From the NCBI GenBank assembly GCA_040222015.1, contig JAVJWO010000216.1, positions 32,001 through 96,000 on the forward strand: DNA of 64,000 bases. The letters are read 5' to 3'. Positions 1 through 64,000 of the stretch are shown piece by piece. The first letter of the stretch is position 1; each line of letters opens with the position of its first letter. Below the pieces are notes generated by a model. It did no database searches, was not told the DNA's origin, and saw nothing but the letters and a program-made list of their open reading frames with translations. The DNA comes from Coleofasciculus chthonoplastes F2-STO-03. Lineage in GTDB: Bacteria; Cyanobacteriota; Cyanobacteriia; Cyanobacteriales; Coleofasciculaceae. Made by a program: the position numbers and the translations under genes.

Positions 1-291
1 CTAGTTTCTGACATCAAGAAAGAAATCAGTACCGCTTATAACGTTCTTGACCCCGATGCAGGTGTAGCCCTACGGGGATTGTTTATTATCGACAAAGATG
101 GTATTATTCAGCATTCGACCATCAACAACCTCTCTTTTGGTCGGAATGTAGATGAAGTGTTGCGGACTTTAAAAGCGATTCAATACGTTCAAGCGCATCC
201 AGACGAAGTTTGCCCTCAAGGTTGGCAACCCGGTGACAAAACCATGGTTCCTGATCCCGTTAAGTCCAAAGTTTATTTCTCCGCCGTTTAA
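1..291 (+). CDS. 2-Cys peroxiredoxin (AhpC/TSA), 3' part; gene starts before window
   Basis: Frame open from base 1 ([10 protein letters not shown]...[12 protein letters not shown]...GRNVDEVLR...DEVCP.GW), the resolving-Cys region of typical 2-Cys Prx. Confidence 0.95.
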
Positions 292-435
292 GGTTTACTA
301 AAAGATACCCGGTAGGGGCGCACCGACGTGCGCCCTTTGCCGTTATAGCTGTTGTTGTAAAGGCTAGGACAGATTAAAAAACTATTTGCCATCTGCCTTT
401 TACTATAAAATAAGTTGTTGGATCAGATTCAGCCA

Positions 436-972
436 ATGCTAACATCAACTGACTTTAGGGGTTTATTCAACGAGCGTTTTCTGCGTAATTTTTTTCCCAT
501 CCCTGCTACCAATCCTTTGAAATTAGGACAACTGACTCCGGATTTTGAACTACCGGATATCACGAATAATCGTCAGGTGAGATTATCCAGTTACCGAGAA
601 CAGCAACCGGTTATAGTGGCATTTACCCGCATTTTTACCGAAAAGCAATATTGCCCCCTTTGCTATCCCCATATTCAGGCGATGAATGAGCAATACGAGC
701 AATTTACTCAGCAGGGGGTAGAGGTTTTAATGATAACGAGTACCGATCTTCAGCAAAGCAAAACTGTGGTCAAGGATTTAGGGTTAAAAATGCCCCTGTT
801 GAGTGATCCAAGTTGTCGCACCTTTCAAGCCTATCAAGTCGGTCAAGCACTGGGAGCGCCTTTACCTGCTCAGTTTTTGCTCGATAAGCAGGGTAAACTC
901 CGCTTTAAACATTTGTTTTCTTTCTTATCGCCAAATGCTGAGATGGAGAAGTTACTCTCAAACTTGGAGTAG
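436..972 (+). CDS. Peroxiredoxin-like AhpC/TSA family protein
   Basis: PDFELPD, CPLC motif, LLSDP; cyanobacterial MLTSTDF N-terminus, so ATG 436 preferred over TTG 415. Confidence 0.85.
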   Translation: MLTSTDFRGLFNERFLRNFFPIPATNPLKLGQLTPDFELPDITNNRQVRLSSYREQQPVIVAFTRIFTEKQYCPLCYPHIQAMNEQYEQFTQQGVEVLMITSTDLQQSKTVVKDLGLKMPLLSDPSCRTFQAYQVGQALGAPLPAQFLLDKQGKLRFKHLFSFLSPNAEMEKLLSNLE

Positions 973-1056
973 TTGGTCATTTGTCAGGGAACACCTCGGC
1001 TTCGCTCGGTGTGTCACAGGAAACAGGTAAGGTAGAGTTTTGAGTTAACTTACTCA

Positions 1057-1181
1057 TCTCCCCCATCTCCCCCTGCTTCCCCTGCTTCCCCTGCTTCCCC
1101 TGCTTCCCCTGCTTCCCCCGCTTCCTCTGCTTCCCCCGCTTCCCCCGCTTCCTCTGCTTCCCCCGCTTCCCCATCTCCCCT
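1057..1181. repeat. Short tandem repeat (STRR-like 9-mer CCCTGCTTC/CCCCGCTTC)
   Basis: Directly visible tandem 9-mers between convergent genes. Confidence 0.9.
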
Positions 1182-1182
1182 T

Positions 1183-4100
1183 CTATCCTTTCCCCAGATG
1201 TTGACGCACTGGAATTTGGAGTATAAACTCGGTTCCCTGTCCTAAATTACTGTGGCATAAAAGCTGACCCCTATGTTTTTCGACAACGATTTGATAGCTA
1301 ATCGATAATCCTAAACCCGTCCCCGTTCCCACCGGCTTAGTGGTAAAGAAGGGATGGAACAGTTGTTGCTGAACTTCCTCGCTCATTCCGGGACCATTGT
1401 CGATAATTCGGATGGCTACCTCTTGGTTCTCTAAGATTTCAGTCTGGACTAGAATTGTGCTAGGGTTTGCTTTAACATCATCCAATGACCGCTTTTTGTT
1501 CTGCTCATCAATGGCATCAATGGCATTGACAAATAAATTCATAAACACTTGATTTATCTGTCCAGCATAACATTCAAGCTTTGGCAGATCACCATACTCT
1601 TTAATCACCTGAATGCCCGGATTTTCGCCTCGTGCTTTGAGTCGGTTTCGCAAAATCATCAGGGTACTATTAATGCCCTCATGAATATCTACGGCTTTCA
1701 TTTCCGCTTCAGCGATACGAGAAAAATTCCGCAGGGAGTAGACAATTTCACAAATCCGCTCTGCTCCGACTTTCATGGAATCCAGCAGTTTAGGCAAGTC
1801 TTCTATCAAAAATTCCAGATCGATCGCGTCCATTTCGGACTGGATTTCGGGGGTGATCTGGGGATATTGCTGTTGATAGAGTTCGATTAACCCTAAAAGA
1901 TCAGTAGTATAGTCACTGGCATGGACTAAATTACCATAAATAAAGTTAACTGGATTATTGATTTCATGGGCAACTCCCGCGACTAACTGCCCTAAACTGG
2001 ACATTTTTTCACTTTGCACCAACTGCGCTTGGGTTTTCTGGAGTTTGGTAACAGTTTGCTCAAGCTGTTGGGCGTGGGTTAAGGCTTTGGCTTCCGCCTT
2101 GCGACTTTGCTTGTAAAGTTCCGCTTGTTGGAGTGCGATCGCTAATTGATCGGCGATGGTACAAATCAACTCGACTTCGGCGTCTTGCCAATTGTAGACT
2201 CGATTATCCATCATCAGCCCTAGGGCACCCCAAACTGATTTACCACAGTGCAGGGGAACCAACAACCACGCCCCCGGAAACTGTTGGGCAATTGCTGTAT
2301 TGGTTTCGTCTACAAAACACCGGCTATCATTAATCCGCACTACTTCTAAGCGTTTGATTCGTTCAGCCAGGGGATTATTAGCATCAGGAATTTCTACACC
2401 CAAGGCTTTGGGCAAACAGTCACCCCGACACGACTCGGCGACATTCACCCAGAGTTGGCGTTCGGGAAGATACTGGATAATTTGAGCGCGATCCACTTGC
2501 AAAAGGTTCTCAATTTCCTGAGTGGCGGTAGAAAAAATCGTGTCTAAGTCGAGGGAACAACGAATCGCATGAGTGAGGTGATTAATCGCTTGTTCTCGTT
2601 TGAGGTGATACTGAGCCTGATGGTACAGTTGACTTTGACCGATCGCGATCGCGACTTGGTCAGCAATGGCGACGATTAATTCCACCTCTGAGTCTTGCCA
2701 GGAATCGGGATGATTGGTTTTGCCTAAGGTTAAACTCCCTAATATCTGAGAATTAAAGTGTAAAGGAACCCATAACCAAGCTCCTGGAAAGTCTTGAGCT
2801 AAACCTTGGTTAAATGTACTCGTATCCTCGATGCGAATAATTTCTAATCGCTTGAGTCGTTCAGCCAAAGGATGATTTTGATCAGGAATTTCCTGTCCCA
2901 GCGTACTGCTATCCTCTAGAGAGCGGCGATAATCTGCCACCGATAACCAACACTGGCGTTCTGGCACATATTGGACAATTTCCGCCCGATCCACGGGTAA
3001 GAGTTCGCCAATCTCTTGGACGGCTGTCTCAAAAACCGTGGTTAAGTCCAATGAACGGCGGATGGCTTGAGTCACTTGATTGAGGACTCGCTCTCGCCAG
3101 AACAGAGATTTTGCCTGTTCGTAGAGTTGGCTTTGTTGAATGGCAATAGCAACCTGAGAGGCTAACCCGTCGAGTAAGTCAATCTCAAAGGATTGCCAGT
3201 TCCGGGGTTGGCTACAGTGATGGGCAATCAGTAGTCCCCATAAGCGGGTTGGGCTTGGGCTGGGTGTTTGGACATCGGCTTGGGACTGTGGGGTAGGTAG
3301 GGGTTTGTTACTGTGGACAATTGGCACAACCAGGTTAGCCCTTACCTGGAACTTGGCGAGTAAGTCAATATAACACTGGCTCAGATTAGCCCCATAGATA
3401 TCATCTAGGGTTCTGACTCGACCTTGTTGGTAGAGCGAGAGGTAGGTTTTCTCAAAACAGGGATCGTAGATGCGGTTGCCTAAAATCGAACACCAGCGCG
3501 GATCGACGGATTCAACCACCACCTCACCACTCCAGTCGGGATTAAAGCGCAAAATAATCACCCGATCCGTTTGCAGAACTTGTCGCACCTCCGCCACGGT
3601 GCGTTCGAGAATATCCTCTAAATTCAGCGATTGACGGATGCGTTGAGTAATCGCCCCGACTAACTGCTCTCGCTGAACTTGTTGTCGCAGGGTTCCTTCT
3701 GCTTGTTGGCGTTGGTGGATTTCAGTTTGGGCTTGCTGATAGAGTTCCGATTGTTGAATGGCAATAGCTGTATGGGTGGAAAGCGTTTGCAACAATTCGA
3801 TTTCCCCAGGTTGCCATTTTCGGGGGGTTTGGCACTGTTGAGCCACCAGCAATCCCCATAAGCGCTCCTCATGGACGATGGGGATAACCAGGTTGGCTCT
3901 CACCTGGAATTGAGCTAATAATTCAATATGACAGTCGGTTAACCCAGCGTTATAAATATCTGCGACGGATTGAACCCGCCCTTTTTGGTAAAGGTGGATA
4001 TAGTCTTCGGCAAAGTAGCGATCGTTGATCACGGTTCCGGAAATCGGCTTCCAGTTCACGTCAACGGATTCGACTTCCACGACACCACTCCCATCTCCAT

Positions 4101-5523
4101 AGAGGCGAAAGACTAGCACGCGATCGCACGCCAAAATCTGCCGCACTTCGGCTACAGTAGTATTCAGAATCTCGTCTAAGTCTAAGGAATAGTGAATCCG
4201 TTGCGCGATCGCCCCAATTAACCGCTCCCGCAGATATTGCTGTTGCACGGCTGTTTCGGTTTGCTTGCGATCGGTAATATCGATGCACGATCCGATATAC
4301 CCTAAAAACTGACCACTAGGAGTAAATCGAGGCGTTCCTGTATCTAAAATCCAGCGATATTCTTTATCTGCTCGTCGTAAGCGATATTCCATACAAAAAG
4401 CTTGACGAGCATTAAACGCCTGTTGATACGTCTCTAAACAAGATGATGAGTCGTCAGAATGCACCCCCTCAGCCCAACCATTACCCAGTTCTTGTTCCAG
4501 AGTGCGTCCAGTAAACCGCAACCAGCCCTGATTAAAAAACGTACATAACCCATCTGTACCGGACATCCATACCAGCACAGGGGCATTATCTGCCATCGTG
4601 CGGAATCGAGCTTCACTCTCTTGCAGAATGTCTTGGGTGTATTTGTTATTACTTAATTGTTCCGTTGTCTGATCGGCTAGGCTAGGTGCTAACCGCTCAG
4701 CCTCAGGTTGCCACTTGTCTGCAACGAACTGGCGATTCGTGCTATCCCGCAAATGATAAAGTATTGTTCCTCCCTGGATAGAAACTGGCTTAACATTAAC
4801 CAATACAGTACGAGGTTTGCCTGTCTTATCAGTAATTTCTACTTCAACATTACGAACATTTCCCGCGACAGCTAAAGCTTGCCAATTCCAGGGTAAGTTG
4901 CCCAGCAGGTGAGTAATATTACCCAAAGCGCGGACTTCCGACAAAGAATAACCAAAAATAGAGGTTATATTAGGACAAATATAGGTAAAATCACCGTTGT
5001 CATTGGTGATTAAAACAGCTTCATCATGATTGCGATCAGGAGTTGGGGGCGACGCTGGTGACTTAGCCTCTGTTATCTCTTCACAAACTAAGCTGATCAC
5101 CGAATTTGAGGCAGTTATCGGAATCAAACGAATTCTTGCCTTAAGCCAGACTATCCTGCCATCTTTAGCAATTAATCGAGTTTCCCAGCGATGAATTTCA
5201 GTCGGATGCTGGCTTAGATGAGTCAATAGGGCTTGATATCGGCATTGGCTTTCTCGATCAAAAAGCCGATGAATTGGCTTTTGGACTAACTCCCAAAAAT
5301 CATACCCCAAATAGGCTGCACCGAACTGACTTACATCCAAAATCACCCCATCAAAATTAAGGGTGAAATAAATGCAGGGAAGTGTCTCATACAATATCCG
5401 CATCCATTTTAGTTGATCCGGACTATTGCCTGTCCATGATAATTTTCCAGGCTGATGATTTTTTCTGGCAATGTTCATCCATTGGGACTTTTTTAAATCG
5501 AATCTTTTCATAAGTTGACTCAT
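1183..5523 (-). CDS. PAS/PAC + four GAF sensor histidine kinase with two cyanobacteriochrome-type GAFs
   Basis: PAS (FRTMADNAPVLVW, EYRLRRADKEYRW); GAFs with DRYF..DCHIELL and DPCF..QCYIDLL; HisKA (GVAHEINNPVNF); HATPase (DNGPG, FFTTKPVGTGTGLGL). Confidence 0.93.
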   Translation of the reverse strand: MSQLMKRFDLKKSQWMNIARKNHQPGKLSWTGNSPDQLKWMRILYETLPCIYFTLNFDGVILDVSQFGAAYLGYDFWELVQKPIHRLFDRESQCRYQALLTHLSQHPTEIHRWETRLIAKDGRIVWLKARIRLIPITASNSVISLVCEEITEAKSPASPPTPDRNHDEAVLITNDNGDFTYICPNITSIFGYSLSEVRALGNITHLLGNLPWNWQALAVAGNVRNVEVEITDKTGKPRTVLVNVKPVSIQGGTILYHLRDSTNRQFVADKWQPEAERLAPSLADQTTEQLSNNKYTQDILQESEARFRTMADNAPVLVWMSGTDGLCTFFNQGWLRFTGRTLEQELGNGWAEGVHSDDSSSCLETYQQAFNARQAFCMEYRLRRADKEYRWILDTGTPRFTPSGQFLGYIGSCIDITDRKQTETAVQQQYLRERLIGAIAQRIHYSLDLDEILNTTVAEVRQILACDRVLVFRLYGDGSGVVEVESVDVNWKPISGTVINDRYFAEDYIHLYQKGRVQSVADIYNAGLTDCHIELLAQFQVRANLVIPIVHEERLWGLLVAQQCQTPRKWQPGEIELLQTLSTHTAIAIQQSELYQQAQTEIHQRQQAEGTLRQQVQREQLVGAITQRIRQSLNLEDILERTVAEVRQVLQTDRVIILRFNPDWSGEVVVESVDPRWCSILGNRIYDPCFEKTYLSLYQQGRVRTLDDIYGANLSQCYIDLLAKFQVRANLVVPIVHSNKPLPTPQSQADVQTPSPSPTRLWGLLIAHHCSQPRNWQSFEIDLLDGLASQVAIAIQQSQLYEQAKSLFWRERVLNQVTQAIRRSLDLTTVFETAVQEIGELLPVDRAEIVQYVPERQCWLSVADYRRSLEDSSTLGQEIPDQNHPLAERLKRLEIIRIEDTSTFNQGLAQDFPGAWLWVPLHFNSQILGSLTLGKTNHPDSWQDSEVELIVAIADQVAIAIGQSQLYHQAQYHLKREQAINHLTHAIRCSLDLDTIFSTATQEIENLLQVDRAQIIQYLPERQLWVNVAESCRGDCLPKALGVEIPDANNPLAERIKRLEVVRINDSRCFVDETNTAIAQQFPGAWLLVPLHCGKSVWGALGLMMDNRVYNWQDAEVELICTIADQLAIALQQAELYKQSRKAEAKALTHAQQLEQTVTKLQKTQAQLVQSEKMSSLGQLVAGVAHEINNPVNFIYGNLVHASDYTTDLLGLIELYQQQYPQITPEIQSEMDAIDLEFLIEDLPKLLDSMKVGAERICEIVYSLRNFSRIAEAEMKAVDIHEGINSTLMILRNRLKARGENPGIQVIKEYGDLPKLECYAGQINQVFMNLFVNAIDAIDEQNKKRSLDDVKANPSTILVQTEILENQEVAIRIIDNGPGMSEEVQQQLFHPFFTTKPVGTGTGLGLSISYQIVVEKHRGQLLCHSNLGQGTEFILQIPVRQHLGKG

Positions 5524-6262
5524 GCCAATTCGATGATCATTAATTGAGGCATTTTATCGCTCATAACCCTCAAATTATTATTTATTTTTTCACCTTTGGA
5601 GGCATGACTGTAAGTAAAAAATATTTAACTTTGACGGGAGATTCAGACAAGAGTTAGCCTCTTTCACCCATGTCAAATTCCAGACTAGCTCCGAAACCCT
5701 TTTTCCCTGTCTTCAGAGAAGCTAAAGCGCAGCGATTGTTCTTACCTAGTTATCGCTCGCCATTCTATCTCTACTTTTTCTTTTTCCCAGACGCACTGAA
5801 CTTGGTGATTATATCATGTCACACTTTGCCAATAAAAAACACGGCTTGTTTCCGTCTCTCCAGATTCCTGCGTCCGTTTCTCATTCACAGGTTCAATTAG
5901 ACATGATATGACAATGCATACAGTTTTTGGGCTATCTAATCATAAGCTAATACAAATTCCCATTACTGTGACGGAATCCATGAATAAGTTTAAAAAACGT
6001 TATAAATCCGTTACTTATTTTGATTTACTCTAGGGTTAAGTTTATTTGTCTTTACCAAGCCCCAAAGGGATGCACCCTAAATTGGTGTAGCCTAAAACAT
6101 TTTATTATATCATATCTGTCTAAACAGTTACCCTTGTCTGGTAAAAATCCGGAGATGGGGGAGATATTCACATTAGCGAAGCGGGGCGAAGTCCAGGAAG
6201 AAAACTCACGCGCCATGCCCGACAAGCGAAGCGAGGGGTCAAAACACTCCCCCCACACGGAT

Positions 6263-7312
6263 CTAAAGACGTACCTGAGACAAATAGCTGCGGGGATCGA
6301 AATGACGACTTTCCCGGATTTTTTCATAGTACTCCCGCTCAACTGACGTGATATCTTTTGGTGTAGCGATGACAATCCGCACCAGTTGATCACCGCGTCC
6401 ACCTTTCGGTTGAGTCCAGCCTTTACCGCGCAACCGTAATGATTGACCTGAGCGAATCCCGGCTGGCACATTAACACTCACTTTACCATCAGGAGTCGGC
6501 ACCTCAATCGTGGCACCCAAGACTGCCTCATCGGGCATCACTGGCACTTCACACAAGAGGTTATCACCCTCGAACTGGAAGAAGGGATGAGGTTTCACGT
6601 CTACAATTAAGTACAAATCACCCCGTTGCTGGTTGTATTGGCTCACTTGACCCTTACCTCGAACCCGAATCCGACTCCCTGGTTTAGCACCGGGCGGAAT
6701 CCGCACTTCGATGACTTCACTGCCCAAATTAATCCGTTTTTGCGTACCCCGGAAGGCGTCAGACCAGCTCAATGTAATTGTAGCTTCCCGATCAGCTCCT
6801 GCTCCTGCTGCTTTGCCACTTTCATAACCAGCGAAATCATTAAAGTAACCATTGCCACTGGTAAAGTCATTAAAGCCAGAACCGGTTGCGCCGCCCGGAG
6901 TAGAGCGATAGGTGTAGGTTCGACGATTTCCCGTCCCTCCTGGCGTCCCTGTAGCGGCTGTATTAAAGCGCCCTAGAAGTTCGTTAATAAACTCGTCGAA
7001 ACTACCGTATTGACCAAAATCAAAATTACCGAAATCACCATTAGCACCCCCGGCTCCAGGATATCCACCAACTCCGGCTTGCTTCCAGTACTGACCAAAC
7101 TGATCGTATTTCTTGCGTTTTTCGGGGTCAGACAAGACTTCGTAGGCTTCGTTAACTTCTTTAAATCGAGCCTCGGCTTGTTTGTCACCCGGGTTCATGT
7201 CTGGGTGGTATTTCCGCGCCAGACGTCGAAAACTCTTTTTAATTTCATCGGCACTAGCCGTCTTGCTCACTCCTAGGACGGCATAGTAGTCTTTAAAGTC
7301 AGTTGCAGCCAT
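6263..7312 (-). CDS. DnaJ-class co-chaperone (J-domain + DnaJ C-terminal, no Zn finger; CbpA-like)
   Basis: [15 protein letters not shown]-domain, G/F-rich region, [13 protein letters not shown]. Confidence 0.95.
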
Positions 7313-7771
7313 GAAGGGTTTCTCCTCTACTCCAAGGATTTAATCGATAAACTGGGCTAATAGGTCTCTACCGATATAATTTTGCTAACATTTGCTAACA
7401 ATGCACTCTAAAAGACAAGCTCTTAGAGAGGGGATATCTCCCTTTTGACCAGGTTTCTCTGCTCAGGGTTTAGGTAGATTCGGATCTTCTTTGATTTTCT
7501 TACCGTACTTTCTCCAGTCCTGCATTCGGCTAGAGTTGACATGGACATCTGTTATCAACCTTAAAGCTAGAGTAACAAACCCTAACTCAGTGTGGATAGC
7601 TAATAATCGTTAGCTTAGCTTAGCTTCTGGTGACTAACCAGTGTGGATTTCCCGGTATCCTGTTCCGGAAGACAAGAGAGATGAGGGAGGACACAGATCG
7701 AGATCTGAGTAAACTCAACACTCCACACTCAACACTTTCTTTTCCTCATCTCCCTAGTCATCAATCAAGAC

Positions 7772-9061
7772 CTAAATGACTGTTCCATCGGGAATTACGG
7801 CATTTTTGAGGACAACGACAATGCCACTGCGGATCAAAAAGCCTTGTTTTTCACGTTCAGCTTCCTCGACGTGATCTTTGTTCACAACTTGCACATCGCG
7901 ACCAATGCGAGCATTTTTGTCAATGATGGCACGGCGAATTGTGGTTCCTGCACCAATCCCTAAGGGTACACGTCCGGTTTCTACATCGGATTGACGTTCG
8001 GCAAAGGGTTCATAGAAGTCACATCCCATAATCAGAGTGTCTTCAATCACACAACCGGCTTCAATGCGAGAGCGAACTCCCAATACCGAGTGATGGATAC
8101 GACAATCTTTAAGAATACAACCTTCTCCAATAATCGATTGCGTCACATGACTATCCAAAAGTTTAGTCGGAGGCAAATAACGGGCGCGAGTATAAATTGG
8201 TGCCTCTTTGTCGTAGAAACTAAAGGGTGGTTGGGGTTGGCGAGTTAACGCTAAATTGGCATCATAGAACGCTTCAATGGTACCAATGTCTTCCCAGTAG
8301 TCGTTGAACAAGTAGGCTTGAACGTTATGATCTCCTGATGCCCCTGGGATTATTTCTTTACCGAAATCGGTTTGTTCGGGGTTGGCTTGCAACAACTTAA
8401 TCAACGCCTCTTTACTAAAGACGTAAATTCCCATCGAGGCAATATAGGGTTTTTCCTTTGCCTCATCGGGTTTCAACCCTAAAACCGTAGTATCCACCTG
8501 CATTTGCTTCAGCGCATCCCCTTTGGGCTTTTCACTGAAATCAATTACCCTGCCGGTGTGATCAATTTTCATCAAACCAAAACTGGTTGCCAGTTTTTCA
8601 CCGATAGGCACCACAGAAAGGGTGATATCAGCTTTCGTTTCACGGTGGTGTTCCACGAAATGGCGATAGTCCATCCGATAGAGATGGTCACCGGACAGAA
8701 TGATATATTCATCAACATCCCACTCCTCTAGGAGCCACAAATATTGACGAACCGCGTCTGCTGTGCCCTGAAACCAGCTAGGATTTTCAGCCGTTTGCTG
8801 GGCAGCTAGAACTTCAACAAATCCGTCGGTAAAGCCAGCAAAGTTATAGGCACGGGCAATGTGCCGATTCAAGGACGCTGAGTTAAATTGGGTAAGAACG
8901 TAAATTTGATAGATTTCGGAGTTGATGCAGTTACTGACCGGAATGTCAATCAGGCGGTACTTACCCGCCAAGGGAACAGCCGGTTTAGCCCGCAACTTGG
9001 TTAATGGATAAAGGCGGGTGCCCGCGCCACCTCCGAGAATGATACCTAATACTCTTTTCAC
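7772..9061 (-). CDS. glgC: Glucose-1-phosphate adenylyltransferase
   Basis: [39 protein letters not shown] start at 9061 gives a 429-aa protein. Confidence 0.98.
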
Positions 9062-9335
9062 GAAACACCTCTGGAATGCCGATAGACTCTCAAGTCTTAG
9101 TGTCCGCTTGTGTGGAACTCTTTTCAAGAGGGTAAGGGAGAAAGTTGACTCTCTCTAAAGAAAGAAAAACTCAAAAAAAGGCGGGAATAGAGGCACGAAG
9201 AGAGACTTCTACCCCAACTAGAGTAATGATTTGAGCCGGGTGTCCCCCTCAACACTGGGGTTGAACTTGTGAGTTCTACGCCGTTATTATAAATTTCCAT
9301 TACATTAGGATAAAGAATGGCAAAGGAAGTGAGAG

Positions 9336-10025
9336 ATGTCAGCACAACTGTTACTGGTTGATGATGAACCGGGGGTTCGAGTAGCGGTCAAAGAGTATTT
9401 AGAAGAGGTGGGTGGTTTTACCGTTGATGTTGCCAGTAATGCCAATGATGCATGGCAAATGTTGCAACAAAAAACACCTAATCTTGTGATTACCGATGTT
9501 ATGATGCCTCAAGTAGATGGGTATCAGTTTCTTCAGAAACTGCGAGAAGACCCTCGTTTCAAATTACTGCCGGTGGTCTTTCTCACAGCTAGAGGCATGA
9601 CCACAGACCGGATTCAAGGCTATCAGGCAGGTTGTGATGCTTACCTATCTAAACCATTTGATACAGATGAATTAGTTGCCATTGTCGAGAATTTGCTGGA
9701 ACGTCGTGCTGCTACTGCTAAGGAAACGGCGGGTACGGCGGATTTAGGGAATATCGAAAAAGAGCTAACTGCGATTCGAGAAATGTTGGCTCAAAGGGGT
9801 AATATTTCCCAAACTCCCCCACCCATCCGCATTGACTTTACCCCGCGAGAGCAAAGTGTTCTGGATTTGGTTGCCCAAGGGCTGATGAATAAAGAAATTG
9901 CCCGCCGCCTGGAAACCAGTGTCCGCAATGTGGAGAAATATGTCAGTCGCTTGTTTAGCAAAACTGGAACCAATAGCCGCACCGAATTAGTCCGTTATGC
10001 TCTTGAACATGGCTTGACCCAGTAA
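9336..10025 (+). CDS. NarL/LuxR-family response regulator (Ycf29-like)
   Basis: REC domain (LLVDDE, DVMMP, SKPF) + LuxR HTH (FTPREQSVLDLVAQGLMNKEIA). Confidence 0.92.
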   Translation: MSAQLLLVDDEPGVRVAVKEYLEEVGGFTVDVASNANDAWQMLQQKTPNLVITDVMMPQVDGYQFLQKLREDPRFKLLPVVFLTARGMTTDRIQGYQAGCDAYLSKPFDTDELVAIVENLLERRAATAKETAGTADLGNIEKELTAIREMLAQRGNISQTPPPIRIDFTPREQSVLDLVAQGLMNKEIARRLETSVRNVEKYVSRLFSKTGTNSRTELVRYALEHGLTQ

Positions 10026-10152
10026 AACCTGTTCCCTAAGAGGACTTGACGGCAAATGTTTCTGACCACCTCTGCGCCAGCAGGGGGAGCATAAGTGGTT
10101 TTAGCAGTAAGGCGTGGAACTATGGTGAGCAGAGCAGTCTACCGGACAAAAC

Positions 10153-10662
10153 CTAACCAAACCCCAAGGACAACAGCTCTCCACTGGGGCTAAATGCCTG
10201 ACCAATCACCTTGACCTGAGATAACGTCTCAATCCACACTTTCGCCCCACAACGCTTTGGGTGATCAGGACGATACACCACCCGACAAGACCCTGTAATT
10301 TCCACACCATGAGCGTAAATATTACTCGACCCGCGCTTTACTGTAATCACCGGAGCGCGATCGCCATTCTTGTGATTTTGGCGAATCTGTCTTTGATTGA
10401 CATGGATAATCGTCATGCCACGAGGACTATCTTCCCCTCGCTCCCTATCTTCGTCCTCATCCTCGCTCATCACCTTCTTTTCCCAGCGAGCTCGCGGACC
10501 ACGCTTACCCGAACTCACGATCGGCTTGCCGTCAAATAGAGGAATTATCCAAACTCCACTCACTTTGCCAGCCCCTTTTATCCGACCACGTTCTAATAAC
10601 CACCGCACCCGCTGACCCGATACACCCAGGATCTGTGCTGCTTCTTTTGTTCCTACCAACAT
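10153..10662 (-). CDS. Putative DNA-binding protein: excisionase-like HTH plus uncharacterised C-terminal domain
   Basis: TKEAAQILGVSGQRVRWLLERGRI..A.KVSGVWIIP HTH; C-terminal IHVNQ...CGAKVWIET domain. Confidence 0.7.
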   Translation of the reverse strand: MLVGTKEAAQILGVSGQRVRWLLERGRIKGAGKVSGVWIIPLFDGKPIVSSGKRGPRARWEKKVMSEDEDEDRERGEDSPRGMTIIHVNQRQIRQNHKNGDRAPVITVKRGSSNIYAHGVEITGSCRVVYRPDHPKRCGAKVWIETLSQVKVIGQAFSPSGELLSLGFG

Positions 10663-10976
10663 GTGTAAAAAACTATTGCGAATCGATAATAAAGAGATAT
10701 TTAACCATAAACCGCACCAAAAAGCAAAATAGTAGTGCTAATCTAGGTGAATGTCACGGACTTAGAAGTCTGTAGTAAGCGATGCCATTAAGGTTAGGAC
10801 ATACTGAACGGCTGAAATGGCGAACTATTAATAGTAAACCTTCTGCCCTAGAGCATCCTGCCTTGGAGCCTTCTGCTATAAGCGATGTCAGTGTTTATGG
10901 CGAAGACAGCGCAACGACAAACCTAGCTTAAGTCTGTGACATTCCTTTTACAATTTCTCTACGTCCCTAGAAACAG

Positions 10977-11885
10977 ATGGCAACCTTAGTTGTAACCACC
11001 GATACAGTTTTCAAAACTCAACCGATTCAATCTTCAGAACTCCCCGACTCCGAGAAGCACCCTGTATCCCAGGGAGAATTCGGACTCAAAAGTTATCAGG
11101 AGGAAAAGGGTCATTTAAAAATTACCCTCGTCAATCCCTTGCGCGATCGCACAGAATGGTATGTGTTTAAAGGACACGCTGAAGTCCTTAACACCTCCAC
11201 CTTAGTGGTCACCCAAGATACCATCTTCAAGACTAAACCCCTACAAGCCAAAGACCTACCCGACTCCGAGAAACTCCCCGTTTCCCAACGAGAACTTGCG
11301 GTCAAAATCTTCCAGGAAAGAGGTGTTCATCTGCTGGTGACGTTAATTAATCCAATTGACAATGATTCTAACCGCCTGGACTGGTATGTGTACGAAGGTC
11401 ACATCGATTTGCTAAAAATCGCCACCTACTCCCCGCCAATGGACGAACCTGAGCCCGTGAATCGGGGGATTTTGTTCCGATTACCAGGACGCGGACAAGT
11501 TGGAACAGACGACTCGATTATACCTAATGGTAATTTTACCTGGGGTGAAGCAACCAAAAATGGGACTCGTATACCCGTTAATGAATTGATTGTGAATAAC
11601 ATCATCGCCATGACGCGACGGATGGAAGAGGTGAGAGAACGGTTGGGAAATCGATCCACGATTATTACCAGTTGGTACCGCCCCCCGCATGTGAATCGGG
11701 CGGTTGGTGGTGCTAGTCGTTCCACTCACTTACAAGGACATGGGGTTGACTTCGTGGTCAGTGGACTAACACCGCGAGACGTGCAGCGACAACTTGATTC
11801 GTGGTGGCCCGGTGGATTGGGATATGGTCGGACTTTTACCCATCTGGATAACCGAGGGTATCGGGCGAGGTGGAATTACAATTAG
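10977..11885 (+). CDS. Peptidase M15A (D-Ala-D-Ala carboxypeptidase family metallohydrolase) with duplicated N-terminal domain
   Basis: ITSWYRPP.VNRAVGGA.RSTHL.GHGVD and FTHLD.RG motifs; two ~72-aa N-terminal repeats (TLVVT.DT.FKT.P.Q..LPDSEK). Confidence 0.88.
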   Translation: MATLVVTTDTVFKTQPIQSSELPDSEKHPVSQGEFGLKSYQEEKGHLKITLVNPLRDRTEWYVFKGHAEVLNTSTLVVTQDTIFKTKPLQAKDLPDSEKLPVSQRELAVKIFQERGVHLLVTLINPIDNDSNRLDWYVYEGHIDLLKIATYSPPMDEPEPVNRGILFRLPGRGQVGTDDSIIPNGNFTWGEATKNGTRIPVNELIVNNIIAMTRRMEEVRERLGNRSTIITSWYRPPHVNRAVGGASRSTHLQGHGVDFVVSGLTPRDVQRQLDSWWPGGLGYGRTFTHLDNRGYRARWNYN

Positions 11886-11932
11886 CTATTCCCTATTCTC
11901 TGTTCCCTATTCCCTGTTAAGCAGTTCCCTAC

Positions 11933-13792
11933 TTAAATAAATTGCCAAAGTTTAATCGTTTTATCTTGAGCCGCACTCGCCAAGGTTGAACTATCTGGAC
12001 TAATTGCCACAGACATTACACCAGGGGAATGATCCGATAAGGTCTGGATCAGTTTTCCACGACCCGGATGCCAAAGTCTAACCGTTCCATCAGCACTACC
12101 ACTGATCAATAAGCGACCTTTAGCGCTGATTGCAACAGAATGAACCGCATCTGTATGTCCAGCCAGCGTCAATAAAATATCACCTGTCCTCAAGTTCCAG
12201 ACTTGAATCGTCGCATCCGCACTACCACTGATTAAAAGTTGACCACTAGGACTAAAGACGAGTGAATTGACGGCATCGGTATGACCATGTAGGGTCAGTT
12301 GAATTTCACCTGTGGCTAAATTCCACAATTTAATCGTGCGATCTGCACTACCACTTGCCAGAATCTGTCCATCTGGACTAATGACAATCGTATGAATCAT
12401 GCTGGAATGACCATCAAGAGTTTTCTGTATATCTTGTGTGTTTACATTCCAAATATTAATTGTTTTATCAGCACTGCCACTGGCGAGAAGCTGTCCATCT
12501 GGACTAAACGCAACTGACTTAATCCAACCTGAATGTTGCTTCAGGGTATGCTTTAATGTTTGGGTCGTTAATTCCCAAACTTTAATCGTGTGATCCCAAC
12601 TCCCACTGACTAAAAACTGTCCATCTGGACTAAAAGCAATGGTATCAATTAAACTAGAATGCCCAGAAAATGTATAACTTGGTATACCACTCTCCAGATG
12701 CCAGAGTTTAACGCTACGATCCGCACCCCCACTAGCTAGAATCTGCCCGTCTGGATGAAAGGCGATCGCATGAATCGAACTCGAATGACCCCGCAACGTT
12801 CGTACACATTGCCACGTCGGTGTTAGCGTGTTTGGTTTAACCGATGGATTTGGGGAAGTGACTGACAATGATTGGGCTAACGTCTGGGTTAGATGCAAAT
12901 CCTGGAGAATCTGTGCGGCTGACTGATAGCGCAGTTTTACCGCCCCCTCCAACATTTTATTCAAGGTTTGCTTGAGGCGATCGCTAATGGGTTCAACTAG
13001 GTAGTCTTGCCACACCCACATTCCTTCTAAACTGTTAAATAAGTCAAAGGGATGAATGCTGGTTAGTAAATGAATACACGTCACCCCTAAACTATACAAA
13101 TCACTACTTGTTACCGCTTTGCCCATCAGTTGTTCTGGGGCGGCATAAGCCGCAGAACCAATAACCGTTCCGGTTCGGGCTAATGCTGTTTTCGTGGTCA
13201 ATTTTGCGGCACTAAAATCAACGAGAACCAGTTTATCGGCTTCTGTCTCGATTCCTGTACTGGGACAACAGATAATATTGGCTGGATTAATATCTCGGTG
13301 AATAACCTGATGAGAATGAATATACTGGAATACAGGCAACAGTTGTGCCAAGATATGGCGAATCTGGGTTTCCTTAAATGCCCCTTCTTTCGCTAATTGT
13401 TGGGCTAAACTCTCTCCCTCCACTAAGCGTTGCACGATCGCACCCGTCGTTCCCCTTTGCGGATTAGGTTCAAAATAAGCCACCAGTTGGGGAATCTGGG
13501 GATGTTCGCCTAGAGTTTGTAATCGGGCGGCTTCTTGACGAAAGGATGCCGCTGCTTTCTCAATATTGGTTGTCCCTTGATTGGTAGGTGAAAACTGCTT
13601 AATAATACAAGTGGATAATCCCGACTCAGATTCGTCAATTGCCCGAAAGGTACGACCAATACCCCCCTGACTAATCAACTCCATCGCCCGGTAGCGATCG
13701 CCTAAAAGTAATCTTGACCCACAAGTGGAGCAAAATCTGGCATGATCAGGGTTGTCGGGTTTGGGGCAAGTTAGGTTAAGGCAGTAACTCAT
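11933..13792 (-). CDS. Ser/Thr protein kinase with C-terminal WD40 repeats
   Basis: N-terminal Cys4 Zn ribbon, IHRDINPANI, DFS, APE; seven GH...WD-type repeats. Confidence 0.93.
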   Translation of the reverse strand: MSYCLNLTCPKPDNPDHARFCSTCGSRLLLGDRYRAMELISQGGIGRTFRAIDESESGLSTCIIKQFSPTNQGTTNIEKAAASFRQEAARLQTLGEHPQIPQLVAYFEPNPQRGTTGAIVQRLVEGESLAQQLAKEGAFKETQIRHILAQLLPVFQYIHSHQVIHRDINPANIICCPSTGIETEADKLVLVDFSAAKLTTKTALARTGTVIGSAAYAAPEQLMGKAVTSSDLYSLGVTCIHLLTSIHPFDLFNSLEGMWVWQDYLVEPISDRLKQTLNKMLEGAVKLRYQSAAQILQDLHLTQTLAQSLSVTSPNPSVKPNTLTPTWQCVRTLRGHSSSIHAIAFHPDGQILASGGADRSVKLWHLESGIPSYTFSGHSSLIDTIAFSPDGQFLVSGSWDHTIKVWELTTQTLKHTLKQHSGWIKSVAFSPDGQLLASGSADKTINIWNVNTQDIQKTLDGHSSMIHTIVISPDGQILASGSADRTIKLWNLATGEIQLTLHGHTDAVNSLVFSPSGQLLISGSADATIQVWNLRTGDILLTLAGHTDAVHSVAISAKGRLLISGSADGTVRLWHPGRGKLIQTLSDHSPGVMSVAISPDSSTLASAAQDKTIKLWQFI

Positions 13793-14119
13793 TCGCGAAT
13801 TTTTAGAGTCAAGAGTTGATCCTATTGTGACTTGTATCCAGCTAGTGCCGCTTCCCCAGCTTCCCTCACTTCCCCTGCTCCCTTAAGTCACGCATTGAAA
13901 TTGGGTATAGGTAGTGAGCAAGATGCTCACACTACGACAAGGATTTCGCAATTATTGACATTAAGCTTTAAGTAGGTTATAGGAAATAAACCAGGAGGAA
14001 AAAGTAGTGCGAGCGTCTCGCTCGCTATTTTGTATGGGTTTTTTCTCCCCTAGCTCGCTCCCCTAACTCCCCTAGCTCGCCCAGCTTCTCCAGCTCCCTC
14101 AGCTCCCCAATCCCTTGCA

Positions 14120-14515
14120 TCATGCTTCCTGTATCCGGCTAATAGACGGCTGGCGTATCATCAAATCCTCAGTCGTTGACACAAAACCATGTCTGCTGTA
14201 CCAGGCGCGTAAATTTTCTATGCCAAAAGGACTACCCTTGTCCAATTCTAGAGTAATCGGTTTATCATTAAACATTTGGCAAAGCATCTTCAGGATTTTA
14301 GAACCATACCCTTTGCCACGATTACCAGGCATGACATTTAAGAAATGAATAAAATAGGAGGTTTCATCCTCACAGACAGATACCACTCCGACTAAGTCAT
14401 CTGCCTGAGTAAACTCATACCTCATTTCCCCTTGAGATCCAAAAGTTCTGGGAAAGACTCGTACCGATAGATTCACGGTTAACTCATCCTCTCGTCCATT
14501 CAACTTATACACCAA
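14120..14515 (-). CDS. GNAT-family acetyltransferase
   Basis: V.PGNRGKGYGSKIL acetyl-CoA motif, WYSRHGF. Confidence 0.75.
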   Translation of the reverse strand: MVYKLNGREDELTVNLSVRVFPRTFGSQGEMRYEFTQADDLVGVVSVCEDETSYFIHFLNVMPGNRGKGYGSKILKMLCQMFNDKPITLELDKGSPFGIENLRAWYSRHGFVSTTEDLMIRQPSISRIQEA

Positions 14516-14812
14516 TCTATTTTCAAAGTCCGGTTAGTGTGTCGGCAGATGTAACCCTAGTTAGCATTTCGTAATTTGTCTTATGTCTTATGTTTGTTTC
14601 CTCAGCTTCAGTAGACACCTATGGAACGTAACAGGCGGCGCGATCGCATTTAGCTTGAACATCTGGAAAGGTGATTGAATCACAGCTTCTGAAGAAAAAT
14701 CTATCTTTTTGGAGATACCTCTTTGTCAATTATCGTTTCCTCTGATAGAGGTAAACCAGACTTCAATCAAAAATAATAAAAATGTAACAAACTCTCATGG
14801 GAGAGAACGCCA

Positions 14813-15196
14813 ATGCGATATAAAAATCTTACAGCTATAGGAATCCTAGCCGCCATGTTCGGCTTAGCGAACCCTGTCTCGGCTCAATCACCAGTCACGA
14901 CCAAAGCCGACGACGTTACTCTCTCTGGCGAATCCCTAAAAGGCATTGAACAGAGAAATCTCGGCGATGATTTTGACCAGTTCTTTTTAGACGATCCAGC
15001 CCTGGCATGGAGAGGAACGGGTGGTAGCCAGATTAATTTTAACAACCAAGCTGGTGCTGACTTTCAGTTAATAGACGATGTGGAAATCTCAGTTAACGAA
15101 CCCTTATCTCCACCGATCAGTCCAATCAATTTCCGCAGACACGAGAATTTAAGCAGCGGTCTTGATCGCGTGGAAGTACAAGTTAAACTTGATTAA
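14813..15196 (+). CDS. Hypothetical secreted protein
   Basis: GGGAG RBS-like sequence upstream, signal peptide ending PVSA-Q. Confidence 0.7.
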   Translation: MRYKNLTAIGILAAMFGLANPVSAQSPVTTKADDVTLSGESLKGIEQRNLGDDFDQFFLDDPALAWRGTGGSQINFNNQAGADFQLIDDVEISVNEPLSPPISPINFRRHENLSSGLDRVEVQVKLD

Positions 15197-15313
15197 TGGT
15201 TATATGTTTTTCCGAAAGTAGGGGCGGGTTTAGGACTTTCATTTTGTTATTGATGATCAAGTTTATTCAAAACCCGCCCTGACAGAGTGATTTGTCACCA
15301 ACCCGATAAACAC

Positions 15314-16291
15314 CTATTTCAACATAATCTTATGATTGGTTTCGGCAGATTGGCAAGCGGCGTCTCCCACCTGAAGCGCATATAAACTGGCTGCACTCGA
15401 CACATACAGAGACTTTCCATCCACTAGATGATCCAATACCATTTGCGTATCTTGAACAAATAAACCGCGACGCCCTGCTACAGTAATGGGTTGTTCTTCC
15501 TCTCCCCGAATTAATTTACCTTGATCGCCTTCAAACACCAGCGTACCTTGATCGCCGTGGACTTCAAACGTCCGCAATCTCTGCCAAAATACTTCCCCCT
15601 TGCCATAGGTTACGTGGGCAATTAGTCCATTGACAAACTGTAATTGAGCCGTACAGAGACAGGCACGATAATAGTCTGAATTTTGCCAAAACTGAGCATT
15701 ACAGCTAACGGTTGCGACGTTACCAAATAAATTTGTAAATCGATGGATGTGGGGTAATGCGGCTTTAAAGGGAAAGCCAAATAAGTCCCGATGGTATGTC
15801 CAGCGCTGCGGTGCTGGCTGTTTCGGCACAATGGTGACGTATCGGGCATAAAAAGGAGTGCCAATCTCTGGTAGCGATTGCTGTAAGGCTTGATGTAAGC
15901 CGCCTAATAGCTCAATATGTTCCACATGTAGAAGTTTGCCTTGGGCTTGGGCAAGGGCAATTAGGGATTCGGCTTCTGTCGGATCAAGGGAAATCGGATA
16001 TTCGACAACAACATGCTTCCCTGCGGTTAAAGCCGCCCTAACAATCGCACCATGATCACGATTAATCGTACAAACAAAGACTAAATCCACGTCCGGATGT
16101 GCCACCACCTGTTGCCAAGACTCGACGACGCTGGTTTGGTGACGTTGTACAAAGTCTTGCACGGTTTCCGGGGTATGCCCACTGACAACCACTAGCTGCG
16201 ATCGCGCATCCGCCTGTAAGGTTTGCGCCCGTTGGTTGGCGGCATATCCAGTCCCAACAATACCAGCCCGAATAGGCAGTTTATCCATCAT
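15314..16291 (-). CDS. bvdR: Gfo/Idh/MocA oxidoreductase, likely biliverdin reductase
   Basis: GIVGTGYAA, GKHVVVEYP, HVEHIELLGGLH motifs of the biliverdin reductase family. Confidence 0.8.
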   Translation of the reverse strand: MMDKLPIRAGIVGTGYAANQRAQTLQADARSQLVVVSGHTPETVQDFVQRHQTSVVESWQQVVAHPDVDLVFVCTINRDHGAIVRAALTAGKHVVVEYPISLDPTEAESLIALAQAQGKLLHVEHIELLGGLHQALQQSLPEIGTPFYARYVTIVPKQPAPQRWTYHRDLFGFPFKAALPHIHRFTNLFGNVATVSCNAQFWQNSDYYRACLCTAQLQFVNGLIAHVTYGKGEVFWQRLRTFEVHGDQGTLVFEGDQGKLIRGEEEQPITVAGRRGLFVQDTQMVLDHLVDGKSLYVSSAASLYALQVGDAACQSAETNHKIMLK

Positions 16292-16523
16292 TTTTGATTA
16301 GTCCTCTCGTAAAAATCCCCCTATTCTAGAGTAACTAACTAGGTGAACACAGACAAACTCACCAAAGGACGGAAGGGGGATCTGATGCGGGAGAATGAGA
16401 GGGGCTGGGGGAGAGGTCAGAATTTTATCCACCTAACTTACAAAGAGAGTGGGTAAAATCACAGCGACTTAAAGTCTTCTTTCAGCACGTTTTGCTTCAT
16501 GGTAAAAAGCAATTGCGTCCTGG

Positions 16524-17252
16524 TTATTTTACCTTATTTTGCTTTCTGGAAGACTCTTTCTTCAACAAAGCACCAAATCCGAGAGCTAGACCTGAACCTA
16601 GGATAGTCAAGGGTTCAGGAACAGGTTTGGTGCCTACTTTGATTTGATACGCCAAGTTAGAGCGATTCGGTGGAGCTCCTGTCCAATCGAAGCTGATTGT
16701 ACCCGTCAGTGTAAACGGTGCTGAGATATCTTCAATCAACACATAGTCTACATCGTCACTATCGTTATCACTTGGAGCGGAAAAGGTATTCAAACTATCA
16801 ATATTCAGCCGTAAATTGCTGTTGGCTGTTTCTTTGGTACGAATATATATCGTATCAATTGGTTCGGTAAACGCTGTGCTGTTTAGTAGTGTTCCACCAA
16901 CGTTATAGTTGACTGTTGAGCCAGTGTACTCCAATGTGAAATCATAGACTGTACCATTCCCCCAGACAAACTGAGCGGATTGCACAGGAGTCCCAGCTTT
17001 ATCATTAATCCCCAACTCACGTTCAGCCTGGTTTGGGCTGTTATTACCAATTCGCCCTTCAGCCACGAAGAGTTCGGTAAATTCCCCACTATTGATTAAC
17101 CCATCGAACTGATCATCGGTAAAGTCGGGTAGTCTCGTGACTGTAGCCGCACTGGCAACACCCGAAACGATAGACATACCCACAGTGGCTAAACCAACGC
17201 CTAAAGCGACTCCAGCTGCTCTAAAGGAAATTTTTGAGTAGATGCTATTCAT
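16524..17252 (-). CDS. PEP-CTERM sorting-domain protein (choice-of-anchor W-like)
   Basis: Signal peptide; C-terminal VPEPLTILGSGLALGFGALLKK cyanobacterial PEP-CTERM. Confidence 0.85.
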   Translation of the reverse strand: MNSIYSKISFRAAGVALGVGLATVGMSIVSGVASAATVTRLPDFTDDQFDGLINSGEFTELFVAEGRIGNNSPNQAERELGINDKAGTPVQSAQFVWGNGTVYDFTLEYTGSTVNYNVGGTLLNSTAFTEPIDTIYIRTKETANSNLRLNIDSLNTFSAPSDNDSDDVDYVLIEDISAPFTLTGTISFDWTGAPPNRSNLAYQIKVGTKPVPEPLTILGSGLALGFGALLKKESSRKQNKVK

Positions 17253-17567
17253 AGTTGCACCCCGTATATGTGCTTACCTACCAGTATAATTCTCTCTTGA
17301 GAGAATTTATGTGAAGTGTTGATAAAGTAAGATCCAAATCCTAGCGCAAAATCCATAGTTATGTTAATTCAACAAAAATTGTCAATATTTTTTAAGTAGG
17401 GTCACATTTCCATGCCAGCCAACGAGGAAAAATTTGAGGATTGTCTATAGAAATTCTCAATAACTAGATCGAGACACACTTAACATCTCAGAATCAACCC
17501 AATCGGGGCGGCTTTAGAAAACAAGCATTAGGAGAGTTGATATCTAAGTGGGTTCTTGCTGTTTAAC

Positions 17568-18251
17568 TTAACACCCCTCACCAAACCGATATCCCTTCCC
17601 GTATACCGTGTGAATCAATGGGGCTTCACCAGGAGCCTCTATTTTGCGGCGTAACAAGCGCACTAAAGCCGCTAAGACATTACTACTGGGTTGTTCTTCA
17701 TCCTGCCACAACTGCTGATAAATTTCCCCATGAGTCAACAGTTGACCCGAATGACGCATAAAATAGTCTAGAAGCTGAGTTTCTTTTTCCGAGAGTTCAA
17801 TTAATCGTCCATTACGATAGGCGAGCTGATTTTCCACATCCAGTTCTAAAGAAGCGACGCGCAACCGAACAGGCGCATTGGTTTCCGTCGCCGTTGAACG
17901 CCGCAACAGGGCGCGAACCCTAGCCAGCAACTCTCGCAGTTCAAAGGGTTTGACAAGATAATCATCAGCCCCTGCATCCAATCCCATAACTCGATCATCC
18001 AGGGTGTCTTTAGCCGTAAGGAAGAGAACCGGCGTCGTTTTCCCTTGCGATCGCAAGTGTTGGCAAAGCTCTAACCCAGACTGATGCGGTAACATCCAAT
18101 CTAAAATCAGCAAGTCATAGTCGCTTTGCATCGCTAACTGGTGTCCCGACTGTCCCTCATAAGCCACATCAACCTCATATCCCTCCCGTTTGAGGACTCG
18201 GCTTAAAGGATCAGTGAGTTCAACTTCATCATCAACCAACAGAATACGCAT
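17568..18251 (-). CDS. rppA: OmpR-family response regulator, RppA type
   Basis: MRILLVDDEVELTDPL, GLDAGADDYLVKPF, IHTVYGKGYRF. Confidence 0.8.
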   Translation of the reverse strand: MRILLVDDEVELTDPLSRVLKREGYEVDVAYEGQSGHQLAMQSDYDLLILDWMLPHQSGLELCQHLRSQGKTTPVLFLTAKDTLDDRVMGLDAGADDYLVKPFELRELLARVRALLRRSTATETNAPVRLRVASLELDVENQLAYRNGRLIELSEKETQLLDYFMRHSGQLLTHGEIYQQLWQDEEQPSSNVLAALVRLLRRKIEAPGEAPLIHTVYGKGYRFGEGC

Positions 18252-18346
18252 TATTCATTCGTTAGGGAACTCTTAACAGGGAACAGGGAACGGGGAACGG
18301 GGAATACACTATATTATGGTGAATATTGCTGCGCTTAACGATGCCC

Positions 18347-20404
18347 ATGTCTGTATCCCGGCTCAATGTAACCGAAGGCTGGCTAGAAGCCAATCAGCAG
18401 TATTTGATGGGAGAGATTGCGCGAGTGCGTCAAGCCTTGGAACGCAAGAGTGATCAAATCACTACAGGTATCTCTCTTACCTTAACCAATGGCTTCTATC
18501 CCAATGGAAATGGTTCACACCATCAATCCGACACGTCTCTTTCACCGCCTCCCTTGTTAGATCAACTTTGCCAAATGTTTGGGCTTTCATCGTTTGAGCG
18601 AGATTTGCTGTTGTTATGTGCGGGGATGGAATTTGACGCCTCTTGGGGATTGCTCTGCGGCATCGCTCAAAGTAATGATGAATTCAAGTATCCCACATTT
18701 GCTCTAGCGTTGAATATATTGCCCCACGGACATTGGGGAGCGCTGACGCCAGATGCACCGTTGCGCCACTGGCGGTTAATTGACGTGGGTGAAGGATTTA
18801 CGTTAACCAGTAGTTCCCTACGGATTGATGAGCGGATTTTGCATTACCTGCGCGGCGTTCAATATATTGATGAGCGCTTGGCGAGTATGGAAGAACCGAT
18901 GCCTTTACCGGGTATTTTAGTCTCCTCTCATCAGCAAAGTGTCCAACAAATTGCTACAACCTGGTTACAGGTGGGCGAGGGGACATTTCCGGTAGTGCAG
19001 CTCTGTGGAGAAGATGTCACCAGTAAACGTGCGATCGCGCGAGCCGTATGCGATCATCTAGGGATTAATCTCCATGCCCTTTCCGCCGAATCTCTACCCA
19101 CGAATACCAGTCAACTGAATATCGTTAAGACTCTCTATGAACGGGAATGGGCATTAAGTAGCACGGTACTCTTACTCAACTGCGATCATCTCGAAACCAA
19201 TGATCCAGCCAGAGAAAGCGCGATCGCTCGTTTCATCGAAAGCCTAAACACACCCCTGATTGTAACGAGTCGCGATCGACGCCGCCAACGCCAGCGTCCC
19301 ATTATCACCATAGATGTCCATCATCCTACCAGTGACGAGCAGCGTTTAATTTGGCAAAATGCATTAGCCGATAAAGCGGCACAACTTGAGCCGGCAATCA
19401 ACCTATTAGTCTCCACATTTAACCTTAGCGCCCCCAACATTCATACCGCTTGCTTAACCATCAAAGGAATGGATCTTGAGACACCAGAAGAAGATGAACA
19501 ACCGATAGACGAAGAAAATAACAACCCATCCGCCCTCCCACCCATGACCACTAAATTGTGGGACGTTTGCTGTATTCAAGCCCGTCCCCGCATGGAAGAA
19601 TTAGCCCAACGAATTGACACATCCGCCACTTGGGACGATTTAATTTTGCCAGACAGAGAACGCACTGTCTTGGCAGAAATCGTCACCCATGTGCGCCACC
19701 GGATGAAGGTCTATGAAAGTTGGGGATTTGCCGGAAAAAGTCGCCGTGGTTTGGGAATTAGCGCTTTATTTGCTGGTGCCAGTGGAACGGGAAAAACCAT
19801 GGCAGCAGAGGTGATCGGCAAAGAGTTACGATTAGATGTCTATCGGATCGATCTCAGTTCAGTTATTAGTAAATATATTGGTGAAACGGAAAAGAACTTA
19901 CGCCGAGTTTTTGATGCCGCAGAAGGGGGTGGATCGATCCTTTTATTTGATGAAGCCGACGCCTTATTTGGTAAACGTTCTGAGGTCAAAGACTCTCATG
20001 ATCGCCATGCCAATATTGAGGTCAGTTATCTGTTGCAGCGCATGGAATCCTATCGAGGATTGGCAATTTTAACCAGCAATATTAAAAGTGCCTTAGACCA
20101 AGCCTTTATGCGCCGGATTCGCTTTATTGTTCAATTTCCCTTCCCTGACGCGGAGCAACGCCAAGAAATTTGGAAACGGATCTTTCCTAAACAGACACCA
20201 ACTGAGAAGCTGGATTATCGGAAATTGGCAAAACTGAATGTAGCAGGGGGGAATATTCGTAGTATTGCCATGAATGCGGCGTTTATCGCGGCAGATGCTG
20301 GGGAACCCGTACAAATGAAACATATTTTGCAAGCCACTAAGAGTGAATATATCAAACTAGAGCGACCCTTAACTGATGTGGAAATTAGGGGATGGGTTAA
20401 ATAA
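18347..20404 (+). CDS. AAA+ ATPase of the eCIS/PVC (Afp15/Pvc15-like) family with N-terminal winged helix
   Basis: FGLSSFERDLLLLCAG, L.P.APLRHWRLI, GASGTGKT, IDLSSVISKYIGETEKNL, FDEADALFGKRSEVKDSHDRHAN; exact start uncertain. Confidence 0.9.
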   Translation: MSVSRLNVTEGWLEANQQYLMGEIARVRQALERKSDQITTGISLTLTNGFYPNGNGSHHQSDTSLSPPPLLDQLCQMFGLSSFERDLLLLCAGMEFDASWGLLCGIAQSNDEFKYPTFALALNILPHGHWGALTPDAPLRHWRLIDVGEGFTLTSSSLRIDERILHYLRGVQYIDERLASMEEPMPLPGILVSSHQQSVQQIATTWLQVGEGTFPVVQLCGEDVTSKRAIARAVCDHLGINLHALSAESLPTNTSQLNIVKTLYEREWALSSTVLLLNCDHLETNDPARESAIARFIESLNTPLIVTSRDRRRQRQRPIITIDVHHPTSDEQRLIWQNALADKAAQLEPAINLLVSTFNLSAPNIHTACLTIKGMDLETPEEDEQPIDEENNNPSALPPMTTKLWDVCCIQARPRMEELAQRIDTSATWDDLILPDRERTVLAEIVTHVRHRMKVYESWGFAGKSRRGLGISALFAGASGTGKTMAAEVIGKELRLDVYRIDLSSVISKYIGETEKNLRRVFDAAEGGGSILLFDEADALFGKRSEVKDSHDRHANIEVSYLLQRMESYRGLAILTSNIKSALDQAFMRRIRFIVQFPFPDAEQRQEIWKRIFPKQTPTEKLDYRKLAKLNVAGGNIRSIAMNAAFIAADAGEPVQMKHILQATKSEYIKLERPLTDVEIRGWVK

Positions 20405-20654
20405 GAGGTTTAGGGATTGTAACAATTCATGTAGAGACGTGCCATGGCATATCTGCCAATTGATTTTGTGTAGGGGCGGGTTTAGCCGTTTCATTTTGGT
20501 ATCTACCGATAACCTTTCAACAAAACCCGCCCTTTTTCGTCTTGGAGCCATAATTAGCTAAAGTTCCGTAACAATTTGACCAATCGCGAATTGCATAAAG
20601 GACTTGTGCAGGATAATATTAGGTATCCAATAAGTTGAGTTGGGAAGACTGGTC

Positions 20655-23135
20655 ATGGGTAGCCGACGGCGTCTTAACAAAAAAACATCCTGGGAATCGA
20701 CTTCTTTACCAGTGCCGAATCCTTTACAACCGCGCCCATTTGGTAAAGGTATCCAGGCGAGACGAGCCGAGTTGCCAACAACCAATGTGTTGCAAACTCG
20801 TCCCTTCGGGACTCCCAAGCAAGCATCTACGCCTAAACAAGAGATGCCAGAGCTCCAAGCTAAACTCAAACAGGCAGAGAGCTTTGGCTATAATGCCGCT
20901 AATATTCCCACCGTACCTTCGAGTAACGCTACACCGATTCAGGCAAAGCTGACTATAGGAGAACCGAATGATAAGTATGAGCAGGAAGCGGATCAAGTAG
21001 CATCTCAAGTCGTCAATCAGATTAATTCGCCTCAGACTCAGCCGTCGGTTCAGGGTAAGACAGTACAACGAGAAGCCTTACCCGAAGAAGAGGAAGAAAC
21101 TCCCGTTAGTGCCAAACTCGAATCAGGGACAGTGCAACGGGAAGCCTTACCCGAAGAAGAGGAAGAGGAAACTCCCGTTAGTGCCAAACTTGAATCTGAC
21201 ACTATCCAGCGTCAAGGTATTTCTCCTGAAGAGGAAGAGAAAAAAAAAATTAGCCCAAAGTTAATGAGGAAATCCCAATCGGGAACAGGGAGTACAAATG
21301 CCTCCGTTAACTTAGAAGAATCCATTCAACAAAAGCGGGGTCAGGGACAATCCCTCTCAGAGGATATCCGCGAACCGATGGAGCAAGCATTTGGGGCTGA
21401 TTTCAGCGGGGTAAAAGTACACACTGATAGCCAATCTGACCAGCTTAATCACTCAATTCAAGCGCGTGCTTTCACAACAGGACAAGATGTTTTCTTCAAA
21501 CAGGGCGAATACAACCCTGGAAGTAAGGATGGACAGGAGTTGCTCGCTCATGAGTTAACCCATGTTGTCCAGCAGACAGGTACTGTCCAGCGCGATGATG
21601 ATCCGGCAAAAAAAGACAAAAAAAAGTCTAAGAGTACCATTGAGGAACTCAGAGACGCATTGGGCGGTTGGGGTGCAGATTCAGCCCAGATTTTGCAGTT
21701 GCTAGGTAAAGCGTCTGCCTCTGAGAAGAAGCAGATATTAACTGACTCTAAACTGATGGGTCAACTCCAAAGTAAACTGAGTCGCCGTGAGATGATTCAA
21801 GCCCTCAATGCTCTGGAGGCTCCCCTTAAACAAAAGCTGAATGCAGCAATGAAGGGTTGGGGTTGTGATGCTCAGGTGATTAAGGATCTGACAGCCAGTG
21901 CCAAAGACACAGAGAAGAAAGCCGTTTTAGCTGACACAGCACTGGTTGCTCGACTCTCCAGCGAATTGAGTCGAGCCGAGATGCTAGTGATTCTGGGTAA
22001 TCTCAATGCCCCTATCAAAGACAAACTCAATGCGGCGATGAAGGGTTGGGGTGCTGATGCCGAAGCGATTAAGGCTCTGACCAAGGGGGCATCGGATGCA
22101 GAAAAGCAGGGGATTTTGAATGACACAGCGCTGGTTGCTCGACTCTCAAGCGAGTTGAGTCGAGCCGAGATGCTAGTGATTCTGGGTAATCTCAATGCCC
22201 CTATCAAAGACAAACTCAATGCGGCGATGAAGGGTTGGGGTGCTGATGCCGAAGCGATTAAGACTCTGACCAAGGGGGCATCAGATACAGACAAGCAGGC
22301 AGTTTTAAATGATGCGGCACTGGTATCGAGGCTTTCGAGTGAGTTGAGTGGGGAATCATATACCACCATTATTCTCACGTTGTTGGCAGGGGTTACTGAC
22401 GCAGATTTTGATACGTTCATCAAAAGCATGACCCAAAGCCAAACTCAAGCTCTTTTGAACAATATTTCAACCTCAGATCAGGCTACTTATGCAGCCTTAA
22501 TTGAGAGAATAAAAACTGCTCGGATCATTGCGACAGGTGAAAATATGCTGGGAGAGTTGCAATGGCGTGGGGGTTCTGGACCTGATCAGAGTGCTGGCTA
22601 TCAAGTGAACGAAACTACAACTTGGGGTCACCAGAATGATTTTGCCAGATGGATTCGTGGTAATGGTCCTGAGCCAACTCCTCCCAACGACACGATGAAC
22701 TGTTGGGAAGGGGTACTTTTTATGGCATATAAAGCAGGTGTAGTTAACAAGAGTTGGCTGGTTGATATTCATGATGCAGCAGCTAAGGCTGGACAAAGTG
22801 CGGCAAGTATAGACGCATATAATTCTGTTTTAGAGAGCAGATTATATTCCGGAGCTCGCACGGAAGTTCTATATGATCCTGGCACAGGTCTGAGAACGGG
22901 TACTATTCCAGCCGGAAATATTATTTTTATTAATAGACTGAATCATGTTGTGCTTTCTAAAGGGACAACAGATGGGGGGGGTAGGCATGAGGTACTTAGC
23001 TTATGGGTACTTCCCAACCCAGGACAGCCTGTAGGTGTGTGGACAGGTAGCGAGATTGGTGTACTACAAGATACGACATTAGAAGAAGTCAGTCAGCCAG
23101 GACAAAAAGTAGAATTTGCCCCACCTCCTTGGTAA
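20655..23135 (+). CDS. DUF4157 (eCIS core domain) protein with annexin-like repeats and C-terminal Cys/His papain-like putative effector domain
   Basis: IQAKLTIGEPNDKYEQEAD; MEQAFGADFSGVKVHTD..ARAFTTGQD..LLAHELTHVVQQ (DUF4157); repeats of AMKGWG.D; C-terminal MNCWEG..HVVLS. Confidence 0.88.
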   Translation: MGSRRRLNKKTSWESTSLPVPNPLQPRPFGKGIQARRAELPTTNVLQTRPFGTPKQASTPKQEMPELQAKLKQAESFGYNAANIPTVPSSNATPIQAKLTIGEPNDKYEQEADQVASQVVNQINSPQTQPSVQGKTVQREALPEEEEETPVSAKLESGTVQREALPEEEEEETPVSAKLESDTIQRQGISPEEEEKKKISPKLMRKSQSGTGSTNASVNLEESIQQKRGQGQSLSEDIREPMEQAFGADFSGVKVHTDSQSDQLNHSIQARAFTTGQDVFFKQGEYNPGSKDGQELLAHELTHVVQQTGTVQRDDDPAKKDKKKSKSTIEELRDALGGWGADSAQILQLLGKASASEKKQILTDSKLMGQLQSKLSRREMIQALNALEAPLKQKLNAAMKGWGCDAQVIKDLTASAKDTEKKAVLADTALVARLSSELSRAEMLVILGNLNAPIKDKLNAAMKGWGADAEAIKALTKGASDAEKQGILNDTALVARLSSELSRAEMLVILGNLNAPIKDKLNAAMKGWGADAEAIKTLTKGASDTDKQAVLNDAALVSRLSSELSGESYTTIILTLLAGVTDADFDTFIKSMTQSQTQALLNNISTSDQATYAALIERIKTARIIATGENMLGELQWRGGSGPDQSAGYQVNETTTWGHQNDFARWIRGNGPEPTPPNDTMNCWEGVLFMAYKAGVVNKSWLVDIHDAAAKAGQSAASIDAYNSVLESRLYSGARTEVLYDPGTGLRTGTIPAGNIIFINRLNHVVLSKGTTDGGGRHEVLSLWVLPNPGQPVGVWTGSEIGVLQDTTLEEVSQPGQKVEFAPPPW
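21932..22309 (+). repeat. 189-bp (63-aa) near-identical intragenic tandem duplication
   Basis: TGACACAGC.CTGGTTGCTCGACTCTC.AGCGA starts at 21932 and again at 22121. Confidence 0.9.
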
Positions 23136-23202
23136 ATGTAAGTTCAGAGTTAGCTTTTTATAGGCAAGTTCTTAACTGTAGCCTATTTCATGACAAAATA
23201 AG

Positions 23203-24678
23203 GTGATGAAGGTAAAACCAGTCTCATTTATATGTCTCGCTTTTCTAATGCTTGGCTTATCTGGAAATTGTCAGAAAGAGTCAAACAGTCAGATACCGGA
23301 AATTAGACAGGGAGAAATGCTGCCCAAAATTGATAGTGATGAGGAATTATCTATGCAGTTGAAATATATTCCAAATTTAATCATCTCAATTCCTTGGGGA
23401 AATCAGGAACACTCGATTCCTCACACAGCTTATGAAAAAGTTTCGCTATCAGGAATGTTTACAGGTCAATCCAAACGAAAAATAAGACCTGTGTACCCGA
23501 TACGTCTTGATCAGGATGAAAATTTATATCTGATTTTTGATAGTCCTCAAGGGGCGGCTCCATCGGAAAGAAAATATAGACTAATGCGTTTCAATAATCA
23601 GGGTAATTTGACTGATGAATTTGATATTAATCTAAATGCGGACAGTATAGAAAGGTGGCAGATTCTCGATTTCCATCCTGATCACCAAGGTGGAGTTTAT
23701 CTGTTAGAAGTTTTGGGGACAACCCAACACCAACTATTTCATCGACTGCGCCGAGTTAATTCACAATCTCAGGAAATATGGAGTAAAAAAGAAATTCTAA
23801 ATTATCGAGATTTAGATTTTTACAAATTGGCAGGTAAACTGGAATATTTGATTGCTCCTGATCGAGATTCACTTTACTTACCAACTCGTTATCCTAAACA
23901 AGGGTTGGCGAGTTTTGATGTTAATACCGGAGATATAATTTCAGCTAATCAATGGAATGAATCGGCAAGTAAATTGACGATCACTGCATCTCATGAAGTC
24001 TATTATAATCGTATTTTAGATGATGCTTCGAGGAAAAGACATGTTTTGATTAGGCAAAATTTAAGTAATGGCAACCGAGAAGTTATAGAATCTGAAATTC
24101 AATATCTACATGACTTAGCGGGTGTTGATGCAGAGGGTAAAATTTATCCGCGTATTCACAATGGTATAGCACGCTTATCAGACCAAGGTAAGTTAGAGTG
24201 GCAACAATCTATTTACGGAATCGTTGTCAGGTCAGAGGATCAGCATATTTTTATATGCAGTCGAGCAGATAGAGTTGAGAATACCGTTATTCTGGAGGTA
24301 GAACAGTACGACAGTTCAGGAAATAAAATTAAAAAATTCACCTTCCAATTACCCGAACAACAGCTTCAAGTTAAAGGGGACTTACCTCGATTGATCAGTG
24401 TTGATCAAAAATCAAGGTTCTATTTCTATGGCGGTGAAACAGATCATCAAGCTGGAACTTTGTTTGTTTTTTCTTCAGAAGACCAATTGCCGAAAATTCA
24501 GTCTTTGGCAGAAACTGATCCTGAAGGTTTTCCATTGTTCAATAAAGTTAATCAAGAACTATTGCCAATAGAGTCGCAAGTCGGCTCGCCAAATATGTTT
24601 GAAATTGATTCACTCGGTCATGTGTATATCCCATTGAGCGATCCTCAAGGCTTCAAAGTTATCCGGCTCCAACCGTAA
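23203..24678 (+). CDS. Hypothetical exported/lipoprotein, beta-rich; candidate immunity or partner protein
   Basis: Hydrophobic signal peptide ending LSGNC; recurring D..G.xY strands suggest a beta-propeller; visibly AT-rich. Confidence 0.65.
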   Translation: MMKVKPVSFICLAFLMLGLSGNCQKESNSQIPEIRQGEMLPKIDSDEELSMQLKYIPNLIISIPWGNQEHSIPHTAYEKVSLSGMFTGQSKRKIRPVYPIRLDQDENLYLIFDSPQGAAPSERKYRLMRFNNQGNLTDEFDINLNADSIERWQILDFHPDHQGGVYLLEVLGTTQHQLFHRLRRVNSQSQEIWSKKEILNYRDLDFYKLAGKLEYLIAPDRDSLYLPTRYPKQGLASFDVNTGDIISANQWNESASKLTITASHEVYYNRILDDASRKRHVLIRQNLSNGNREVIESEIQYLHDLAGVDAEGKIYPRIHNGIARLSDQGKLEWQQSIYGIVVRSEDQHIFICSRADRVENTVILEVEQYDSSGNKIKKFTFQLPEQQLQVKGDLPRLISVDQKSRFYFYGGETDHQAGTLFVFSSEDQLPKIQSLAETDPEGFPLFNKVNQELLPIESQVGSPNMFEIDSLGHVYIPLSDPQGFKVIRLQP

Positions 24679-24730
24679 CGATACTGCCACAGGGGATAAA
24701 CGGGAATAGGATTATTCTATAGGTTTAGGT

Positions 24731-25609
24731 ATGGATATTAAACCCCTCAAAAAACTTGCCTCATTCCAGGATCTTGAAGTTGTACCAGACCTAGACAAAG
24801 TGTTGGGACAATTGTACCCCGCTCTAGCAAACTATACAGAATTAGAGTTTCGTTCTGATGGTAAACGTATTGATTTGATTACCTTAAGCAATGATCTCGA
24901 TGCCGTTGATGATTTTTTATCAGTACTCGGAGATCGGGGAACTACTAAGGCAGAATTGCTCACAATGACCGCACTGTCTAATTTTGGAGCAGGTAGTGTT
25001 ATAGGGATGAAGTTGCCAGTGGCTGGGTCAGTGATTGGGGGAGAAATGTATGTCAGGGCGGCTATTTCCCTTGCTGAAGTAGAGTACTTTTTAAAACAAC
25101 ATGGGGTAGGTTCAGAAGCGATCGCGCAGATTTCAGGATTAGCTCAAATCTTTGAAAAGGATTACACTCATATTCTGGCAGCCGATGCCACGTCTCCTCC
25201 CAGTTTTAGCGTATTTTTCACCACCTATCTCGTTCCCGGAGAGGAACAACATGACCGCGATCGCTTGCAGCAGGCGCTTGTGAGAACGGGTGTCACGGAA
25301 GATGGTATTGAAAAGTTTCTGCCCTTACATCGTTTGCTGGGTGCCTCACGACCCGAAACTCTCTACTTTTCTTGGAGGATCAAGAATGGCAAACCGACAA
25401 TTGGAGCTAAAATCGACTACGCGGGTGTTCGACTTGGACTTGTTTCAGAGATGCTTTCAGGGATCGGTGTAGCTAATCAAGCTAGACTCCCCATCAAATG
25501 GGGTACACAGCTTAATGTACGACAAGCTAACTATGCGGGTCTTGTCATTGGCTCTCACAATCTATCAGGTGTTCGCGCCTACTTTACCATTCCCAGTACA
25601 ACACACTGA
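24731..25609 (+). CDS. Hypothetical protein
   Basis: 292-aa ORF co-oriented within the effector cassette; no recognised motif. Confidence 0.7.
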   Translation: MDIKPLKKLASFQDLEVVPDLDKVLGQLYPALANYTELEFRSDGKRIDLITLSNDLDAVDDFLSVLGDRGTTKAELLTMTALSNFGAGSVIGMKLPVAGSVIGGEMYVRAAISLAEVEYFLKQHGVGSEAIAQISGLAQIFEKDYTHILAADATSPPSFSVFFTTYLVPGEEQHDRDRLQQALVRTGVTEDGIEKFLPLHRLLGASRPETLYFSWRIKNGKPTIGAKIDYAGVRLGLVSEMLSGIGVANQARLPIKWGTQLNVRQANYAGLVIGSHNLSGVRAYFTIPSTTH

Positions 25610-25632
25610 CGAATGGGAGAACCTAATGCTCA

Positions 25633-26142
25633 GTGGATTATGAACCGCTTTTCAAACCGGAGCCACCAATATTCTATGTTCAAGTGGCAGACGAATCCTC
25701 CTTTGCTGATTTGTATCTTCAGTTAACATCAGATTATCCACAGGCGGCGATTCGGATGATTAGGGGCAATAAAAGTAAAACAGTGCCTGACTTTTTCAAT
25801 GAAATAGGTGCAGCTCTTCAGTTTCCCTACTACTTTGGCGAAAACTGGGATGCTTTTGAGGAGTGCATTACGGATCTCTGTTGGCTCGATGGGGAAGCTT
25901 ATCTGTTAATGGTAAATCAGGCTCATCTACTTTTCCAAGACGCCACTCAAAATGATTTCAAGATCTTGATGCAAGTGTTATCGGATGCTCATGAAACATG
26001 GTTGACGCAACCTCAAATCGTTAATGAAGAAGAACAACCAACGGCGTTCCATGTTTTGTTAGCTTGTACGGATGAGTATCGTTCTGCCTTGACACAACGA
26101 TTGACTGATTCTGGGGTAGAGTTTCAGATGTTTTGTCAGTAG
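25633..26142 (+). CDS. Barstar-family (RNase inhibitor-like) protein
   Basis: ALQFPYYFGENWDAFEECITDLCWL barstar signature. Confidence 0.85.
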   Translation: MDYEPLFKPEPPIFYVQVADESSFADLYLQLTSDYPQAAIRMIRGNKSKTVPDFFNEIGAALQFPYYFGENWDAFEECITDLCWLDGEAYLLMVNQAHLLFQDATQNDFKILMQVLSDAHETWLTQPQIVNEEEQPTAFHVLLACTDEYRSALTQRLTDSGVEFQMFCQ

Positions 26143-26256
26143 GTGGACAGCATACAAGTTTGAGAAGAAGTAACTTTAGCTTGGCGATAAAACTTGACAT
26201 AGACACGAAATAATGCTATGTGTCAAGTATATCTCCAGTTAAATTTGGAGGAGGCT

Positions 26257-27087
26257 ATGGGTATCCGACGACGAATCCGCAAAAAAAGGTCTGGGGAAGA
26301 CGAGTTTATCCCAGCACCGAGTTCGTTACAGACGCGCTCATTCGGTAATGGTATCCAAGCAAGACTTGCTAAGTTACCTGTCACTAATCTATTGGAAACA
26401 CGCCCCTTTGGTTCTCCCAAAAAGGCATCCACTTCATCCAAGGAAACCGCAGATATCCAGACGCAACTGAAACAGACGGAACGTTTTGGGTATAACGCGG
26501 CAAATATTCCTGTGTTCCCACCCAAGAAATCGAAAAAGAAACCGAAAAAATCAAAAGGGAAAGCGTCTCATCCAGATCAAATCGTCACCCATAACCATCC
26601 CGGTGGAACACCTCTGAATCAGGGTGATATTTTATCCGCGATCGCAAAAGACCCCAAAGAGGTAAAAGCCGTGGGTGATTATGGTAAATTTAGCCTGCGG
26701 CGTCAGCAGGATACCTGGCAAATTAGTCAAGAGCAAGTTGCGAGGGCGTATGCTCAAGGGGTTGAGCAGTGGTTGCGAGAATGTCCCAAGGAATTAACGG
26801 AACATTATCCAGGGAAAAAGGATATCCCACAAGCTGGAGCAACGTTTAAACAAGATCTGTTTATGGCAAACTATTTTGCGGGCAAAATTTTGGCAGAGCA
26901 AAGTCGAGGTGCTGTGGTTTACGAACACCCTGATGAGAAGGAACTAATCCAAAAACGGGCGAACCTGTACCGCGAGAGAATTGTTGTCCCACTTAAGCCA
27001 ACCTCCCCTATCAACGCTAATCCGGCGGGTACGAGTCGGGGAACAAAGCTGCAAACCCCGAAATTGATTCGCGATCGCATGGAATAG
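26257..27087 (+). CDS. Putative effector sharing its N-terminal leader with the DUF4157 protein; HNHP (JAB/MPN-like) motif
   Basis: GGAGGAGG RBS before ATG 26257; N-terminus homologous to the 20655 gene; IVTHNHPGGTPLNQGD. Confidence 0.75.
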   Translation: MGIRRRIRKKRSGEDEFIPAPSSLQTRSFGNGIQARLAKLPVTNLLETRPFGSPKKASTSSKETADIQTQLKQTERFGYNAANIPVFPPKKSKKKPKKSKGKASHPDQIVTHNHPGGTPLNQGDILSAIAKDPKEVKAVGDYGKFSLRRQQDTWQISQEQVARAYAQGVEQWLRECPKELTEHYPGKKDIPQAGATFKQDLFMANYFAGKILAEQSRGAVVYEHPDEKELIQKRANLYRERIVVPLKPTSPINANPAGTSRGTKLQTPKLIRDRME

Positions 27088-27319
27088 TCGTTTGGTTGCG
27101 ATCGGGTATTATTCATCCTGTTTTAGGTGCAGTGGCGTGGTGATGAATTAAAATTACATCCAGAAACCGTAGGGGCGCATGGCGTGCGCCCATAAAATCG
27201 ACCAATCTAATCCATCACTTTAGCTGTGTCAGTCCAGTAGTCTATTATGTCTCTACAATCGATCAAGGGGGAGGGCGGGTTTTGTTGTTCCGTTATTTCA
27301 ACAATAGCTGACCTTATTC

Positions 27320-27432
27320 CCTAAACCCGCCCCTACAGTCCCTAAACTCGCCCCGACAATTATGGCTAAACCCACACCTACAATTATGGCTAAACCCACC
27401 CCGACAATTGTGGCTAAACCCGCGCCTACAAT
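27320..27432. repeat. Tandem array of REP half-sites (TAAACCCGCCCCTACA variants, ~24-nt period)
   Basis: About five visible degenerate copies. Confidence 0.8.
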
Positions 27433-27462
27433 TTGTAATTCCTGCCTAAATCACTCTATTCT

Positions 27463-29253
27463 ATGCCAATTGTGAAACGTTTTCAGCAAACTATCAAAAT
27501 ACTCACTATCCGAGGTTATCGCTTTTCTCGCTATCCGAAACAAATCCTGATTCTCCTGGCTACAGTGAGTCTGATTTGTACCCAAGTTGTCGCTCAAGAT
27601 GTCCCCATTTATAGCCCCAGGGATATCTTTCATCCGGTTATCGCCGAAAATGGTATGGTTTCCTCTCAAGAACACTATGCCACAGAAGTAGGTTTGGCTG
27701 TATTAAAAGAGGGCGGAAATGCCATTGATGCTGCTGTAACCATGGGATTTACGATGGCGGTTACTTTACCCGAAGCTGGGAATATTGGTGGCGGTGGATT
27801 TATGCTGGTTCATTTAGCCGATGAAAATCAAACCCTTGCCATTGATTATCGAGAAAAAGCCCCAAAAGCCGCCACTCGTGATATGTTTCTGGATGAAACG
27901 GGTGACGTTGATTCGGAAAAATCTCGCTATAGTTATTTAGCTGTTGGTGTTCCTGGAACCGTTGCTGGGTTAACTTTTGCACTAGAAAAATACGGGACAA
28001 TTTCTTTAGCACGGGCGTTACAACCTGCAATTGAATTGGCTGAAAATGGGTTTACTGTTTCCGAATATTTGCATCGTTCCTTAGGTGCTGTGAAAGAACG
28101 GATGCAGGCTTATCCTGCAAGTATGACAATCTTTTATAAACCAGGGGGAGAACCTTATCAGATTGGCGAAACTCTGGTGCAAAGGGATTTAGCGCAGAGT
28201 TTGAGACTGATTGCTAAAGAGGGAGCAAAGGTATTTTACCAGGGTGCGATCGCAGAGGCGATTGTGACAGACATGGAAGCTAATGATGGCTTGATTTCTA
28301 TGGCGGATTTAGCCGAGTATCAACCTGTTATCCGAGAACCGATTCGAGGGAATTATCGCGGCTATGAAATTTATTCAATGCCACCGCCGAGTTCTGGAGG
28401 AATTCATCTGGTACAATTACTGAATATTTTGGAAGCATTTCCGCTGGAGGAATTGGGACAAAATACCGCCCAAACCATTCATTTAATCACCGAAAGCATG
28501 AAACTCGCGTATGCGGATCGGTCTAAATATTTAGGGGATACTGACTTTGTGTCTGTCCCCATTTCCGGGTTAATCTCTAAATCCTATGCCGAACAGCTAC
28601 GCCACAAAATAAATTTAGATCAAGCAACACCGAGTCAAGAAATCGCTCCGGGCAATCCTAATCCGTTTATAGAAAGCAACAATACCACTCATTATTCAGT
28701 TATAGATAATCAGGGTAATGCTGTGGCGAATACGTATACCCTAAACTTTAGTTATGGCAGTAAAATAACGGTTCCGGGAACGGGAATTCTGCTCAACAAT
28801 GAAATGAATGACTTTTCCGCCAAGCCAGGAGTACCCAATGCATTTGGCTTAATTGGTGGAGAATTTAACGCCATTGAACCGGAAAAACGGATGCTCAGTT
28901 CCATGACACCAACGATTGTTTTAAAAGATGAGCAGCCGTTTCTGGTGACGGGAAGTCCAGGAGGAAGTCGAATTATCACGACAGTGTTACAGGTTATTTT
29001 GAATGTGATTGATCATAACATGAATATTGCTGAAGCGACGAATGCTATTCGGGTGCATCATCAATGGCTTCCGGATCAATTAATGATTGAACCAGGATTA
29101 AATGGGGACACCATTCGTCTGTTAGAGGAAAAAGGACATCAGATTACTCTCACCAATACCATGGGAAGTACCCAAAGTATTATGTTGGTTGATCAAACCT
29201 TAAAAGGTGCATCTGACCCCCGACGTCCTGGTGCTTTAACCTTGGGATATTAA
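27463..29253 (+). CDS. ggt: Gamma-glutamyltransferase
   Basis: GGNAIDAA, IDYREKAP, PPPSSGG, autoprocessing TTHYS, KRMLSSMTP, GSPGGSRII. Confidence 0.96.
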   Translation: MPIVKRFQQTIKILTIRGYRFSRYPKQILILLATVSLICTQVVAQDVPIYSPRDIFHPVIAENGMVSSQEHYATEVGLAVLKEGGNAIDAAVTMGFTMAVTLPEAGNIGGGGFMLVHLADENQTLAIDYREKAPKAATRDMFLDETGDVDSEKSRYSYLAVGVPGTVAGLTFALEKYGTISLARALQPAIELAENGFTVSEYLHRSLGAVKERMQAYPASMTIFYKPGGEPYQIGETLVQRDLAQSLRLIAKEGAKVFYQGAIAEAIVTDMEANDGLISMADLAEYQPVIREPIRGNYRGYEIYSMPPPSSGGIHLVQLLNILEAFPLEELGQNTAQTIHLITESMKLAYADRSKYLGDTDFVSVPISGLISKSYAEQLRHKINLDQATPSQEIAPGNPNPFIESNNTTHYSVIDNQGNAVANTYTLNFSYGSKITVPGTGILLNNEMNDFSAKPGVPNAFGLIGGEFNAIEPEKRMLSSMTPTIVLKDEQPFLVTGSPGGSRIITTVLQVILNVIDHNMNIAEATNAIRVHHQWLPDQLMIEPGLNGDTIRLLEEKGHQITLTNTMGSTQSIMLVDQTLKGASDPRRPGALTLGY

Positions 29254-29275
29254 TAGCTTTTGTTAGGGTTCATTT

Positions 29276-29381
29276 TATAGCAATAGACACATCGATTAGG
29301 ACGTTCGGCACCATTGTAGAGACGCGCCATGGCGCGTCTCTACATAAATGATGTGTCCTAACAGCCATGGCGGTTGCTATA
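29276..29381. mobile_element. Miniature inverted-repeat element with internal REP-like palindrome
   Basis: TATAGCAA..TTAGGAC / GTCCTAA..TTGCTATA ends enclosing GTAGAGACGCGCCATGGCGCGTCTCTAC; related ends near 46897 and 51962. Confidence 0.65.
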
Positions 29382-29524
29382 CTTGCTTACCTCACGGTAA
29401 CTTTGGATTAATCACCCGCTATACCGTAGGGTGGGCATTGCCCACCAACCTTAATGATCGTGCGATTTAGAGTTGATTGGGCTTGCCCACCTCACGTTAC
29501 AATTCGCTAAAAAGAATAGGGTTT

Positions 29525-30076
29525 TTATTCATTGTTGGTAATTACCAAAAACTCATTGGGAACGCTTGACTGCACGTTATAGAAAGTGGGAGTATACTGA
29601 CGATTTTGATCCAAAATCTTTCTGAGTGTATATCCCCAAGCGTCGGAGAGTCCTAACAACCAAGAGTTTTTTCGCTCCCAGGTATTGCCTTGCATGTCGT
29701 CATCCAGTTGATTCATTGTGAATTCCGCAATCCACTTGGGTAAACCGAATCCGAACACAATCGGGGTGATTTGGGCATGGCGGAGGGTTTCATCGAACTG
29801 AACTTTATAGGTTAATTTGGTTAAATTAACAATATTGAGTAACCGACGCCCTTTATCGGAAACACTAAATGTCCACTGAAATGGAGAAAATACCGAGACT
29901 AATAATGTTCGACTCCTCGCGTCCCATTTACCATCTTCTAATGTCAGACAATCATCGGGAAAAGGATTCCCATCCATAAAAAAGACCCCTTTCAGAATGT
30001 CAGGTAAATCAGTTCCCCTGTCTTGTTTCATCCAAGTGCCAATATCGTTAAGTTGCCGAGTTTCAATGGTTAGCAT
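29525..30076 (-). CDS. Hypothetical protein directly downstream of the P450
   Basis: 183-aa ORF with motif LPDILKGVFFMDGNP; 65 bp after the P450 stop, same strand. Confidence 0.75.
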   Translation of the reverse strand: MLTIETRQLNDIGTWMKQDRGTDLPDILKGVFFMDGNPFPDDCLTLEDGKWDARSRTLLVSVFSPFQWTFSVSDKGRRLLNIVNLTKLTYKVQFDETLRHAQITPIVFGFGLPKWIAEFTMNQLDDDMQGNTWERKNSWLLGLSDAWGYTLRKILDQNRQYTPTFYNVQSSVPNEFLVITNNE

Positions 30077-30141
30077 GATTTGTTTTTAGCTTGTCGTGTT
30101 GATCGAGGTAAAACGGTATTCGCCAAGGCAATACCTACTAA

Positions 30142-31488
30142 TTAGTTTACTCGCCGTGCAAAGCCATTCAACACTAAATTTGGCTTAAAGGGAGCAAACT
30201 TTTTCATATCCCATTCTACACCAGAAACGGAACGCCATTGATAGTGCTTGAATGCATATAAACAGAACAGTTTTACAATCGCAATCGATAGGGCTCTGCC
30301 CGGACAGTTGCGTTCCTGATTCGAGCCATTCCAGGATAAGAGATCGCTGTAATCTCGTGTAGTTTTAAATGTATCTGGCTCTTCATATTTGTCAGGATCG
30401 CGATTCGCCGTAAACAGGGAAGCGATTAGACGAGTTCCCTTTTGGAATGGACATCGCTGACCGCCAATTTCTACTTCCATCGGTTCGGTAGACATTTGAT
30501 TGAGAAAGCGAACGGGTGGATAAAGACGTGCTGTTTCAAAAATTACCTTTTCGGTTAATTCGAGTTGGGATAAGGTTCGGGCGTTTGGGGGAGTTTGACC
30601 ATCCCAAACGGTATCGATTTCAGCACTAACATTTGCTCTTAAGGCTTCATCTTGACATAAAACACCGAACACAGAGGCAAGGAGATCACTGGTTCCAGCA
30701 CTTCCGGCAACGTGGATCATATCAAACAGATTGTTGGCGACTTGTTGTTCATTTAACTGATACGACGCCCCGAACTCTAGATAATCTTGATACTTGGGAG
30801 ATTTTTTGTAAGTGTCTACTAACCCTTGGCGATGCTGAATGTGCGATCGCGTCTTATTCCTCAACAGTGTATTATGAATAAGATTGGGAACAGTCGCTAA
30901 TCCTAACCCTCCAATATAACCAACTGAGCCAGCAATTTCTTCCTCAGATAATTTGAGGTCAAGAATCAGTTCGTGTAATAGGGCGACGATCATTTTGGGT
31001 AAGTCGATTTTAACATCGATTATTCCCTGCTTGGTCGCTGTAGCTAGTCTTGTATCGACTAGCTGTGCCAGTGTCTCTGTCGTTTCTTCGGGTTCCGGTA
31101 AGGCGTGAAAAAATAACGCTCGGATTCCTGTATGTTCATCACCATTGGTTCCTAAACATAAGGGATGACCGAGAAAATAACTGCGAGCATTGATTTTCAA
31201 GGGTCCCAAATAATTATCCCGTTGCTGAGGTGTGGTTTCAACCAGTCTTTTGGCGTCAGCGTAGGAGGTATGGATGATTCCCTGATCCAAACCCAGAAAT
31301 TTATCGGAGATCCGTTCCTTCCGCACATACAAATAATCTCGCCATTGCTTGGTTAGTACCGGAAGGTCTAAAAAATAAGCCCTTAAACGAATGACTTTGC
31401 CAAGGGGATTGTTCTGACCAATTTTTGCCAAGAGGCGCGAGAACTTGAGTTGACGCTCATGGACTTCGAGTATTTTTTGATTGTCCAT
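30142..31488 (-). CDS. Atypical cytochrome P450 (candidate fatty-acid hydroperoxide-metabolising, CYP74-clan-like)
   Basis: ETARLYPPV (ExxR), ANRDP..Y.EPD.F, heme Cys in LSWNGSNQERNCPG; I-helix AGSAGT lacks the acid-alcohol pair. Confidence 0.85.
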   Translation of the reverse strand: MDNQKILEVHERQLKFSRLLAKIGQNNPLGKVIRLRAYFLDLPVLTKQWRDYLYVRKERISDKFLGLDQGIIHTSYADAKRLVETTPQQRDNYLGPLKINARSYFLGHPLCLGTNGDEHTGIRALFFHALPEPEETTETLAQLVDTRLATATKQGIIDVKIDLPKMIVALLHELILDLKLSEEEIAGSVGYIGGLGLATVPNLIHNTLLRNKTRSHIQHRQGLVDTYKKSPKYQDYLEFGASYQLNEQQVANNLFDMIHVAGSAGTSDLLASVFGVLCQDEALRANVSAEIDTVWDGQTPPNARTLSQLELTEKVIFETARLYPPVRFLNQMSTEPMEVEIGGQRCPFQKGTRLIASLFTANRDPDKYEEPDTFKTTRDYSDLLSWNGSNQERNCPGRALSIAIVKLFCLYAFKHYQWRSVSGVEWDMKKFAPFKPNLVLNGFARRVN

Positions 31489-31691
31489 CCTAATTCCTAT
31501 GGGTTTGGGTTGCTGGAAAGGGTTAATTTATAACTTTATCATCATACGTGTTGAACTTTATTGTGTTCGGCTCAATTTTGGCAAATAATCTCAACATTTC
31601 TTAATAAAATGAAGTGAGACTAAACCGACTTGAAAGATGAATAAAAATAGTATACAGTATAAATCTGTCCCAAAATGGAGCCAGTCGAGCC

Positions 31692-31877
31692 AGTTTAAAT
31701 GAGTTGTGAACACCAATAGGGCTGAAAATATTGCCCAGCAAGGAGCGCTATTTCACAACTGATTTAGAGGGAGCATCCAAATTTGGCACGTTGGCTCTTT
31801 AAATGGGGCTGAAACCCTTGCAATTGCTTTACTTGAGGTAATGCTTTGTCCAAAACGGGATGCTCCCGATTTAGACT
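31692..31877. mobile_element. Two nested MITEs; inner 99-bp element 31769-31867 flanked by an 8-bp target duplication
   Basis: Inner TIR GGGAGCATCC/GGATGCTCCC flanked on both sides by GATTTAGA; outer TIR AGTTTAAATGAGTTGTGAA / TTCACAACTGATTTAGACT. Confidence 0.8.
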
Positions 31878-32108
31878 CATCATCAATCATTGAATTTTCT
31901 CTAGTCCATGTATTGACAAATCTATTGCTATTTGCTAAAAAAGCCGCTTGTTTGTTGGTTATTGACCAATTGCTAATGGGTCAACAACTCATCGCCCTGA
32001 TCCGGCTTCAGCCTTGAGGCTATTTTATGAATAATTAGGGATTCCGGCATTATCCGAAACAAGACACCAATAAACTCGTAACCTTTCTTTTGACAAAAGG
32101 ATATCAAC

Positions 32109-34073
32109 ATGACCAAGACGCAAACGATTGTTCAAGAACTCTTACAAGTTTTAAAGCTCAGGCTAATTAACACGTCTAGCGTTCAGCAAAAACTCAAGAA
32201 AAAAGCGGCAAAACAACGATCGCAGTTAAGTAAAGTTGTGGGTCAGCTTGTCTTCAGTGACACCCAAAACCCCTTACATAATATGGAAGTGGAATTGTGG
32301 GATCGAGACATTGGCACGCCCGAAGATTATCTAGGGAAAGGGATAACGGATCGCAATGGGTATTTTGAGATTTACTATGATCCAGACCAAGCGGGGTTTA
32401 AGGACACCCCAGATTTAGAACTGAGAGTCATTGAAATTCGCAGCAGCTTCGATACCAACAATGAACTGGTGCTTACCAAGCGTCTCGCCTATACGATTAA
32501 AGGTCCTGATAATGTTACGCAAAAAGAGTATGACTTCGGCACTTGCACTGTTCCCTACTGGCTTTACAACGCCACCAACCCCTTCCCCCGCATTCTGTTT
32601 ACTGAGTTAGAGGGAACACCGGACGAAGATGCAATTGGTCGTAAACTACAAGGGTATGAAGCGGCAAATCATTTAACCCCAATTAAAGCCAAGCACGTTA
32701 TCAAAAATACGCTCAATCCGAATCAACCCTCTCTCCAGGAAATTCAAGCTGATTATCCACCCAATTCAACGATTGAACTAGAGCGAAAAAATCCGCGCTA
32801 CACCCGAAGTGATGAATTTTTTGGACTACGGGTTCTCAATGGGATGAATCCCTGCTTACCGAAAAAAAATAAGAGTAAGCCGAATGAGTACAAGGTTACG
32901 TTTAACTGGGATACTTACGAAAAAGATCAGATTCATGACCTGCACAACGTCGATGCGACGTTTGAGGTCAAAGATGGCAAGTTATTACCCACTTCGATTA
33001 CCATTCAAAGCCGATATCCTGATTCCTACGCTCCATTTTCTCCCCTGAAAGAACCGATTACCTATACCCCCAATGACGGCGAGAAATGGTTGCAGGCAAA
33101 GCGAATTTTCCGCACCAACACTTTCTTCGCGGCTGAGCTGATTGAACATTATATTAAAGCTCATTTACAGATGGAGCAATATACAGTTGCGGCTTTCCGT
33201 AACTTGAGAAAAAATCCCCTCCGTCTGATGTTAATTCCTCATCTCAAGAGCTTGATTAATATCAATCGACGGGCGGATACGGTATTGGTAGACCCAAATG
33301 AGGGCTATGTTGTCACGGCTGGTCCCTTGATTCCAGAAAGTGTGGTGCAGATTTGTCATGAGAGCATGTCGCAGTTGGATTGGAAAGGGTGGCAACCGCG
33401 TCAGCCGTTATGTGAAACGCATACCTTTGCTAAGATTGCTAATCTCTATTGGCAGCTTTTGACGGAATATATTGATGTCTTTTTCCAAACGTATCAGGAT
33501 GAGATTGAACGCGAATGGATTGAAATTCATCGGTTATCGGATGACTTGGTTAACCATAGTGTGGCGTATGAACCAGGAAAAGATGGTGGCGGCGACGATG
33601 GGTATGAATGGTATGATACCAATGAACTGACTCAGCCGAATAATTCCCGCCGCACCATCAATGGCAGTCTGAAAGTGGTGAGTCCGGTGACGCTATCGGA
33701 TAAACCCGATGCCAATGATATGGAATACTTAAAACAGTTCTGTCGGTTTGTGATTTTCCACGTAACCCTGTGGCATTCCTGGGTTAATGATTCCCAAACA
33801 GATGCTGGAGGAGAAGTCTTGTATAGTTCTCTCGGACTGCGGAATGGTAGTTTTGGGAATGAGGATGATCCGACAATTGCTCCAGATTCAGGAGAAGCGA
33901 CGCAACTGCTTTATTTGGTGAATGTGTTAACGGCGATTAAGTATGGATACATCATCAAGAATGAAGATGGGGATATTCCCGCCGAATTTCGCACAATTCT
34001 GTCAAATCACAAGCAAGATTTTGCCCAACTGGATTTTGATGTGAATAACATTAGAGCGCTGATTAATGTTTGA
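32109..34073 (+). CDS. Lipoxygenase-family protein with N-terminal transthyretin/carboxypeptidase-regulatory-like domain
   Basis: R.LNGMNP, W.QAK, EHYIKAHLQMEQ (two Fe His), PHLKSLININRRA, HSWVN, C-terminal INV carboxylate ligand. Confidence 0.88.
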   Translation: MTKTQTIVQELLQVLKLRLINTSSVQQKLKKKAAKQRSQLSKVVGQLVFSDTQNPLHNMEVELWDRDIGTPEDYLGKGITDRNGYFEIYYDPDQAGFKDTPDLELRVIEIRSSFDTNNELVLTKRLAYTIKGPDNVTQKEYDFGTCTVPYWLYNATNPFPRILFTELEGTPDEDAIGRKLQGYEAANHLTPIKAKHVIKNTLNPNQPSLQEIQADYPPNSTIELERKNPRYTRSDEFFGLRVLNGMNPCLPKKNKSKPNEYKVTFNWDTYEKDQIHDLHNVDATFEVKDGKLLPTSITIQSRYPDSYAPFSPLKEPITYTPNDGEKWLQAKRIFRTNTFFAAELIEHYIKAHLQMEQYTVAAFRNLRKNPLRLMLIPHLKSLININRRADTVLVDPNEGYVVTAGPLIPESVVQICHESMSQLDWKGWQPRQPLCETHTFAKIANLYWQLLTEYIDVFFQTYQDEIEREWIEIHRLSDDLVNHSVAYEPGKDGGGDDGYEWYDTNELTQPNNSRRTINGSLKVVSPVTLSDKPDANDMEYLKQFCRFVIFHVTLWHSWVNDSQTDAGGEVLYSSLGLRNGSFGNEDDPTIAPDSGEATQLLYLVNVLTAIKYGYIIKNEDGDIPAEFRTILSNHKQDFAQLDFDVNNIRALINV

Positions 34074-34357
34074 TGGATATTGTATCCAGTCTGTGGGGGC
34101 GCAATGCATTGCGCCCTTTATTTAATTGCGCCGTTGACCCCAGCGAATTTCCAAATTATGCCCAGCATTAATATCGGTGGGTTACGGCGGAGAGTTCATT
34201 GAATGGTTATCGCCTCAATTAAAGTCCCGCCTAACCCACCCTACGGTTATGGCGCATTTTCAACCAGGATTTAGTTACCTAATGTTACGTTGGCAAAAAA
34301 CTGAGTCCCAGGTCATGTACGGTTATAGATGAACCCCTACTCAGTTGGTGTTCGCCA

Positions 34358-35122
34358 ATGCCTTCCTCGATTTCTCCTCTATCCCAGCCAGAACCGGAAA
34401 ATACATGTCCGGATTGCCTGTATATGACATTGGCAGGGATTCCGGTGCAACCTGTAGAACATCCTGACTATCTGGAGTTTCTGCAACCGTTTCACAATCC
34501 CCAAATTGACCTGTATTTAACACTCAGGTTTAGCCAGCAGTGGGAATCTTTACCTCAAGGGCGGATTCAATTTGGACTCAAAGGGGGAGCATTAAGACTG
34601 AGGGTAGAGGGGGGTGAGATTCCTTATGAGTCTCGGATTATGGGTTCTATGGAATTGGTTCTGCCAACGGTTGAGACGGATTCCCCAGCCAATCGTCCTA
34701 GCCGCGATCGCACTTCACCTGAGTTCGATATGCCAACCTTTGATTCGCAGGAGAATGGAGCAACCGAACCACAATTACAGAAGCGTCAAACCGATTATCA
34801 TTCGATTTGTCACATTACTACAAAAGTAACCGAAGAAAACCCCGCCTGGATTTTTGAAGAAGAACGGGGACAGCCCGTTTTAAATGGCTGGCTGAACCAA
34901 GTCAAACTCGGCACATTGAATGTCTCTGCCCTTCCTTGTCGTTTGGACGCCACATTTGAAGTATCGCGACGAGATATTTGTTTGACTCAAGTTGACCGAT
35001 TGTGGAGTCCGGAGATTAGTCGCAATAAACAGGCGGTGCTAGACAGACTAATTATTCAGCAGTTGTTGGAACGTAAATGTAAGCCCTATCTCAGTCGAGT
35101 TGAGTTGCACTATGATGGATGA
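34358..35122 (+). CDS. Conserved cyanobacterial hypothetical protein, overlapping the pentapeptide gene
   Basis: 254-aa ORF (GRIQFGLKGGALRL, NPAWIF, ISRNKQAVL); stop overlaps the next ATG. Confidence 0.75.
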   Translation: MPSSISPLSQPEPENTCPDCLYMTLAGIPVQPVEHPDYLEFLQPFHNPQIDLYLTLRFSQQWESLPQGRIQFGLKGGALRLRVEGGEIPYESRIMGSMELVLPTVETDSPANRPSRDRTSPEFDMPTFDSQENGATEPQLQKRQTDYHSICHITTKVTEENPAWIFEEERGQPVLNGWLNQVKLGTLNVSALPCRLDATFEVSRRDICLTQVDRLWSPEISRNKQAVLDRLIIQQLLERKCKPYLSRVELHYDG

Positions 35123-36194
35123 ACGTTTTTTTAGCCAACTCCAAGCCCTAATTCAGAAGGTTGTCACCGCCAAAACTGAAAATTTAGCTCAACTGGCGGC
35201 AATGGTGGGTCTGAATTTGGCACGAGATTTCGCCGAGTCTAATCTCAGAGATACGAATCTGAGAGGGGCTAACTTGGTGAAAGCCAATCTTAGAGGTACT
35301 GATTTGCATGGCGCTAACCTGATGAAGGCGAGGCTGTGTGGGGCGGATTTGCGCGGGGCGGATTTGATTCAGGCTAATCTGTGTGGGGCGGATCTGAGAC
35401 AGGCAAATCTGCGTGGTGCGGTGTTGTCGAATGCGGATCTAACTCAGGCAAACTTAGAGGGGGCGAACCTCACTGATGCTAATTTACAGGGGACAACGCT
35501 GAACTATGCCAATCTGAAAATGGTTGATTTGAGAGGTGCTCATCTCTACCAGGCTTATCTCTATGCCGCTAACTTGAGTGACGCGAAACTTAGGGGAGCT
35601 AATCTGGGAAAAACTGACCTGAGAGAGGCGAACCTGAAGCAGGCTTCGATTATTCGTGCTTATTTGGGAGAGGCTAATCTGCAAGGTGCTGATCTTGACG
35701 GCGCGAATCTGAGTGAATCGGATCTGAGTCAAGCGAAACTCAATCGTGCAAAATTGCGGAATACTCAGCTACGGAATACGGATTTTAGCCTCAGCGATTT
35801 AAATCAGGCAACTCTAATTCGCGCCAATGCGAGCCATGCTCACCTAATTCGCGCCAACTTACGGGGCGCAGATTTGATTCGCACGAATCTCACTGGGGCT
35901 GACTTACAAGGAGCAGATTTGAGTTTGGCTGATCTGAGTTTGGCGAACCTTTATCTGGCGAACTTAGGCAATGCAAACTTAATTGGCGCTAATTTGAGCA
36001 TTGCTGAACTCGGCGGCGCGAATCTGAGTCGAGCCAACTTGAATCAGGCAGATTTGAGAGGGGCAAATGTAGAAAATGCCGAGTTTGCTGGCAATCCGGG
36101 ATTATCTGATGAGATGAAACGGGTATTAAAACGGCGGGGTGCTATCTTGACCGAGGTAAAGAGCGATCGCGTGGGGGCGTTGGCGTCTCGGTAA
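35112..36194 (+). CDS. Pentapeptide repeat protein
   Basis: Long A(N/D)Lxx repeat tract. Confidence 0.95.
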   Translation: MMDERFFSQLQALIQKVVTAKTENLAQLAAMVGLNLARDFAESNLRDTNLRGANLVKANLRGTDLHGANLMKARLCGADLRGADLIQANLCGADLRQANLRGAVLSNADLTQANLEGANLTDANLQGTTLNYANLKMVDLRGAHLYQAYLYAANLSDAKLRGANLGKTDLREANLKQASIIRAYLGEANLQGADLDGANLSESDLSQAKLNRAKLRNTQLRNTDFSLSDLNQATLIRANASHAHLIRANLRGADLIRTNLTGADLQGADLSLADLSLANLYLANLGNANLIGANLSIAELGGANLSRANLNQADLRGANVENAEFAGNPGLSDEMKRVLKRRGAILTEVKSDRVGALASR

Positions 36195-36368
36195 CTGGAT
36201 GCGAGGTACTCTTTTTTCCAGGTTGTGCGATCGCGAAGTTACGGCTACGTCTTCATTGTCCCTACTGTTCTAGAGGGTCTATAGGAGCGCACATTTTCCC
36301 ATGGTAAAAAAGTACCTGAACCAACCCAAAAAGTCAAGGGCTGACTCAATTTTTCCAAGGTGTATCGC

Positions 36369-38867
36369 TCAAACCTGAGAAGAGGGTTGACAACTCAGAG
36401 CCGCTTGAGGATAAGCAATCCGCTGGTGATTACACTGTTGCCAAACTTTGACAAAGACTTCCGCCGTAGTCAATAATTCTTCTTTGGTTAACCCCGAATC
36501 AACTAACTGATTATCTTGCCATCGGGCTTTGAGGATTTTCTTAACCGTGATTAAAGCCGTATCCGGGGTAACATCCTTAAGCGATCGCAGCGCCGCTTCA
36601 CAGGCATCGGCTAACATGACAATCCCAGTTTCTCGCGACTGAGGAATCGGTCCATCATAGCGAAAGTCTGCTTCTTGCACCGAATCTCCCCCCTTTTCCT
36701 GAGCGCGTTGCTTGGCTTGAAAGTAAAAATAGGAAATCAGCAGTTTACCTTGGTGTTCGGGAATAAAATCCCGAATGGCTTTCGGTAACTGATGTTTGCG
36801 AGCCATGACCAACCCTTCAGAGACATGCTTTTTAATAATCTCGGCACTCTTACGGGGGTTGTTAATTTGATCATGTTTATTAGGACCGCCCATTTGATTT
36901 TCAATAAATCCCAACGGATCATGCATTTTGCCAATATCGTGATACAAAGTACCTGCCCTCACCAGTTCCACATTACAGTGAAGTTCACGGGCGGCGGCTT
37001 CGGCTAACGAGGCAACAAACAAGGTATGTTGGAATGTTCCTGGCGCTTCCGTGGCTAACCGTTTGAGCAATGAACGGTTGGGATTGGACAACTCCGCTAA
37101 ACGAATTGGCGTCACCAAATCAAACAAGCGTTCTAGATAAGGAGAGAGTCCCAGTGCCACAATACTCCAGGCTAACCCCGATACCCCGTAGAGAGCTGCA
37201 CCCGGTAGCACCGCGTACCAAATTGTGCCAGCACTGGCACTCATAATCAGATTCAGGACGAGATGAACGCTGCCCTGGGTCAATCCCACGATACCGCCTA
37301 ACAACGCCAATTCCTCCCGCGATCGCATCCGTCCGGCAACTAACGCCCCCACCAAACCCCCGGTACCACCCGCGATTAAAAATTCCCAGCTCACCTCCAT
37401 GCTAAATGTGACCAAGCCGGTCAACAGTGTCACCACAGTCGCACCCAAGCTTGACCCATAGAAACTCCCCACTAACAACCCAATGGCGGGCAGGCTATTA
37501 TATTGCCCCCCCAATAGTGCCAAGATGGGTGTACTTAAACTCAACAGCAGCACCAAAATATGGTCGCGTCGCCGCAGGGGGGGATGAACTTGACGTTCGA
37601 CCAACCAAAAAATACCAACTCCCCCGGTAACCAAACCGCCAAATCCAATCAGCCCGATCCAGTTAATTTCGCGACGACTCAAGCCATAGTAATCCAGCAG
37701 AACAAAATCCGCCTGGGTAATTTCCTCGCCCGCTTCGACAATGACTTCTCCTGCTTGAGCCGTCACCATCACTGGATCTACCGATCGAGCGGCTTGTTCT
37801 GCCCGACGTTTGGTTTGTTCTGTATCTTCAATTAGATTGGGCTTTAAGTTAGAGGTCAGCAGTTCCAGGGCTAAGGGTTGTGCCTCAGCCGGAATCAGCG
37901 TACTCACCTGCACCGCTACCGCATTGTCTAATAGATCCGAGGGCAATCCCGGCGGAATTCCTTGGGTCAGAATGTGGCGAGTGGCATCCTGAATTCCCTG
38001 TCGAGTTTTCTGCCAAGCGGAATCAGGCAGATCGAGTACGGATGCATCGTAGGCAGGAGTTGAGTCCGGGGTTACACTTGATGACAGTTGAGCCACTGCC
38101 TTTTGGTAACCCTGACGAGCTTTACTGGCTGTCTGCATCAACTCAGAGAAGGCTGGAGTAGACGCTACTTGACGGTAACTTTGCAATTCGCTTACCGCTT
38201 GGATAAACTCCCGAGTCAACGGTTTTTTCTCTCGGTTCGGGATAACCACTCCAGGCTCAAAGGGGTTGACCGGAGCATTATCTTCGACGAAAGCAACAAT
38301 AGCTTGCCATTCCCAGGCTTCACTCTGGCGCAGATACTGCTGGGTGGCGGCGGACAAGACGGAGGTTGGCACAAACGGAAACGAACCACTCATTTCTCGC
38401 CATTGGTCTATTTTGTCCAATGATTGTTGTAGGTTTTGATCCATCTCTTGGGTCAAAGATTTGTCAATCATTAAAACGGGGAACGAACCCGTCTGAGCCT
38501 CTTTGCGTTTTTCTTCTGTGGTTTTTGTGTCCTCAACACTGGCGTCAAAGCGAGCGCGGATGGTATAGGGGGCGTCCCTACCAACATCGAGGGTTGGTTG
38601 ATTGTAAAAACGGTTTCCCATCACGCTGGTGAGAGAAACGACGGCTAAGACAAACATGACGGGTGAACGTCCTTGCCGCTTTGCTGATGGTGGTAGATTG
38701 CCTTTTGTCCCCAGGAAGGAAAGGGTTTGTTTTAACGGATGACCTGGCTTTTTTTGCTCAGGGGAAAGATGACCATCAGATCCGAGGAATGGAAGGATGG
38801 TACGAAATTGCTCAGATTTTTGCCGCAGGTGGTTTAGCTGTTGCGTCAACGAGTGGAGCGTTTTCAT
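36369..38867 (-). CDS. 7TM-HD (HDIG) metal-dependent phosphohydrolase, PgpH-like
   Basis: Extracellular domain, 7TM region, APGTFQH, YHDIGK, EHQG, FRYDGP.PQ.RE.GIVMLAD. Confidence 0.92.
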   Translation of the reverse strand: MKTLHSLTQQLNHLRQKSEQFRTILPFLGSDGHLSPEQKKPGHPLKQTLSFLGTKGNLPPSAKRQGRSPVMFVLAVVSLTSVMGNRFYNQPTLDVGRDAPYTIRARFDASVEDTKTTEEKRKEAQTGSFPVLMIDKSLTQEMDQNLQQSLDKIDQWREMSGSFPFVPTSVLSAATQQYLRQSEAWEWQAIVAFVEDNAPVNPFEPGVVIPNREKKPLTREFIQAVSELQSYRQVASTPAFSELMQTASKARQGYQKAVAQLSSSVTPDSTPAYDASVLDLPDSAWQKTRQGIQDATRHILTQGIPPGLPSDLLDNAVAVQVSTLIPAEAQPLALELLTSNLKPNLIEDTEQTKRRAEQAARSVDPVMVTAQAGEVIVEAGEEITQADFVLLDYYGLSRREINWIGLIGFGGLVTGGVGIFWLVERQVHPPLRRRDHILVLLLSLSTPILALLGGQYNSLPAIGLLVGSFYGSSLGATVVTLLTGLVTFSMEVSWEFLIAGGTGGLVGALVAGRMRSREELALLGGIVGLTQGSVHLVLNLIMSASAGTIWYAVLPGAALYGVSGLAWSIVALGLSPYLERLFDLVTPIRLAELSNPNRSLLKRLATEAPGTFQHTLFVASLAEAAARELHCNVELVRAGTLYHDIGKMHDPLGFIENQMGGPNKHDQINNPRKSAEIIKKHVSEGLVMARKHQLPKAIRDFIPEHQGKLLISYFYFQAKQRAQEKGGDSVQEADFRYDGPIPQSRETGIVMLADACEAALRSLKDVTPDTALITVKKILKARWQDNQLVDSGLTKEELLTTAEVFVKVWQQCNHQRIAYPQAALSCQPSSQV

Positions 38868-39084
38868 AGCAGAAGAGTTGCCTTTTTAGGTGAGCGGTAG
38901 CGGTGAAACCGCGAGGCAGACAGGTGGGGATTTGCGGTCAGTTCATCGAAAATTGGGGTTGGTAAGATTTGAAGTCCCTACCGCCTTGGGTCTACTCACT
39001 AGGCGTGACATTTTGCATTTGTATGCCAGCTTGGGCAGTTACAAGCTCAAAGCTTTCGACCTGTACGCATAAGGGTTGTTTGAT

Positions 39085-39332
39085 TGGGCTTGCGCCCCTC
39101 CCGTTTCCGGGGTGATGTTTGCCTCGCCAATGTTAACGGTCGGTACTTTCCAAGTAGCACTGGCTTAACCCCTTAGACCTGTTTAACCACTTGGTTCTAG
39201 AGCTACAGACTGGCACGCATCCGTAGGTAGGACTTTTAACTCTTGCCGTTAACGTAGTGCGCTAAGCACTTAGGACTGGTCAGGTATAGGCTTTTTCAAG
39301 GCCCCGGAACTTATAGCCGTGGGGTTCCTGAC
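39085..39332 (-). ncRNA. HEARO / IscB omega-RNA scaffold, orphan (no IscB ORF follows)
   Basis: Minus strand reads GTCAGGAACCCC..CCGGGGCCTTG..CTGACCAG.CCTAAG..ACTACGTT..GGATGCGTGCCAGT..GCTCT..GGTTAAACAG..CCAGTG..CATTGGCGAGGCAAACATCACC followed by two hairpins, the characteristic motif order. Confidence 0.85.
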
Positions 39333-39413
39333 TGGGTTTCAGTTAGTCGGCTGTAATGTTTGAGTTTAGCTCTTTTTAGCTGACAAAACATGGCTTATCC
39401 ACCTATCTATAAC

Positions 39414-40394
39414 TTATAAACGACGTTGAATGATATTTGGTGCAGCAACGGCTGCTTGTTTGTACCGACCATTGATTTGTTTTTGATCGTAAACCCCTAG
39501 CCAAACCGCTAGTAATTGGTCTGTTAATTTTTGCCTCTCTTTGAAGACCGGAATTTTTAGGGCAGCAACTCGCCAGCTAACTGGAATACCGTTGATACCG
39601 TTATAAACACCCGCTAATGCCCCTGTCAAAGCTGCCGTTACTGGGTTGTGGTAACCACTACGAACGGCACGGATGACACAGAGACGAAAATCTTCGGGTG
39701 TATAGAGGAAAAAATAAAAGCTTAAAGCGATCGCCATATCTGATACATCCCCCCTATTACCTAAATTTGCTGGTAGACGGCGCACCTTCCTCGTGGTGGT
39801 TTCTAAATCTGCACCTGCTTCTATGAGGGTTTGAACCTGTTGTAATCGGTAGGCTAAGAGGGTTTGCTCTGTCCCTAAGCATCTCAGGATGTGGGGAATC
39901 AGGGTTGTTCGGTTAAGGGTTTCGGTGAGAGTCAGAGCCATGGCGGTAGCGATTGCCAACACCCCAACCGAGGCGTTGGTTTCGAGTTGCCAAATTGCTG
40001 CCGCCTGAACCAGGTGTTGCCGTAACCACTCTTGATTTTCGTGAAAAAAAAGCGCCATTGGCAGAGTTGCCACCGCTGCTTCGCTGCTTTGTGCTTTCCC
40101 TTTCAATTCTAGGAGTGAGGGTTGGGTTTGGCTACAGCGAATGATCCAATCGTCTATATCCAGCCTGCCTGTGTCAATTAAACTCTCGATTCCACAAGTG
40201 GCGATTTGACTCCAAGCGGAGAGTTTGGGAATACAGAGGTGGGACTGACTCGGTTTTGGTTGGCTTGTGGTGAACTGAAGCGATTCTCTGCCAACTGGAT
40301 TACCAAGTCCTTGATCAAGCTGATGGCTGACCAGCTCACCGATCAAGCTACCCAATAATGCTCCTTGAAATCGGCACAGAAGAGAATGCTGCAT
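39414..40394 (-). CDS. ADP-ribosylglycohydrolase-family protein (metal ligands degenerate)
   Basis: RFQGALLG, TAALTGALAGVYNG..GIP.SW fold motifs. Confidence 0.8.
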   Translation of the reverse strand: MQHSLLCRFQGALLGSLIGELVSHQLDQGLGNPVGRESLQFTTSQPKPSQSHLCIPKLSAWSQIATCGIESLIDTGRLDIDDWIIRCSQTQPSLLELKGKAQSSEAAVATLPMALFFHENQEWLRQHLVQAAAIWQLETNASVGVLAIATAMALTLTETLNRTTLIPHILRCLGTEQTLLAYRLQQVQTLIEAGADLETTTRKVRRLPANLGNRGDVSDMAIALSFYFFLYTPEDFRLCVIRAVRSGYHNPVTAALTGALAGVYNGINGIPVSWRVAALKIPVFKERQKLTDQLLAVWLGVYDQKQINGRYKQAAVAAPNIIQRRL

Positions 40395-40867
40395 TAATTT
40401 GCTCTTGCCCCTGTTTTCAGGGTATGGACGAGAGCTAAGAGTCCCAAGCGATAACTTTCGGCTCCAAAACCGCTGATCTGACCAACAGCTATGGGGGCGA
40501 TGAATGAGTGATGTCGAAATGGTTCGCGCTGATAGATATTACTCAAGTGTACTTCCACTACAGGCAGAGCTACGGCGGCTAAGGCGTCGCGTATGGCTAC
40601 ACTGGTATGAGTATAAGCACCAGCATTAATTAATATCCCCTGATGCTGCGTTCTCGCTGCTTGTATGGCATCAACTAAAACACCTTCATGGTTGGATTGT
40701 AACGTCACAACTTTGCAGGATAATGACTTTGCCTCCTGTTGCAGGAGTTGGTCAATTTCTGCCAAGGTTACAGACCCATAAATACCAGGCTCTCGGAGTC
40801 CTAGAAGATTCAAGTTTGGACCATGGAGGACGAGAATACTGAAAGAACTCCGAGCTTCATTCGGCAC
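40394..40867 (-). CDS. aroQ: Type II 3-dehydroquinate dehydratase
   Basis: [49 protein letters not shown]. Confidence 0.97.
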
Positions 40868-40876
40868 GTTAACTAA

Positions 40877-41017
40877 TTATCGAGAACGACGGCGTGGATT
40901 ATTCACCGGAATGGGGATGAGTTCTGGTTCCGGCTGAGGTTCAGGACCCAAGAGGGTTCCAACCAGCTTGCGTGCCCATTCTTTCAGTTTTTCCAACACC
41001 TTTTCTATATAATCCAT
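40877..41017 (-). CDS. Small cyanobacterial hypothetical protein (46 aa)
   Basis: MDYIEKVLEKLKEWARKL..LLGPEPQPEPELIPIPV; CAGGAG RBS-like sequence upstream. Confidence 0.7.
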   Translation of the reverse strand: MDYIEKVLEKLKEWARKLVGTLLGPEPQPEPELIPIPVNNPRRRSR

Positions 41018-41373
41018 TAAACTGAATGCTCCTGTGAGACAACTTAATAGGTTTTTGACCGTCTTAACAACAGGACGAGTGCTAGAAGCCTTTTTCAGCA
41101 CTACTTTGGGAACTCTTGGGCGCTTTGTTTATTAGGCGCTTTGGTGAAAACCTTGCCCCAGTTAAGACTATGACGCTGATATTAAACTGAGCGGTTTTCC
41201 TATTCCTATACACCGTCTGGATCGTTTTAACCCATCTGTTGCATTTCTTAACGTTCAGCATAACACACAACCCCACAGCCTAGCTATCCCCTAAATGGAA
41301 TATGAAGTCGATCCTGCGATCGCAACGGTTTTAGCTTCCCTACTTTCAGTTATAACTCAAGTTAGATGTGAGC

Positions 41374-42630
41374 CTAATGATATTGCTGCAATAATCGGCG
41401 TCGCAGTTGGTCGAGGGCATAACAGGCACTCCAATGACGAACCGAAGCCCGATCGCGATCGCGACCAAAGTTATATTTAAAACACTCAACTCGATCATCT
41501 GGCGTCGCCAAACCGATATATACCAACCCCACTGGCTTAGATTCATTCCCACCGCCGGGTCCAGCAATACCCGTAATACTCACACCCCAATCCGTTGCCA
41601 GCCGCGATCGCACACCCAATGCCATTTGCTGGGCAACCTGTTTACTCACCGCTCCCCATTTATCCAGATCTGATGACTTAACGCCGAGTAATGATACTTT
41701 TACGTCATTGCTATAAGAAATTATCCCACCATTAAAATAGTCAGAACTTCCGGGAACTGCTGTCAATAAACTACCCACACCCCCTCCCGTACAAGATTCG
41801 GCTACACTCACGGTTTGATGCGCCTCCCCCAATTGCTGACCAACCACCGACGCTAGGGTATCTGCGTCTGACCCAAAATAGTCTGCTCCGGCAATCTGTT
41901 TTAATTGCTTGACAACGGGGTCAATTTGGTGTAATGCCTCATCTTGAGATGACGCACGGGCGCTCACTCGTAACCGGACTTCTCCCTGAGAGGCGTAGGG
42001 GGCGACGGTGGGGTTGGTTAAGTCCAAAAACGACGCGATTTTTTCGGCTAACGCGGATTCCCCAATCCCCCAGAATCGTAAGGTTTGACTGTAGATAATT
42101 TGCTGTCCCCAACCTTGACCTTTGAGATAGGGAACCGCTGTTTCTCGCCACATCCCCTGCATTTCACTGGGAACACCGGGAAAAGTAAGAATCGTCAAAC
42201 CGGGACGCGGTTGCCAGATTATACCCGGTGCGGTTCCCTTAGGGTTTGGTAAAACCTTCGCCCCTTCCGGAATTAGGGCTTGCTTGCGATTACTGGGGGT
42301 CATTTGACGCCCCCGTTCAGCAAATTTGCGAGCAATATCCTCAATGATGTCAAATTGCTCAATCAGGGGAACACCGAAAAAATCCGCTAAGGTTTCCGTG
42401 GTCAAGTCATCTGGCGTCGGTCCAAGTCCACCCGTAAAAATCAGAATCGCTGAGCGATCGCACGCTATTGCCAAGACTTGCTTTAACCGAGACGGATTAT
42501 CTCCCACAACGGTTTGATAGTAGTGAGGAATACCCAGATTTGCCAGTTCGAGGGCTAAAAACTGGGCATTCGTGTTAAGAATATCCCCCAGTAGTAACTC
42601 TGTACCAACACAAATGATTTCTGCGCTCAT
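41374..42630 (-). CDS. cinA: Competence/damage-inducible protein A (MocF + NMN deamidase)
   Basis: CVGTELLLG, TGGLGPTPDDLT, AESCTGG, ITGIAGPGGG. Confidence 0.96.
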   Translation of the reverse strand: MSAEIICVGTELLLGDILNTNAQFLALELANLGIPHYYQTVVGDNPSRLKQVLAIACDRSAILIFTGGLGPTPDDLTTETLADFFGVPLIEQFDIIEDIARKFAERGRQMTPSNRKQALIPEGAKVLPNPKGTAPGIIWQPRPGLTILTFPGVPSEMQGMWRETAVPYLKGQGWGQQIIYSQTLRFWGIGESALAEKIASFLDLTNPTVAPYASQGEVRLRVSARASSQDEALHQIDPVVKQLKQIAGADYFGSDADTLASVVGQQLGEAHQTVSVAESCTGGGVGSLLTAVPGSSDYFNGGIISYSNDVKVSLLGVKSSDLDKWGAVSKQVAQQMALGVRSRLATDWGVSITGIAGPGGGNESKPVGLVYIGLATPDDRVECFKYNFGRDRDRASVRHWSACYALDQLRRRLLQQYH

Positions 42631-42709
42631 TGGTTTGTCCTTTGTCCTTGGTCATTTGTCCTTGGGCAAAATAGAGAATAGCAAACAGCCGACTTGACGC
42701 TCCCTCATA

Positions 42710-42765
42710 TTACAAATGACAAATGACAAATGACGAATGACGAATGACGAATGACGAATGACCAA
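42710..42765. repeat. STRR heptamer tract (CAAATGA/CGAATGA)
   Basis: Visible tandem 7-mers. Confidence 0.85.
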
Positions 42766-42766
42766 A

Positions 42767-44050
42767 TTACACCAATGTAGGTACAGGAATATTGAGATGG
42801 GGATATAAGGGGAAGCGATCGCACAATTGTGCCACACGACGCCGACAATCAGCGGCGATGGTTTCATCCTCTGGATTGAGTAAGCGATCGGCAATAATAT
42901 CACCAATCTCGATAAATTCAGCCACTCCCATTCCCCGTGTCGTCATCGCCGGGGAACCTAGACGTAAGCCACTGGTGACAAAGGGAGACTCTGGATCAAA
43001 GGGAACCGTATTTTTATTCGCGGTAATATTCACACCACTCACCAGTTGATCTGCCCGTTTCCCGGTCATGGAAATACAGCGTAAATCCACGAGCATTAAA
43101 TGATTATCCGTCCCGCCAGAGACAATTTTCAGACCCCGTTTTTGCAGTTGACTGGCGAGGGCTTGGGCATTTTCAATCACATTCGCCGAATAGTCTTTGA
43201 ATGAGGGTTGTAACGCTTCACCAAACGCCACAGCTTTCGCCGCGATCGCATGTTCTAATGGACCGCCCTGAGTTCCTGGGAACACCGCTTTATCCAGCTT
43301 TTTCCCTAGTTCCGGATCACGGGTGAGAATTAAACCGCCTCGGGTTCCTCGCAGGGTTTTATGGGTGGTTGTCGTAACCACATCACAATGAGGAATAGGG
43401 TTGGGATGATGACCCGTCGCCACTAACCCGGCGATATGGGCAATATCCGCCAACAGATAAGCGCCCACTTCATCAGCAATGCTGCGGAATTTTTCAAAGT
43501 CGATAATACGCGGATAAGCCGAATAGCCACAAATCAGCATCTGGGGGCGTTCTTTGAGGGCAAGTTCGCGCACCTGATCATAATCCAGTTGCTCGGTTTC
43601 CGGATTAACACCATAGTGACAAACCTTAAACCACTTCCCCGACACATTCACAGGCGAACCATGGGTGAGGTGTCCCCCATGGGATAAATCCATCCCCATA
43701 ATCCTGTCTCCCGGCTTGAGCAGCGCCAGGAATACGGCAAAATTGGCTTGAGCGCCGGAATGGGGTTGGACATTCGCATGAGCTGCACCAAAGAGCCGTT
43801 TAGCCCGGTCAATGGCAAGCTGTTCTACCTTATCGATGAATTCACAACCGCCATAGTAGCGCTTTCCGGGTAAGCCTTCGGCGTACTTATTGGTTAAGAC
43901 TGAGCCTTGAGCCGCCAGTACAGCCGGGGAGGTAAAGTTTTCACTAGCAATCAGTTCCAGATGGTCACGCTGGCGTTGGAGTTCTTGGCTGATTCCCTCA
44001 GCGACTTCTGGGTCTGTTTGGGCGAGAAAATCTAAGTTCGTTTGAGTCAC
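42767..44050 (-). CDS. glyA: Serine hydroxymethyltransferase
   Basis: [36 protein letters not shown] 44050 likely start. Confidence 0.98.
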
Positions 44051-44278
44051 GTCCGTCAATCCCTTACGATGCTATTGCCGTGCAGTTGGGTTCATAAACG
44101 TTTTACCACATTGCCCGTTGCCGTTGCTTTGCTCAAACTCTCACCCCTCTCCCCTGCGTTTCTCAGAGGTAAGTATCCAATGGATGAAAGTTAAGCTCTG
44201 TGTTGATCGAGAGCCTCTAGCTATAGACGTAAATTAAGATGGGATCAGCGCTCTAGTGGAATTGACCGGAGGCGTTCT

Positions 44279-44476
44279 ATGTTAGTTATCCTTACCGAAG
44301 AGCAAATTTTGTCCCCGACTCAAGTTTGTCAAAGCTGTTTGCTGGCTGACAGCAAGGGTCAACCCCGTTGGCGTCGGGGTAAGCTGGGATGTGGTCATGC
44401 CATTCGTAAACTCACACCCCATCAACCGGAGCAATATGAGTGCGAAATGGGTTTCCGCATCGCTAACCTTGAATAG
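44279..44476 (+). CDS. Small Cys-rich cyanobacterial hypothetical protein
   Basis: GGAGG RBS; VCQSCLLAD..GQPRW..G.L.CG..YECEMGFR. Confidence 0.8.
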   Translation: MLVILTEEQILSPTQVCQSCLLADSKGQPRWRRGKLGCGHAIRKLTPHQPEQYECEMGFRIANLE

Positions 44477-44645
44477 TTGATCATCTGGGACAAGAAACTG
44501 AACTATTGTCCGAGTCGGAAATAATTCATAAATCCTGACATAAAACCCATAACAAGCGATGACCGCGTTCATCGAAACGGGTCACCTACGTTATCCTGAA
44601 AATAGCTAGATAGCGATTTGAACCACCCGAAAAGGAGAAGCAACG

Positions 44646-45122
44646 ATGACTTGGCGCGGCTCAACAACAGTTAAAGACCGAATTTTTGCAGCGCTGCCCT
44701 ATCTGCTGCCTTTATTGTACGCACTGCCGTTTGGTGTTTTTCTACTCAGACAGTTTCCTGTCCTAAATATTATTCGTGTACCGCTCTCTCCTTTAATTTT
44801 CATTCAAAGAACAATTCCATTTGCGGGACTGATTCTTTTCTTTGTCTTATTTTTAGCCGTTGTCAGGAATGAAAGAATTGCCCACTTTATTCGTTTTAAT
44901 ACGATGCAGGCGATTCTTTTAGATATTCTACTGGTTCTATGTAGTTTTGCCATGAGCATTCTCGGACGAGGATTGGGAGCGAACTTTTTCATCGAAACCC
45001 TATCCAATGTGATCTTTTTAGGTACGCTTGCGGCTTGCGGCTATGGGATAGTTCAGTCATTGCTGGGGCGCTACGCCGAAATTCCCACACTTTCGGAAGC
45101 GGTTTACGCCCAAGTTCGATGA
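44646..45122 (+). CDS. Tic20/Ycf60-family membrane protein
   Basis: DRIFAALPYLLPL, HFIRFNTMQAILLDI, YAEIPTLSEAVYAQV. Confidence 0.93.
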   Translation: MTWRGSTTVKDRIFAALPYLLPLLYALPFGVFLLRQFPVLNIIRVPLSPLIFIQRTIPFAGLILFFVLFLAVVRNERIAHFIRFNTMQAILLDILLVLCSFAMSILGRGLGANFFIETLSNVIFLGTLAACGYGIVQSLLGRYAEIPTLSEAVYAQVR

Positions 45123-45124
45123 TT

Positions 45125-45254
45125 GGTCTATTCGTCATTGGTCATTCGTCATTGGTCATTCGTCATTCGTCATTCGTCATTGGTCATTCGTCATTCGTCA
45201 TTGGTCATTCGTCATTGGTCATTCGTCATTGGTCATTCGTCATTCGTCATTCGT
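45125..45254. repeat. STRR heptamer tract (GTCATTC/GTCATTG)
   Basis: Long run of tandem 7-mers between convergent genes. Confidence 0.9.
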
Positions 45255-45298
45255 TTATGTAAGGGTTTGAGGATTATTGAAAAACCGTTTAACCCAGC

Positions 45299-46090
45299 TT
45301 AAAGGGTGACGGGTGCAGAACGGGGAACAACGGTGTTCTCTAAATGACCAATCCCTTCAATTTCCACACGGACGCGATCGCCGATTTCCATTGGACCAAT
45401 CCCTCGTGGCGTACCGGTAAGGATTACGTCTCCAGGAAGCAGGGTCATAATCTGAGAAATATAGGAAACTAAGACATCCGGGGCAAATACCATTTGATCA
45501 ATGGATGCCGATTGTACCGGTTCCGGCGCATCGTTTAAAAACGTCTGCAACTTCGCCCCAGCACTCACCTCCCGCACAATCCAAGGACCTAGGGGACAAA
45601 AGGTATTAAAACCCTTTGCCCTCGTCCATTGACCGTCTTGTTTTTGTAAGTCGCGAGCGGTGACATCGTTGGCGATGGTGTACCCCCAAATTTTTCCTTG
45701 GGCTTGTTCGGGCGTACAGTCTACACAGAGTTCACCAATCACCAGCGCCAACTCTCCCTCATAGTCCACCCGTTTTGACTGAGGCGGAAACTGGATGTCT
45801 CGATCCGCCGCCGTTATGGTTGTCGGTGGTTTGAGAAACAACAAGGGTTCCTGGGGAACAGGTGTTCCCATTTCAACGGCGTGATCCATATAGTTTTTTC
45901 CAACGGCGACAATCTTGGATGGCGCACAGGGAGCCAACAATGTATAACTATCCGGTGCTAACTCCAGATCAGTCGGTTGACCCTGTAGCCACGGCGGTGC
46001 ATCTAAAACTTGGATACTGCGGTTGAGTTGCAGCAAGCCATAGTAGGTTTGCCCTTGAGCCGTTTTAATTCGGACGTAGCGCTGCGCCAT
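45299..46090 (-). CDS. Fumarylacetoacetate hydrolase family protein
   Basis: PSKIVAVGKNY..H, DYEGELALVIG, NDVTARD, LLPGDVILTGTP. Confidence 0.95.
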   Translation of the reverse strand: MAQRYVRIKTAQGQTYYGLLQLNRSIQVLDAPPWLQGQPTDLELAPDSYTLLAPCAPSKIVAVGKNYMDHAVEMGTPVPQEPLLFLKPPTTITAADRDIQFPPQSKRVDYEGELALVIGELCVDCTPEQAQGKIWGYTIANDVTARDLQKQDGQWTRAKGFNTFCPLGPWIVREVSAGAKLQTFLNDAPEPVQSASIDQMVFAPDVLVSYISQIMTLLPGDVILTGTPRGIGPMEIGDRVRVEIEGIGHLENTVVPRSAPVTL

Positions 46091-46560
46091 GATATTAGAG
46101 ATTCCTTGGTAATTGAATGAGAGCATTCTACTGGTATGGGATTTTGATTGACCGGAAATAATGGGTCACAAGCCGCGTCCTTGTCTTGTCGGACGGCTTT
46201 TAAAATTTTTCGGATAGTCTATACTGCTGTAGTATAGGAAACAAACAGTTAACGAAAACCAAGTGCTGCCTAAGTCGCGGGAGGGCATTCCGAGACTATA
46301 ATAAGACCGTTCCGAAAAACCTATACAGAACTATGCATATTTAGGCATACAAAAAATAGTAAAATTGCAAGAGTATAATCTGGGTGGATTGTCTGCACTC
46401 AAGCCTAGAGGTAGGAAAGAACCCAGATTTGCCATAGAGTAAAGCAGTCAAATCTGCTCCTATCCTTGCTTCTTTGAGCGGGATAGCTTCTTGGTGCAAA
46501 CGCTGTGGCTATCTCGAATCAGCAAAAGAAGCCCAATTGTCCATAAGGAGAAGACCATTT

Positions 46561-46890
46561 GTGAGCGATAGTTACGAAATGATGTACATCCTGCGTCCTG
46601 ATTTGTCAGAGGAGCAGGTTAACCAAGCGGTGACCAAGTATAAAGATCTCCTGCAAGAGCAAGGCGGTGAGGAGGTTGAAATCCAACATCGTGGTAAGCG
46701 TCGTTTGGCTTATCCCATCGAAAGACACCGTGAAGGCGTCTACATCCAAATGAACTATAAAGCGCCCCCAACTCATGTGGCTCAGCTTCAGCGAGCGATG
46801 CGCTATGGAGATGAGGTGATTCGTTATCTGACGCTGAAACAGGAACTTCCCCCCGAACCCCAACCCGAACCGGTTGAGGTAGAAGCTTAA
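46561..46890 (+). CDS. rpsF: 30S ribosomal protein S6
   Basis: YEMMYILRPDL, GKRRLAYPI, EGVYIQMNY, EVIRYL; AAGGAG upstream of GTG. Confidence 0.97.
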   Translation: MSDSYEMMYILRPDLSEEQVNQAVTKYKDLLQEQGGEEVEIQHRGKRRLAYPIERHREGVYIQMNYKAPPTHVAQLQRAMRYGDEVIRYLTLKQELPPEPQPEPVEVEA

Positions 46891-47110
46891 CCAGGTATAG
46901 CAATCGCCATAGCGGTTAGGACGCATCTTATGGTAGAGACGTTGCCGGCAACGTCTCTATGGTGATGGCATAGAACACCTTTAATCCATGAGCAGCCCAA
47001 TAAGTCCTGACTTAGGCAACAATAATAGGAAGAGTCATATTAAGATTACGATCTAGTCTTCCCCCTAAATCTAGTCCTATTGTTGCCCGACGCTCCTGGA
47101 CCCTGCCAGC

Positions 47111-49213
47111 ATGACTGTAACGGATACTGTTGCCCATAAAATTTCGAGCTGGAATCGGCAAATCTATAAACGCTTGAAACTTGTTCTCAGTCTCGGACTA
47201 CGGCGTCAAATTTTGGTGGCGATTTGTGATGATCTGAGTCTGCGGAATCGTCTGGCGGACAAACTTCATGGGGAGTTGGGGACAACCTCTGCGATCGCGC
47301 CTACTAATGGTTCAGGCTCTACTAATTTAGTCAGCCTGAACATTAATGTCAATGATCCCCATCCCTTTGCCCAAGTAGCTGCCTGGTTAGCTCAAAATCG
47401 CCATTCTTCTATCACTACATCCCCTCCCAGTTTCCAACTCCTGGGTGTTGAACGCTTAACCCGTCAATCCCCAACGGTACAGCAACTGTTTCTCCGGCGT
47501 TTACAGTCCATTGAGCGCTATTTGCCCCAGTTAGACGCCAATGTGATACTCTGGCTACCCCGCCCTTGGTTCCATTCCATTGTCCAGTCTGTACCGGAAT
47601 TTTGGCGGTGGCATACTGGGGTATTCGAGTTTGAAGGAGAACCCACACCACTCCCCCCGGTTGGTGCAACCCAACCCGAAGCTTCTCCCACGGCGGTGAT
47701 GACTCAGGAGACAGAGGAGACAGAGGAGACAGAGGAGACAAAGGCTTCGTTCCAAGAAACCTTGCAGACGGTGCTAACCCAGGAAGTGGACGAAAATCTG
47801 GATTGGCAGTTGTTCCAGAATAGTGTGGGCAACAATGGACACTCTCGCGAGGAGGTTGAACCCCTGATTGTCCCGACTAACGGGAAGTCTAATGCTAATC
47901 CGAATGGCAAAGGGAAGCTGGGGGCGGTGGACTTTGAGATGGAGGAAACACCAGTACCGCCGCAAAATCCGCCGACATCCCAACATCCTGCTGATACATC
48001 AACGGAATCCCCAGATCTTCCCCAAACCGCGTCGCCCGCTGAGGCGTATTTACAACTGGGGAATCATTACCGTCATGCGATTGAACAAGGAGACACCTCA
48101 GAAGAAAATTTAGCGATCGCGATTCAGGCGTATGAGCAGGCGTTGCAATGGTTAGATGATACCTCGCCTTACGTGGCGGATGTTCTTAATGATTTGGGGA
48201 ATCTTTACTGGATGCTCTCCCGGTGTCCCCAGGATACAGGGATGCGTCTATCTTATCTGGAACAGGGGATTCAAGCTTATCAATTGGCATTAACCAAATT
48301 AACGGCTCAAGACGCGCCCCACACCTATGCCATGATCCAAAATAATTTAGGGGCAGCCTATGGGGATTTGGCTCGCTATAACGATGTCGCGGATAACTTA
48401 GAACTCTCGATTCGAGCCTACGAAGAAGCATTACACTATCGTAATCCAGAAAATGACCCGCTTAAATATGCCTCTACCCAAAATAACTTAGGTACGGCGT
48501 ATTGGCATCTAGCACAACATCACTCTCCTGTCAATAACTTACAGGCAGCAATTGGGGCGTATGCGGAAGCCCTGTGTTATTACAATAGTCGCTCGAATGC
48601 CACGAATTGGGCGATGATTCAAAATAATTTAGGCACAGCTTATTGGAATCTGGCACAGTATGAACAACCCGAAACCTGGCTGGAGTTAGCGGTGATAGCC
48701 TATAAAGATGCGTTAACCTATCGTACCCCAGAGATGTCTCCGGCTGCCTGTGCCGCGACTCAGAATAATTTGGGTACGGCGTATTGGCATCTGGCGGATC
48801 GCTGTGTGGAAGACTCTCAGAGACGGGCAGACTATTTACGCCATTGTATCGCGGCTTACGAGGTCGCGATCGCGTTAGCCGAGAAATTGGCGCAGAATCA
48901 TCCGCCGACATCGGTTAATTTTGATGTGATCGCCACTCGGAATAATTTGGGACTTGCCCATTACCAGTTTGCCACTCAACCGTCTTTGGGTGGGGTAAAA
49001 GAGGATCAATCCCACCATCTACAAACCGCCCTGCATCAGCATGTTCAAGCTTGTATGGGAGTAGCGGCGCGATCGGATGTTTACCAAACCTCTTTGGACT
49101 ATATCATTAAAACCATTCGCACGTTCTACCAGGAACAAGGAATCAGTGGGCAGAATCTGGCACTTTCTCAGGTACCGGGTCAACTTTTACCGGAAATTTT
49201 GCCACGGCTGTAG
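47111..49213 (+). CDS. Tetratricopeptide repeat protein with degenerate N-terminal ATPase-like domain
   Basis: Repeated A.(I/T)QNNLG.AY TPRs; SVPEFWRW..GVFEF. Confidence 0.9.
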   Translation: MTVTDTVAHKISSWNRQIYKRLKLVLSLGLRRQILVAICDDLSLRNRLADKLHGELGTTSAIAPTNGSGSTNLVSLNINVNDPHPFAQVAAWLAQNRHSSITTSPPSFQLLGVERLTRQSPTVQQLFLRRLQSIERYLPQLDANVILWLPRPWFHSIVQSVPEFWRWHTGVFEFEGEPTPLPPVGATQPEASPTAVMTQETEETEETEETKASFQETLQTVLTQEVDENLDWQLFQNSVGNNGHSREEVEPLIVPTNGKSNANPNGKGKLGAVDFEMEETPVPPQNPPTSQHPADTSTESPDLPQTASPAEAYLQLGNHYRHAIEQGDTSEENLAIAIQAYEQALQWLDDTSPYVADVLNDLGNLYWMLSRCPQDTGMRLSYLEQGIQAYQLALTKLTAQDAPHTYAMIQNNLGAAYGDLARYNDVADNLELSIRAYEEALHYRNPENDPLKYASTQNNLGTAYWHLAQHHSPVNNLQAAIGAYAEALCYYNSRSNATNWAMIQNNLGTAYWNLAQYEQPETWLELAVIAYKDALTYRTPEMSPAACAATQNNLGTAYWHLADRCVEDSQRRADYLRHCIAAYEVAIALAEKLAQNHPPTSVNFDVIATRNNLGLAHYQFATQPSLGGVKEDQSHHLQTALHQHVQACMGVAARSDVYQTSLDYIIKTIRTFYQEQGISGQNLALSQVPGQLLPEILPRL

Positions 49214-49218
49214 AGGAG

Positions 49219-49300
49219 GGTGTGGGGTGTGGGGTGTAGGGGTGTAGGGGTGCAGGGGTGCAGGGGTGCAGGGGTGTTTCTTGAAGGGGTGCAGGGGTGT
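49219..49300. repeat. G-rich short tandem repeat (GGGGTGTA/GGGGTGCA)
   Basis: Visible 7-8-mer tandem copies. Confidence 0.8.
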
Positions 49301-49419
49301 TTCTTGAACTCAGTCAGGGCGGGTTTTGTACAAACGTTACCATTAATAGCCAAACGAAAATTCCTAAACCCGCCCCTACAAACCAGATTCTATTTGCAAG
49401 CGTATTGGGTGAATAGTTT

Positions 49420-49781
49420 TTGACACTCCTCAGCCTGAAGGCGTGAGTAGCGCTTCTTTCATCGAGCGCTCTTACTATGAAACAGGGGTCCTATTTCATA
49501 TTAGAGGAGCATCTCTCCAGAAGCGTTTTGCTCCATTACAGAAGCTAGTTTCGATATGCCCTATCGTAAAGCGAGAAAACAAGAAAAAATGTGTTTTGGG
49601 CGTGCTTGTTGCTTAGACTTTTTACCTGTACAAGCTTTCCTGTACAGAACCCTCTAAGCCTAGTTTTCAAGGTGCGATGCCTATCGGGCCCAGGTTTTTA
49701 TAGAGGTTTAATACCCTTTCCTCTAAGCTAATTCTAAAACAAATTCGTCCTAAAGGACAAGGCTTTATACCCAATTTTTCG
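49420..49781 (-). mobile_element. Non-autonomous IS200/IS605 (IS608-like) derivative lacking tnpA/tnpB
   Basis: Minus strand: TTAC target, AAAG at +16..+19 before hairpin CCTTGTCCTTTAGGAC; tnpB 3'-end-like ACGATAGGGCATATCGAAACT; right-end hairpin CTCACGCCTTCAGGCTGAG ending GTGTCAA. Confidence 0.8.
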
Positions 49782-49886
49782 GTAAAAGTATAGTCAAATA
49801 TAGATAGACTGAATTTCATTTCAGAAATTCCCTCTTGCCTGGGTATAGCATAATCTGCGTCGGCTACGATATGACCTTTGAGACGT

Positions 49887-50207
49887 TTATCTTGAGAATT
49901 CAATGGCGACAATTCGACCATACGCCACCCACACGTCGGTTCCGGGTTCTAATCGACCCAATTTCCAACGGGCGACGGCAATTGTTTTGTGTTCACCATT
50001 GTCCATTTCAATTGTGGCAAAGTTAGAGACGCGGCTGACAACTTCTCCGTGTTTGGGTTGCACGGGTTCAGCTTCTGTTGTATTAGGAGTATTGGGATTG
50101 AGTGAACCTTCGCCCAGGGGACGTGCGATCGCAGAGGTTCCCGCAACAGCACAGAGTACGGCACTTAGTATTGTACCTGTTAGGAGTTTTGGTGTGAAAA
50201 TTCGCAT
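49887..50207 (-). CDS. Hypothetical secreted protein
   Basis: Signal peptide (..AGTSAIA-R), small beta-rich C-terminus. Confidence 0.65.
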   Translation of the reverse strand: MRIFTPKLLTGTILSAVLCAVAGTSAIARPLGEGSLNPNTPNTTEAEPVQPKHGEVVSRVSNFATIEMDNGEHKTIAVARWKLGRLEPGTDVWVAYGRIVAIEFSR

Positions 50208-50448
50208 ATAAACTTGTTAATTCGGCAACAGGTTAATTTTTTTCTGGAATTAAACCTACTTTTAGCTTAGTGCTTTTAGCTTAGAAGTTCAACTGTGATG
50301 GAATCATGACTCGAATGATAGACTTTTGCTCTGATGCGTAAGTGGTAGAGAAAAGAGACGGATATCTATCTTTTGGGGGTTGACTCTATCAAATAGGGTT
50401 TTGAAGCAACGGATCTGCTTCAGCATTCCCATCGACTGGATGTAATAA

Positions 50449-50943
50449 TTAGCTGCGTTCATACCTGATGATATTGAATCGTTCTGTATCTTTTGGAGGC
50501 TGAAAGTATTTTGTTATCGCCTCAAATTCGATATCGCTGGTAAATGCGGCTCCGTCTGGTTTATCCTGGCTGCGTTTCTTGAGCTGTTGTTTACACAGAT
50601 CGTTGGTTGCATCGATAAAATGAAGCTCGTGAGTAGCATTAGTTCTCTCGATAAGCTGACGGAACCACTGACGTTGATTTTGGGTATTGGCGGGAAAATC
50701 TAGAACAACTGAGATTCCCTTTAATAAAAGCGTACAGATGTGATCAGAAATGGCAGTTTTGAGACGCCCAGAATATTTAATGTAACTGGGAATATCACTG
50801 ATTTCTTCGGGATAGAGTTGGGAGAGTAGGTCATCTTCAACTAGCAGGATGGCATTATGGTCATTGGCTAGCTGTTTGGCTAAGGTTGATTTTCCGGCTG
50901 CCATTTTTCCACAAAAGAAATAGAGGGTGGCTGGGTTATTCAT
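50449..50943 (-). CDS. Small P-loop kinase/AAA_33-family ATP-binding protein
   Basis: CGKMAAGKSTLA Walker A, VVLDFPANT..QR.WF. Confidence 0.88.
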   Translation of the reverse strand: MNNPATLYFFCGKMAAGKSTLAKQLANDHNAILLVEDDLLSQLYPEEISDIPSYIKYSGRLKTAISDHICTLLLKGISVVLDFPANTQNQRQWFRQLIERTNATHELHFIDATNDLCKQQLKKRSQDKPDGAAFTSDIEFEAITKYFQPPKDTERFNIIRYERS

Positions 50944-50969
50944 TTAGGAGTGTCTCTCTGTTTAGGTAC

Positions 50970-51731
50970 TTATTGGTTGACGTAAGGATTAACATTTTTA
51001 GCCCAGTTGAGGTATCCTTTGCCGTTTAAATGCACGCCGTCAATGGTGTATACGGGGTCAAGTTGTTTCTGATCGTTGGTAAAGTGTTGATGTAAATCAA
51101 TGTAAGTATAGGAAAATTCGTTGGCTAGCTCTTGCAGGTGGCGGTTGACGGCAATAATATCAGAGTTTTTGACGCTGATGGAATAGTGGATGGTGTTCAT
51201 GGGTAATAGGCTTTGAATAAAGACTTGGGTTTCTGGGGTTTGCTGTTGAATTTGTTCCAGGATGAGGCGATAGTTTTGGGCAATTTCCCTGGGGGGTTTG
51301 TGTTCATTCCATAGGTCATTTGCGCCGATCATTATAAAGAGTTTTTGGGGGTGGGATGCGGTGATTTTATTGAGGCGATTGAGAACGCCGTAGGTGGTAT
51401 CTCCAGATATGCCACGATTGCGGATATTGGCGTTTCCGAGGAGTTCTGCCCATTCACCTTGATCGGTGAGACTATCGCCGATGAAGATAATTTCGGTTTC
51501 GGAGTTGGGCATTTGCTCAAACATTTGTTTTCGCATTTGGTGATAGGTTGATTGATAGGTGTTGCGACGACGGGCTATTTTTATGGTTTGTTCGACTTGT
51601 TGATGGAAGGGGAGTTTACTGATCAGGTAGGGAATGCCGCCTCTGCGAATGATTAAGATGGTGAAGAGGAGGATAAAGAGTAGGTTTAGGCTGAGGGATG
51701 TCCAAAGGATTAGGGAATTTTTGGTAGTCAT
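50970..51731 (-). CDS. GDSL/SGNH hydrolase with N-terminal membrane anchor
   Basis: IGDSLT, NRGISGDTT, IGANDL, DGVHLNGKGY. Confidence 0.93.
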   Translation of the reverse strand: MTTKNSLILWTSLSLNLLFILLFTILIIRRGGIPYLISKLPFHQQVEQTIKIARRRNTYQSTYHQMRKQMFEQMPNSETEIIFIGDSLTDQGEWAELLGNANIRNRGISGDTTYGVLNRLNKITASHPQKLFIMIGANDLWNEHKPPREIAQNYRLILEQIQQQTPETQVFIQSLLPMNTIHYSISVKNSDIIAVNRHLQELANEFSYTYIDLHQHFTNDQKQLDPVYTIDGVHLNGKGYLNWAKNVNPYVNQ

Positions 51732-51744
51732 GGGGAATTTGTCG

Positions 51745-51901
51745 GGGTGGGTTGAGATAATGTCGGTGTGGGTTGAGATAATGTAGGGGCGGGTTGAGAT
51801 AATGTCGGTGTGGGTTGAGATAATGTAGGGGCGGGTTGAGATAATGTAGGGGCGGGTTGAGATAATGTAGGGGCGGGTTGAGATAATGTAGGGGCGGGTT
51901 T
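51745..51901. repeat. 21-bp tandem repeat of a REP left arm (GGGTTGAGATAATGTAGGGGC), ~7 copies
   Basis: Directly visible; ends in GTAGGGGCGGGTTT, which pairs with AAACCCGCCC at ~51941. Confidence 0.9.
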
Positions 51902-52097
51902 AGGGACTAAATTTTGCTAGTTAGAACTAACGGAACAACGAAACCCGCCCTGCCTCACCGATATAGCAACCGCCACAACGGTTAGGACACTAAACGTGCA
52001 TCGACGCAATAAGCGGCATTTATCTGATGTCCTAATGACTCTGCATAACCGATAATTGAACAAGGAAATATGCCGTATTTTACCAATAAATGAACAA

Positions 52098-52225
52098 TAA
52101 GCTGTTATGCATTTTAATTGGGTATTAGTAGCGAGCAAGATGCAAAGCCTGCGGCATGGCTTCGCTTAACGCACTACAAGGATTTCGTCATTGTTGACAT
52201 TAATGTTTGAATGCCGAACAGCTTA
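52098..52225. mobile_element. MITE-like element with TAAGCTGT/ACAGCTTA termini
   Basis: Related inverted copy at 56341-56445 and partial copy at ~13884-13971. Confidence 0.7.
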
Positions 52226-52301
52226 GGCTCGCATCCATTACTACAAACTACCAACTACGGACGAGGATATAATATTTTAGGTGCTTTGAGGGGGAAAGTT
52301 G

Positions 52302-53600
52302 ATGAGTGTGATTCCATCAAAACCGCGCTATTGGCTGAAAAATGCTCGTGTGCCACTCTCAATGTTACAGGTTGAGGATAAATCGATTTGGGAGAATCGC
52401 ACCTCTGAGGGGTTGTGTTTAGTGGATATTCAGGTGGCTGCGGGAAAAGTGGCGCAAATTGTGCGGGCGAATTCTCAGCCGATCGCAGATATGGTGGTGG
52501 ATGTGCAGGGGGGACAGGTTTGGGCTGGGTTTGTGGATATGCATACTCATCTGGATAAGGGGCATATTTGGGAACGCACGCCGAATCTGGATGGAACGTT
52601 TGATAGTGCGTTGGCGAGGGTGCAACAGGATAGTTTGCAGTATTGGCAAGCGGAGGATGTGTATCGCCGCATGGGGTTTGGGTTGAGGTGTAGTTATGCC
52701 CATGGTACTCAGGCGATTCGCACTCATATTGATGCGTTTGGGGAACAGGCGAGGATTAGTTTTGGCGTGTTTCAGCAGTTACAGCAGGAGTGGGCGAATC
52801 GATTGGTGTTGCAGGCGGTGGCTTTGGTGTCGCTGGATTATTATTTGACGCCGGAAGGGGTAAAGTTGGCGGATTTGGTGGCGGAGGTGGGGGGAGTTTT
52901 AGGGGGGGTGGCGTATATGAATCCGGAGTTGGAGGCGCAGTTGAATCAAGTGTTTCGGCTGGCGCAGGAACGGGATTTGGCGCTGGATTTTCATGTGGAT
53001 GAGACGGATGATCCGGAGTCGATGTGTTTGAGGAAGGTGGCGGAAGCGGCGCTACGGTGTGGGTTTGGGCGACAAATTGTTTGTGGACATTGTTGTAGTT
53101 TGGCGGTGCAGTCGCCGGAGGTGGTGGCGGAGACGTTGGCGCTGGTGAAGGAGGCGGGAATTGGGGTGGTGAGTTTACCGTTATCGAATTTGTATTTACA
53201 GGATCGGAAGTCGGGGAGAACACCGCGTTGGCGTGGGGTGACGCTGATTCAGGAGTTACAGGAGTATGGGATTGAGGTGACGTTGGCGAGTGATAATTGT
53301 CGTGATCCGTTTTTTGGGTTTGGGGATCATGATGTGTTGGAGGTGTTTAATCAAGGGGTGAGAGTTGCCCATTTGGATGGGTTGTATGGGGAGTCTCCGG
53401 CGATGGTGACGAAAACGGCGGCGGATTTGATGGGGTTGACGGATGTGGGGCGAATTAGTGTGGAGTTGGCGGCGAATTTGGTTTGGTTTAAGGGACGCAG
53501 TTACAGTGAATTGTTATCACGTCCTCAGTGCGATCGCGTGGTGATTCGCGACGGAATAGCGATTGATACGACGTTACCGGATTACCGGGAATTGGATTAG
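52302..53600 (+). CDS. Cytosine deaminase-family amidohydrolase
   Basis: FVDMHTHLDKGH, DFHVDETDD, GHCCSL, ASDNCRDPF. Confidence 0.9.
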   Translation: MSVIPSKPRYWLKNARVPLSMLQVEDKSIWENRTSEGLCLVDIQVAAGKVAQIVRANSQPIADMVVDVQGGQVWAGFVDMHTHLDKGHIWERTPNLDGTFDSALARVQQDSLQYWQAEDVYRRMGFGLRCSYAHGTQAIRTHIDAFGEQARISFGVFQQLQQEWANRLVLQAVALVSLDYYLTPEGVKLADLVAEVGGVLGGVAYMNPELEAQLNQVFRLAQERDLALDFHVDETDDPESMCLRKVAEAALRCGFGRQIVCGHCCSLAVQSPEVVAETLALVKEAGIGVVSLPLSNLYLQDRKSGRTPRWRGVTLIQELQEYGIEVTLASDNCRDPFFGFGDHDVLEVFNQGVRVAHLDGLYGESPAMVTKTAADLMGLTDVGRISVELAANLVWFKGRSYSELLSRPQCDRVVIRDGIAIDTTLPDYRELD

Positions 53601-53645
53601 TCATTCGTCATTCGTCATTCGTCATTTGTTATTCGTCATTTGTCA
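53601..53645. repeat. STRR heptamer tract (GTCATTC)
   Basis: Visible tandem 7-mers abutting the DUF433 stop codon. Confidence 0.85.
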
Positions 53646-53837
53646 ATAAAGTAAACAAGCTTGTACATCTTCCGGTTCTAGCCAGGGATAACCAACTAGC
53701 AATGTCTCGACTGTATCACCTGCTGCCAGCATTCCTAGAACGTGTTCAACGGCTAAACGGCGTCCTCGAATAATTGGCTTTCCACTAAAAATTTTTGGAT
53801 TGACTGTAATTCTTGCTAAAATTTTTTTCTCGTCCAT
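53643..53837 (-). CDS. DUF433-family antitoxin-like protein (no toxin gene adjacent)
   Basis: RITVNPKIFSGKPIIRGRRL.VE.VL..LAAG......YP.L..EDV.ACL.Y. Confidence 0.88.
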   Translation of the reverse strand: MDEKKILARITVNPKIFSGKPIIRGRRLAVEHVLGMLAAGDTVETLLVGYPWLEPEDVQACLLY

Positions 53838-53924
53838 AATCAACCGTCCTAATCCTCTAAAAAAATAAGTAAAATACCTTTGTCATTGTAGAACAAAACC
53901 AAAGTGTCGTTTTCCGCTTGGTGA

Positions 53925-54779
53925 TTATCTTAGCATTCCCCCTTGGGATATCCGTCGCACCATCCCCATTCCCATTGTGGTTTTCCGCCCGACGCCAGAA
54001 TAGAGGGTAAAATCGGCTAAAGCGTTAATTTGCTGAATCGCCTCTGCTTCAGGTTTTCCCATAATCCGAAAATTGAGTGCGCCAACACAGCCAATAAATT
54101 TACTGCGAGAATCGGCAACTAATTCGGTGTGAATCTCAAAGAAACTGGGGAAAACATGATCGACTAATGTTTTCGAGAATTCTATGCCACTGTATTGATT
54201 CCAGCGCTTAATTAAACTGTTAAAGACTAATTCCCTTGTGGGTAAGGCACAATCATATTTACTCTGACGAAATGCGGTGGGGGTAGAGAAGGCGAAATTC
54301 AGAGTGCGATCGCGCGTCGAGGCTTGGTCGTATAATTGTTGATAACTGAGAGCATTTGCCCAACATCCAGGCATCCCTTTTTGGGGTGTTCCTAGAATAC
54401 TGGTAATCTGCAAGTTAGCTGGACCTAAATGCCAGGGTTGTTCCGGATTCAGGTTTAGCCACAGGTGGGTTAATTGACTGAATAAGGTATCATCAAGTAG
54501 GGAAATTCGCCACCAACAGGGAGTTCCTTGGGGAATTGGTTTATGGTGTTGCCAGTGGAGGTTTGCTGATGCTGAATCACTACGATGCTGAATTTGTAGG
54601 GGACTCAGGGTAAAGGCTTTATCGGATTTGGCTTCGTGGAGATAATCGCCTAGGTTTCTATCGACAGAACTTACCAGGTTGAGAAATAGGGCGTGTAAGT
54701 GGCGTCCACTGAGAAACTGTGGTGGAATTGGCGATTGGGGAAGTAGGTTGAGAATTAGACTATGGGGCATAGTTTGCAT
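53925..54779 (-). CDS. cas6: CRISPR-associated endoribonuclease Cas6 (cyanobacterial I-D type); start at ATG 54779 or 54770
   Basis: MPHSLILNL, GRHLHALFL, F.TPTAFRQ, C-terminal Gly loop GVGRKTTMGMG. Confidence 0.96.
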   Translation of the reverse strand: MQTMPHSLILNLLPQSPIPPQFLSGRHLHALFLNLVSSVDRNLGDYLHEAKSDKAFTLSPLQIQHRSDSASANLHWQHHKPIPQGTPCWWRISLLDDTLFSQLTHLWLNLNPEQPWHLGPANLQITSILGTPQKGMPGCWANALSYQQLYDQASTRDRTLNFAFSTPTAFRQSKYDCALPTRELVFNSLIKRWNQYSGIEFSKTLVDHVFPSFFEIHTELVADSRSKFIGCVGALNFRIMGKPEAEAIQQINALADFTLYSGVGRKTTMGMGMVRRISQGGMLR

Positions 54780-55616
54780 CCCTGATAGGGATTATAGAGG
54801 ATTTCGACTATATTCCTGCACTCCATTCTTATAAACAGGAGTGGTTTCAATCCCTGATAGGGATTATAGAGGATTTTGACGTTCAATGGCTTCCTAGTTC
54901 CCCGGAATCTATGAAGATTCCGTTTCAATCCCTGATAGGGATTATAGAGGATTTTGACCAAGAATCATGATCTAGATCCAGCTGGATAATTTGTTTCAAT
55001 CCCTAGTAGGGATTATAGAGGATTTTGACGCGGATTCCTACGTTCCCTGAATGGAAGGACAATGTACTGTTTCAATCCCTAGTAGGGATTATAGAGGATT
55101 TTGACCGTAATTAGTGCTGTCGGTATTCACTCCGGAGAAAGTTTCAATCCCTAGTAGGGATTATAGAGGATTTTGACCTTATTATTGATTCCCCCAAGTG
55201 TACTATTGAAATGCCGTTTCAATCCCTAGTAGGGATTATAGAGGATTTTGACTGGGGGTGTCCTCCCCTACTATTTCCAGGTGGCTGTTTCAATCCCTAG
55301 TAGGGATTATAGAGGATTTTGACCTGTGCGTTGATTCTCTTCTCAAGTTCAAGCCAGATGTTTCAATCCCTAGTAGGGATTATAGAGGATTTTGACGGTA
55401 TATGCCTGGTTTCTAGGATTCGCCTGTGGAGTTTCAATCCCTAGTAGGGATTATAGAGGATTTTGACCTCGTTTGGTTAGGTTTTCGCTAAATCCTTTGA
55501 GTCGTTTCAATCCCTAGTAGGGATTATAGAGGATTTTGACCGGCTCCCCCGCTCTTGCCCCATACGGTATCTATCTTTAGTTTCAATCCCTAGTAGGGAT
55601 TATAGAGGATTTTGAC
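54772..55616 (-). CRISPR. CRISPR array, 12 repeats of 37 nt and 11 spacers of 34-41 nt; transcribed repeat GTCAAAATCCTCTATAATCCCTACTAGGGATTGAAAC (type I-D-like)
   Basis: Repeats start at 54772 (degenerate), 54844, 54922, 54993, 55069, 55141, 55216, 55287, 55360, 55431, 55504, 55580; ATTGAAAC 3' end, leader side and degenerate repeat all give minus orientation. Confidence 0.98.
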
Positions 55617-55865
55617 CGCCGACCTCTGAAACGCTTACTGTATTTGATTTTCAAGGTTCGATTGCGACAACCTCCTCTAACTATAGCATTTCAGCCCTCG
55701 GTTTTGACAACCCCCGCGAACAAAAAAGTCTCAAACCCTTTCTGAATCAGCTTTTCAGCCATTGCGACAACCTCCTCATTCGCGAAAAAGGCTGTATCCC
55801 TGACTCAATAAGGAATACAGCCTCAAATTTTGACTCCCCGAAAAAAACACCTACTGGTTGTCGCA
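55617..55865 (-). promoter_or_regulatory. CRISPR leader with repeated motifs
   Basis: ATTGCGACAACCTCCTC at 55661 and 55761 (100 bp apart), inverted GGTTGTCGCA at 55856; lies between the cas2 remnant and the first repeat. Confidence 0.85.
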
Positions 55866-56123
55866 TCAGACAAAGAAAATCGAATTATCCCTTATGGGTT
55901 CGCCGCCGATGCGTTCAACCTTCCCTTGACAACAGCCACAGAGGAAATAGAAGCGAATGCTGTCCTGGTCTGGCTTAATCACCTTAGAAAGACGCGATCG
56001 CAATTTGGCATATTAGGTATCCGTCAAACTGCACTCAAACACACTATACTGCATCCACTGCCCATAAGACTTAAGAATACTGTGTATCTTCGTCCGACGC
56101 TTATCTTCGGGGACAGCATAAAT
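55866..56123 (-). pseudogene. cas2: cas2 pseudogene (not in ORF track)
   Basis: Manual translation IYAVPEDKRRTKIHSILKSYGQWMQYSVFECSLTDT*YAKLRSRLSKVIKPDQDSIRFYFLCGCCQGKVERIGGEPIRDNSIFFV*; in-frame TAA at 56013-56015, no start codon, catalytic YD changed to YA. Confidence 0.92.
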
Positions 56124-56340
56124 TTTTAAGTTTGTTCGTAGTGAGGACTTTAGTCCTCTTCGTTAGCGGCGCTAAAGCGCCGACTACAAGCAAGCTATCC
56201 ACTTTGATAATAATTTGGTCAGATATTGCGGGCGAATTTACGATTTGACCTCTCCCCCAGCCCCTCTCCTGCAAGGAGAGGGGAGTCCGGTTCCCCCTTC
56301 CATTCAACAAAAGCGAAGCATCCTTTGACTTCCCTCCTTG

Positions 56341-56445
56341 TAAGCTGTTCGGCATTTAAACCTTAACGTCAATAATTGCTCTCATCCTTGTAGTGCGAGC
56401 CAGAAAGCTCGCTACTAATACCCAATTTAAATGTATGACAGCTTA
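56341..56445. mobile_element. MITE-like element (TAAGCTGT/ACAGCTTA family)
   Basis: Reverse-complement homolog of 52098-52225. Confidence 0.7.
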
Positions 56446-56946
56446 GGCTATGCATTACTCACATCTTTCTTAACATAAATTCCCTTGACTTTAGCAGTAG
56501 TTTTGGGAGAAAGTAAAAGCCAAGTCTGGGCAATGTCAAGCACCAAGCAAGTTTTTGTAATCTAATTGTAAATCTGGATAAATACTCTGGGGTTGCCAAT
56601 GCTCAATCTTCATAGTGTCGTGAGCTATACGTTGCATACAGTAACAACAAATATATCCTTGTTCAGTCAGTAATGATTGGCGTAGATCATCTTTTTGCGG
56701 ATAGTTATCATAATCAGCGTAAGGCTAGCCATCCTATAGCATCAATCTAGGAATCACAGTTAACAGCTACAAGACGTAATCAGTCAATTGTAGGGGCGGG
56801 TTTAGCCACTAATCTAGCTTGTCACAGATAACTGAGCAACAAAACCCGCCCTTATGCTTAAATCTGGATAATAGTTCTAGTCCATTTTAATGGACAATAA
56901 CCCTGAGCCAGTAGTTTGAACTCCGGGCGGGCGTGTCACACTCGCG

Positions 56947-58227
56947 TTATCCAGAATCCTCCTTTTCCAGCAAAGCCAATAAATTCAATTCTTTATTCGC
57001 TACATACCTCACCGGATTCTTCTGCTTAATCACTTTCCCCTCTTGCACCGCTCGTTTTAACCAATCTTCCATCTGTCCTTTTCGTATATCCAACGATTCA
57101 GCCAGAGATTTCGCATCTTGAGGTTGCTCTAACTGGTTAAGTATAAAGGGTAAAACCGCTTCATAGATATCTTTGGCGGGTAAATTAATGGAAATCGTTT
57201 TATCCCCACCTAAACCATCTCCGGCTGATAATTTTTCTGACTCGATTCTTCCCCCATCAGCTTGGCTTTCTTCAACCTCAGCGATAGCAGCATCTAAAAG
57301 TGTACGCAACAGTTTATTCCAAGGGGCTTCAGGAAAAACAATCCCTCCCTTTTCCAGCAATTTCTGATTACCTTCAGGAACAGTTCCCTGCATTCGCACA
57401 AAAACGGGGACATCTTTTACCTTTCTCAACACCTCAGTCGCCCCCGCCCAGGTTCCACCTTTGCCAACAGCAGAACTAATCACTAACGCATAATCAGCTA
57501 ACGCATAAATATACTTATTTCGCCCCATAGCATTACCCGTGCTGAAACTCGCGTCGGGGTCATACGCAGACACTAATGTTAGTCTACCTTCTTTAATTCC
57601 CGCACGATACTTACTCGCCACAGCCACTTTCGTCAAACTATCCGCAAGTACACCCACAGCATTCCCGCCTGCTGCTAATATACCTAACATTGACGCTTGA
57701 TCTACTCCACGCGCCCCACCAGAAATCACATTGATTCCTTGTTCAGCGCATGTCTGAACAACTCTTTCGGTATAATTAAGTCCGTCTTGATCAACATCAC
57801 GAGAACCAACGATAGCCAACCCACCTTGAGCAAGCAATTCTCTATTACCAATTCCATAGAGAATCGCGGGTGCATTATGTTTCAATCTCTGCTTCAAACA
57901 TTGAGGATAGCCTGCGTCACCTCGCCCCACTATCCATAACCCCTGATTCGTCCACTTTTCCACCGCCAAACTGAGCATTACACCGCGTTCAAGTAACGCG
58001 ACTAACCGCTGAGAATCAAGCTTGTCAATGGTAATTTGAGATAAGCGATTTTTCAGGGTTTGATCAAGCAAATCCTCCGGAATCATGTCATTTTCTACCA
58101 ACCAACTCGCTACCGTATTATACTCGCTCAGGGTTAAAGGTTTGGGTTCAGTTTGGCGATTTTGTCCAAAGCTGGCACACAATAATAAAATGGCTTGGGT
58201 ATTGGGTGACAGCAGATGGTAATCCAT
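56947..58227 (-). CDS. dprA: DprA/Smf DNA-processing family protein with C-terminal winged helix
   Basis: YP..L....APAILYGIGN, AIVGSR, ISGGARGVD, AMGRNKYIYALAD, GGTWAGA. Confidence 0.9.
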   Translation of the reverse strand: MDYHLLSPNTQAILLLCASFGQNRQTEPKPLTLSEYNTVASWLVENDMIPEDLLDQTLKNRLSQITIDKLDSQRLVALLERGVMLSLAVEKWTNQGLWIVGRGDAGYPQCLKQRLKHNAPAILYGIGNRELLAQGGLAIVGSRDVDQDGLNYTERVVQTCAEQGINVISGGARGVDQASMLGILAAGGNAVGVLADSLTKVAVASKYRAGIKEGRLTLVSAYDPDASFSTGNAMGRNKYIYALADYALVISSAVGKGGTWAGATEVLRKVKDVPVFVRMQGTVPEGNQKLLEKGGIVFPEAPWNKLLRTLLDAAIAEVEESQADGGRIESEKLSAGDGLGGDKTISINLPAKDIYEAVLPFILNQLEQPQDAKSLAESLDIRKGQMEDWLKRAVQEGKVIKQKNPVRYVANKELNLLALLEKEDSG

Positions 58228-58242
58228 AATCTTCTAATTTGC

Positions 58243-60333
58243 TTACGTTAACGAATTAAGTGCCAATGCTAACGGAAAAACTGGACCACTTCCAGCCCGA
58301 CGTAACAGTGCAGCAATAACAGTGAATGTCCAACGTGAATCTACCATATCATCAATTAAGAATACTGCCCCCTTCATCCCTTGCCAAGGTTTCACGGCAA
58401 AGACACCATCGAGGTTATGGGCTTGTTGGTAACTATTTCCCATCTGTTTTTGTGGCTGAGTATGGCGAACTTTCTGCACAATTGGCTGAAAGGTTAATTG
58501 TAATTGATGGGCGAGTCGTTGGGCAAAATTTGGCACAAGTTGGGGATGATGTAAGGAAGGGACACAGGTTACCCAAGTTGGAAAAGGTTGGGGGTGCCAA
58601 CGTTGAATCATCTCAAATGCACCCTGCACCAAGGCGTCGTCAAAATCATGATTATGGTATTTCCCTTGTTTGACTAATTCGCCCCAACCCGCATCCCCCC
58701 AAAGTGATAATGCTCGTCCGGGTTCAGCGCGTAAATTGTCGCGAATTTTCCCAGAAAACCCATAACTAGGGAGTGCTTTAGATGCCCATTGTTTACGAAG
58801 TTCGATAATTTGGTCACTACGACGGAGATACTGAATTGCTTGATTAACTCGGTTTAGTGAATAGGTTTCGGGTAATAACGGTCTACCCAAGCATACCGCA
58901 CATTTCCCGCAAGGTGTGGGCTGGGGATCATCTAATTCTCTGGCGAGAAATGTCATCAAGCATTCTTGACTATTCATATAGTCAAACATACGAGTTTGTT
59001 CTTGGCGGCGAATTTGGGTTAACCGTTCAATTTTCTCCGTATCCGGTTGATAAAATACGGGCGTCGCATACCATTTAGATCCTTGCTTGGTTATGGGTGC
59101 AGGAGACTCTAAGGATAACAGTTTCAATACCTTCTTGATTTGCCCATTAGAAAGATTGAGATGCTGCTCAATTTGGGTAATTGATAATCCATCTTCGGCT
59201 TGTTCTAACGCATTTAAAACCTCCTGAACATGAGCCTCTGGTGGAAAGGCAGTTTGAATAAAATAATCCGTAATTTCCTGATCTTCTTCTCCACCGAGCA
59301 GAATTCCATAAGCTTGCTCTACCGCTCTCCCGGCTCGTCCGACTTGTTGGTAATAATGAACCACAGAACCCGGACGCTGATAGTGGATGACAAATCCTAA
59401 ATCCGGCTTATCAAACCCCATTCCTAAAGCAGTTGTCGCGACTAAAGCCTTAATTTCATTGTTAAGCAGTTGGTCTTCTAAGGTTAAACGCTGTTCATGA
59501 GTTAGCTTAGCATGGTAGGCTTGAGCATGAATCCCTTGCTGATTTAACCAATCGGCAACTCGTTCGGTATCTTTGGTAGTTAATGCGTAAATAATCCCAC
59601 TTCCGGGTAAGTTGGGCAAGTGCTCAGCTAACCACGCCATACGTGCGGCGGAGCTCGGTAATTTAAGGGTTTGTAATTGTAAGCTTTTTCGGGTTAGAGT
59701 ACCTCTGGATACCAGTAAATTTGCACCTAGTTGCGTAATAATATCGTTAACCACGCGGTTATTTGCCGTGGCGGTTGTGGCGAGGGCGGGAATGGTTTGA
59801 GGAAGCGCTTGTAAAACCCGGACAATGCGCCGATAGTCTGGGCGAAAATCATGTCCCCAATCAGAGATACAATGGGCTTCATCGACAACAAATAAGCCAA
59901 TTCGTTGGGAGATGGGTAACAGAATGGTTTGGCGAAAGTCTTCATTGGCGAGTCGTTCGGGGGAAATCAGGAGAATATCAATGATTCCCGCTTGTAATTG
60001 AGCGTTAATCTGTTCCCACTCTTCGGGATTACTGGAGTTAATCGTGGCGGCGTTAATATTAATCCGTTTAGCAGCGACAATTTGATTTCGCATTAACGCC
60101 AGGAGGGGTGAAATCAGCAGAGTGGAACCCCCATGATTATCACGCAGCAAACGAGTAGCGAGAAAGTAGACAATGCTTTTCCCCCAGCCTGTGCGTTGTA
60201 CAACTAGAAGCCGCGATCGCTCTAAAATTATGCTAGCGATGGCTTCCCATTGTCCATCCCGAAATTGAGCGGTTGGGTTGTTGAGGGCTTGGCGCAGCAG
60301 CGATAGTGCTTGGGCTTTCAGTTGGGTTGTCAT
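58243..60333 (-). CDS. RecQ-family helicase with C-terminal phosphoribosyltransferase-like domain (RqlH-like)
   Basis: QRTGWGKS, VDEAHCISDWGHDFRPDY, ALGMGFDKPD, YYQQVGRAGR, CGKCAVC Zn site, C-terminal LIDDMVDSRWT PRPP-loop-like motif. Confidence 0.93.
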   Translation of the reverse strand: MTTQLKAQALSLLRQALNNPTAQFRDGQWEAIASIILERSRLLVVQRTGWGKSIVYFLATRLLRDNHGGSTLLISPLLALMRNQIVAAKRININAATINSSNPEEWEQINAQLQAGIIDILLISPERLANEDFRQTILLPISQRIGLFVVDEAHCISDWGHDFRPDYRRIVRVLQALPQTIPALATTATANNRVVNDIITQLGANLLVSRGTLTRKSLQLQTLKLPSSAARMAWLAEHLPNLPGSGIIYALTTKDTERVADWLNQQGIHAQAYHAKLTHEQRLTLEDQLLNNEIKALVATTALGMGFDKPDLGFVIHYQRPGSVVHYYQQVGRAGRAVEQAYGILLGGEEDQEITDYFIQTAFPPEAHVQEVLNALEQAEDGLSITQIEQHLNLSNGQIKKVLKLLSLESPAPITKQGSKWYATPVFYQPDTEKIERLTQIRRQEQTRMFDYMNSQECLMTFLARELDDPQPTPCGKCAVCLGRPLLPETYSLNRVNQAIQYLRRSDQIIELRKQWASKALPSYGFSGKIRDNLRAEPGRALSLWGDAGWGELVKQGKYHNHDFDDALVQGAFEMIQRWHPQPFPTWVTCVPSLHHPQLVPNFAQRLAHQLQLTFQPIVQKVRHTQPQKQMGNSYQQAHNLDGVFAVKPWQGMKGAVFLIDDMVDSRWTFTVIAALLRRAGSGPVFPLALALNSLT

Positions 60334-60680
60334 ATCGATACGCTGTGTTGAGTGAAGTTAAGGGTTTTCTGAAGCAATGGTATTGGTAAAACCCGCCTCG
60401 ACTGTCCTTAAATTCTAGCTAGTCTAGCATCAAGAGCCAAGAACTAAATCTTTGCTTATATACTGAGTTTATCCAGAAACTGGATGACTACTCTTTCAAG
60501 CTACACAAACAAAGAGGAGGCGATTGAAATCGCAGCTACACAAACAAAGTCCGCCTGCGCGGACTAAATTATCACGGGGGCAGCTAACCTGGATTTTGCG
60601 TAAGTTCTGTAAGTTATGACTTATGGCGGATGATTTCTCTCACAGGAAGCCGCTAAAGTCCTCTAAAGACGACTGGATAA

Positions 60681-61559
60681 GCGCGATCGCAAGATCCCAC
60701 CAACGTCAAATCCGTTTGGCGAACCACATCTAGTCAAGGAATTGCCCAATTTGCGATCGCCCAACTTCTCGCTGGTCCTACCTCCTCAGAGAAACAGCAG
60801 GGACTTGCTACCGTTCCCCCGCTAAGTGGAGAGTCTAATTGTGGTCAAGACTTTACAATTTCGATCAATAATGGCGTGGCTCAATTGCAATTTTGCCGAA
60901 ACATGATTCACGACGGTATTGCCGATTCAGTGCGAACTAAAACTGCCATTGAGAAAACGCTTAAACAATTTTCTACGGTTAATCATGTAATAATACTTAA
61001 CCGAAATGGAAACTGTTTGGGTGATGAAAGTGGGGAGAACCTTTGTCTAGGAAAAGGCTCGAATCCAGTGAAGCTAACTCCCCTCTCTCAAATTGCGATT
61101 AATGGTTTTGGTCCCGTAAATATAGGCATGACTGTTGATCAGGCATCACAAGCGGCAGGATTTGATTTAATTCCTGTTAGCTCAAACCCTAATCCGGTTT
61201 GTATTTACTATAAGCCCACTCCACTGTCCGAAGGACTTAATGCTAATTTTATGGTGAGGAACGGACGTATTGCCCGAATTGATATTAAAGATTCTCGCCC
61301 GACAACAATCAGTGGAGCAAGGGTTGGCGATACAGAAAACCAGGTTCAATCTCTTTATGGGGAACGGCTTCAAGTGAATCCCTTACCCAATTCTGAACAG
61401 GGTCATTTCCTGACGTTTGTTCCCCAAAGCCAAAGAGACCAGAATTTACGCCTTAAGTTTGCCACAGATGGAACCAAGGTGACTCAAATTATTATCGGGA
61501 AACGTCCCGAAGTCGATTATATCGAAGGCTGTCTGGATATCGTCCCTGGTGGAGTCTAA
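60681..61559 (+). pseudogene. 5'-truncated GerMN-domain protein gene
   Basis: Frame open from 60681: SVWRTTSSQGIAQFAIAQLLAGPTSSEKQQGL..TLKQFSTVNHVIIL (GerMN-like); in-frame TAA at 60678-60680, no start codon before GTG 60876. Confidence 0.6.
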
Positions 61560-61570
61560 TTAAGTTTTAA

Positions 61571-61987
61571 TTGATGATGAAAAAAATTAGCGCAATTGCC
61601 CTAATAATGGCGGTCTGGATACTCGGTAACTGTAGATTGGGGGTTACTCAAGCTGCCTCATCCAGTCAACGTCGTTCGTTTAAACAATGGTGTATTCAAC
61701 AAGATAGTTTGTCCGATGAAGCGAAAAAAACAGTGGCGGTACTGTTAAACAAAGCAGGTACAAATAATTGTGAACAAGCTGATCATAATCTGTCAAGCCG
61801 CACTCAGCTTAACCTCAGAATCCAAAACATAACGGATATCCGCTTTAACCAAATCACCGATATTAGCTCTCTTTCTGGATTAACGAATCTGATGAGGCTT
61901 TACCTTGAAGGCAATCCGATTATACCACCGACTTGTCCATCAACTTACTCATATATTTGCTTTTGGGGAAATAGTGATGAGGAGTAA
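61571..61987 (+). CDS. Secreted internalin-like leucine-rich repeat protein, very few repeats
   Basis: Signal peptide, SFKQWC..KKTV..LL..AGT.NC cap, NQITDISSLSGLTNL..LYL.GNPI. Confidence 0.75.
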   Translation: MMMKKISAIALIMAVWILGNCRLGVTQAASSSQRRSFKQWCIQQDSLSDEAKKTVAVLLNKAGTNNCEQADHNLSSRTQLNLRIQNITDIRFNQITDISSLSGLTNLMRLYLEGNPIIPPTCPSTYSYICFWGNSDEE

Positions 61988-62026
61988 ACTTGCCCTGCAC
62001 CTTGTTTAATGACTCTCATGAAAGGC

Positions 62027-63022
62027 TTAATCACTGTTATCATTTCTCACTCTACCATCTGGCATGATAGTATTGCAGAAATTCACTTCGGTTAAATTGG
62101 CATTTCGCAGGTTAGTATCTCGTAAATTTGCATAGCTTAAATCGGCATAAGACAAGTCAGCCTCTTCTAAATTGGCATGACATAGTTGGGCATCAGTCAA
62201 ATCAGCACCATTGAGGTTGGCACTAGCTAAATTCGCATAACTAAAGTTAGCTGATGTCAATTCTTCATCACTTAAATCGATACCCTTCAAGTTGGCATGA
62301 CTAAAGTTAACTTCACTGAGTCCCCCAATAACGCTGAGGCGGAAATTATTTGGAAAATGACTGATGTAATAACTTAGATCAAAACCACTCAAATCAGCCC
62401 CAGACTCAATCAGTATTGCTCCCTTTTGAGTCAGGTCAACGTCAACTACAGCATTAATACAAGGTCCATAGAGAGTGCGTGTGAGTGTGGCGTCACTCAA
62501 ATTGACTTTGATAAAACTACAAACCCCCGTTAAATTAGCACCCGTTAAGTTAGCCTTGCTCAGGTTGACATCATTTAACTTAACACTTACGGAGAAGCAA
62601 GCGTGAGTCAGAGAAGCTTGGCTGAGATTAGAACCCGACAGATTGACTTCCTCAAAATCAATGTTACTCAAATCTGCACCACTTAGGTCGCAGTTGTTCC
62701 AAGATGATTGAAGTGCAGACATACAATTTAGAGTTGCCCCAGTTAGAGAGGAATTTTTAATCAGAGTGTGATCGAAACAGACATTACTCAAATTAGCATA
62801 ACTAAGATTGACCTGATCAAACTCTGCTCCCCCCATAAAATTTGCATGGCTTAAATTGGCATAACTGAGATTTACCCTATGCAAGTTAACTCCCCCCAAA
62901 TTGGTATGGCTTAAGTTTATGGCACTCAAGTCAACATTGCTGATGACCACGCCGTTTAAATCCACACCCGAAAAATCTCTTTTACCCGCTTGATAACATC
63001 TAATCAGTTCATCCTTGTTCAT
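62027..63022 (-). CDS. Pentapeptide repeat protein
   Basis: ELIRCYQAGKRDFSGVDL start, ANLS repeats, TIMPDG end. Confidence 0.93.
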   Translation of the reverse strand: MNKDELIRCYQAGKRDFSGVDLNGVVISNVDLSAINLSHTNLGGVNLHRVNLSYANLSHANFMGGAEFDQVNLSYANLSNVCFDHTLIKNSSLTGATLNCMSALQSSWNNCDLSGADLSNIDFEEVNLSGSNLSQASLTHACFSVSVKLNDVNLSKANLTGANLTGVCSFIKVNLSDATLTRTLYGPCINAVVDVDLTQKGAILIESGADLSGFDLSYYISHFPNNFRLSVIGGLSEVNFSHANLKGIDLSDEELTSANFSYANLASANLNGADLTDAQLCHANLEEADLSYADLSYANLRDTNLRNANLTEVNFCNTIMPDGRVRNDNSD

Positions 63023-63301
63023 ATCATGCTCCCAGAATCGGAATGATTATACAAAATCTAACAATTTATAATTTGCTCTTCACCTCACGTTACGTCAGGT
63101 TATCGGACGAATCCATTCCCATTGTTTTTACGTGTTTATCAGTTGGTATAGCCTGCTCATTTTAGCTGAATATTAGGGTGGCTTAATTCACCCGATACGT
63201 TCACCCAATCGGGTGAAGGTTAGCGAAATTGCTTTAGTTACGTTTATAAAAGTCCGATGAATCAGGATTTCATTGGTTCTAGTTAACCCAAGCATTTTGA
63301 A

Positions 63302-64000
63302 ATGCACAAAATAGGAATTTTGTCTAATTCAAACTTACTATTTAGCTTAGGAATTGGTGTAACAGCATCTTTAGCTGTGCTGACCCCGGCTCAAGCTCAG
63401 ACAACTGCGTTCACGGATGTCTCATCGGAGCATTGGGCGCATGACTACATTGAGGTGCTAGCAGACCTCGATATCATCAAGGGATTTCCTGATGGAACAT
63501 TTCGTCCAGGAGCGCAAATCACTCGGGCGCAGTTTGCGGCTATTTTGCGGCAGGCTTTCCTCGCGACAGAACCTGTTTCTGCCGTAAAATTCAGCGATGT
63601 TCCTCAGAATTATTGGGGATTTGCAGCCATTAATAAAGCTCGTGCTGCTGGCTTTTTGTCAGGTTATCCCGGCAACATCTTTAAACCTGAGCAACCTATT
63701 GCCCGGGTGCAAGCCTTGGTTTCTCTGGCAAACGGCTTAGGCTATACAAGCGATAGACCCGAATATCTGTTTTACTATACTGATGCCGATAGGATTCCAG
63801 ATTACGCCCGCTCCAGCATCGTGGCAGCAACTCAAGCTCAACTGGTTGTCAACTATCCGTCGTCGGCTAAGCTCACGCCTAATCGCTATGCCTCCCGTGC
63901 AGAAGTTGCAGCGTTTGTCCATCAGGCTCTGGTTCAGGAAAACCAAATTGAACCCCTGTCTTCAGCCCCCTACGTGATCAATCCTGCGGCTTTGCCAAGA
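63302..64000 (+). CDS. S-layer homology (SLH) domain protein, runs off window
   Basis: Manual translation from ATG 63302: signal peptide ..PAQA-Q, FTDVSSEHWAHDYI..IIKGFPDGTFRPGAQITRAQFA, FSDVPQNYW..LSGYPGNIFKP. Confidence 0.92.
   Translation, partial: MHKIGILSNSNLLFSLGIGVTASLAVLTPAQAQTTAFTDVSSEHWAHDYIEVLADLDIIKGFPDGTFRPGAQITRAQFAAILRQAFLATEPVSAVKFSDVPQNYWGFAAINKARAAGFLSGYPGNIFKPEQPIARVQALVSLANGLGYTSDRPEYLFYYTDADRIPDYARSSIVAATQAQLVVNYPSSAKLTPNRYASRAEVAAFVHQALVQENQIEPLSSAPYVINPAALPR

Follow-up and report, generated by a model that had tools for sequence, protein, structure and literature searches.

A lipoxygenase (LOX), a cytochrome P450 of family CYP227 and a 183-aa protein modelled as a lipocalin-like barrel are grouped in cyanobacterial genomes more often than chance would allow, and the trio is supported as a conserved, functionally linked unit. 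The recurrence of this grouping in many cyanobacteria, together with a natural protein in which the three parts are fused, suggests that the trio likely forms a fatty-acid-peroxide pathway. Building on the observed gene linkage, fusions, motif changes, tree position and LOX replacement, we consider it probable that the LOX makes a hydroperoxide, that CYP227 rearranges it without any reductant, and that the barrel protein handles the product.

Organization of the locus

The window, i.e., the whole stretch of DNA that was analysed, comprises 64,000 nt from Coleofasciculus chthonoplastes F2-STO-03 (GCA_040222015.1, contig JAVJWO010000216.1, positions 32,001-96,000, forward strand). The relevant features, in window coordinates, are the following:

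29525..30076, minus strand: unannotated protein of 183 aa with a lipocalin-like barrel model (open reading frame, predicted structure)
30142..31488, minus strand: cytochrome P450, family CYP227, 448 aa (open reading frame, homology, motifs)
31489..32108, no strand: divergent intergenic region between P450 and LOX, 620 bp, presumed to carry both promoters
32109..34073, plus strand: lipoxygenase, 654 aa, of the CspLOX1 (PDB 5EK8) type (open reading frame, homology)

The P450 gene and the 183-aa reading frame are separated by 65 bp, and the P450 and LOX genes stand head-to-head, 620 bp apart. A previous reading of the DNA, made from the sequence only, had described a LOX divergent from a two-gene unit, and the open reading frames agree fully with that description. 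A scan for promoters and terminators stayed at chance level (9 found versus 10.7 expected), with no promoter-like signal above chance in the 620-bp spacer. Four metatranscriptome runs all consist of contigs, and two of these runs cover genes and spacers evenly and include very long contigs, in a DNA-like manner, so that they are uninformative on transcription or on an operon. The flanking genes for a gamma-glutamyltransferase, a 254-aa protein and a pentapeptide protein were discarded as pathway members since they adjoin the unit only in Coleofasciculus-like loci.

No ferredoxin or reductase occurs among the 11 neighbouring open reading frames that were scanned, in line with the sequence-only reading. 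However, the two canonical P450s of the genome have no visible adjacent ferredoxin-like reading frame either, so the missing ferredoxin beside CYP227 carries no weight and was dropped as evidence for independence from redox partners.

Conservation of the gene trio and natural fusions

The linkage of the three genes was assessed over 41 loci of the P450 family, 34 of which could be evaluated for an upstream LOX because their upstream DNA extends over 1.5 kb or more. A LOX is the immediate upstream neighbour of the P450 in 31 of these 34 loci and the barrel gene lies downstream of the P450 in 37 of 39 evaluable loci; the other flanking genes vary. The exceptions comprise L026 and L055, evaluable and devoid of any LOX nearby, and L019, where the LOX lies one gene away, while L003, L026 and genome G419 have no barrel gene. 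Usually, the LOX, P450 and barrel genes follow one another in the same direction and the LOX is of a 630-aa type, present in 27 of the 31 LOX-bearing loci; the remaining 4 contain a CspLOX1-type enzyme.

P450-LOX fusions account for 6 of the 150 best distant matches. Five of the six are devoid of the barrel, whereas P0160, present in two source collections, combines barrel, P450 and LOX in a single chain (barrel domain E 5.5e-26, hhalign 97.9%). The co-occurrence that the sequence-only reading had proposed to look for across genomes is therefore borne out both by gene order and by natural fusions, and its reservation that homologues might be unlinked to LOX genes elsewhere does not hold for most loci with an evaluable upstream region.

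The cytochrome P450 and its place among P450s

The P450 of the window matches Pfam PF00067 (E 1.7e-20) and displays an I-helix HVAGSAGT, a K-helix ETAR and a haem loop SWNGSNQERNC395. The segment A261-G-S-A-G-T266 aligns with AGYETT of CYP3A4/3A7, which puts Ala264-Gly265 in the place of the acid-alcohol pair. Throughout the family, the position of the catalytic Thr is occupied by Gly (71/71) and the acid position by a non-acid residue (69/71, the other two having Glu). Thr266, conserved in 68/71, follows the catalytic position by one residue, which leaves room for a shift of register. In the haem loop W386-NGSNQERN-C395, the Trp precedes the Cys by 9 residues, compared to 7 for the canonical Phe and 16 for the Trp of Arabidopsis AOS, which corresponds to an insertion of about 2 residues and not 9. 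Both motif changes that had been read from the sequence, the loss of the acid-alcohol pair (AGSAGT) and the replacement of FxxGxRxC by WNGSNQERNC with an insertion shorter than the 9 aa of CYP74, were thus upheld by alignment, family survey and residue counting.

In P450 nomenclature, more than 40% identity denotes the same family and 55% is the usual subfamily line. The window P450 belongs to CYP227, being 51.5% identical over 445 aa to P0037, a protein that begins and ends like CYP227A4 in the supplement of PMC7014017. In L049, the two ends of the P450 agree with the primers published for CYP227A1. Identities of 51% to CYP227A4 and 51-57% to related members are at or below the usual subfamily line. 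The P450s CYP227A1 (Nostoc punctiforme), CYP227A4 (Calothrix) and CYP227A5 (Rivularia) share the family and the motifs of the window P450, and a plasmid of Nostoc flagelliforme exhibits the same LOX-P450-small gene order, from which the window differs by a LOX of another clade in divergent orientation. The earlier suggestion of a separate family was right as regards the distinction from CYP74, but the family already has a name. A literature search found neither an enzyme assay nor a reported activity for CYP227.

Phylogenetic trees (LG+G4, built without redundant family members and without 11 incomplete or fragmentary rows) gather CYP227, the six P450-LOX fusions and a second barrel-linked P450 in one clade (support 100/99). 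CYP74-like proteins, which stand here as proxies for plant CYP74, form a clade of their own (100/100) with CYP227 outside, so that the comparison with the CYP74 clan called for by the sequence-only reading shows CYP227 not to be a member of CYP74. The CYP227 clade joins the CYP74-like proteins, to the exclusion of canonical P450s sampled from the same search, with a support of only 84/81 (SH-aLRT 91 in another tree). The I-helix Asn of CYP74 (N321 of AtAOS) is absent, since Ala261 (70/71) aligns with the Asn of the CYP74-like P0137 and P0175, whose best PDB matches are AOS (E 4e-39 and 1e-44, respectively). The nine-residue haem-loop insertion is absent as well, and the loss of the acid-alcohol pair, found in CYP227, is not unique to CYP74. 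PDB searches by fold and by sequence do not single out AOS: its structures reach Z 29.8, level with those of many ordinary P450s and below the best score of 31.7, and they rank low in the sequence search. An ESM Atlas search gave generic matches only. According to PMC13049297, fungal AOS and thromboxane synthase are known to split peroxides homolytically although they have no distal Asn.

Two other activities have to be weighed for this P450. CYP227 might be a true monooxygenase that relies on a general ferredoxin and oxidises a LOX-derived hydroxy fatty acid, the substrate hydroxyl replacing the missing Thr. Some Thr-less P450s, CYP7A1 and P450eryF, do use the substrate's own hydroxyl; moreover, the haem-loop insertion is so short that the redox-partner face may stay open, Thr266 is largely conserved, the fold is no nearer to AOS than to CYP90B1, CYP120A1 or BM3, and the canonical P450s of the genome likewise do without an adjacent ferredoxin-like gene. 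The invariant Gly at the Thr position nevertheless makes such an activity unlikely, as do the clade members fused directly to a LOX, which suggest a hand-over of the hydroperoxide itself, and the lack of a recurring reductase-like gene among the neighbour clusters of 42 loci, compared without a ferredoxin profile scan. A peroxygenase or peroxidase, by which the LOX hydroperoxide would oxidise a second molecule or simply be destroyed, with the barrel carrying lipid, would account equally well for the missing acid-alcohol pair and for the linkage to LOX; CYP152 peroxygenases appear among the weak sequence matches, and no LOX adjoins the second barrel-linked P450. Yet the Arg-Pro pair carried by CYP152 peroxygenases is not found in the CYP227 I-helix, there would be no point in keeping a dedicated LOX next to an enzyme that only detoxifies, and no conserved gene for a second substrate occurs in the family loci, so that this role appears quite unlikely. 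CYP227 is rather predicted to be a reductant-independent hydroperoxide isomerase or dehydrase.

The lipoxygenase and its replacement in the genus

The window LOX matches Cyanothece CspLOX1, a 9R-lipoxygenase (PDB 5EK8), over its full length (E 7.7e-282). Its residues H347, H352, H556, N560 and the C-terminal Val654 align with the same positions in 5EK8 (Ile at the C-terminus of the latter); these are taken to be the iron ligands, so the ligand set that had been described as intact is indeed complete. It is about 62% identical to a CspLOX1-like protein of genome G217, whose N-terminus reads as in 5EK8 and whose gene comes after that of a P450 from an unrelated family. CspLOX1-type genes elsewhere also adjoin other P450 families.

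At the Coffa stereo-control site, the window LOX possesses Ala389 instead of the Gly401 of CspLOX1, the R-specific Gly being absent. According to PMC5437038, Ala at this site marks S-specific lipoxygenases, so the window LOX is predicted to be S-specific and its product is probably 13S-configured. The 13S assignment is a prediction only, because Ala also occurs outside the cluster and the CspLOX1 G401A mutant is reported to yield some 11-HPODE. Ala at the Coffa site was accordingly rejected as a change specific to this cluster, being shared by 3/12 CspLOX1-type homologues from other genera. The usual partner LOX of the 630-aa type is closest to PDB 8X8F, a Pseudomonas LOX and CspLOX2, and its match with the CspLOX1 type is local and covers 82 aa; both types exhibit Ala at the Coffa site and are thus predicted to be S-specific. 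The genome encodes a second LOX (contig C134) and five desaturases, two of which carry motifs that we take to be those of the delta-12 and omega-3 types.

Among eight same-genus relatives, five contain the P450 and a full LOX side by side, two contain neither, and one retains only a LOX fragment, with neither P450 nor barrel. The head-to-head arrangement noticed in the sequence-only reading is real here and was found in no other genus; in this one, the usual co-directional 630-aa LOX has been replaced by a divergent CspLOX1-type enzyme. Since both LOX types occur beside the P450 (27 and 4 loci, respectively), the partner of the P450 is a LOX activity rather than one particular LOX gene.

The LOX of the window could also be an incidental neighbour, with the P450 and the barrel using another source of hydroperoxide, e.g., the LOX of contig C134. 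Its different clade and opposite strand compared to the usual partner, the second LOX itself, and the other P450 families beside CspLOX1-type genes would agree with this idea. It is nonetheless very improbable, given that the arrangement is kept in 5/5 same-genus genomes with the P450, that the remaining 3 show a joint absence of the genes, and that a chance landing exactly at the usual LOX site of the family is improbable.

The barrel protein

The 183-aa protein, which the sequence-only reading had also left without a name, drew no useful match from Pfam, NCBIfam, PDB or ESM Atlas. Its predicted structure (pLDDT 92) is rich in beta strands and forms a lipocalin-like barrel that ends in a helix and a strand; the secondary structure fits the lipocalin pattern, in which eight up-and-down strands make up the barrel and a helix and a ninth strand come after it. 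In fold comparisons it comes nearest to nitrophorins and various other barrels, with 133-137 residues aligned at an rmsd of about 4 Å and Z scores of 6.2-6.9, all below the caution line of Z 8, and the best Foldseek E value is 4e-3. An allene oxide cyclase (AOC) type of fold is not among the top 50 matches listed in three fold searches, although an unlisted family is not thereby excluded. The conserved polar residues are D35, N37, R135, N137, Y149 and R152. The barrel gene also accompanies the second, distant P450 of the CYP227 clade, and the five loci examined for it all lack a LOX in flanks of up to about 7 kb. The 183-aa family is a partner of P450s devoid of the acid-alcohol pair.

Comparison with known systems and proposed pathway

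The plant pathway from LOX through CYP74 (AOS/HPL/DES/EAS) to AOC similarly combines a LOX, a P450 without the acid-alcohol pair, a Trp-containing lengthened haem loop and a third small beta-barrel protein. It differs by the I-helix Asn and 9 inserted residues, against Ala261, about 2 residues and a separate clade in CYP227, and the barrel of the trio resembles lipocalins, AOC not being among the top 50 fold matches listed. According to PMC10813956, the CYP5164 clan consists of non-CYP74 P450s that rearrange 9- and 13-hydroperoxides and form a clan of their own, CYP5164B1 being the epoxyalcohol synthase of Ectocarpus, and CYP5164A3 and CYP50918A1 hydroperoxide bicyclases. That clan is eukaryotic, whereas CYP227 is cyanobacterial. 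The clade with CYP227 also contains algal and dinoflagellate sequences. None of the three enzymes was among the named matches of the searches for P450 relatives, and a search with the relative P0237 for named CYP5164 proteins led to a dinoflagellate family instead. The described partners of cyanobacterial LOX or 10S-dioxygenases (Acaryochloris, Nostoc) are catalase-related AOS/HPL with a catalase fold, not P450s, and fungal fusions join a P450 to a haem dioxygenase, not to a LOX; in both, nevertheless, the hydroperoxide made by an oxygenase has a haem enzyme of its own, as proposed here.

In the favoured pathway, the LOX would convert linoleic or alpha-linolenic acid to a hydroperoxide of S, probably 13S, configuration. 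CYP227 would split and rearrange it, with no need of NADPH or ferredoxin, to give a product of the epoxide type, by a homolytic O-O cleavage giving an alkoxyl and then an epoxyallylic radical, by analogy with the known chemistry of CYP74 and CYP5164. The barrel protein would bind or convert this reactive product. Given this mechanism, the leading candidate for the first product, if short of an even chance, is an epoxy alcohol or bicyclic ether; an allene oxide comes next as a tentative possibility, and a hemiacetal (lyase) and a divinyl ether or other product each seem improbable. As an accessory part, the barrel is slightly more probably an enzyme, i.e., an epoxide-opening hydrolase or cyclase, than only a carrier. 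It is doubtful that the trio represents a bacterial counterpart of the plant jasmonate triad, with CYP227 making an allene oxide and the barrel as a new type of allene oxide cyclase. If it did, the barrel would close the allene oxide to a cyclopentenone or another cyclic oxylipin, CYP227 would be the first member open to characterisation in a large clan that is sister to CYP74, and the same clan would supply hydroperoxide-rearranging enzymes in dinoflagellates and diatoms.

Biological significance

In the reviews consulted, P450s that rearrange hydroperoxides are listed for plants, algae, some proteobacteria and animals, and the cyanobacterial LOX partners named there are catalase-related. The unrelated LOX in place of the usual one offers a natural experiment on whether the pathway is selected for the 13S-hydroperoxide. 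If the pathway is true, it gives the unnamed barrel family a role and probably provides the downstream enzyme for the 630-aa 13-LOX of Nostoc. If CYP227 carries out hydroperoxide chemistry without the Asn and the insertion of CYP74, the reaction would extend to a widespread, unstudied clan, with a bearing on the origin of plant oxylipin signalling. The trio is likely an unstudied route from fatty-acid peroxides to new signalling or defence lipids.

The three-gene unit and its conservation

Reading of the open frames confirmed the positions proposed earlier for a lipoxygenase (LOX) gene, a P450 gene and a small gene in the window:

29525-30076, minus strand, 183-aa ORF (ORF reading)
30142-31488, minus strand, P450 of 448 aa (PF00067 match)
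32109-34073, plus strand, lipoxygenase of 654 aa (full-length alignment to PDB 5EK8)

The small gene and the P450 are separated by 65 bp, and the divergent P450 and LOX starts lie 620 bp apart. The LOX aligns over its full length with CspLOX1, the 9R-LOX from Cyanothece (PDB 5EK8; E 7.7e-282), and keeps H347, H352, H556, N560 and the C-terminal Val. Judged by the P450 (90-94% identity), the closest named genomes are Coleofasciculus MAGs.

The linkage of the three genes, proposed from the window alone, recurs across 41 family loci (4, plus 27 of 29 after the distant L045 and L046 had been dropped, plus 10 genome regions). Seven of them possess less than 1.5 kb of upstream DNA; in 31 of the 34 evaluable loci the gene directly upstream of the P450 encodes a LOX, the exceptions being L019, with the LOX one gene away, and L026 and L055, devoid of it. 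The small gene occurs directly downstream of the P450 in 37 of the 41 loci; among the other four, L003 and L026 are true absences, whereas the flank is too short in L033 and L041. Five pairs of loci are near-duplicates (P450 identity of at least 95%), and a cut-off of 70% identity divides the loci into seven groups, with an adjacent LOX in four, a near one in one, none in one and one not evaluable. Antisense shadow ORFs aside, every other neighbour cluster is confined to at most 12 of the 42 loci, window included. An annotated plasmid of Nostoc flagelliforme carries LOX, P450 and hypothetical genes in the same order as the family loci. The distribution of the unit is patchy, since the P450 is present in only 11 of 401 sampled cyanobacterial genomes. 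Individual loci show a tandem duplication of the P450 (L050:8029-10918, same contig as L023) and a P450 split into two overlapping frames (L056:9032-10382).

Beside the unit, upstream of a gamma-glutamyltransferase gene, lies a patch (20640-27087) resembling polymorphic toxin/immunity regions and variable among the loci of the genus. It encodes a protein of 831 aa with an eCIS core domain and annexin-like repeats, together with a barstar-like gene and a related ORF of 289 aa. Short repeats abundant in the genome (16-mers at 244 and 62 copies), probably dispersed palindromic elements, occur in the spacer (29316-29450) that separates the gamma-glutamyltransferase from the small gene.

Identity of the P450

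A protein search with the window P450 gave 98 matches, consisting of 87 close family members (37-100% identity), the named ones cyanobacterial except one, and 11 distant ordinary P450s. Published primers for CYP227A1 from Nostoc punctiforme (accessible text of PMC3411444) match both ends of the P450 at locus L049, and P0037, 51.5% identical to the window P450, reads as CYP227A4 among the seven CYP227A sequences in the part of the PMC7014017 supplement available. On sequence, the window P450 is thus a CYP227. CYP227A1 has been cloned as a reductase fusion among P450s screened on 47 small molecules; the available section of that work gives activity for CYP110E1 only and no CYP227A1 result. A full-text search, outside which most subscription papers lie, found CYP227 in the primer table, one unrelated listing and the PMC7014017 supplement only.

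The claimed loss of the I-helix acid-alcohol pair holds: the AGSAGT motif starting at A261 aligns with AGYETT of CYP3A4/3A7, so that Ala264-Gly265 occupy the positions of the usual acid and catalytic Thr. Among 71 aligned CYP227 members, His259, Gly265, Trp386, Arg393 and Cys395 are invariant, Thr266 occurs in 68, and position 264 is Ala in 62, Leu in 6, Glu in 2 and Gly in 1. The missing redox partner, also adduced by the sequence-only reading, loses its value as evidence, since the two canonical P450s of the genome likewise had no neighbouring ORF that looked like a ferredoxin.

Relation to CYP74

Beyond the family itself, a profile search with CYP227 against 1.84 billion representatives returned ordinary P450s, CYP74-like proteins and other P450s devoid of the acid-alcohol pair. 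P0137 and P0175, whose best PDB match is a plant allene oxide synthase (AOS; E 4e-39 and 1e-44), served as CYP74 proxies. Both possess an I-helix Asn, aligned with Ala261 of the window P450, and a full 9-residue haem-loop insert, whereas the CYP227 insert is about 2 residues, shorter as had been noted. A quick tree of 73 rows agrees with a maximum-likelihood tree (55 rows, LG+G4, 404 columns). In the latter, the CYP74-like rows fall into a single clade (support 100/100), and CYP227, 14 other P450s lacking the pair, six LOX-fused P450 domains and a second barrel-linked P450 form another (100/99), in line with the suspected separate family; the two clades join against the canonical P450s at only 84/81. 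The AlphaFold model of the window P450 (pLDDT 92) scores Z 29.8 against AOS, level with BM3, CYP51 and other P450s, and higher, at 31.7, against CYP90B1. From the missing Asn, the short insert, the tree and the fold scores, CYP227 stands outside CYP74 and may be its sister group.

The missing Asn leaves rearrangement chemistry possible, since fungal AOS and thromboxane synthase are described without it in the accessible part of PMC13049297. Epoxyalcohol synthases and hydroperoxide bicyclases have been placed in a separate CYP5164 clan (excerpts of PMC10813956, PMC12843491). The clade that holds CYP227 also contains sequences labelled as those of a diatom (Attheya) and of dinoflagellates (Biecheleria, Alexandrium, Durusdinium, Symbiodinium), P0226, P0208, P0277 and P0283. 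As diatoms are reported to have lost CYP74-like enzymes, their epoxyalcohol synthase being not yet identified (PMC10864609, in part), these are candidates for such enzymes, with contamination possible. In P0178, P0180 and P0203 (about 1000 aa), a haem-peroxidase/dioxygenase is joined to a CYP74-like P450 that has both the Asn and the long form of the haem loop.

Natural fusions and the barrel protein

Among the 150 matches listed, a P450 of the CYP227 clade is joined to a LOX domain in six (P0146, P0151, P0153, P0160, P0220, P0250), and no canonical P450 is so fused. P0160 (1107 aa; a cluster of two members, one each from ENA and NCBI) comprises a domain related to the 183-aa protein (E 5.5e-26; hhalign 97.9%), then the P450 (FAGVIGT, LSWNGSGFRKC), then the LOX.

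The 183-aa protein has 19 homologues besides its own cluster and belongs to no family in Pfam or NCBIfam. Its model (pLDDT 92) predicts a fold of the barrel type, rich in beta structure, with a helix and a strand at the C-terminus. The best matches in the fold comparison, to nitrophorins, retinol-binding proteins and designed barrels, are all weak (Z at most 6.9). D35, G36, N37, W68, W133 and R135 are invariant in 59 aligned sequences, and N137 (58), Y149 (58) and R152 (55) nearly so; P0160 keeps D35, N37, R135, N137, Y149 and R152.

The barrel gene occurs in 29 of 401 genomes: beside CYP227 in 11; in 2 as remnants broken by stop codons, near which no P450 was seen; and in 16 genomes of a single genus (g5; e.g., L107:5451-6812; one copy split) beside a second P450, about 24% identical to CYP227 and also devoid of the acid-alcohol pair (IAGLQGP). 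This second subfamily occurs in 22 of the 401 genomes, six of them without a barrel match. No LOX was found near it in the five regions read, and two checked genomes carry their LOX genes elsewhere. Owing to its pairing with either P450, the barrel follows the P450 clade rather than the LOX, as an accessory.

Exchange of the lipoxygenase

The usual partner, found in 27 loci, is a co-directional LOX of about 630 aa, closest to PDB 8X8F, a Pseudomonas LOX and CspLOX2, which shares with the window LOX an 82-aa local match only. NpLOX1 of N. punctiforme has 630 aa (PMC10177866) and the LOXs of that strain are described as 13-LOXs (bioRxiv 10.1101/2021.07.08.451587), so that, as far as the available text of both sources goes, the usual partners are probably NpLOX1 orthologues. 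In the window and four other Coleofasciculus loci, the LOX is of the CspLOX1 type and divergent from the P450; the usual partner has thus been swapped in this genus. Among eight same-genus genomes, five have the P450 and a full LOX adjacent, two have neither, and one has a LOX fragment without P450 or barrel.

At the Coffa site, which governs stereo-control, the window LOX has Ala389 where CspLOX1 has Gly401. At the matching place the 630-aa LOXs also lack Gly and have Ala or a different residue instead. An Ala there is characteristic of S-specific enzymes (PMC5437038, in part), and both partner types are hence predicted to yield an S-hydroperoxide, probably 13S. Caution on 13S comes from the Ala of 3 of 12 CspLOX1-type homologues of other genera, none beside a CYP227, and from the 6% 11-HPODE reported for the G401A mutant of CspLOX1 in the same partial source.

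CspLOX1-type LOXs outside the cluster often follow P450s of other families (L113:7031-8770, L114:6780-8150, L115:7040-8428, L116:5145-6494; also L061, L062). This holds for six of the eight closest other-genus homologues (62-67% identity), including the one that reads as CspLOX1 proper. The P450s concerned lie outside the CYP227 clade, and the pattern suggests additional, independent LOX-P450 pairings; at L116 a haem-peroxidase (dioxygenase-like) gene comes after the LOX. More distant LOXs of this type at L064 and L065 (42-44% identity) have a C-terminal Ser instead of Ile/Val and follow a small gene, which in L064 matches the MIF/tautomerase family. The second LOX of the window's genome (about 550 aa, CspLOX2-like) is the last of five same-strand genes on contig C134 (G000:C134:14080-20798), after an apparent flavin oxidoreductase, a pair of related proteins (about 500 aa each) and a 151-aa protein, possibly a second oxylipin operon.

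Predicted pathway and significance

The genome contains five desaturase-family genes, two of them with motifs that we take to be of the delta-12 and omega-3 types, so that 18:2 and 18:3 are probably available in this cell. The most economical reading, which reaches beyond linkage, motifs and tree, is a pathway in which the LOX would form a fatty-acid hydroperoxide, the P450 would cleave it homolytically to an alkoxyl and then an epoxyallylic radical, leading to an epoxy alcohol, bicyclic ether, allene oxide or hemiacetal, and the barrel would capture or convert the product. Such radical chemistry is described for CYP74 and CYP5164B1 in the accessible parts of PMC9214053 and PMC10813956. The hydroperoxide-metabolising enzymes of cyanobacteria are named as catalase-related proteins in the available portion of PMC8124189, and the full-text search, with most subscription papers outside it, turned up no publication that connects a P450 of cyanobacteria with LOX hydroperoxides.

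The trio is a real, conserved and uncharacterised three-part predicted oxylipin module, and falls, as a variant, within the theme of a LOX combined with a peroxide-rearranging P450. The window locus makes an addition of its own, the replacement of the usual LOX by an unrelated one.

Follow-up and report, generated by a model that had tools for sequence, protein, structure and literature searches.

A CRISPR array that reads toward cas6

The window, a 64,000-nucleotide stretch of a Coleofasciculus chthonoplastes F2-STO-03 contig, carries on its minus strand a CRISPR array followed directly by a cas6 gene. The array (54772..55616), delimited from a listing of repeat families, has 12 repeats of 37 nt and spacers of 34-41 nt. 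All 12 repeats match Rfam CRISPR-DR5 on the minus strand, the terminal repeat with 30.5 bits, the lowest score, and the others with 39.9-45.7 bits. On the high-coordinate side lies a ~250-nt leader (55617..55866, minus strand), recognized by side-by-side comparison of the leaders of all four arrays with this repeat in the genome, which have it in common; none of the other three same-leader arrays has cas6 behind it. Because the CRISPR-DR5 matches are on the minus strand and the leader is on the high-coordinate side, the array reads toward cas6, as the first-pass annotation of this sequence had proposed. The array promoter presumably lies in the leader, where a TTGTCA ... TATAGT pair ~85 nt upstream of the first repeat is a candidate; the pair is absent from the listing of our promoter scan. 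A terminator scan of positions 53500-56300 found none on the array strand between leader and cas6. The terminator-like sites in that interval are three overlapping versions of a single site on the plus strand within the array (55254-55268), a count no higher than in shuffled sequences. The locus does not resemble a crlRNA or CreA-type mini-array, in which one or two degenerate repeats accompany a spacer-like match to a cas promoter, since its 12 repeats are regular and its leader is complete.

Upstream of the leader is a cas2 pseudogene (55867..56105, minus strand), identified by alignment with the intact cas2 on contig C47 and by three-frame translation. Its 5' end is cut off by a small repeat element, and an in-frame CAG codon has become a TAA stop. 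The pseudogene marks the locus as the remains of a formerly complete type I-D locus.

The terminal repeat forms the entire 5' flank of cas6

Read directly from the minus strand, the terminal repeat GTCGAAATCCTCTATAATCCCTATCAGGGATGCAAAC runs from 54808 to 54772 and is separated by a single T (54771) from cas6, which begins at 54770 with ATG CCC CAT AGT CTA (MPHSL). The last 8 nt of this repeat (the handle, 54772..54779) read ATGCAAAC, whereas the remaining 11 of 12 repeats end in ATTGAAAC; its CCCT/AGGG stem is undamaged. The variant handle opens with an ATG (54779-54777), and since ATG CAA ACT ATG shares the cas6 frame, the open reading frame 53925..54779 translates as MQTMPHSL. The first-pass annotation had described just this: a repeat stopping 1 nt short of the MPHSL ATG, its stem kept, its last 8 nt altered and an in-frame ATG at 54779. 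All of it was confirmed, and the repeat makes up the whole upstream region of the gene. Because handle (8 nt) and linker (1 nt) add up to 9 nt, an ATG occupying handle positions 1-3 always shares the cas6 frame; the frame is therefore no independent coincidence, and one substitution, T3 to G, suffices to create the ATG.

The hairpin CCCT-ATC-AGGG (54780..54790, minus strand) occupies positions -20 to -10 relative to the conserved cas6 AUG and folds with a 6-bp stem, compared to 8 bp in a canonical terminal repeat. The repeat thus has the form of a type I-D crRNA repeat, 37 nt long with a hairpin and, at its 3' end, 8 nt that would become the 5' handle, and a Cas6 recognition site lies within the leader of the gene's own mRNA, 10-20 nt 5' of the start codon. 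That cyanobacterial type I-D Cas6 (Cas6-1) cuts 8 nt from the repeat 3' end, which the earlier annotation took as given, is established in the accessible portions of two reports (PMC5741207, PMC10212523). By that rule the predicted cut falls on the minus strand between 54780 and 54779, 9 nt before the AUG at 54770. Judging from the sequence, the AGGG of the hairpin is probably the sole Shine-Dalgarno-like stretch preceding cas6. A TATAAT found in all repeats (54791..54796, minus strand) is a possible -10 box. The conserved start codon itself is enclosed by a weak predicted hairpin, ACUAUG-CCC-CAUAGU (54759..54773, minus strand; -3.6 kcal/mol), which in locus L003 folds with 5 bp (-2.3 kcal/mol).

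cas6 is separated from its type I-D operon

The gene (53925..54770, minus strand) encodes 281 aa from the conserved start MPHSL, as assigned from profile matches and the N-termini of relatives. The protein matches PF19308 (253.4 bits, 9.7e-76; cut-off 23.9) and PF10040 (74.6 bits, 1.1e-20; cut-off 25), and its open reading frame matches TIGR01877 (78.8 bits; cut-off 58.65). The Pfam Cas6 N-terminal model begins at the second methionine, that of MPHSL, and not at MQT. Cas6 proteins have a glycine-rich loop near the C-terminus, and GVGRKTTMGMG fits it here.

This is the only full type I-D-type cas6 in the genome. The remaining cas6-like sequence comprises a fragment (residues 154-232, 81% identical by BLAST) and a 28%-identical paralogue. 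The type I-D signature genes are on contig C47, where Cas3' (TIGR03158), Cas10d/Csc3 (TIGR03174), Csc2 (TIGR03157) and Csc1 (TIGR03159) score above the NCBIfam cut-offs and Cas4 and Cas1 match Pfam. The usual cyanobacterial order places cas6 between csc1 and cas4; on C47 these genes are separated by a 315-nt gap in which no cas6 was found. In the window genome the operon (C47) and cas6 (C216) are thus on separate contigs.

The junction is conserved across Coleofasciculus

Defining the junction as hairpin, 8 nt, 1 nt and ATGCC, we found it in 7 of 9 species genomes of Coleofasciculus (6 of 8 besides that of the window). A pattern search of the rest of the family recovered it in none of 43 genomes from 23 other genera. 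It is also present at locus L006 and on all eight metagenome contigs that match the junction pattern, which have six different last spacers among them; together with the seven species genomes these give 16 junction sequences. Because the identical join recurs in these seven genomes and eight contigs, it is not due to chance. A looser pattern gave five matches in 400 other cyanobacterial genomes, none of which involves a repeat or cas6, and we rejected these as instances of the same join.

All 79 relatives with an N-terminus present begin with ATGCC and MP(H/Y/N)S, which identifies 54770 as the conserved start. In six of the 79 (L001-L006) a repeat lies immediately 5' of the gene. The last spacers differ in every genome, with at least 11 distinct, so the repeat is the only conserved sequence upstream of cas6, and no promoter carried by a spacer can be conserved. 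We accordingly discarded a promoter in the last spacer, for which the scan offered one weak site (54835-54807, 9 of 12 matches) in a count not above that of shuffles. Every junction genome contains a single I-D-type cas6, the frame of which is open, and pairwise comparison of junction-bearing genes gives dN/dS values of 0.06-0.34 at dS up to 0.34. The cas6 gene at the junction is under purifying selection, and with its conservation across species this disposes of the concern, raised in the first-pass annotation, that the arrangement might be a one-off deletion junction. Of the two features that annotation proposed to look for in related genomes, cas6 abutting a terminal repeat recurs (7 of 9 species), but the ATG change in the handle is confined to 2 of the 16 junctions. 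We found no account of cas6 abutting a terminal repeat among open-access papers and preprints.

The handle ATG is a lineage-specific variant

The canonical handle ATTGAAAC is kept in 12 of 16 junctions and altered in four. The forms distinguished for the terminal repeat are ATTGAAAC, ATTCAAAC, ATGGAAAC, ATGCAAAC and CTCGAAAC; changes are limited to positions 1, 3 and 4, and all four altered handles also weaken the lower stem. An ATG is present in two of the 16, as ATGCAAAC in the window genome and ATGGAAAC in G019/L002, and the same alleles occur in other assemblies (P0127 starts MQT; P0001 and P0131 start MET). A dS-based tree groups these sequences as ((window, L001), L002), and the handle ATG was therefore either gained twice or gained once and then lost by reversion. 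The mutated handle had been put forward as the key feature of the locus. In that form this is not supported, as an AUG at the cut site occurs in two of 16 junctions and the conserved start is that of MPHSL. In sequence terms the general feature is the junction, and the handle ATG is a lineage-specific variant in the one stretch of the terminal repeat that is dispensable for crRNAs.

cas6 relocated to the trailer end of the array

Comparison of gene orders shows that in a Coleofasciculus sub-lineage cas6 left its usual site behind csc1 and now lies at the array's trailer end. The order csc1-cas4-cas1-cas2-leader-array-cas6 is found in G022 and G019. In G020, on a short contig that begins at cas4, the adaptation genes, leader and array likewise lead to cas6, and G016 has the same order with a decayed adaptation module (cas4 residues 1-98 only, partial cas2, no match to cas1). 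Behind csc1, G022 retains the canonical 5' UTR and 39 codons of cas6, and the homology between this remnant and the array copy starts exactly at the ATG. A C-terminal fragment of cas4 lies behind cas6 in G016 and G020. Tandem duplication plus deletions, considered as a detailed path, needs at least three events to fit all remnants, and we did not adopt it.

Two genomes have additional sequence between the main array and cas6. A ~130-nt insertion in G018 replaces the first 12-14 nt of the repeat, and a ~490-nt gene pair separates the two in G019; no terminator-like sites were found in either inserted stretch. In these genomes, long read-through from the main array is not the sole possibility.

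RNA contigs bridge the cas6 start

In metatranscriptomes, contigs of 107-110 nt extend from 54690 to 54796/54799, joining the cas6 start to 26-29 nt of repeat sequence. Such contigs occur in three of four runs, with none in the fourth (X5) among the pieces listed. As assembled sequences, they cannot show starts, ends or cleavage. Their depth is 291-375, a mean word depth that mixes junction and gene-body words and so gives no ratio of cut to uncut RNA. Coverage of the 7.7-Mb genome at such depth exceeds the bases of a whole run (1258-2016 million letters), which makes it unlikely that the bridging contigs derive from contaminating DNA. A further RNA contig of 921-932 nt departs from cas6 at 54770 and might have come from a strain that keeps cas6 in the canonical place. 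The flanking part of this contig corresponds to the remnant of G022 type found behind csc1, and the contig is therefore uninformative on a full-length canonical cas6.

A model for cas6 expression and its alternatives

We lean towards a model in which the pre-crRNA ends in the cas6 message, Cas6 itself severs that message from the array RNA, and Cas6 supply is tied to transcription of the array. The leader promoter would transcribe array and cas6 as one precursor, and Cas6 would cut the terminal repeat to release its own message from the pre-crRNA. Where the handle is canonical, this cut would leave a 5'-OH end and a 9-nt leader; in the window genome and G019, the cut end would begin with AUG. 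The supply of Cas6 would thereby be linked to array transcription, and binding or cutting by Cas6 in the ribosome landing zone, with loss of the AGGG, would most plausibly result in negative feedback. Translation of a message with a 5'-OH and a 9-nt leader may be inefficient, in which case only uncut transcripts may be productive and any feedback could take either sign. Against the model, the altered handles at four of 16 junctions may not be cut, and flanking sequence can block cleavage by Cas6-1, according to the text available from one study (PMC5741207).

The rival that we take most seriously, though we doubt it, is a neutral rearrangement scar, with cas6 expressed by read-through, the cut absent or immaterial, no regulatory consequence of the junction, and handle variants reflecting drift. 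Remnants of duplication and decay (the cas6 piece behind csc1 in G022, the cas4 fragment in G016 and G020, the cas2 pseudogene in the window) fit this idea, as does the fact that all changes fall at handle positions 1, 3 and 4, dispensable for any crRNA. It accounts less well for a break exactly at the repeat end and start codon, or for a junction unchanged through turnover of the array (at least 11 last spacers) and dS up to 0.34. It is also unlikely that a hairpin bound by Cas6 would have no effect when it lies 10 nt ahead of a start codon, and engineered Csy4 sites alter expression, as stated in the accessible part of PMC8601185.

We judge it unlikely that cas6 has its own promoter. The TATAAT of the repeat would serve as its -10 box and transcription would start in the hairpin loop; this message would not be a Cas6 substrate, because the 5' half of the stem would be missing, and its AGGG would be exposed as a ribosome-binding site. 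Many cyanobacterial promoters depend on the -10 element alone, and here a perfect TATAAT (54796-54791) lies 7 nt 5' of the hairpin loop and is retained in all junction sequences, including that of G018 despite its insertion. However, TATAAT is common to all repeats, so that repeat identity accounts for it, and in G018 it was restored by the insertion's TA duplication. The differing last spacers make a conserved -35 element impossible, the promoter scan found four sites compared to 5.0 +/- 2.6 in shuffles, and the bridging RNA contigs extend upstream of any such start, to 54796-54799. Less probable still is that the handle mutation itself matters, the cut message starting at the AUG at 54779 and undergoing leaderless translation into an MQT-MPHSL Cas6, with positive or negative autoregulation. 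The sequence permits this, and T-to-G at handle position 3 appears in two lineages with different neighbours, ATGCAAAC and ATGGAAAC. Yet 14 of 16 junctions are without the ATG, the MQT or MET extension is unconserved, the Pfam model opens at the second methionine, and drift is expected in a handle that no crRNA uses. Cas6 cleavage also leaves a 5'-OH, and leaderless translation in E. coli reportedly requires a 5' phosphate.

With equally little confidence, we note that the repeat could have been recruited to provide all expression signals of cas6, Cas6 then generating the 5' end of its own mRNA, with altered handles as selected escapes from capture by Cas5d and Cas7d. The cut message of a canonical-handle junction would carry a crRNA 5' handle and could be seized by these proteins, and capture in the manner of an extraneous crRNA would hide the start codon 10 nt in. 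In two lineages, the cut message would in addition begin with AUG and be read without a leader, and processing would then switch both the start codon and the mode of translation.

Discussion

The E. coli RNases III (rnc) and E (rne) cut the leaders of their own mRNAs and are subject to feedback through a site in the 5' untranslated region. Unlike theirs, the cas6 site is a CRISPR repeat, a substrate unit borrowed through relocation of the gene, and it may give feedback. The junction bears on how cells match the amount of Cas6 to that of pre-crRNA. Here, evolution has placed the two in line for a single transcript, with a predicted cut site 9 nt before Cas6's own start codon, and the junction persists across species of a genus dominant in microbial mats. 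The cas6 junction is a new form of known Cas6 biology that probably ties Cas6 production to Cas6 activity.

Among the closest described systems is Synechocystis CRISPR1 (cas3'-cas10d-csc2-csc1-cas6-cas4-cas1-cas2-array), which, in the accessible text of PMC10212523 and PMC5741207, has the same gene set and 37-nt hairpin repeat; its Cas6 leaves 8 nt of repeat as the 5' handle and 29 nt as the 3' handle, the pattern predicted here. In contrast to Synechocystis, cas6 here is outside the operon, behind the array, with a terminal repeat as its 5' flank. Engineered Csy4/Cas6f insulators likewise place a repeat hairpin directly upstream of a coding region, and cleavage frees the message from upstream RNA, as far as the consulted portion of PMC8601185 describes them. 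The cas6 junction is a natural counterpart, but its message codes for the very nuclease that would cut it, and the cut would not be followed by a ribosome-binding site of its own.

Two other classes of RNA offer parallels. The Haloferax volcanii RNA s479 is also a CRISPR-adjacent non-crRNA that contains a repeat and has a Cas6-dependent 5' end with an 8-nt handle; unlike the cas6 junction, the available part of its description (bioRxiv 10.1101/2021.02.19.431937) presents it as a Cascade-bound small regulatory RNA, neither an mRNA nor Cas6-encoding. In ecrRNAs, described for type II-C in the sections of PMC12080349 that we consulted, a terminal repeat plus downstream sequence is processed like a crRNA, and mutations in the extra terminal repeat are one known way of avoiding them. 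The sequence arrangement at cas6 fits this pattern, with the would-be guide being the 5' end of the cas6 message. The junction provides a test case for self-regulation of a nuclease, for translation of near-leaderless 5'-OH messages in cyanobacteria, and for the fate of RNA behind a terminal repeat. It also shows that a type I-D operon need not contain cas6 to work, as the gene can be provided elsewhere in the genome.

cas6 begins one base past a CRISPR repeat

The window carries a 12-repeat CRISPR array (54772-55616; repeat length 37 nt, spacers 34-41 nt). All 12 repeats match the Rfam CRISPR-DR5 model on the minus strand, and a leader of ~250 nt, common to all four arrays of the source genome with this repeat, lies on the high-coordinate side; we therefore read the array from high to low coordinates, on the minus strand. 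Its terminal repeat (GTCGAAATCCTCTATAATCCCTATCAGGGATGCAAAC, 54808 to 54772, minus strand) is followed by a single T (54771) and then by ATG CCC CAT AGT CTA, the start of a cas6 open reading frame (53925-54770, minus strand; PF19308, 9.7e-76; PF10040, 1.1e-20; TIGR01877, above cut-off). The last 8 nt, or handle, of the remaining 11 repeats are ATTGAAAC. The terminal repeat ends in ATGCAAAC, which creates an in-frame ATG at 54779 (MQTMPHSL), and direct sequence reading thus bears out the first-pass annotation, which had placed such a codon at the predicted Cas6 cut site.

We fetched 80 related cas6 loci from public genomes, 79 of which include the N-terminus. In all 79 the gene starts with ATGCC, encoding MP followed by H/Y/N and then S. 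The Pfam Cas6 N-terminal model starts at residue 4 of the long form, its second Met, and annotated starts are inconsistent among gene callers: MQT (P0127), MET (P0001, P0131) or MPHSL (NCBI-named records). By sequence comparison, 54770 is the conserved start, and the three extra N-terminal codons are specific to some lineages. A small hairpin around this start codon (ACUAUG-CCC-CAUAGU, -3.6 kcal/mol) is weak and only partly conserved.

Directly 3' of cas6 lies a DUF433 gene (53643-53843, minus strand), separated from an amidohydrolase gene by a run of GTCATTC-like heptamers (53596-53645). DUF433 genes also occur between cas3 and cas10d in the related genome G022 and within the array of G019.

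The junction recurs within the genus

The same join of repeat, one base and ATG is present in 6 of the 79 loci (L001-L006), whose Cas6 proteins are 93-98% identical. Of the 52 species genomes of the family, all covered by a pattern search, it is present in seven of the nine from the genus, the source genome counted, and in none of the 43 from 23 other genera. Scanning metagenome contigs added eight junctions; each has the canonical handle, and among them are six different last spacers. A looser pattern gave five matches in 400 other cyanobacterial genomes, none of which is a repeat or cas6. The search for relatives with cas6 abutting a terminal repeat, proposed by the first-pass annotation, yields 16 junctions, the window included. 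The in-frame ATG it stressed is real in the window but does not hold as a general feature, being a minority allele found at only 2 of the 16; the general feature is the junction.

Twelve junctions (four genomes and the eight metagenome contigs) carry ATTGAAAC, the others being ATGCAAAC in the window, ATTCAAAC in G020 (L001), ATGGAAAC in G019 (L002) and CTCGAAAC with a C linker in L006. The variable handle positions (1, 3 and 4) all fall in the 8 nt left out of every crRNA: of the terminal repeat, the last crRNA requires just nt 1-29. In predicted folds the repeat stem is 8 bp long with the canonical handle and 6 bp with the variants. Because the three closest cas6 genes by synonymous distance are those of the window, L001 and L002 (dS 0.05-0.09), the T-to-G change at position 3 arose twice or was once reversed; with so few events, this recurrence is only a hint of selection.

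In each genome with the junction a single I-D-type cas6 is present, and its frame is open. Among these genes pairwise dN/dS is 0.06-0.34, with dS up to 0.34, and the relocated cas6 has stayed functional at the array end through speciation.

A ~130-nt insertion in G018 (L004:~480-615) splits the terminal repeat after GTCAAAATCCTCTA, with TA duplicated, and leaves the hairpin, handle and cas6 join intact. It contains heptamers similar to those at window 53596-53645.

Relocation of cas6 from the I-D operon

The type I-D system, Cas6 and the Cas6 repeat are known parts. Relatives at greater distance, for example L007 (90% identity), have cas6 directly after csc1. The order in G022 and G019 is csc1-cas4-cas1-cas2-leader-array-cas6; a short G020 contig begins at cas4, and its adaptation genes, leader and array continue into cas6. 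The amidohydrolase gene after cas6 in G022 and G020 is that of the window. G016 has the same order with a decayed adaptation module (cas4 residues 1-98 only, no cas1 match, partial cas2), and a cas4 C-terminal fragment lies behind the relocated cas6 in G016 and G020. G022 retains a cas6 remnant behind csc1: the canonical 5' UTR followed by 39 codons from the start of the gene, where a small repeat element cuts it off. The remnant and the array-abutting gene are homologous from precisely the ATG onward.

Just upstream of the window leader we found a cas2 pseudogene (55867-56105, minus strand), its 5' end truncated by a small repeat element and its frame broken by a CAG-to-TAA stop. Given this pseudogene and the gene order of relatives, the window locus is the decayed remainder of an adaptation-leader-array-cas6 locus, whose cas6 now serves in trans the operon on contig C47 of the source genome. 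That operon comprises a WYL regulator, Cas3', Cas10d/Csc3, Csc2, Csc1, Cas4, Cas1 and Cas2, with the leader and a 20-repeat array behind it and no cas6 in its csc1-cas4 gap. A fragment of cas6 (C47:46444-46677, minus strand), 81-83% identical over residues about 152-232 and aligned by BLAST over 154-232 at 81%, lies ~650 nt past the degenerate terminal repeat of this main I-D array and suggests that the C47 locus likewise once had cas6 behind its array. A distant Cas6 paralogue on contig C108 (66044-66814, plus strand) shows 28-30% identity and a 381-aa open frame, and presumably belongs to another CRISPR type.

Copies of a small element, with GGGGCGGGTTT ... AAACCCGCCC ends, lie at window 51887-51951 and 56789-56852, L089:15100-15165 and L102:~11095. 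One occupies the cas6-less csc1-cas4 gap and another terminates the G022 cas6 remnant; a 21-nt tandem array of the left end spans window 51698-51924. Identity between the source genome and sister species (L089/L090 vs L102-L104) is only 46-71% for Cas3', Cas10d, Csc2 and Csc1, against 90-97% for Cas4 and 96% for Cas1 (75% in G019), which points to exchange of the effector module. DprA/SLOG-like and RecQ-like helicase genes (56947-60333, minus strand) adjoin the cas2 pseudogene, in the position of I-D effector genes in sister species.

Transcription and possible autoregulation of cas6

Last spacers differ in every genome (at least 11 are distinct), so the terminal repeat is the sole conserved sequence 5' of cas6. 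The one terminator-like site in 53500-56300, detected as three overlapping variants, lies on the plus strand within the array (55254-55268), against the direction of array transcription. Neither promoter-like nor terminator-like site counts there exceed those of shuffles, and the inserted stretches of G018 and G019 contain no terminator-like site. In three of four mat metatranscriptome runs examined, assembled contigs of 107-110 nt span 54690 to 54796/54799, joining 81 nt of cas6 to 26-29 nt of repeat. Judging from run sizes, genomic DNA evenly covered to their depth of 291-375 would take up more bases than the runs comprise, so it could not be their source. Junction-spanning RNA thus exists in relatives.

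These contigs extend past both the predicted cut and the repeat's own TATAAT, and it is unlikely that this motif is a -10 box with a start site in the hairpin loop. In cyanobacterial type I-D systems, Cas6 cleaves the repeat 8 nt before its 3' end and depends on hairpin formation to do so, according to two studies (PMC5741207, PMC10212523). We somewhat favor the reading that cas6 forms the pre-crRNA tail and is freed by a cut of its own product; that the junction has no regulatory effect is possible but distinctly less probable.

In most lineages the freed message would begin with a 9-nt leader; in two it would have AUG at its very 5' end. Cas6 cleavage leaves a 5'-OH end, and in E. coli leaderless translation reportedly requires a 5' phosphate (Giliberti 2012). 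If that rule applies, the 5'-OH argues against efficient leaderless translation. We consider the leaderless switch proposed by the first-pass annotation quite unlikely for the window lineage. The repeat hairpin lies at -20 to -10 from the start codon, where ribosomes land; cleavage would strip AGGG, its 3' half and the sole Shine-Dalgarno-like stretch, and bound Cas6 would block initiation, by likeness to engineered Csy4 sites, which alter expression (PMC8601185). Negative feedback therefore seems the most plausible outcome. A cut message with the canonical handle would carry the crRNA 5' handle and would formally be an extraneous crRNA, a concept from PMC12080349.

Cas6-dependent maturation of a non-crRNA adjoining an array is already known from Haloferax s479, and synthetic biology has placed repeat hairpins before genes (PMC8601185). 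We found no description, in open-access papers and preprints, of a natural cas6 with the terminal repeat as its whole 5' flank.

In G019 (L002:2400-2881), the place of a spacer between two regular repeats is taken by a gene pair, one DUF433 and the other a truncated DUF5615/PIN-like gene. The pair has the orientation of the array, with its first ATG 10 nt past the repeat, and is a second case of coding sequence inside a pre-crRNA transcription unit.
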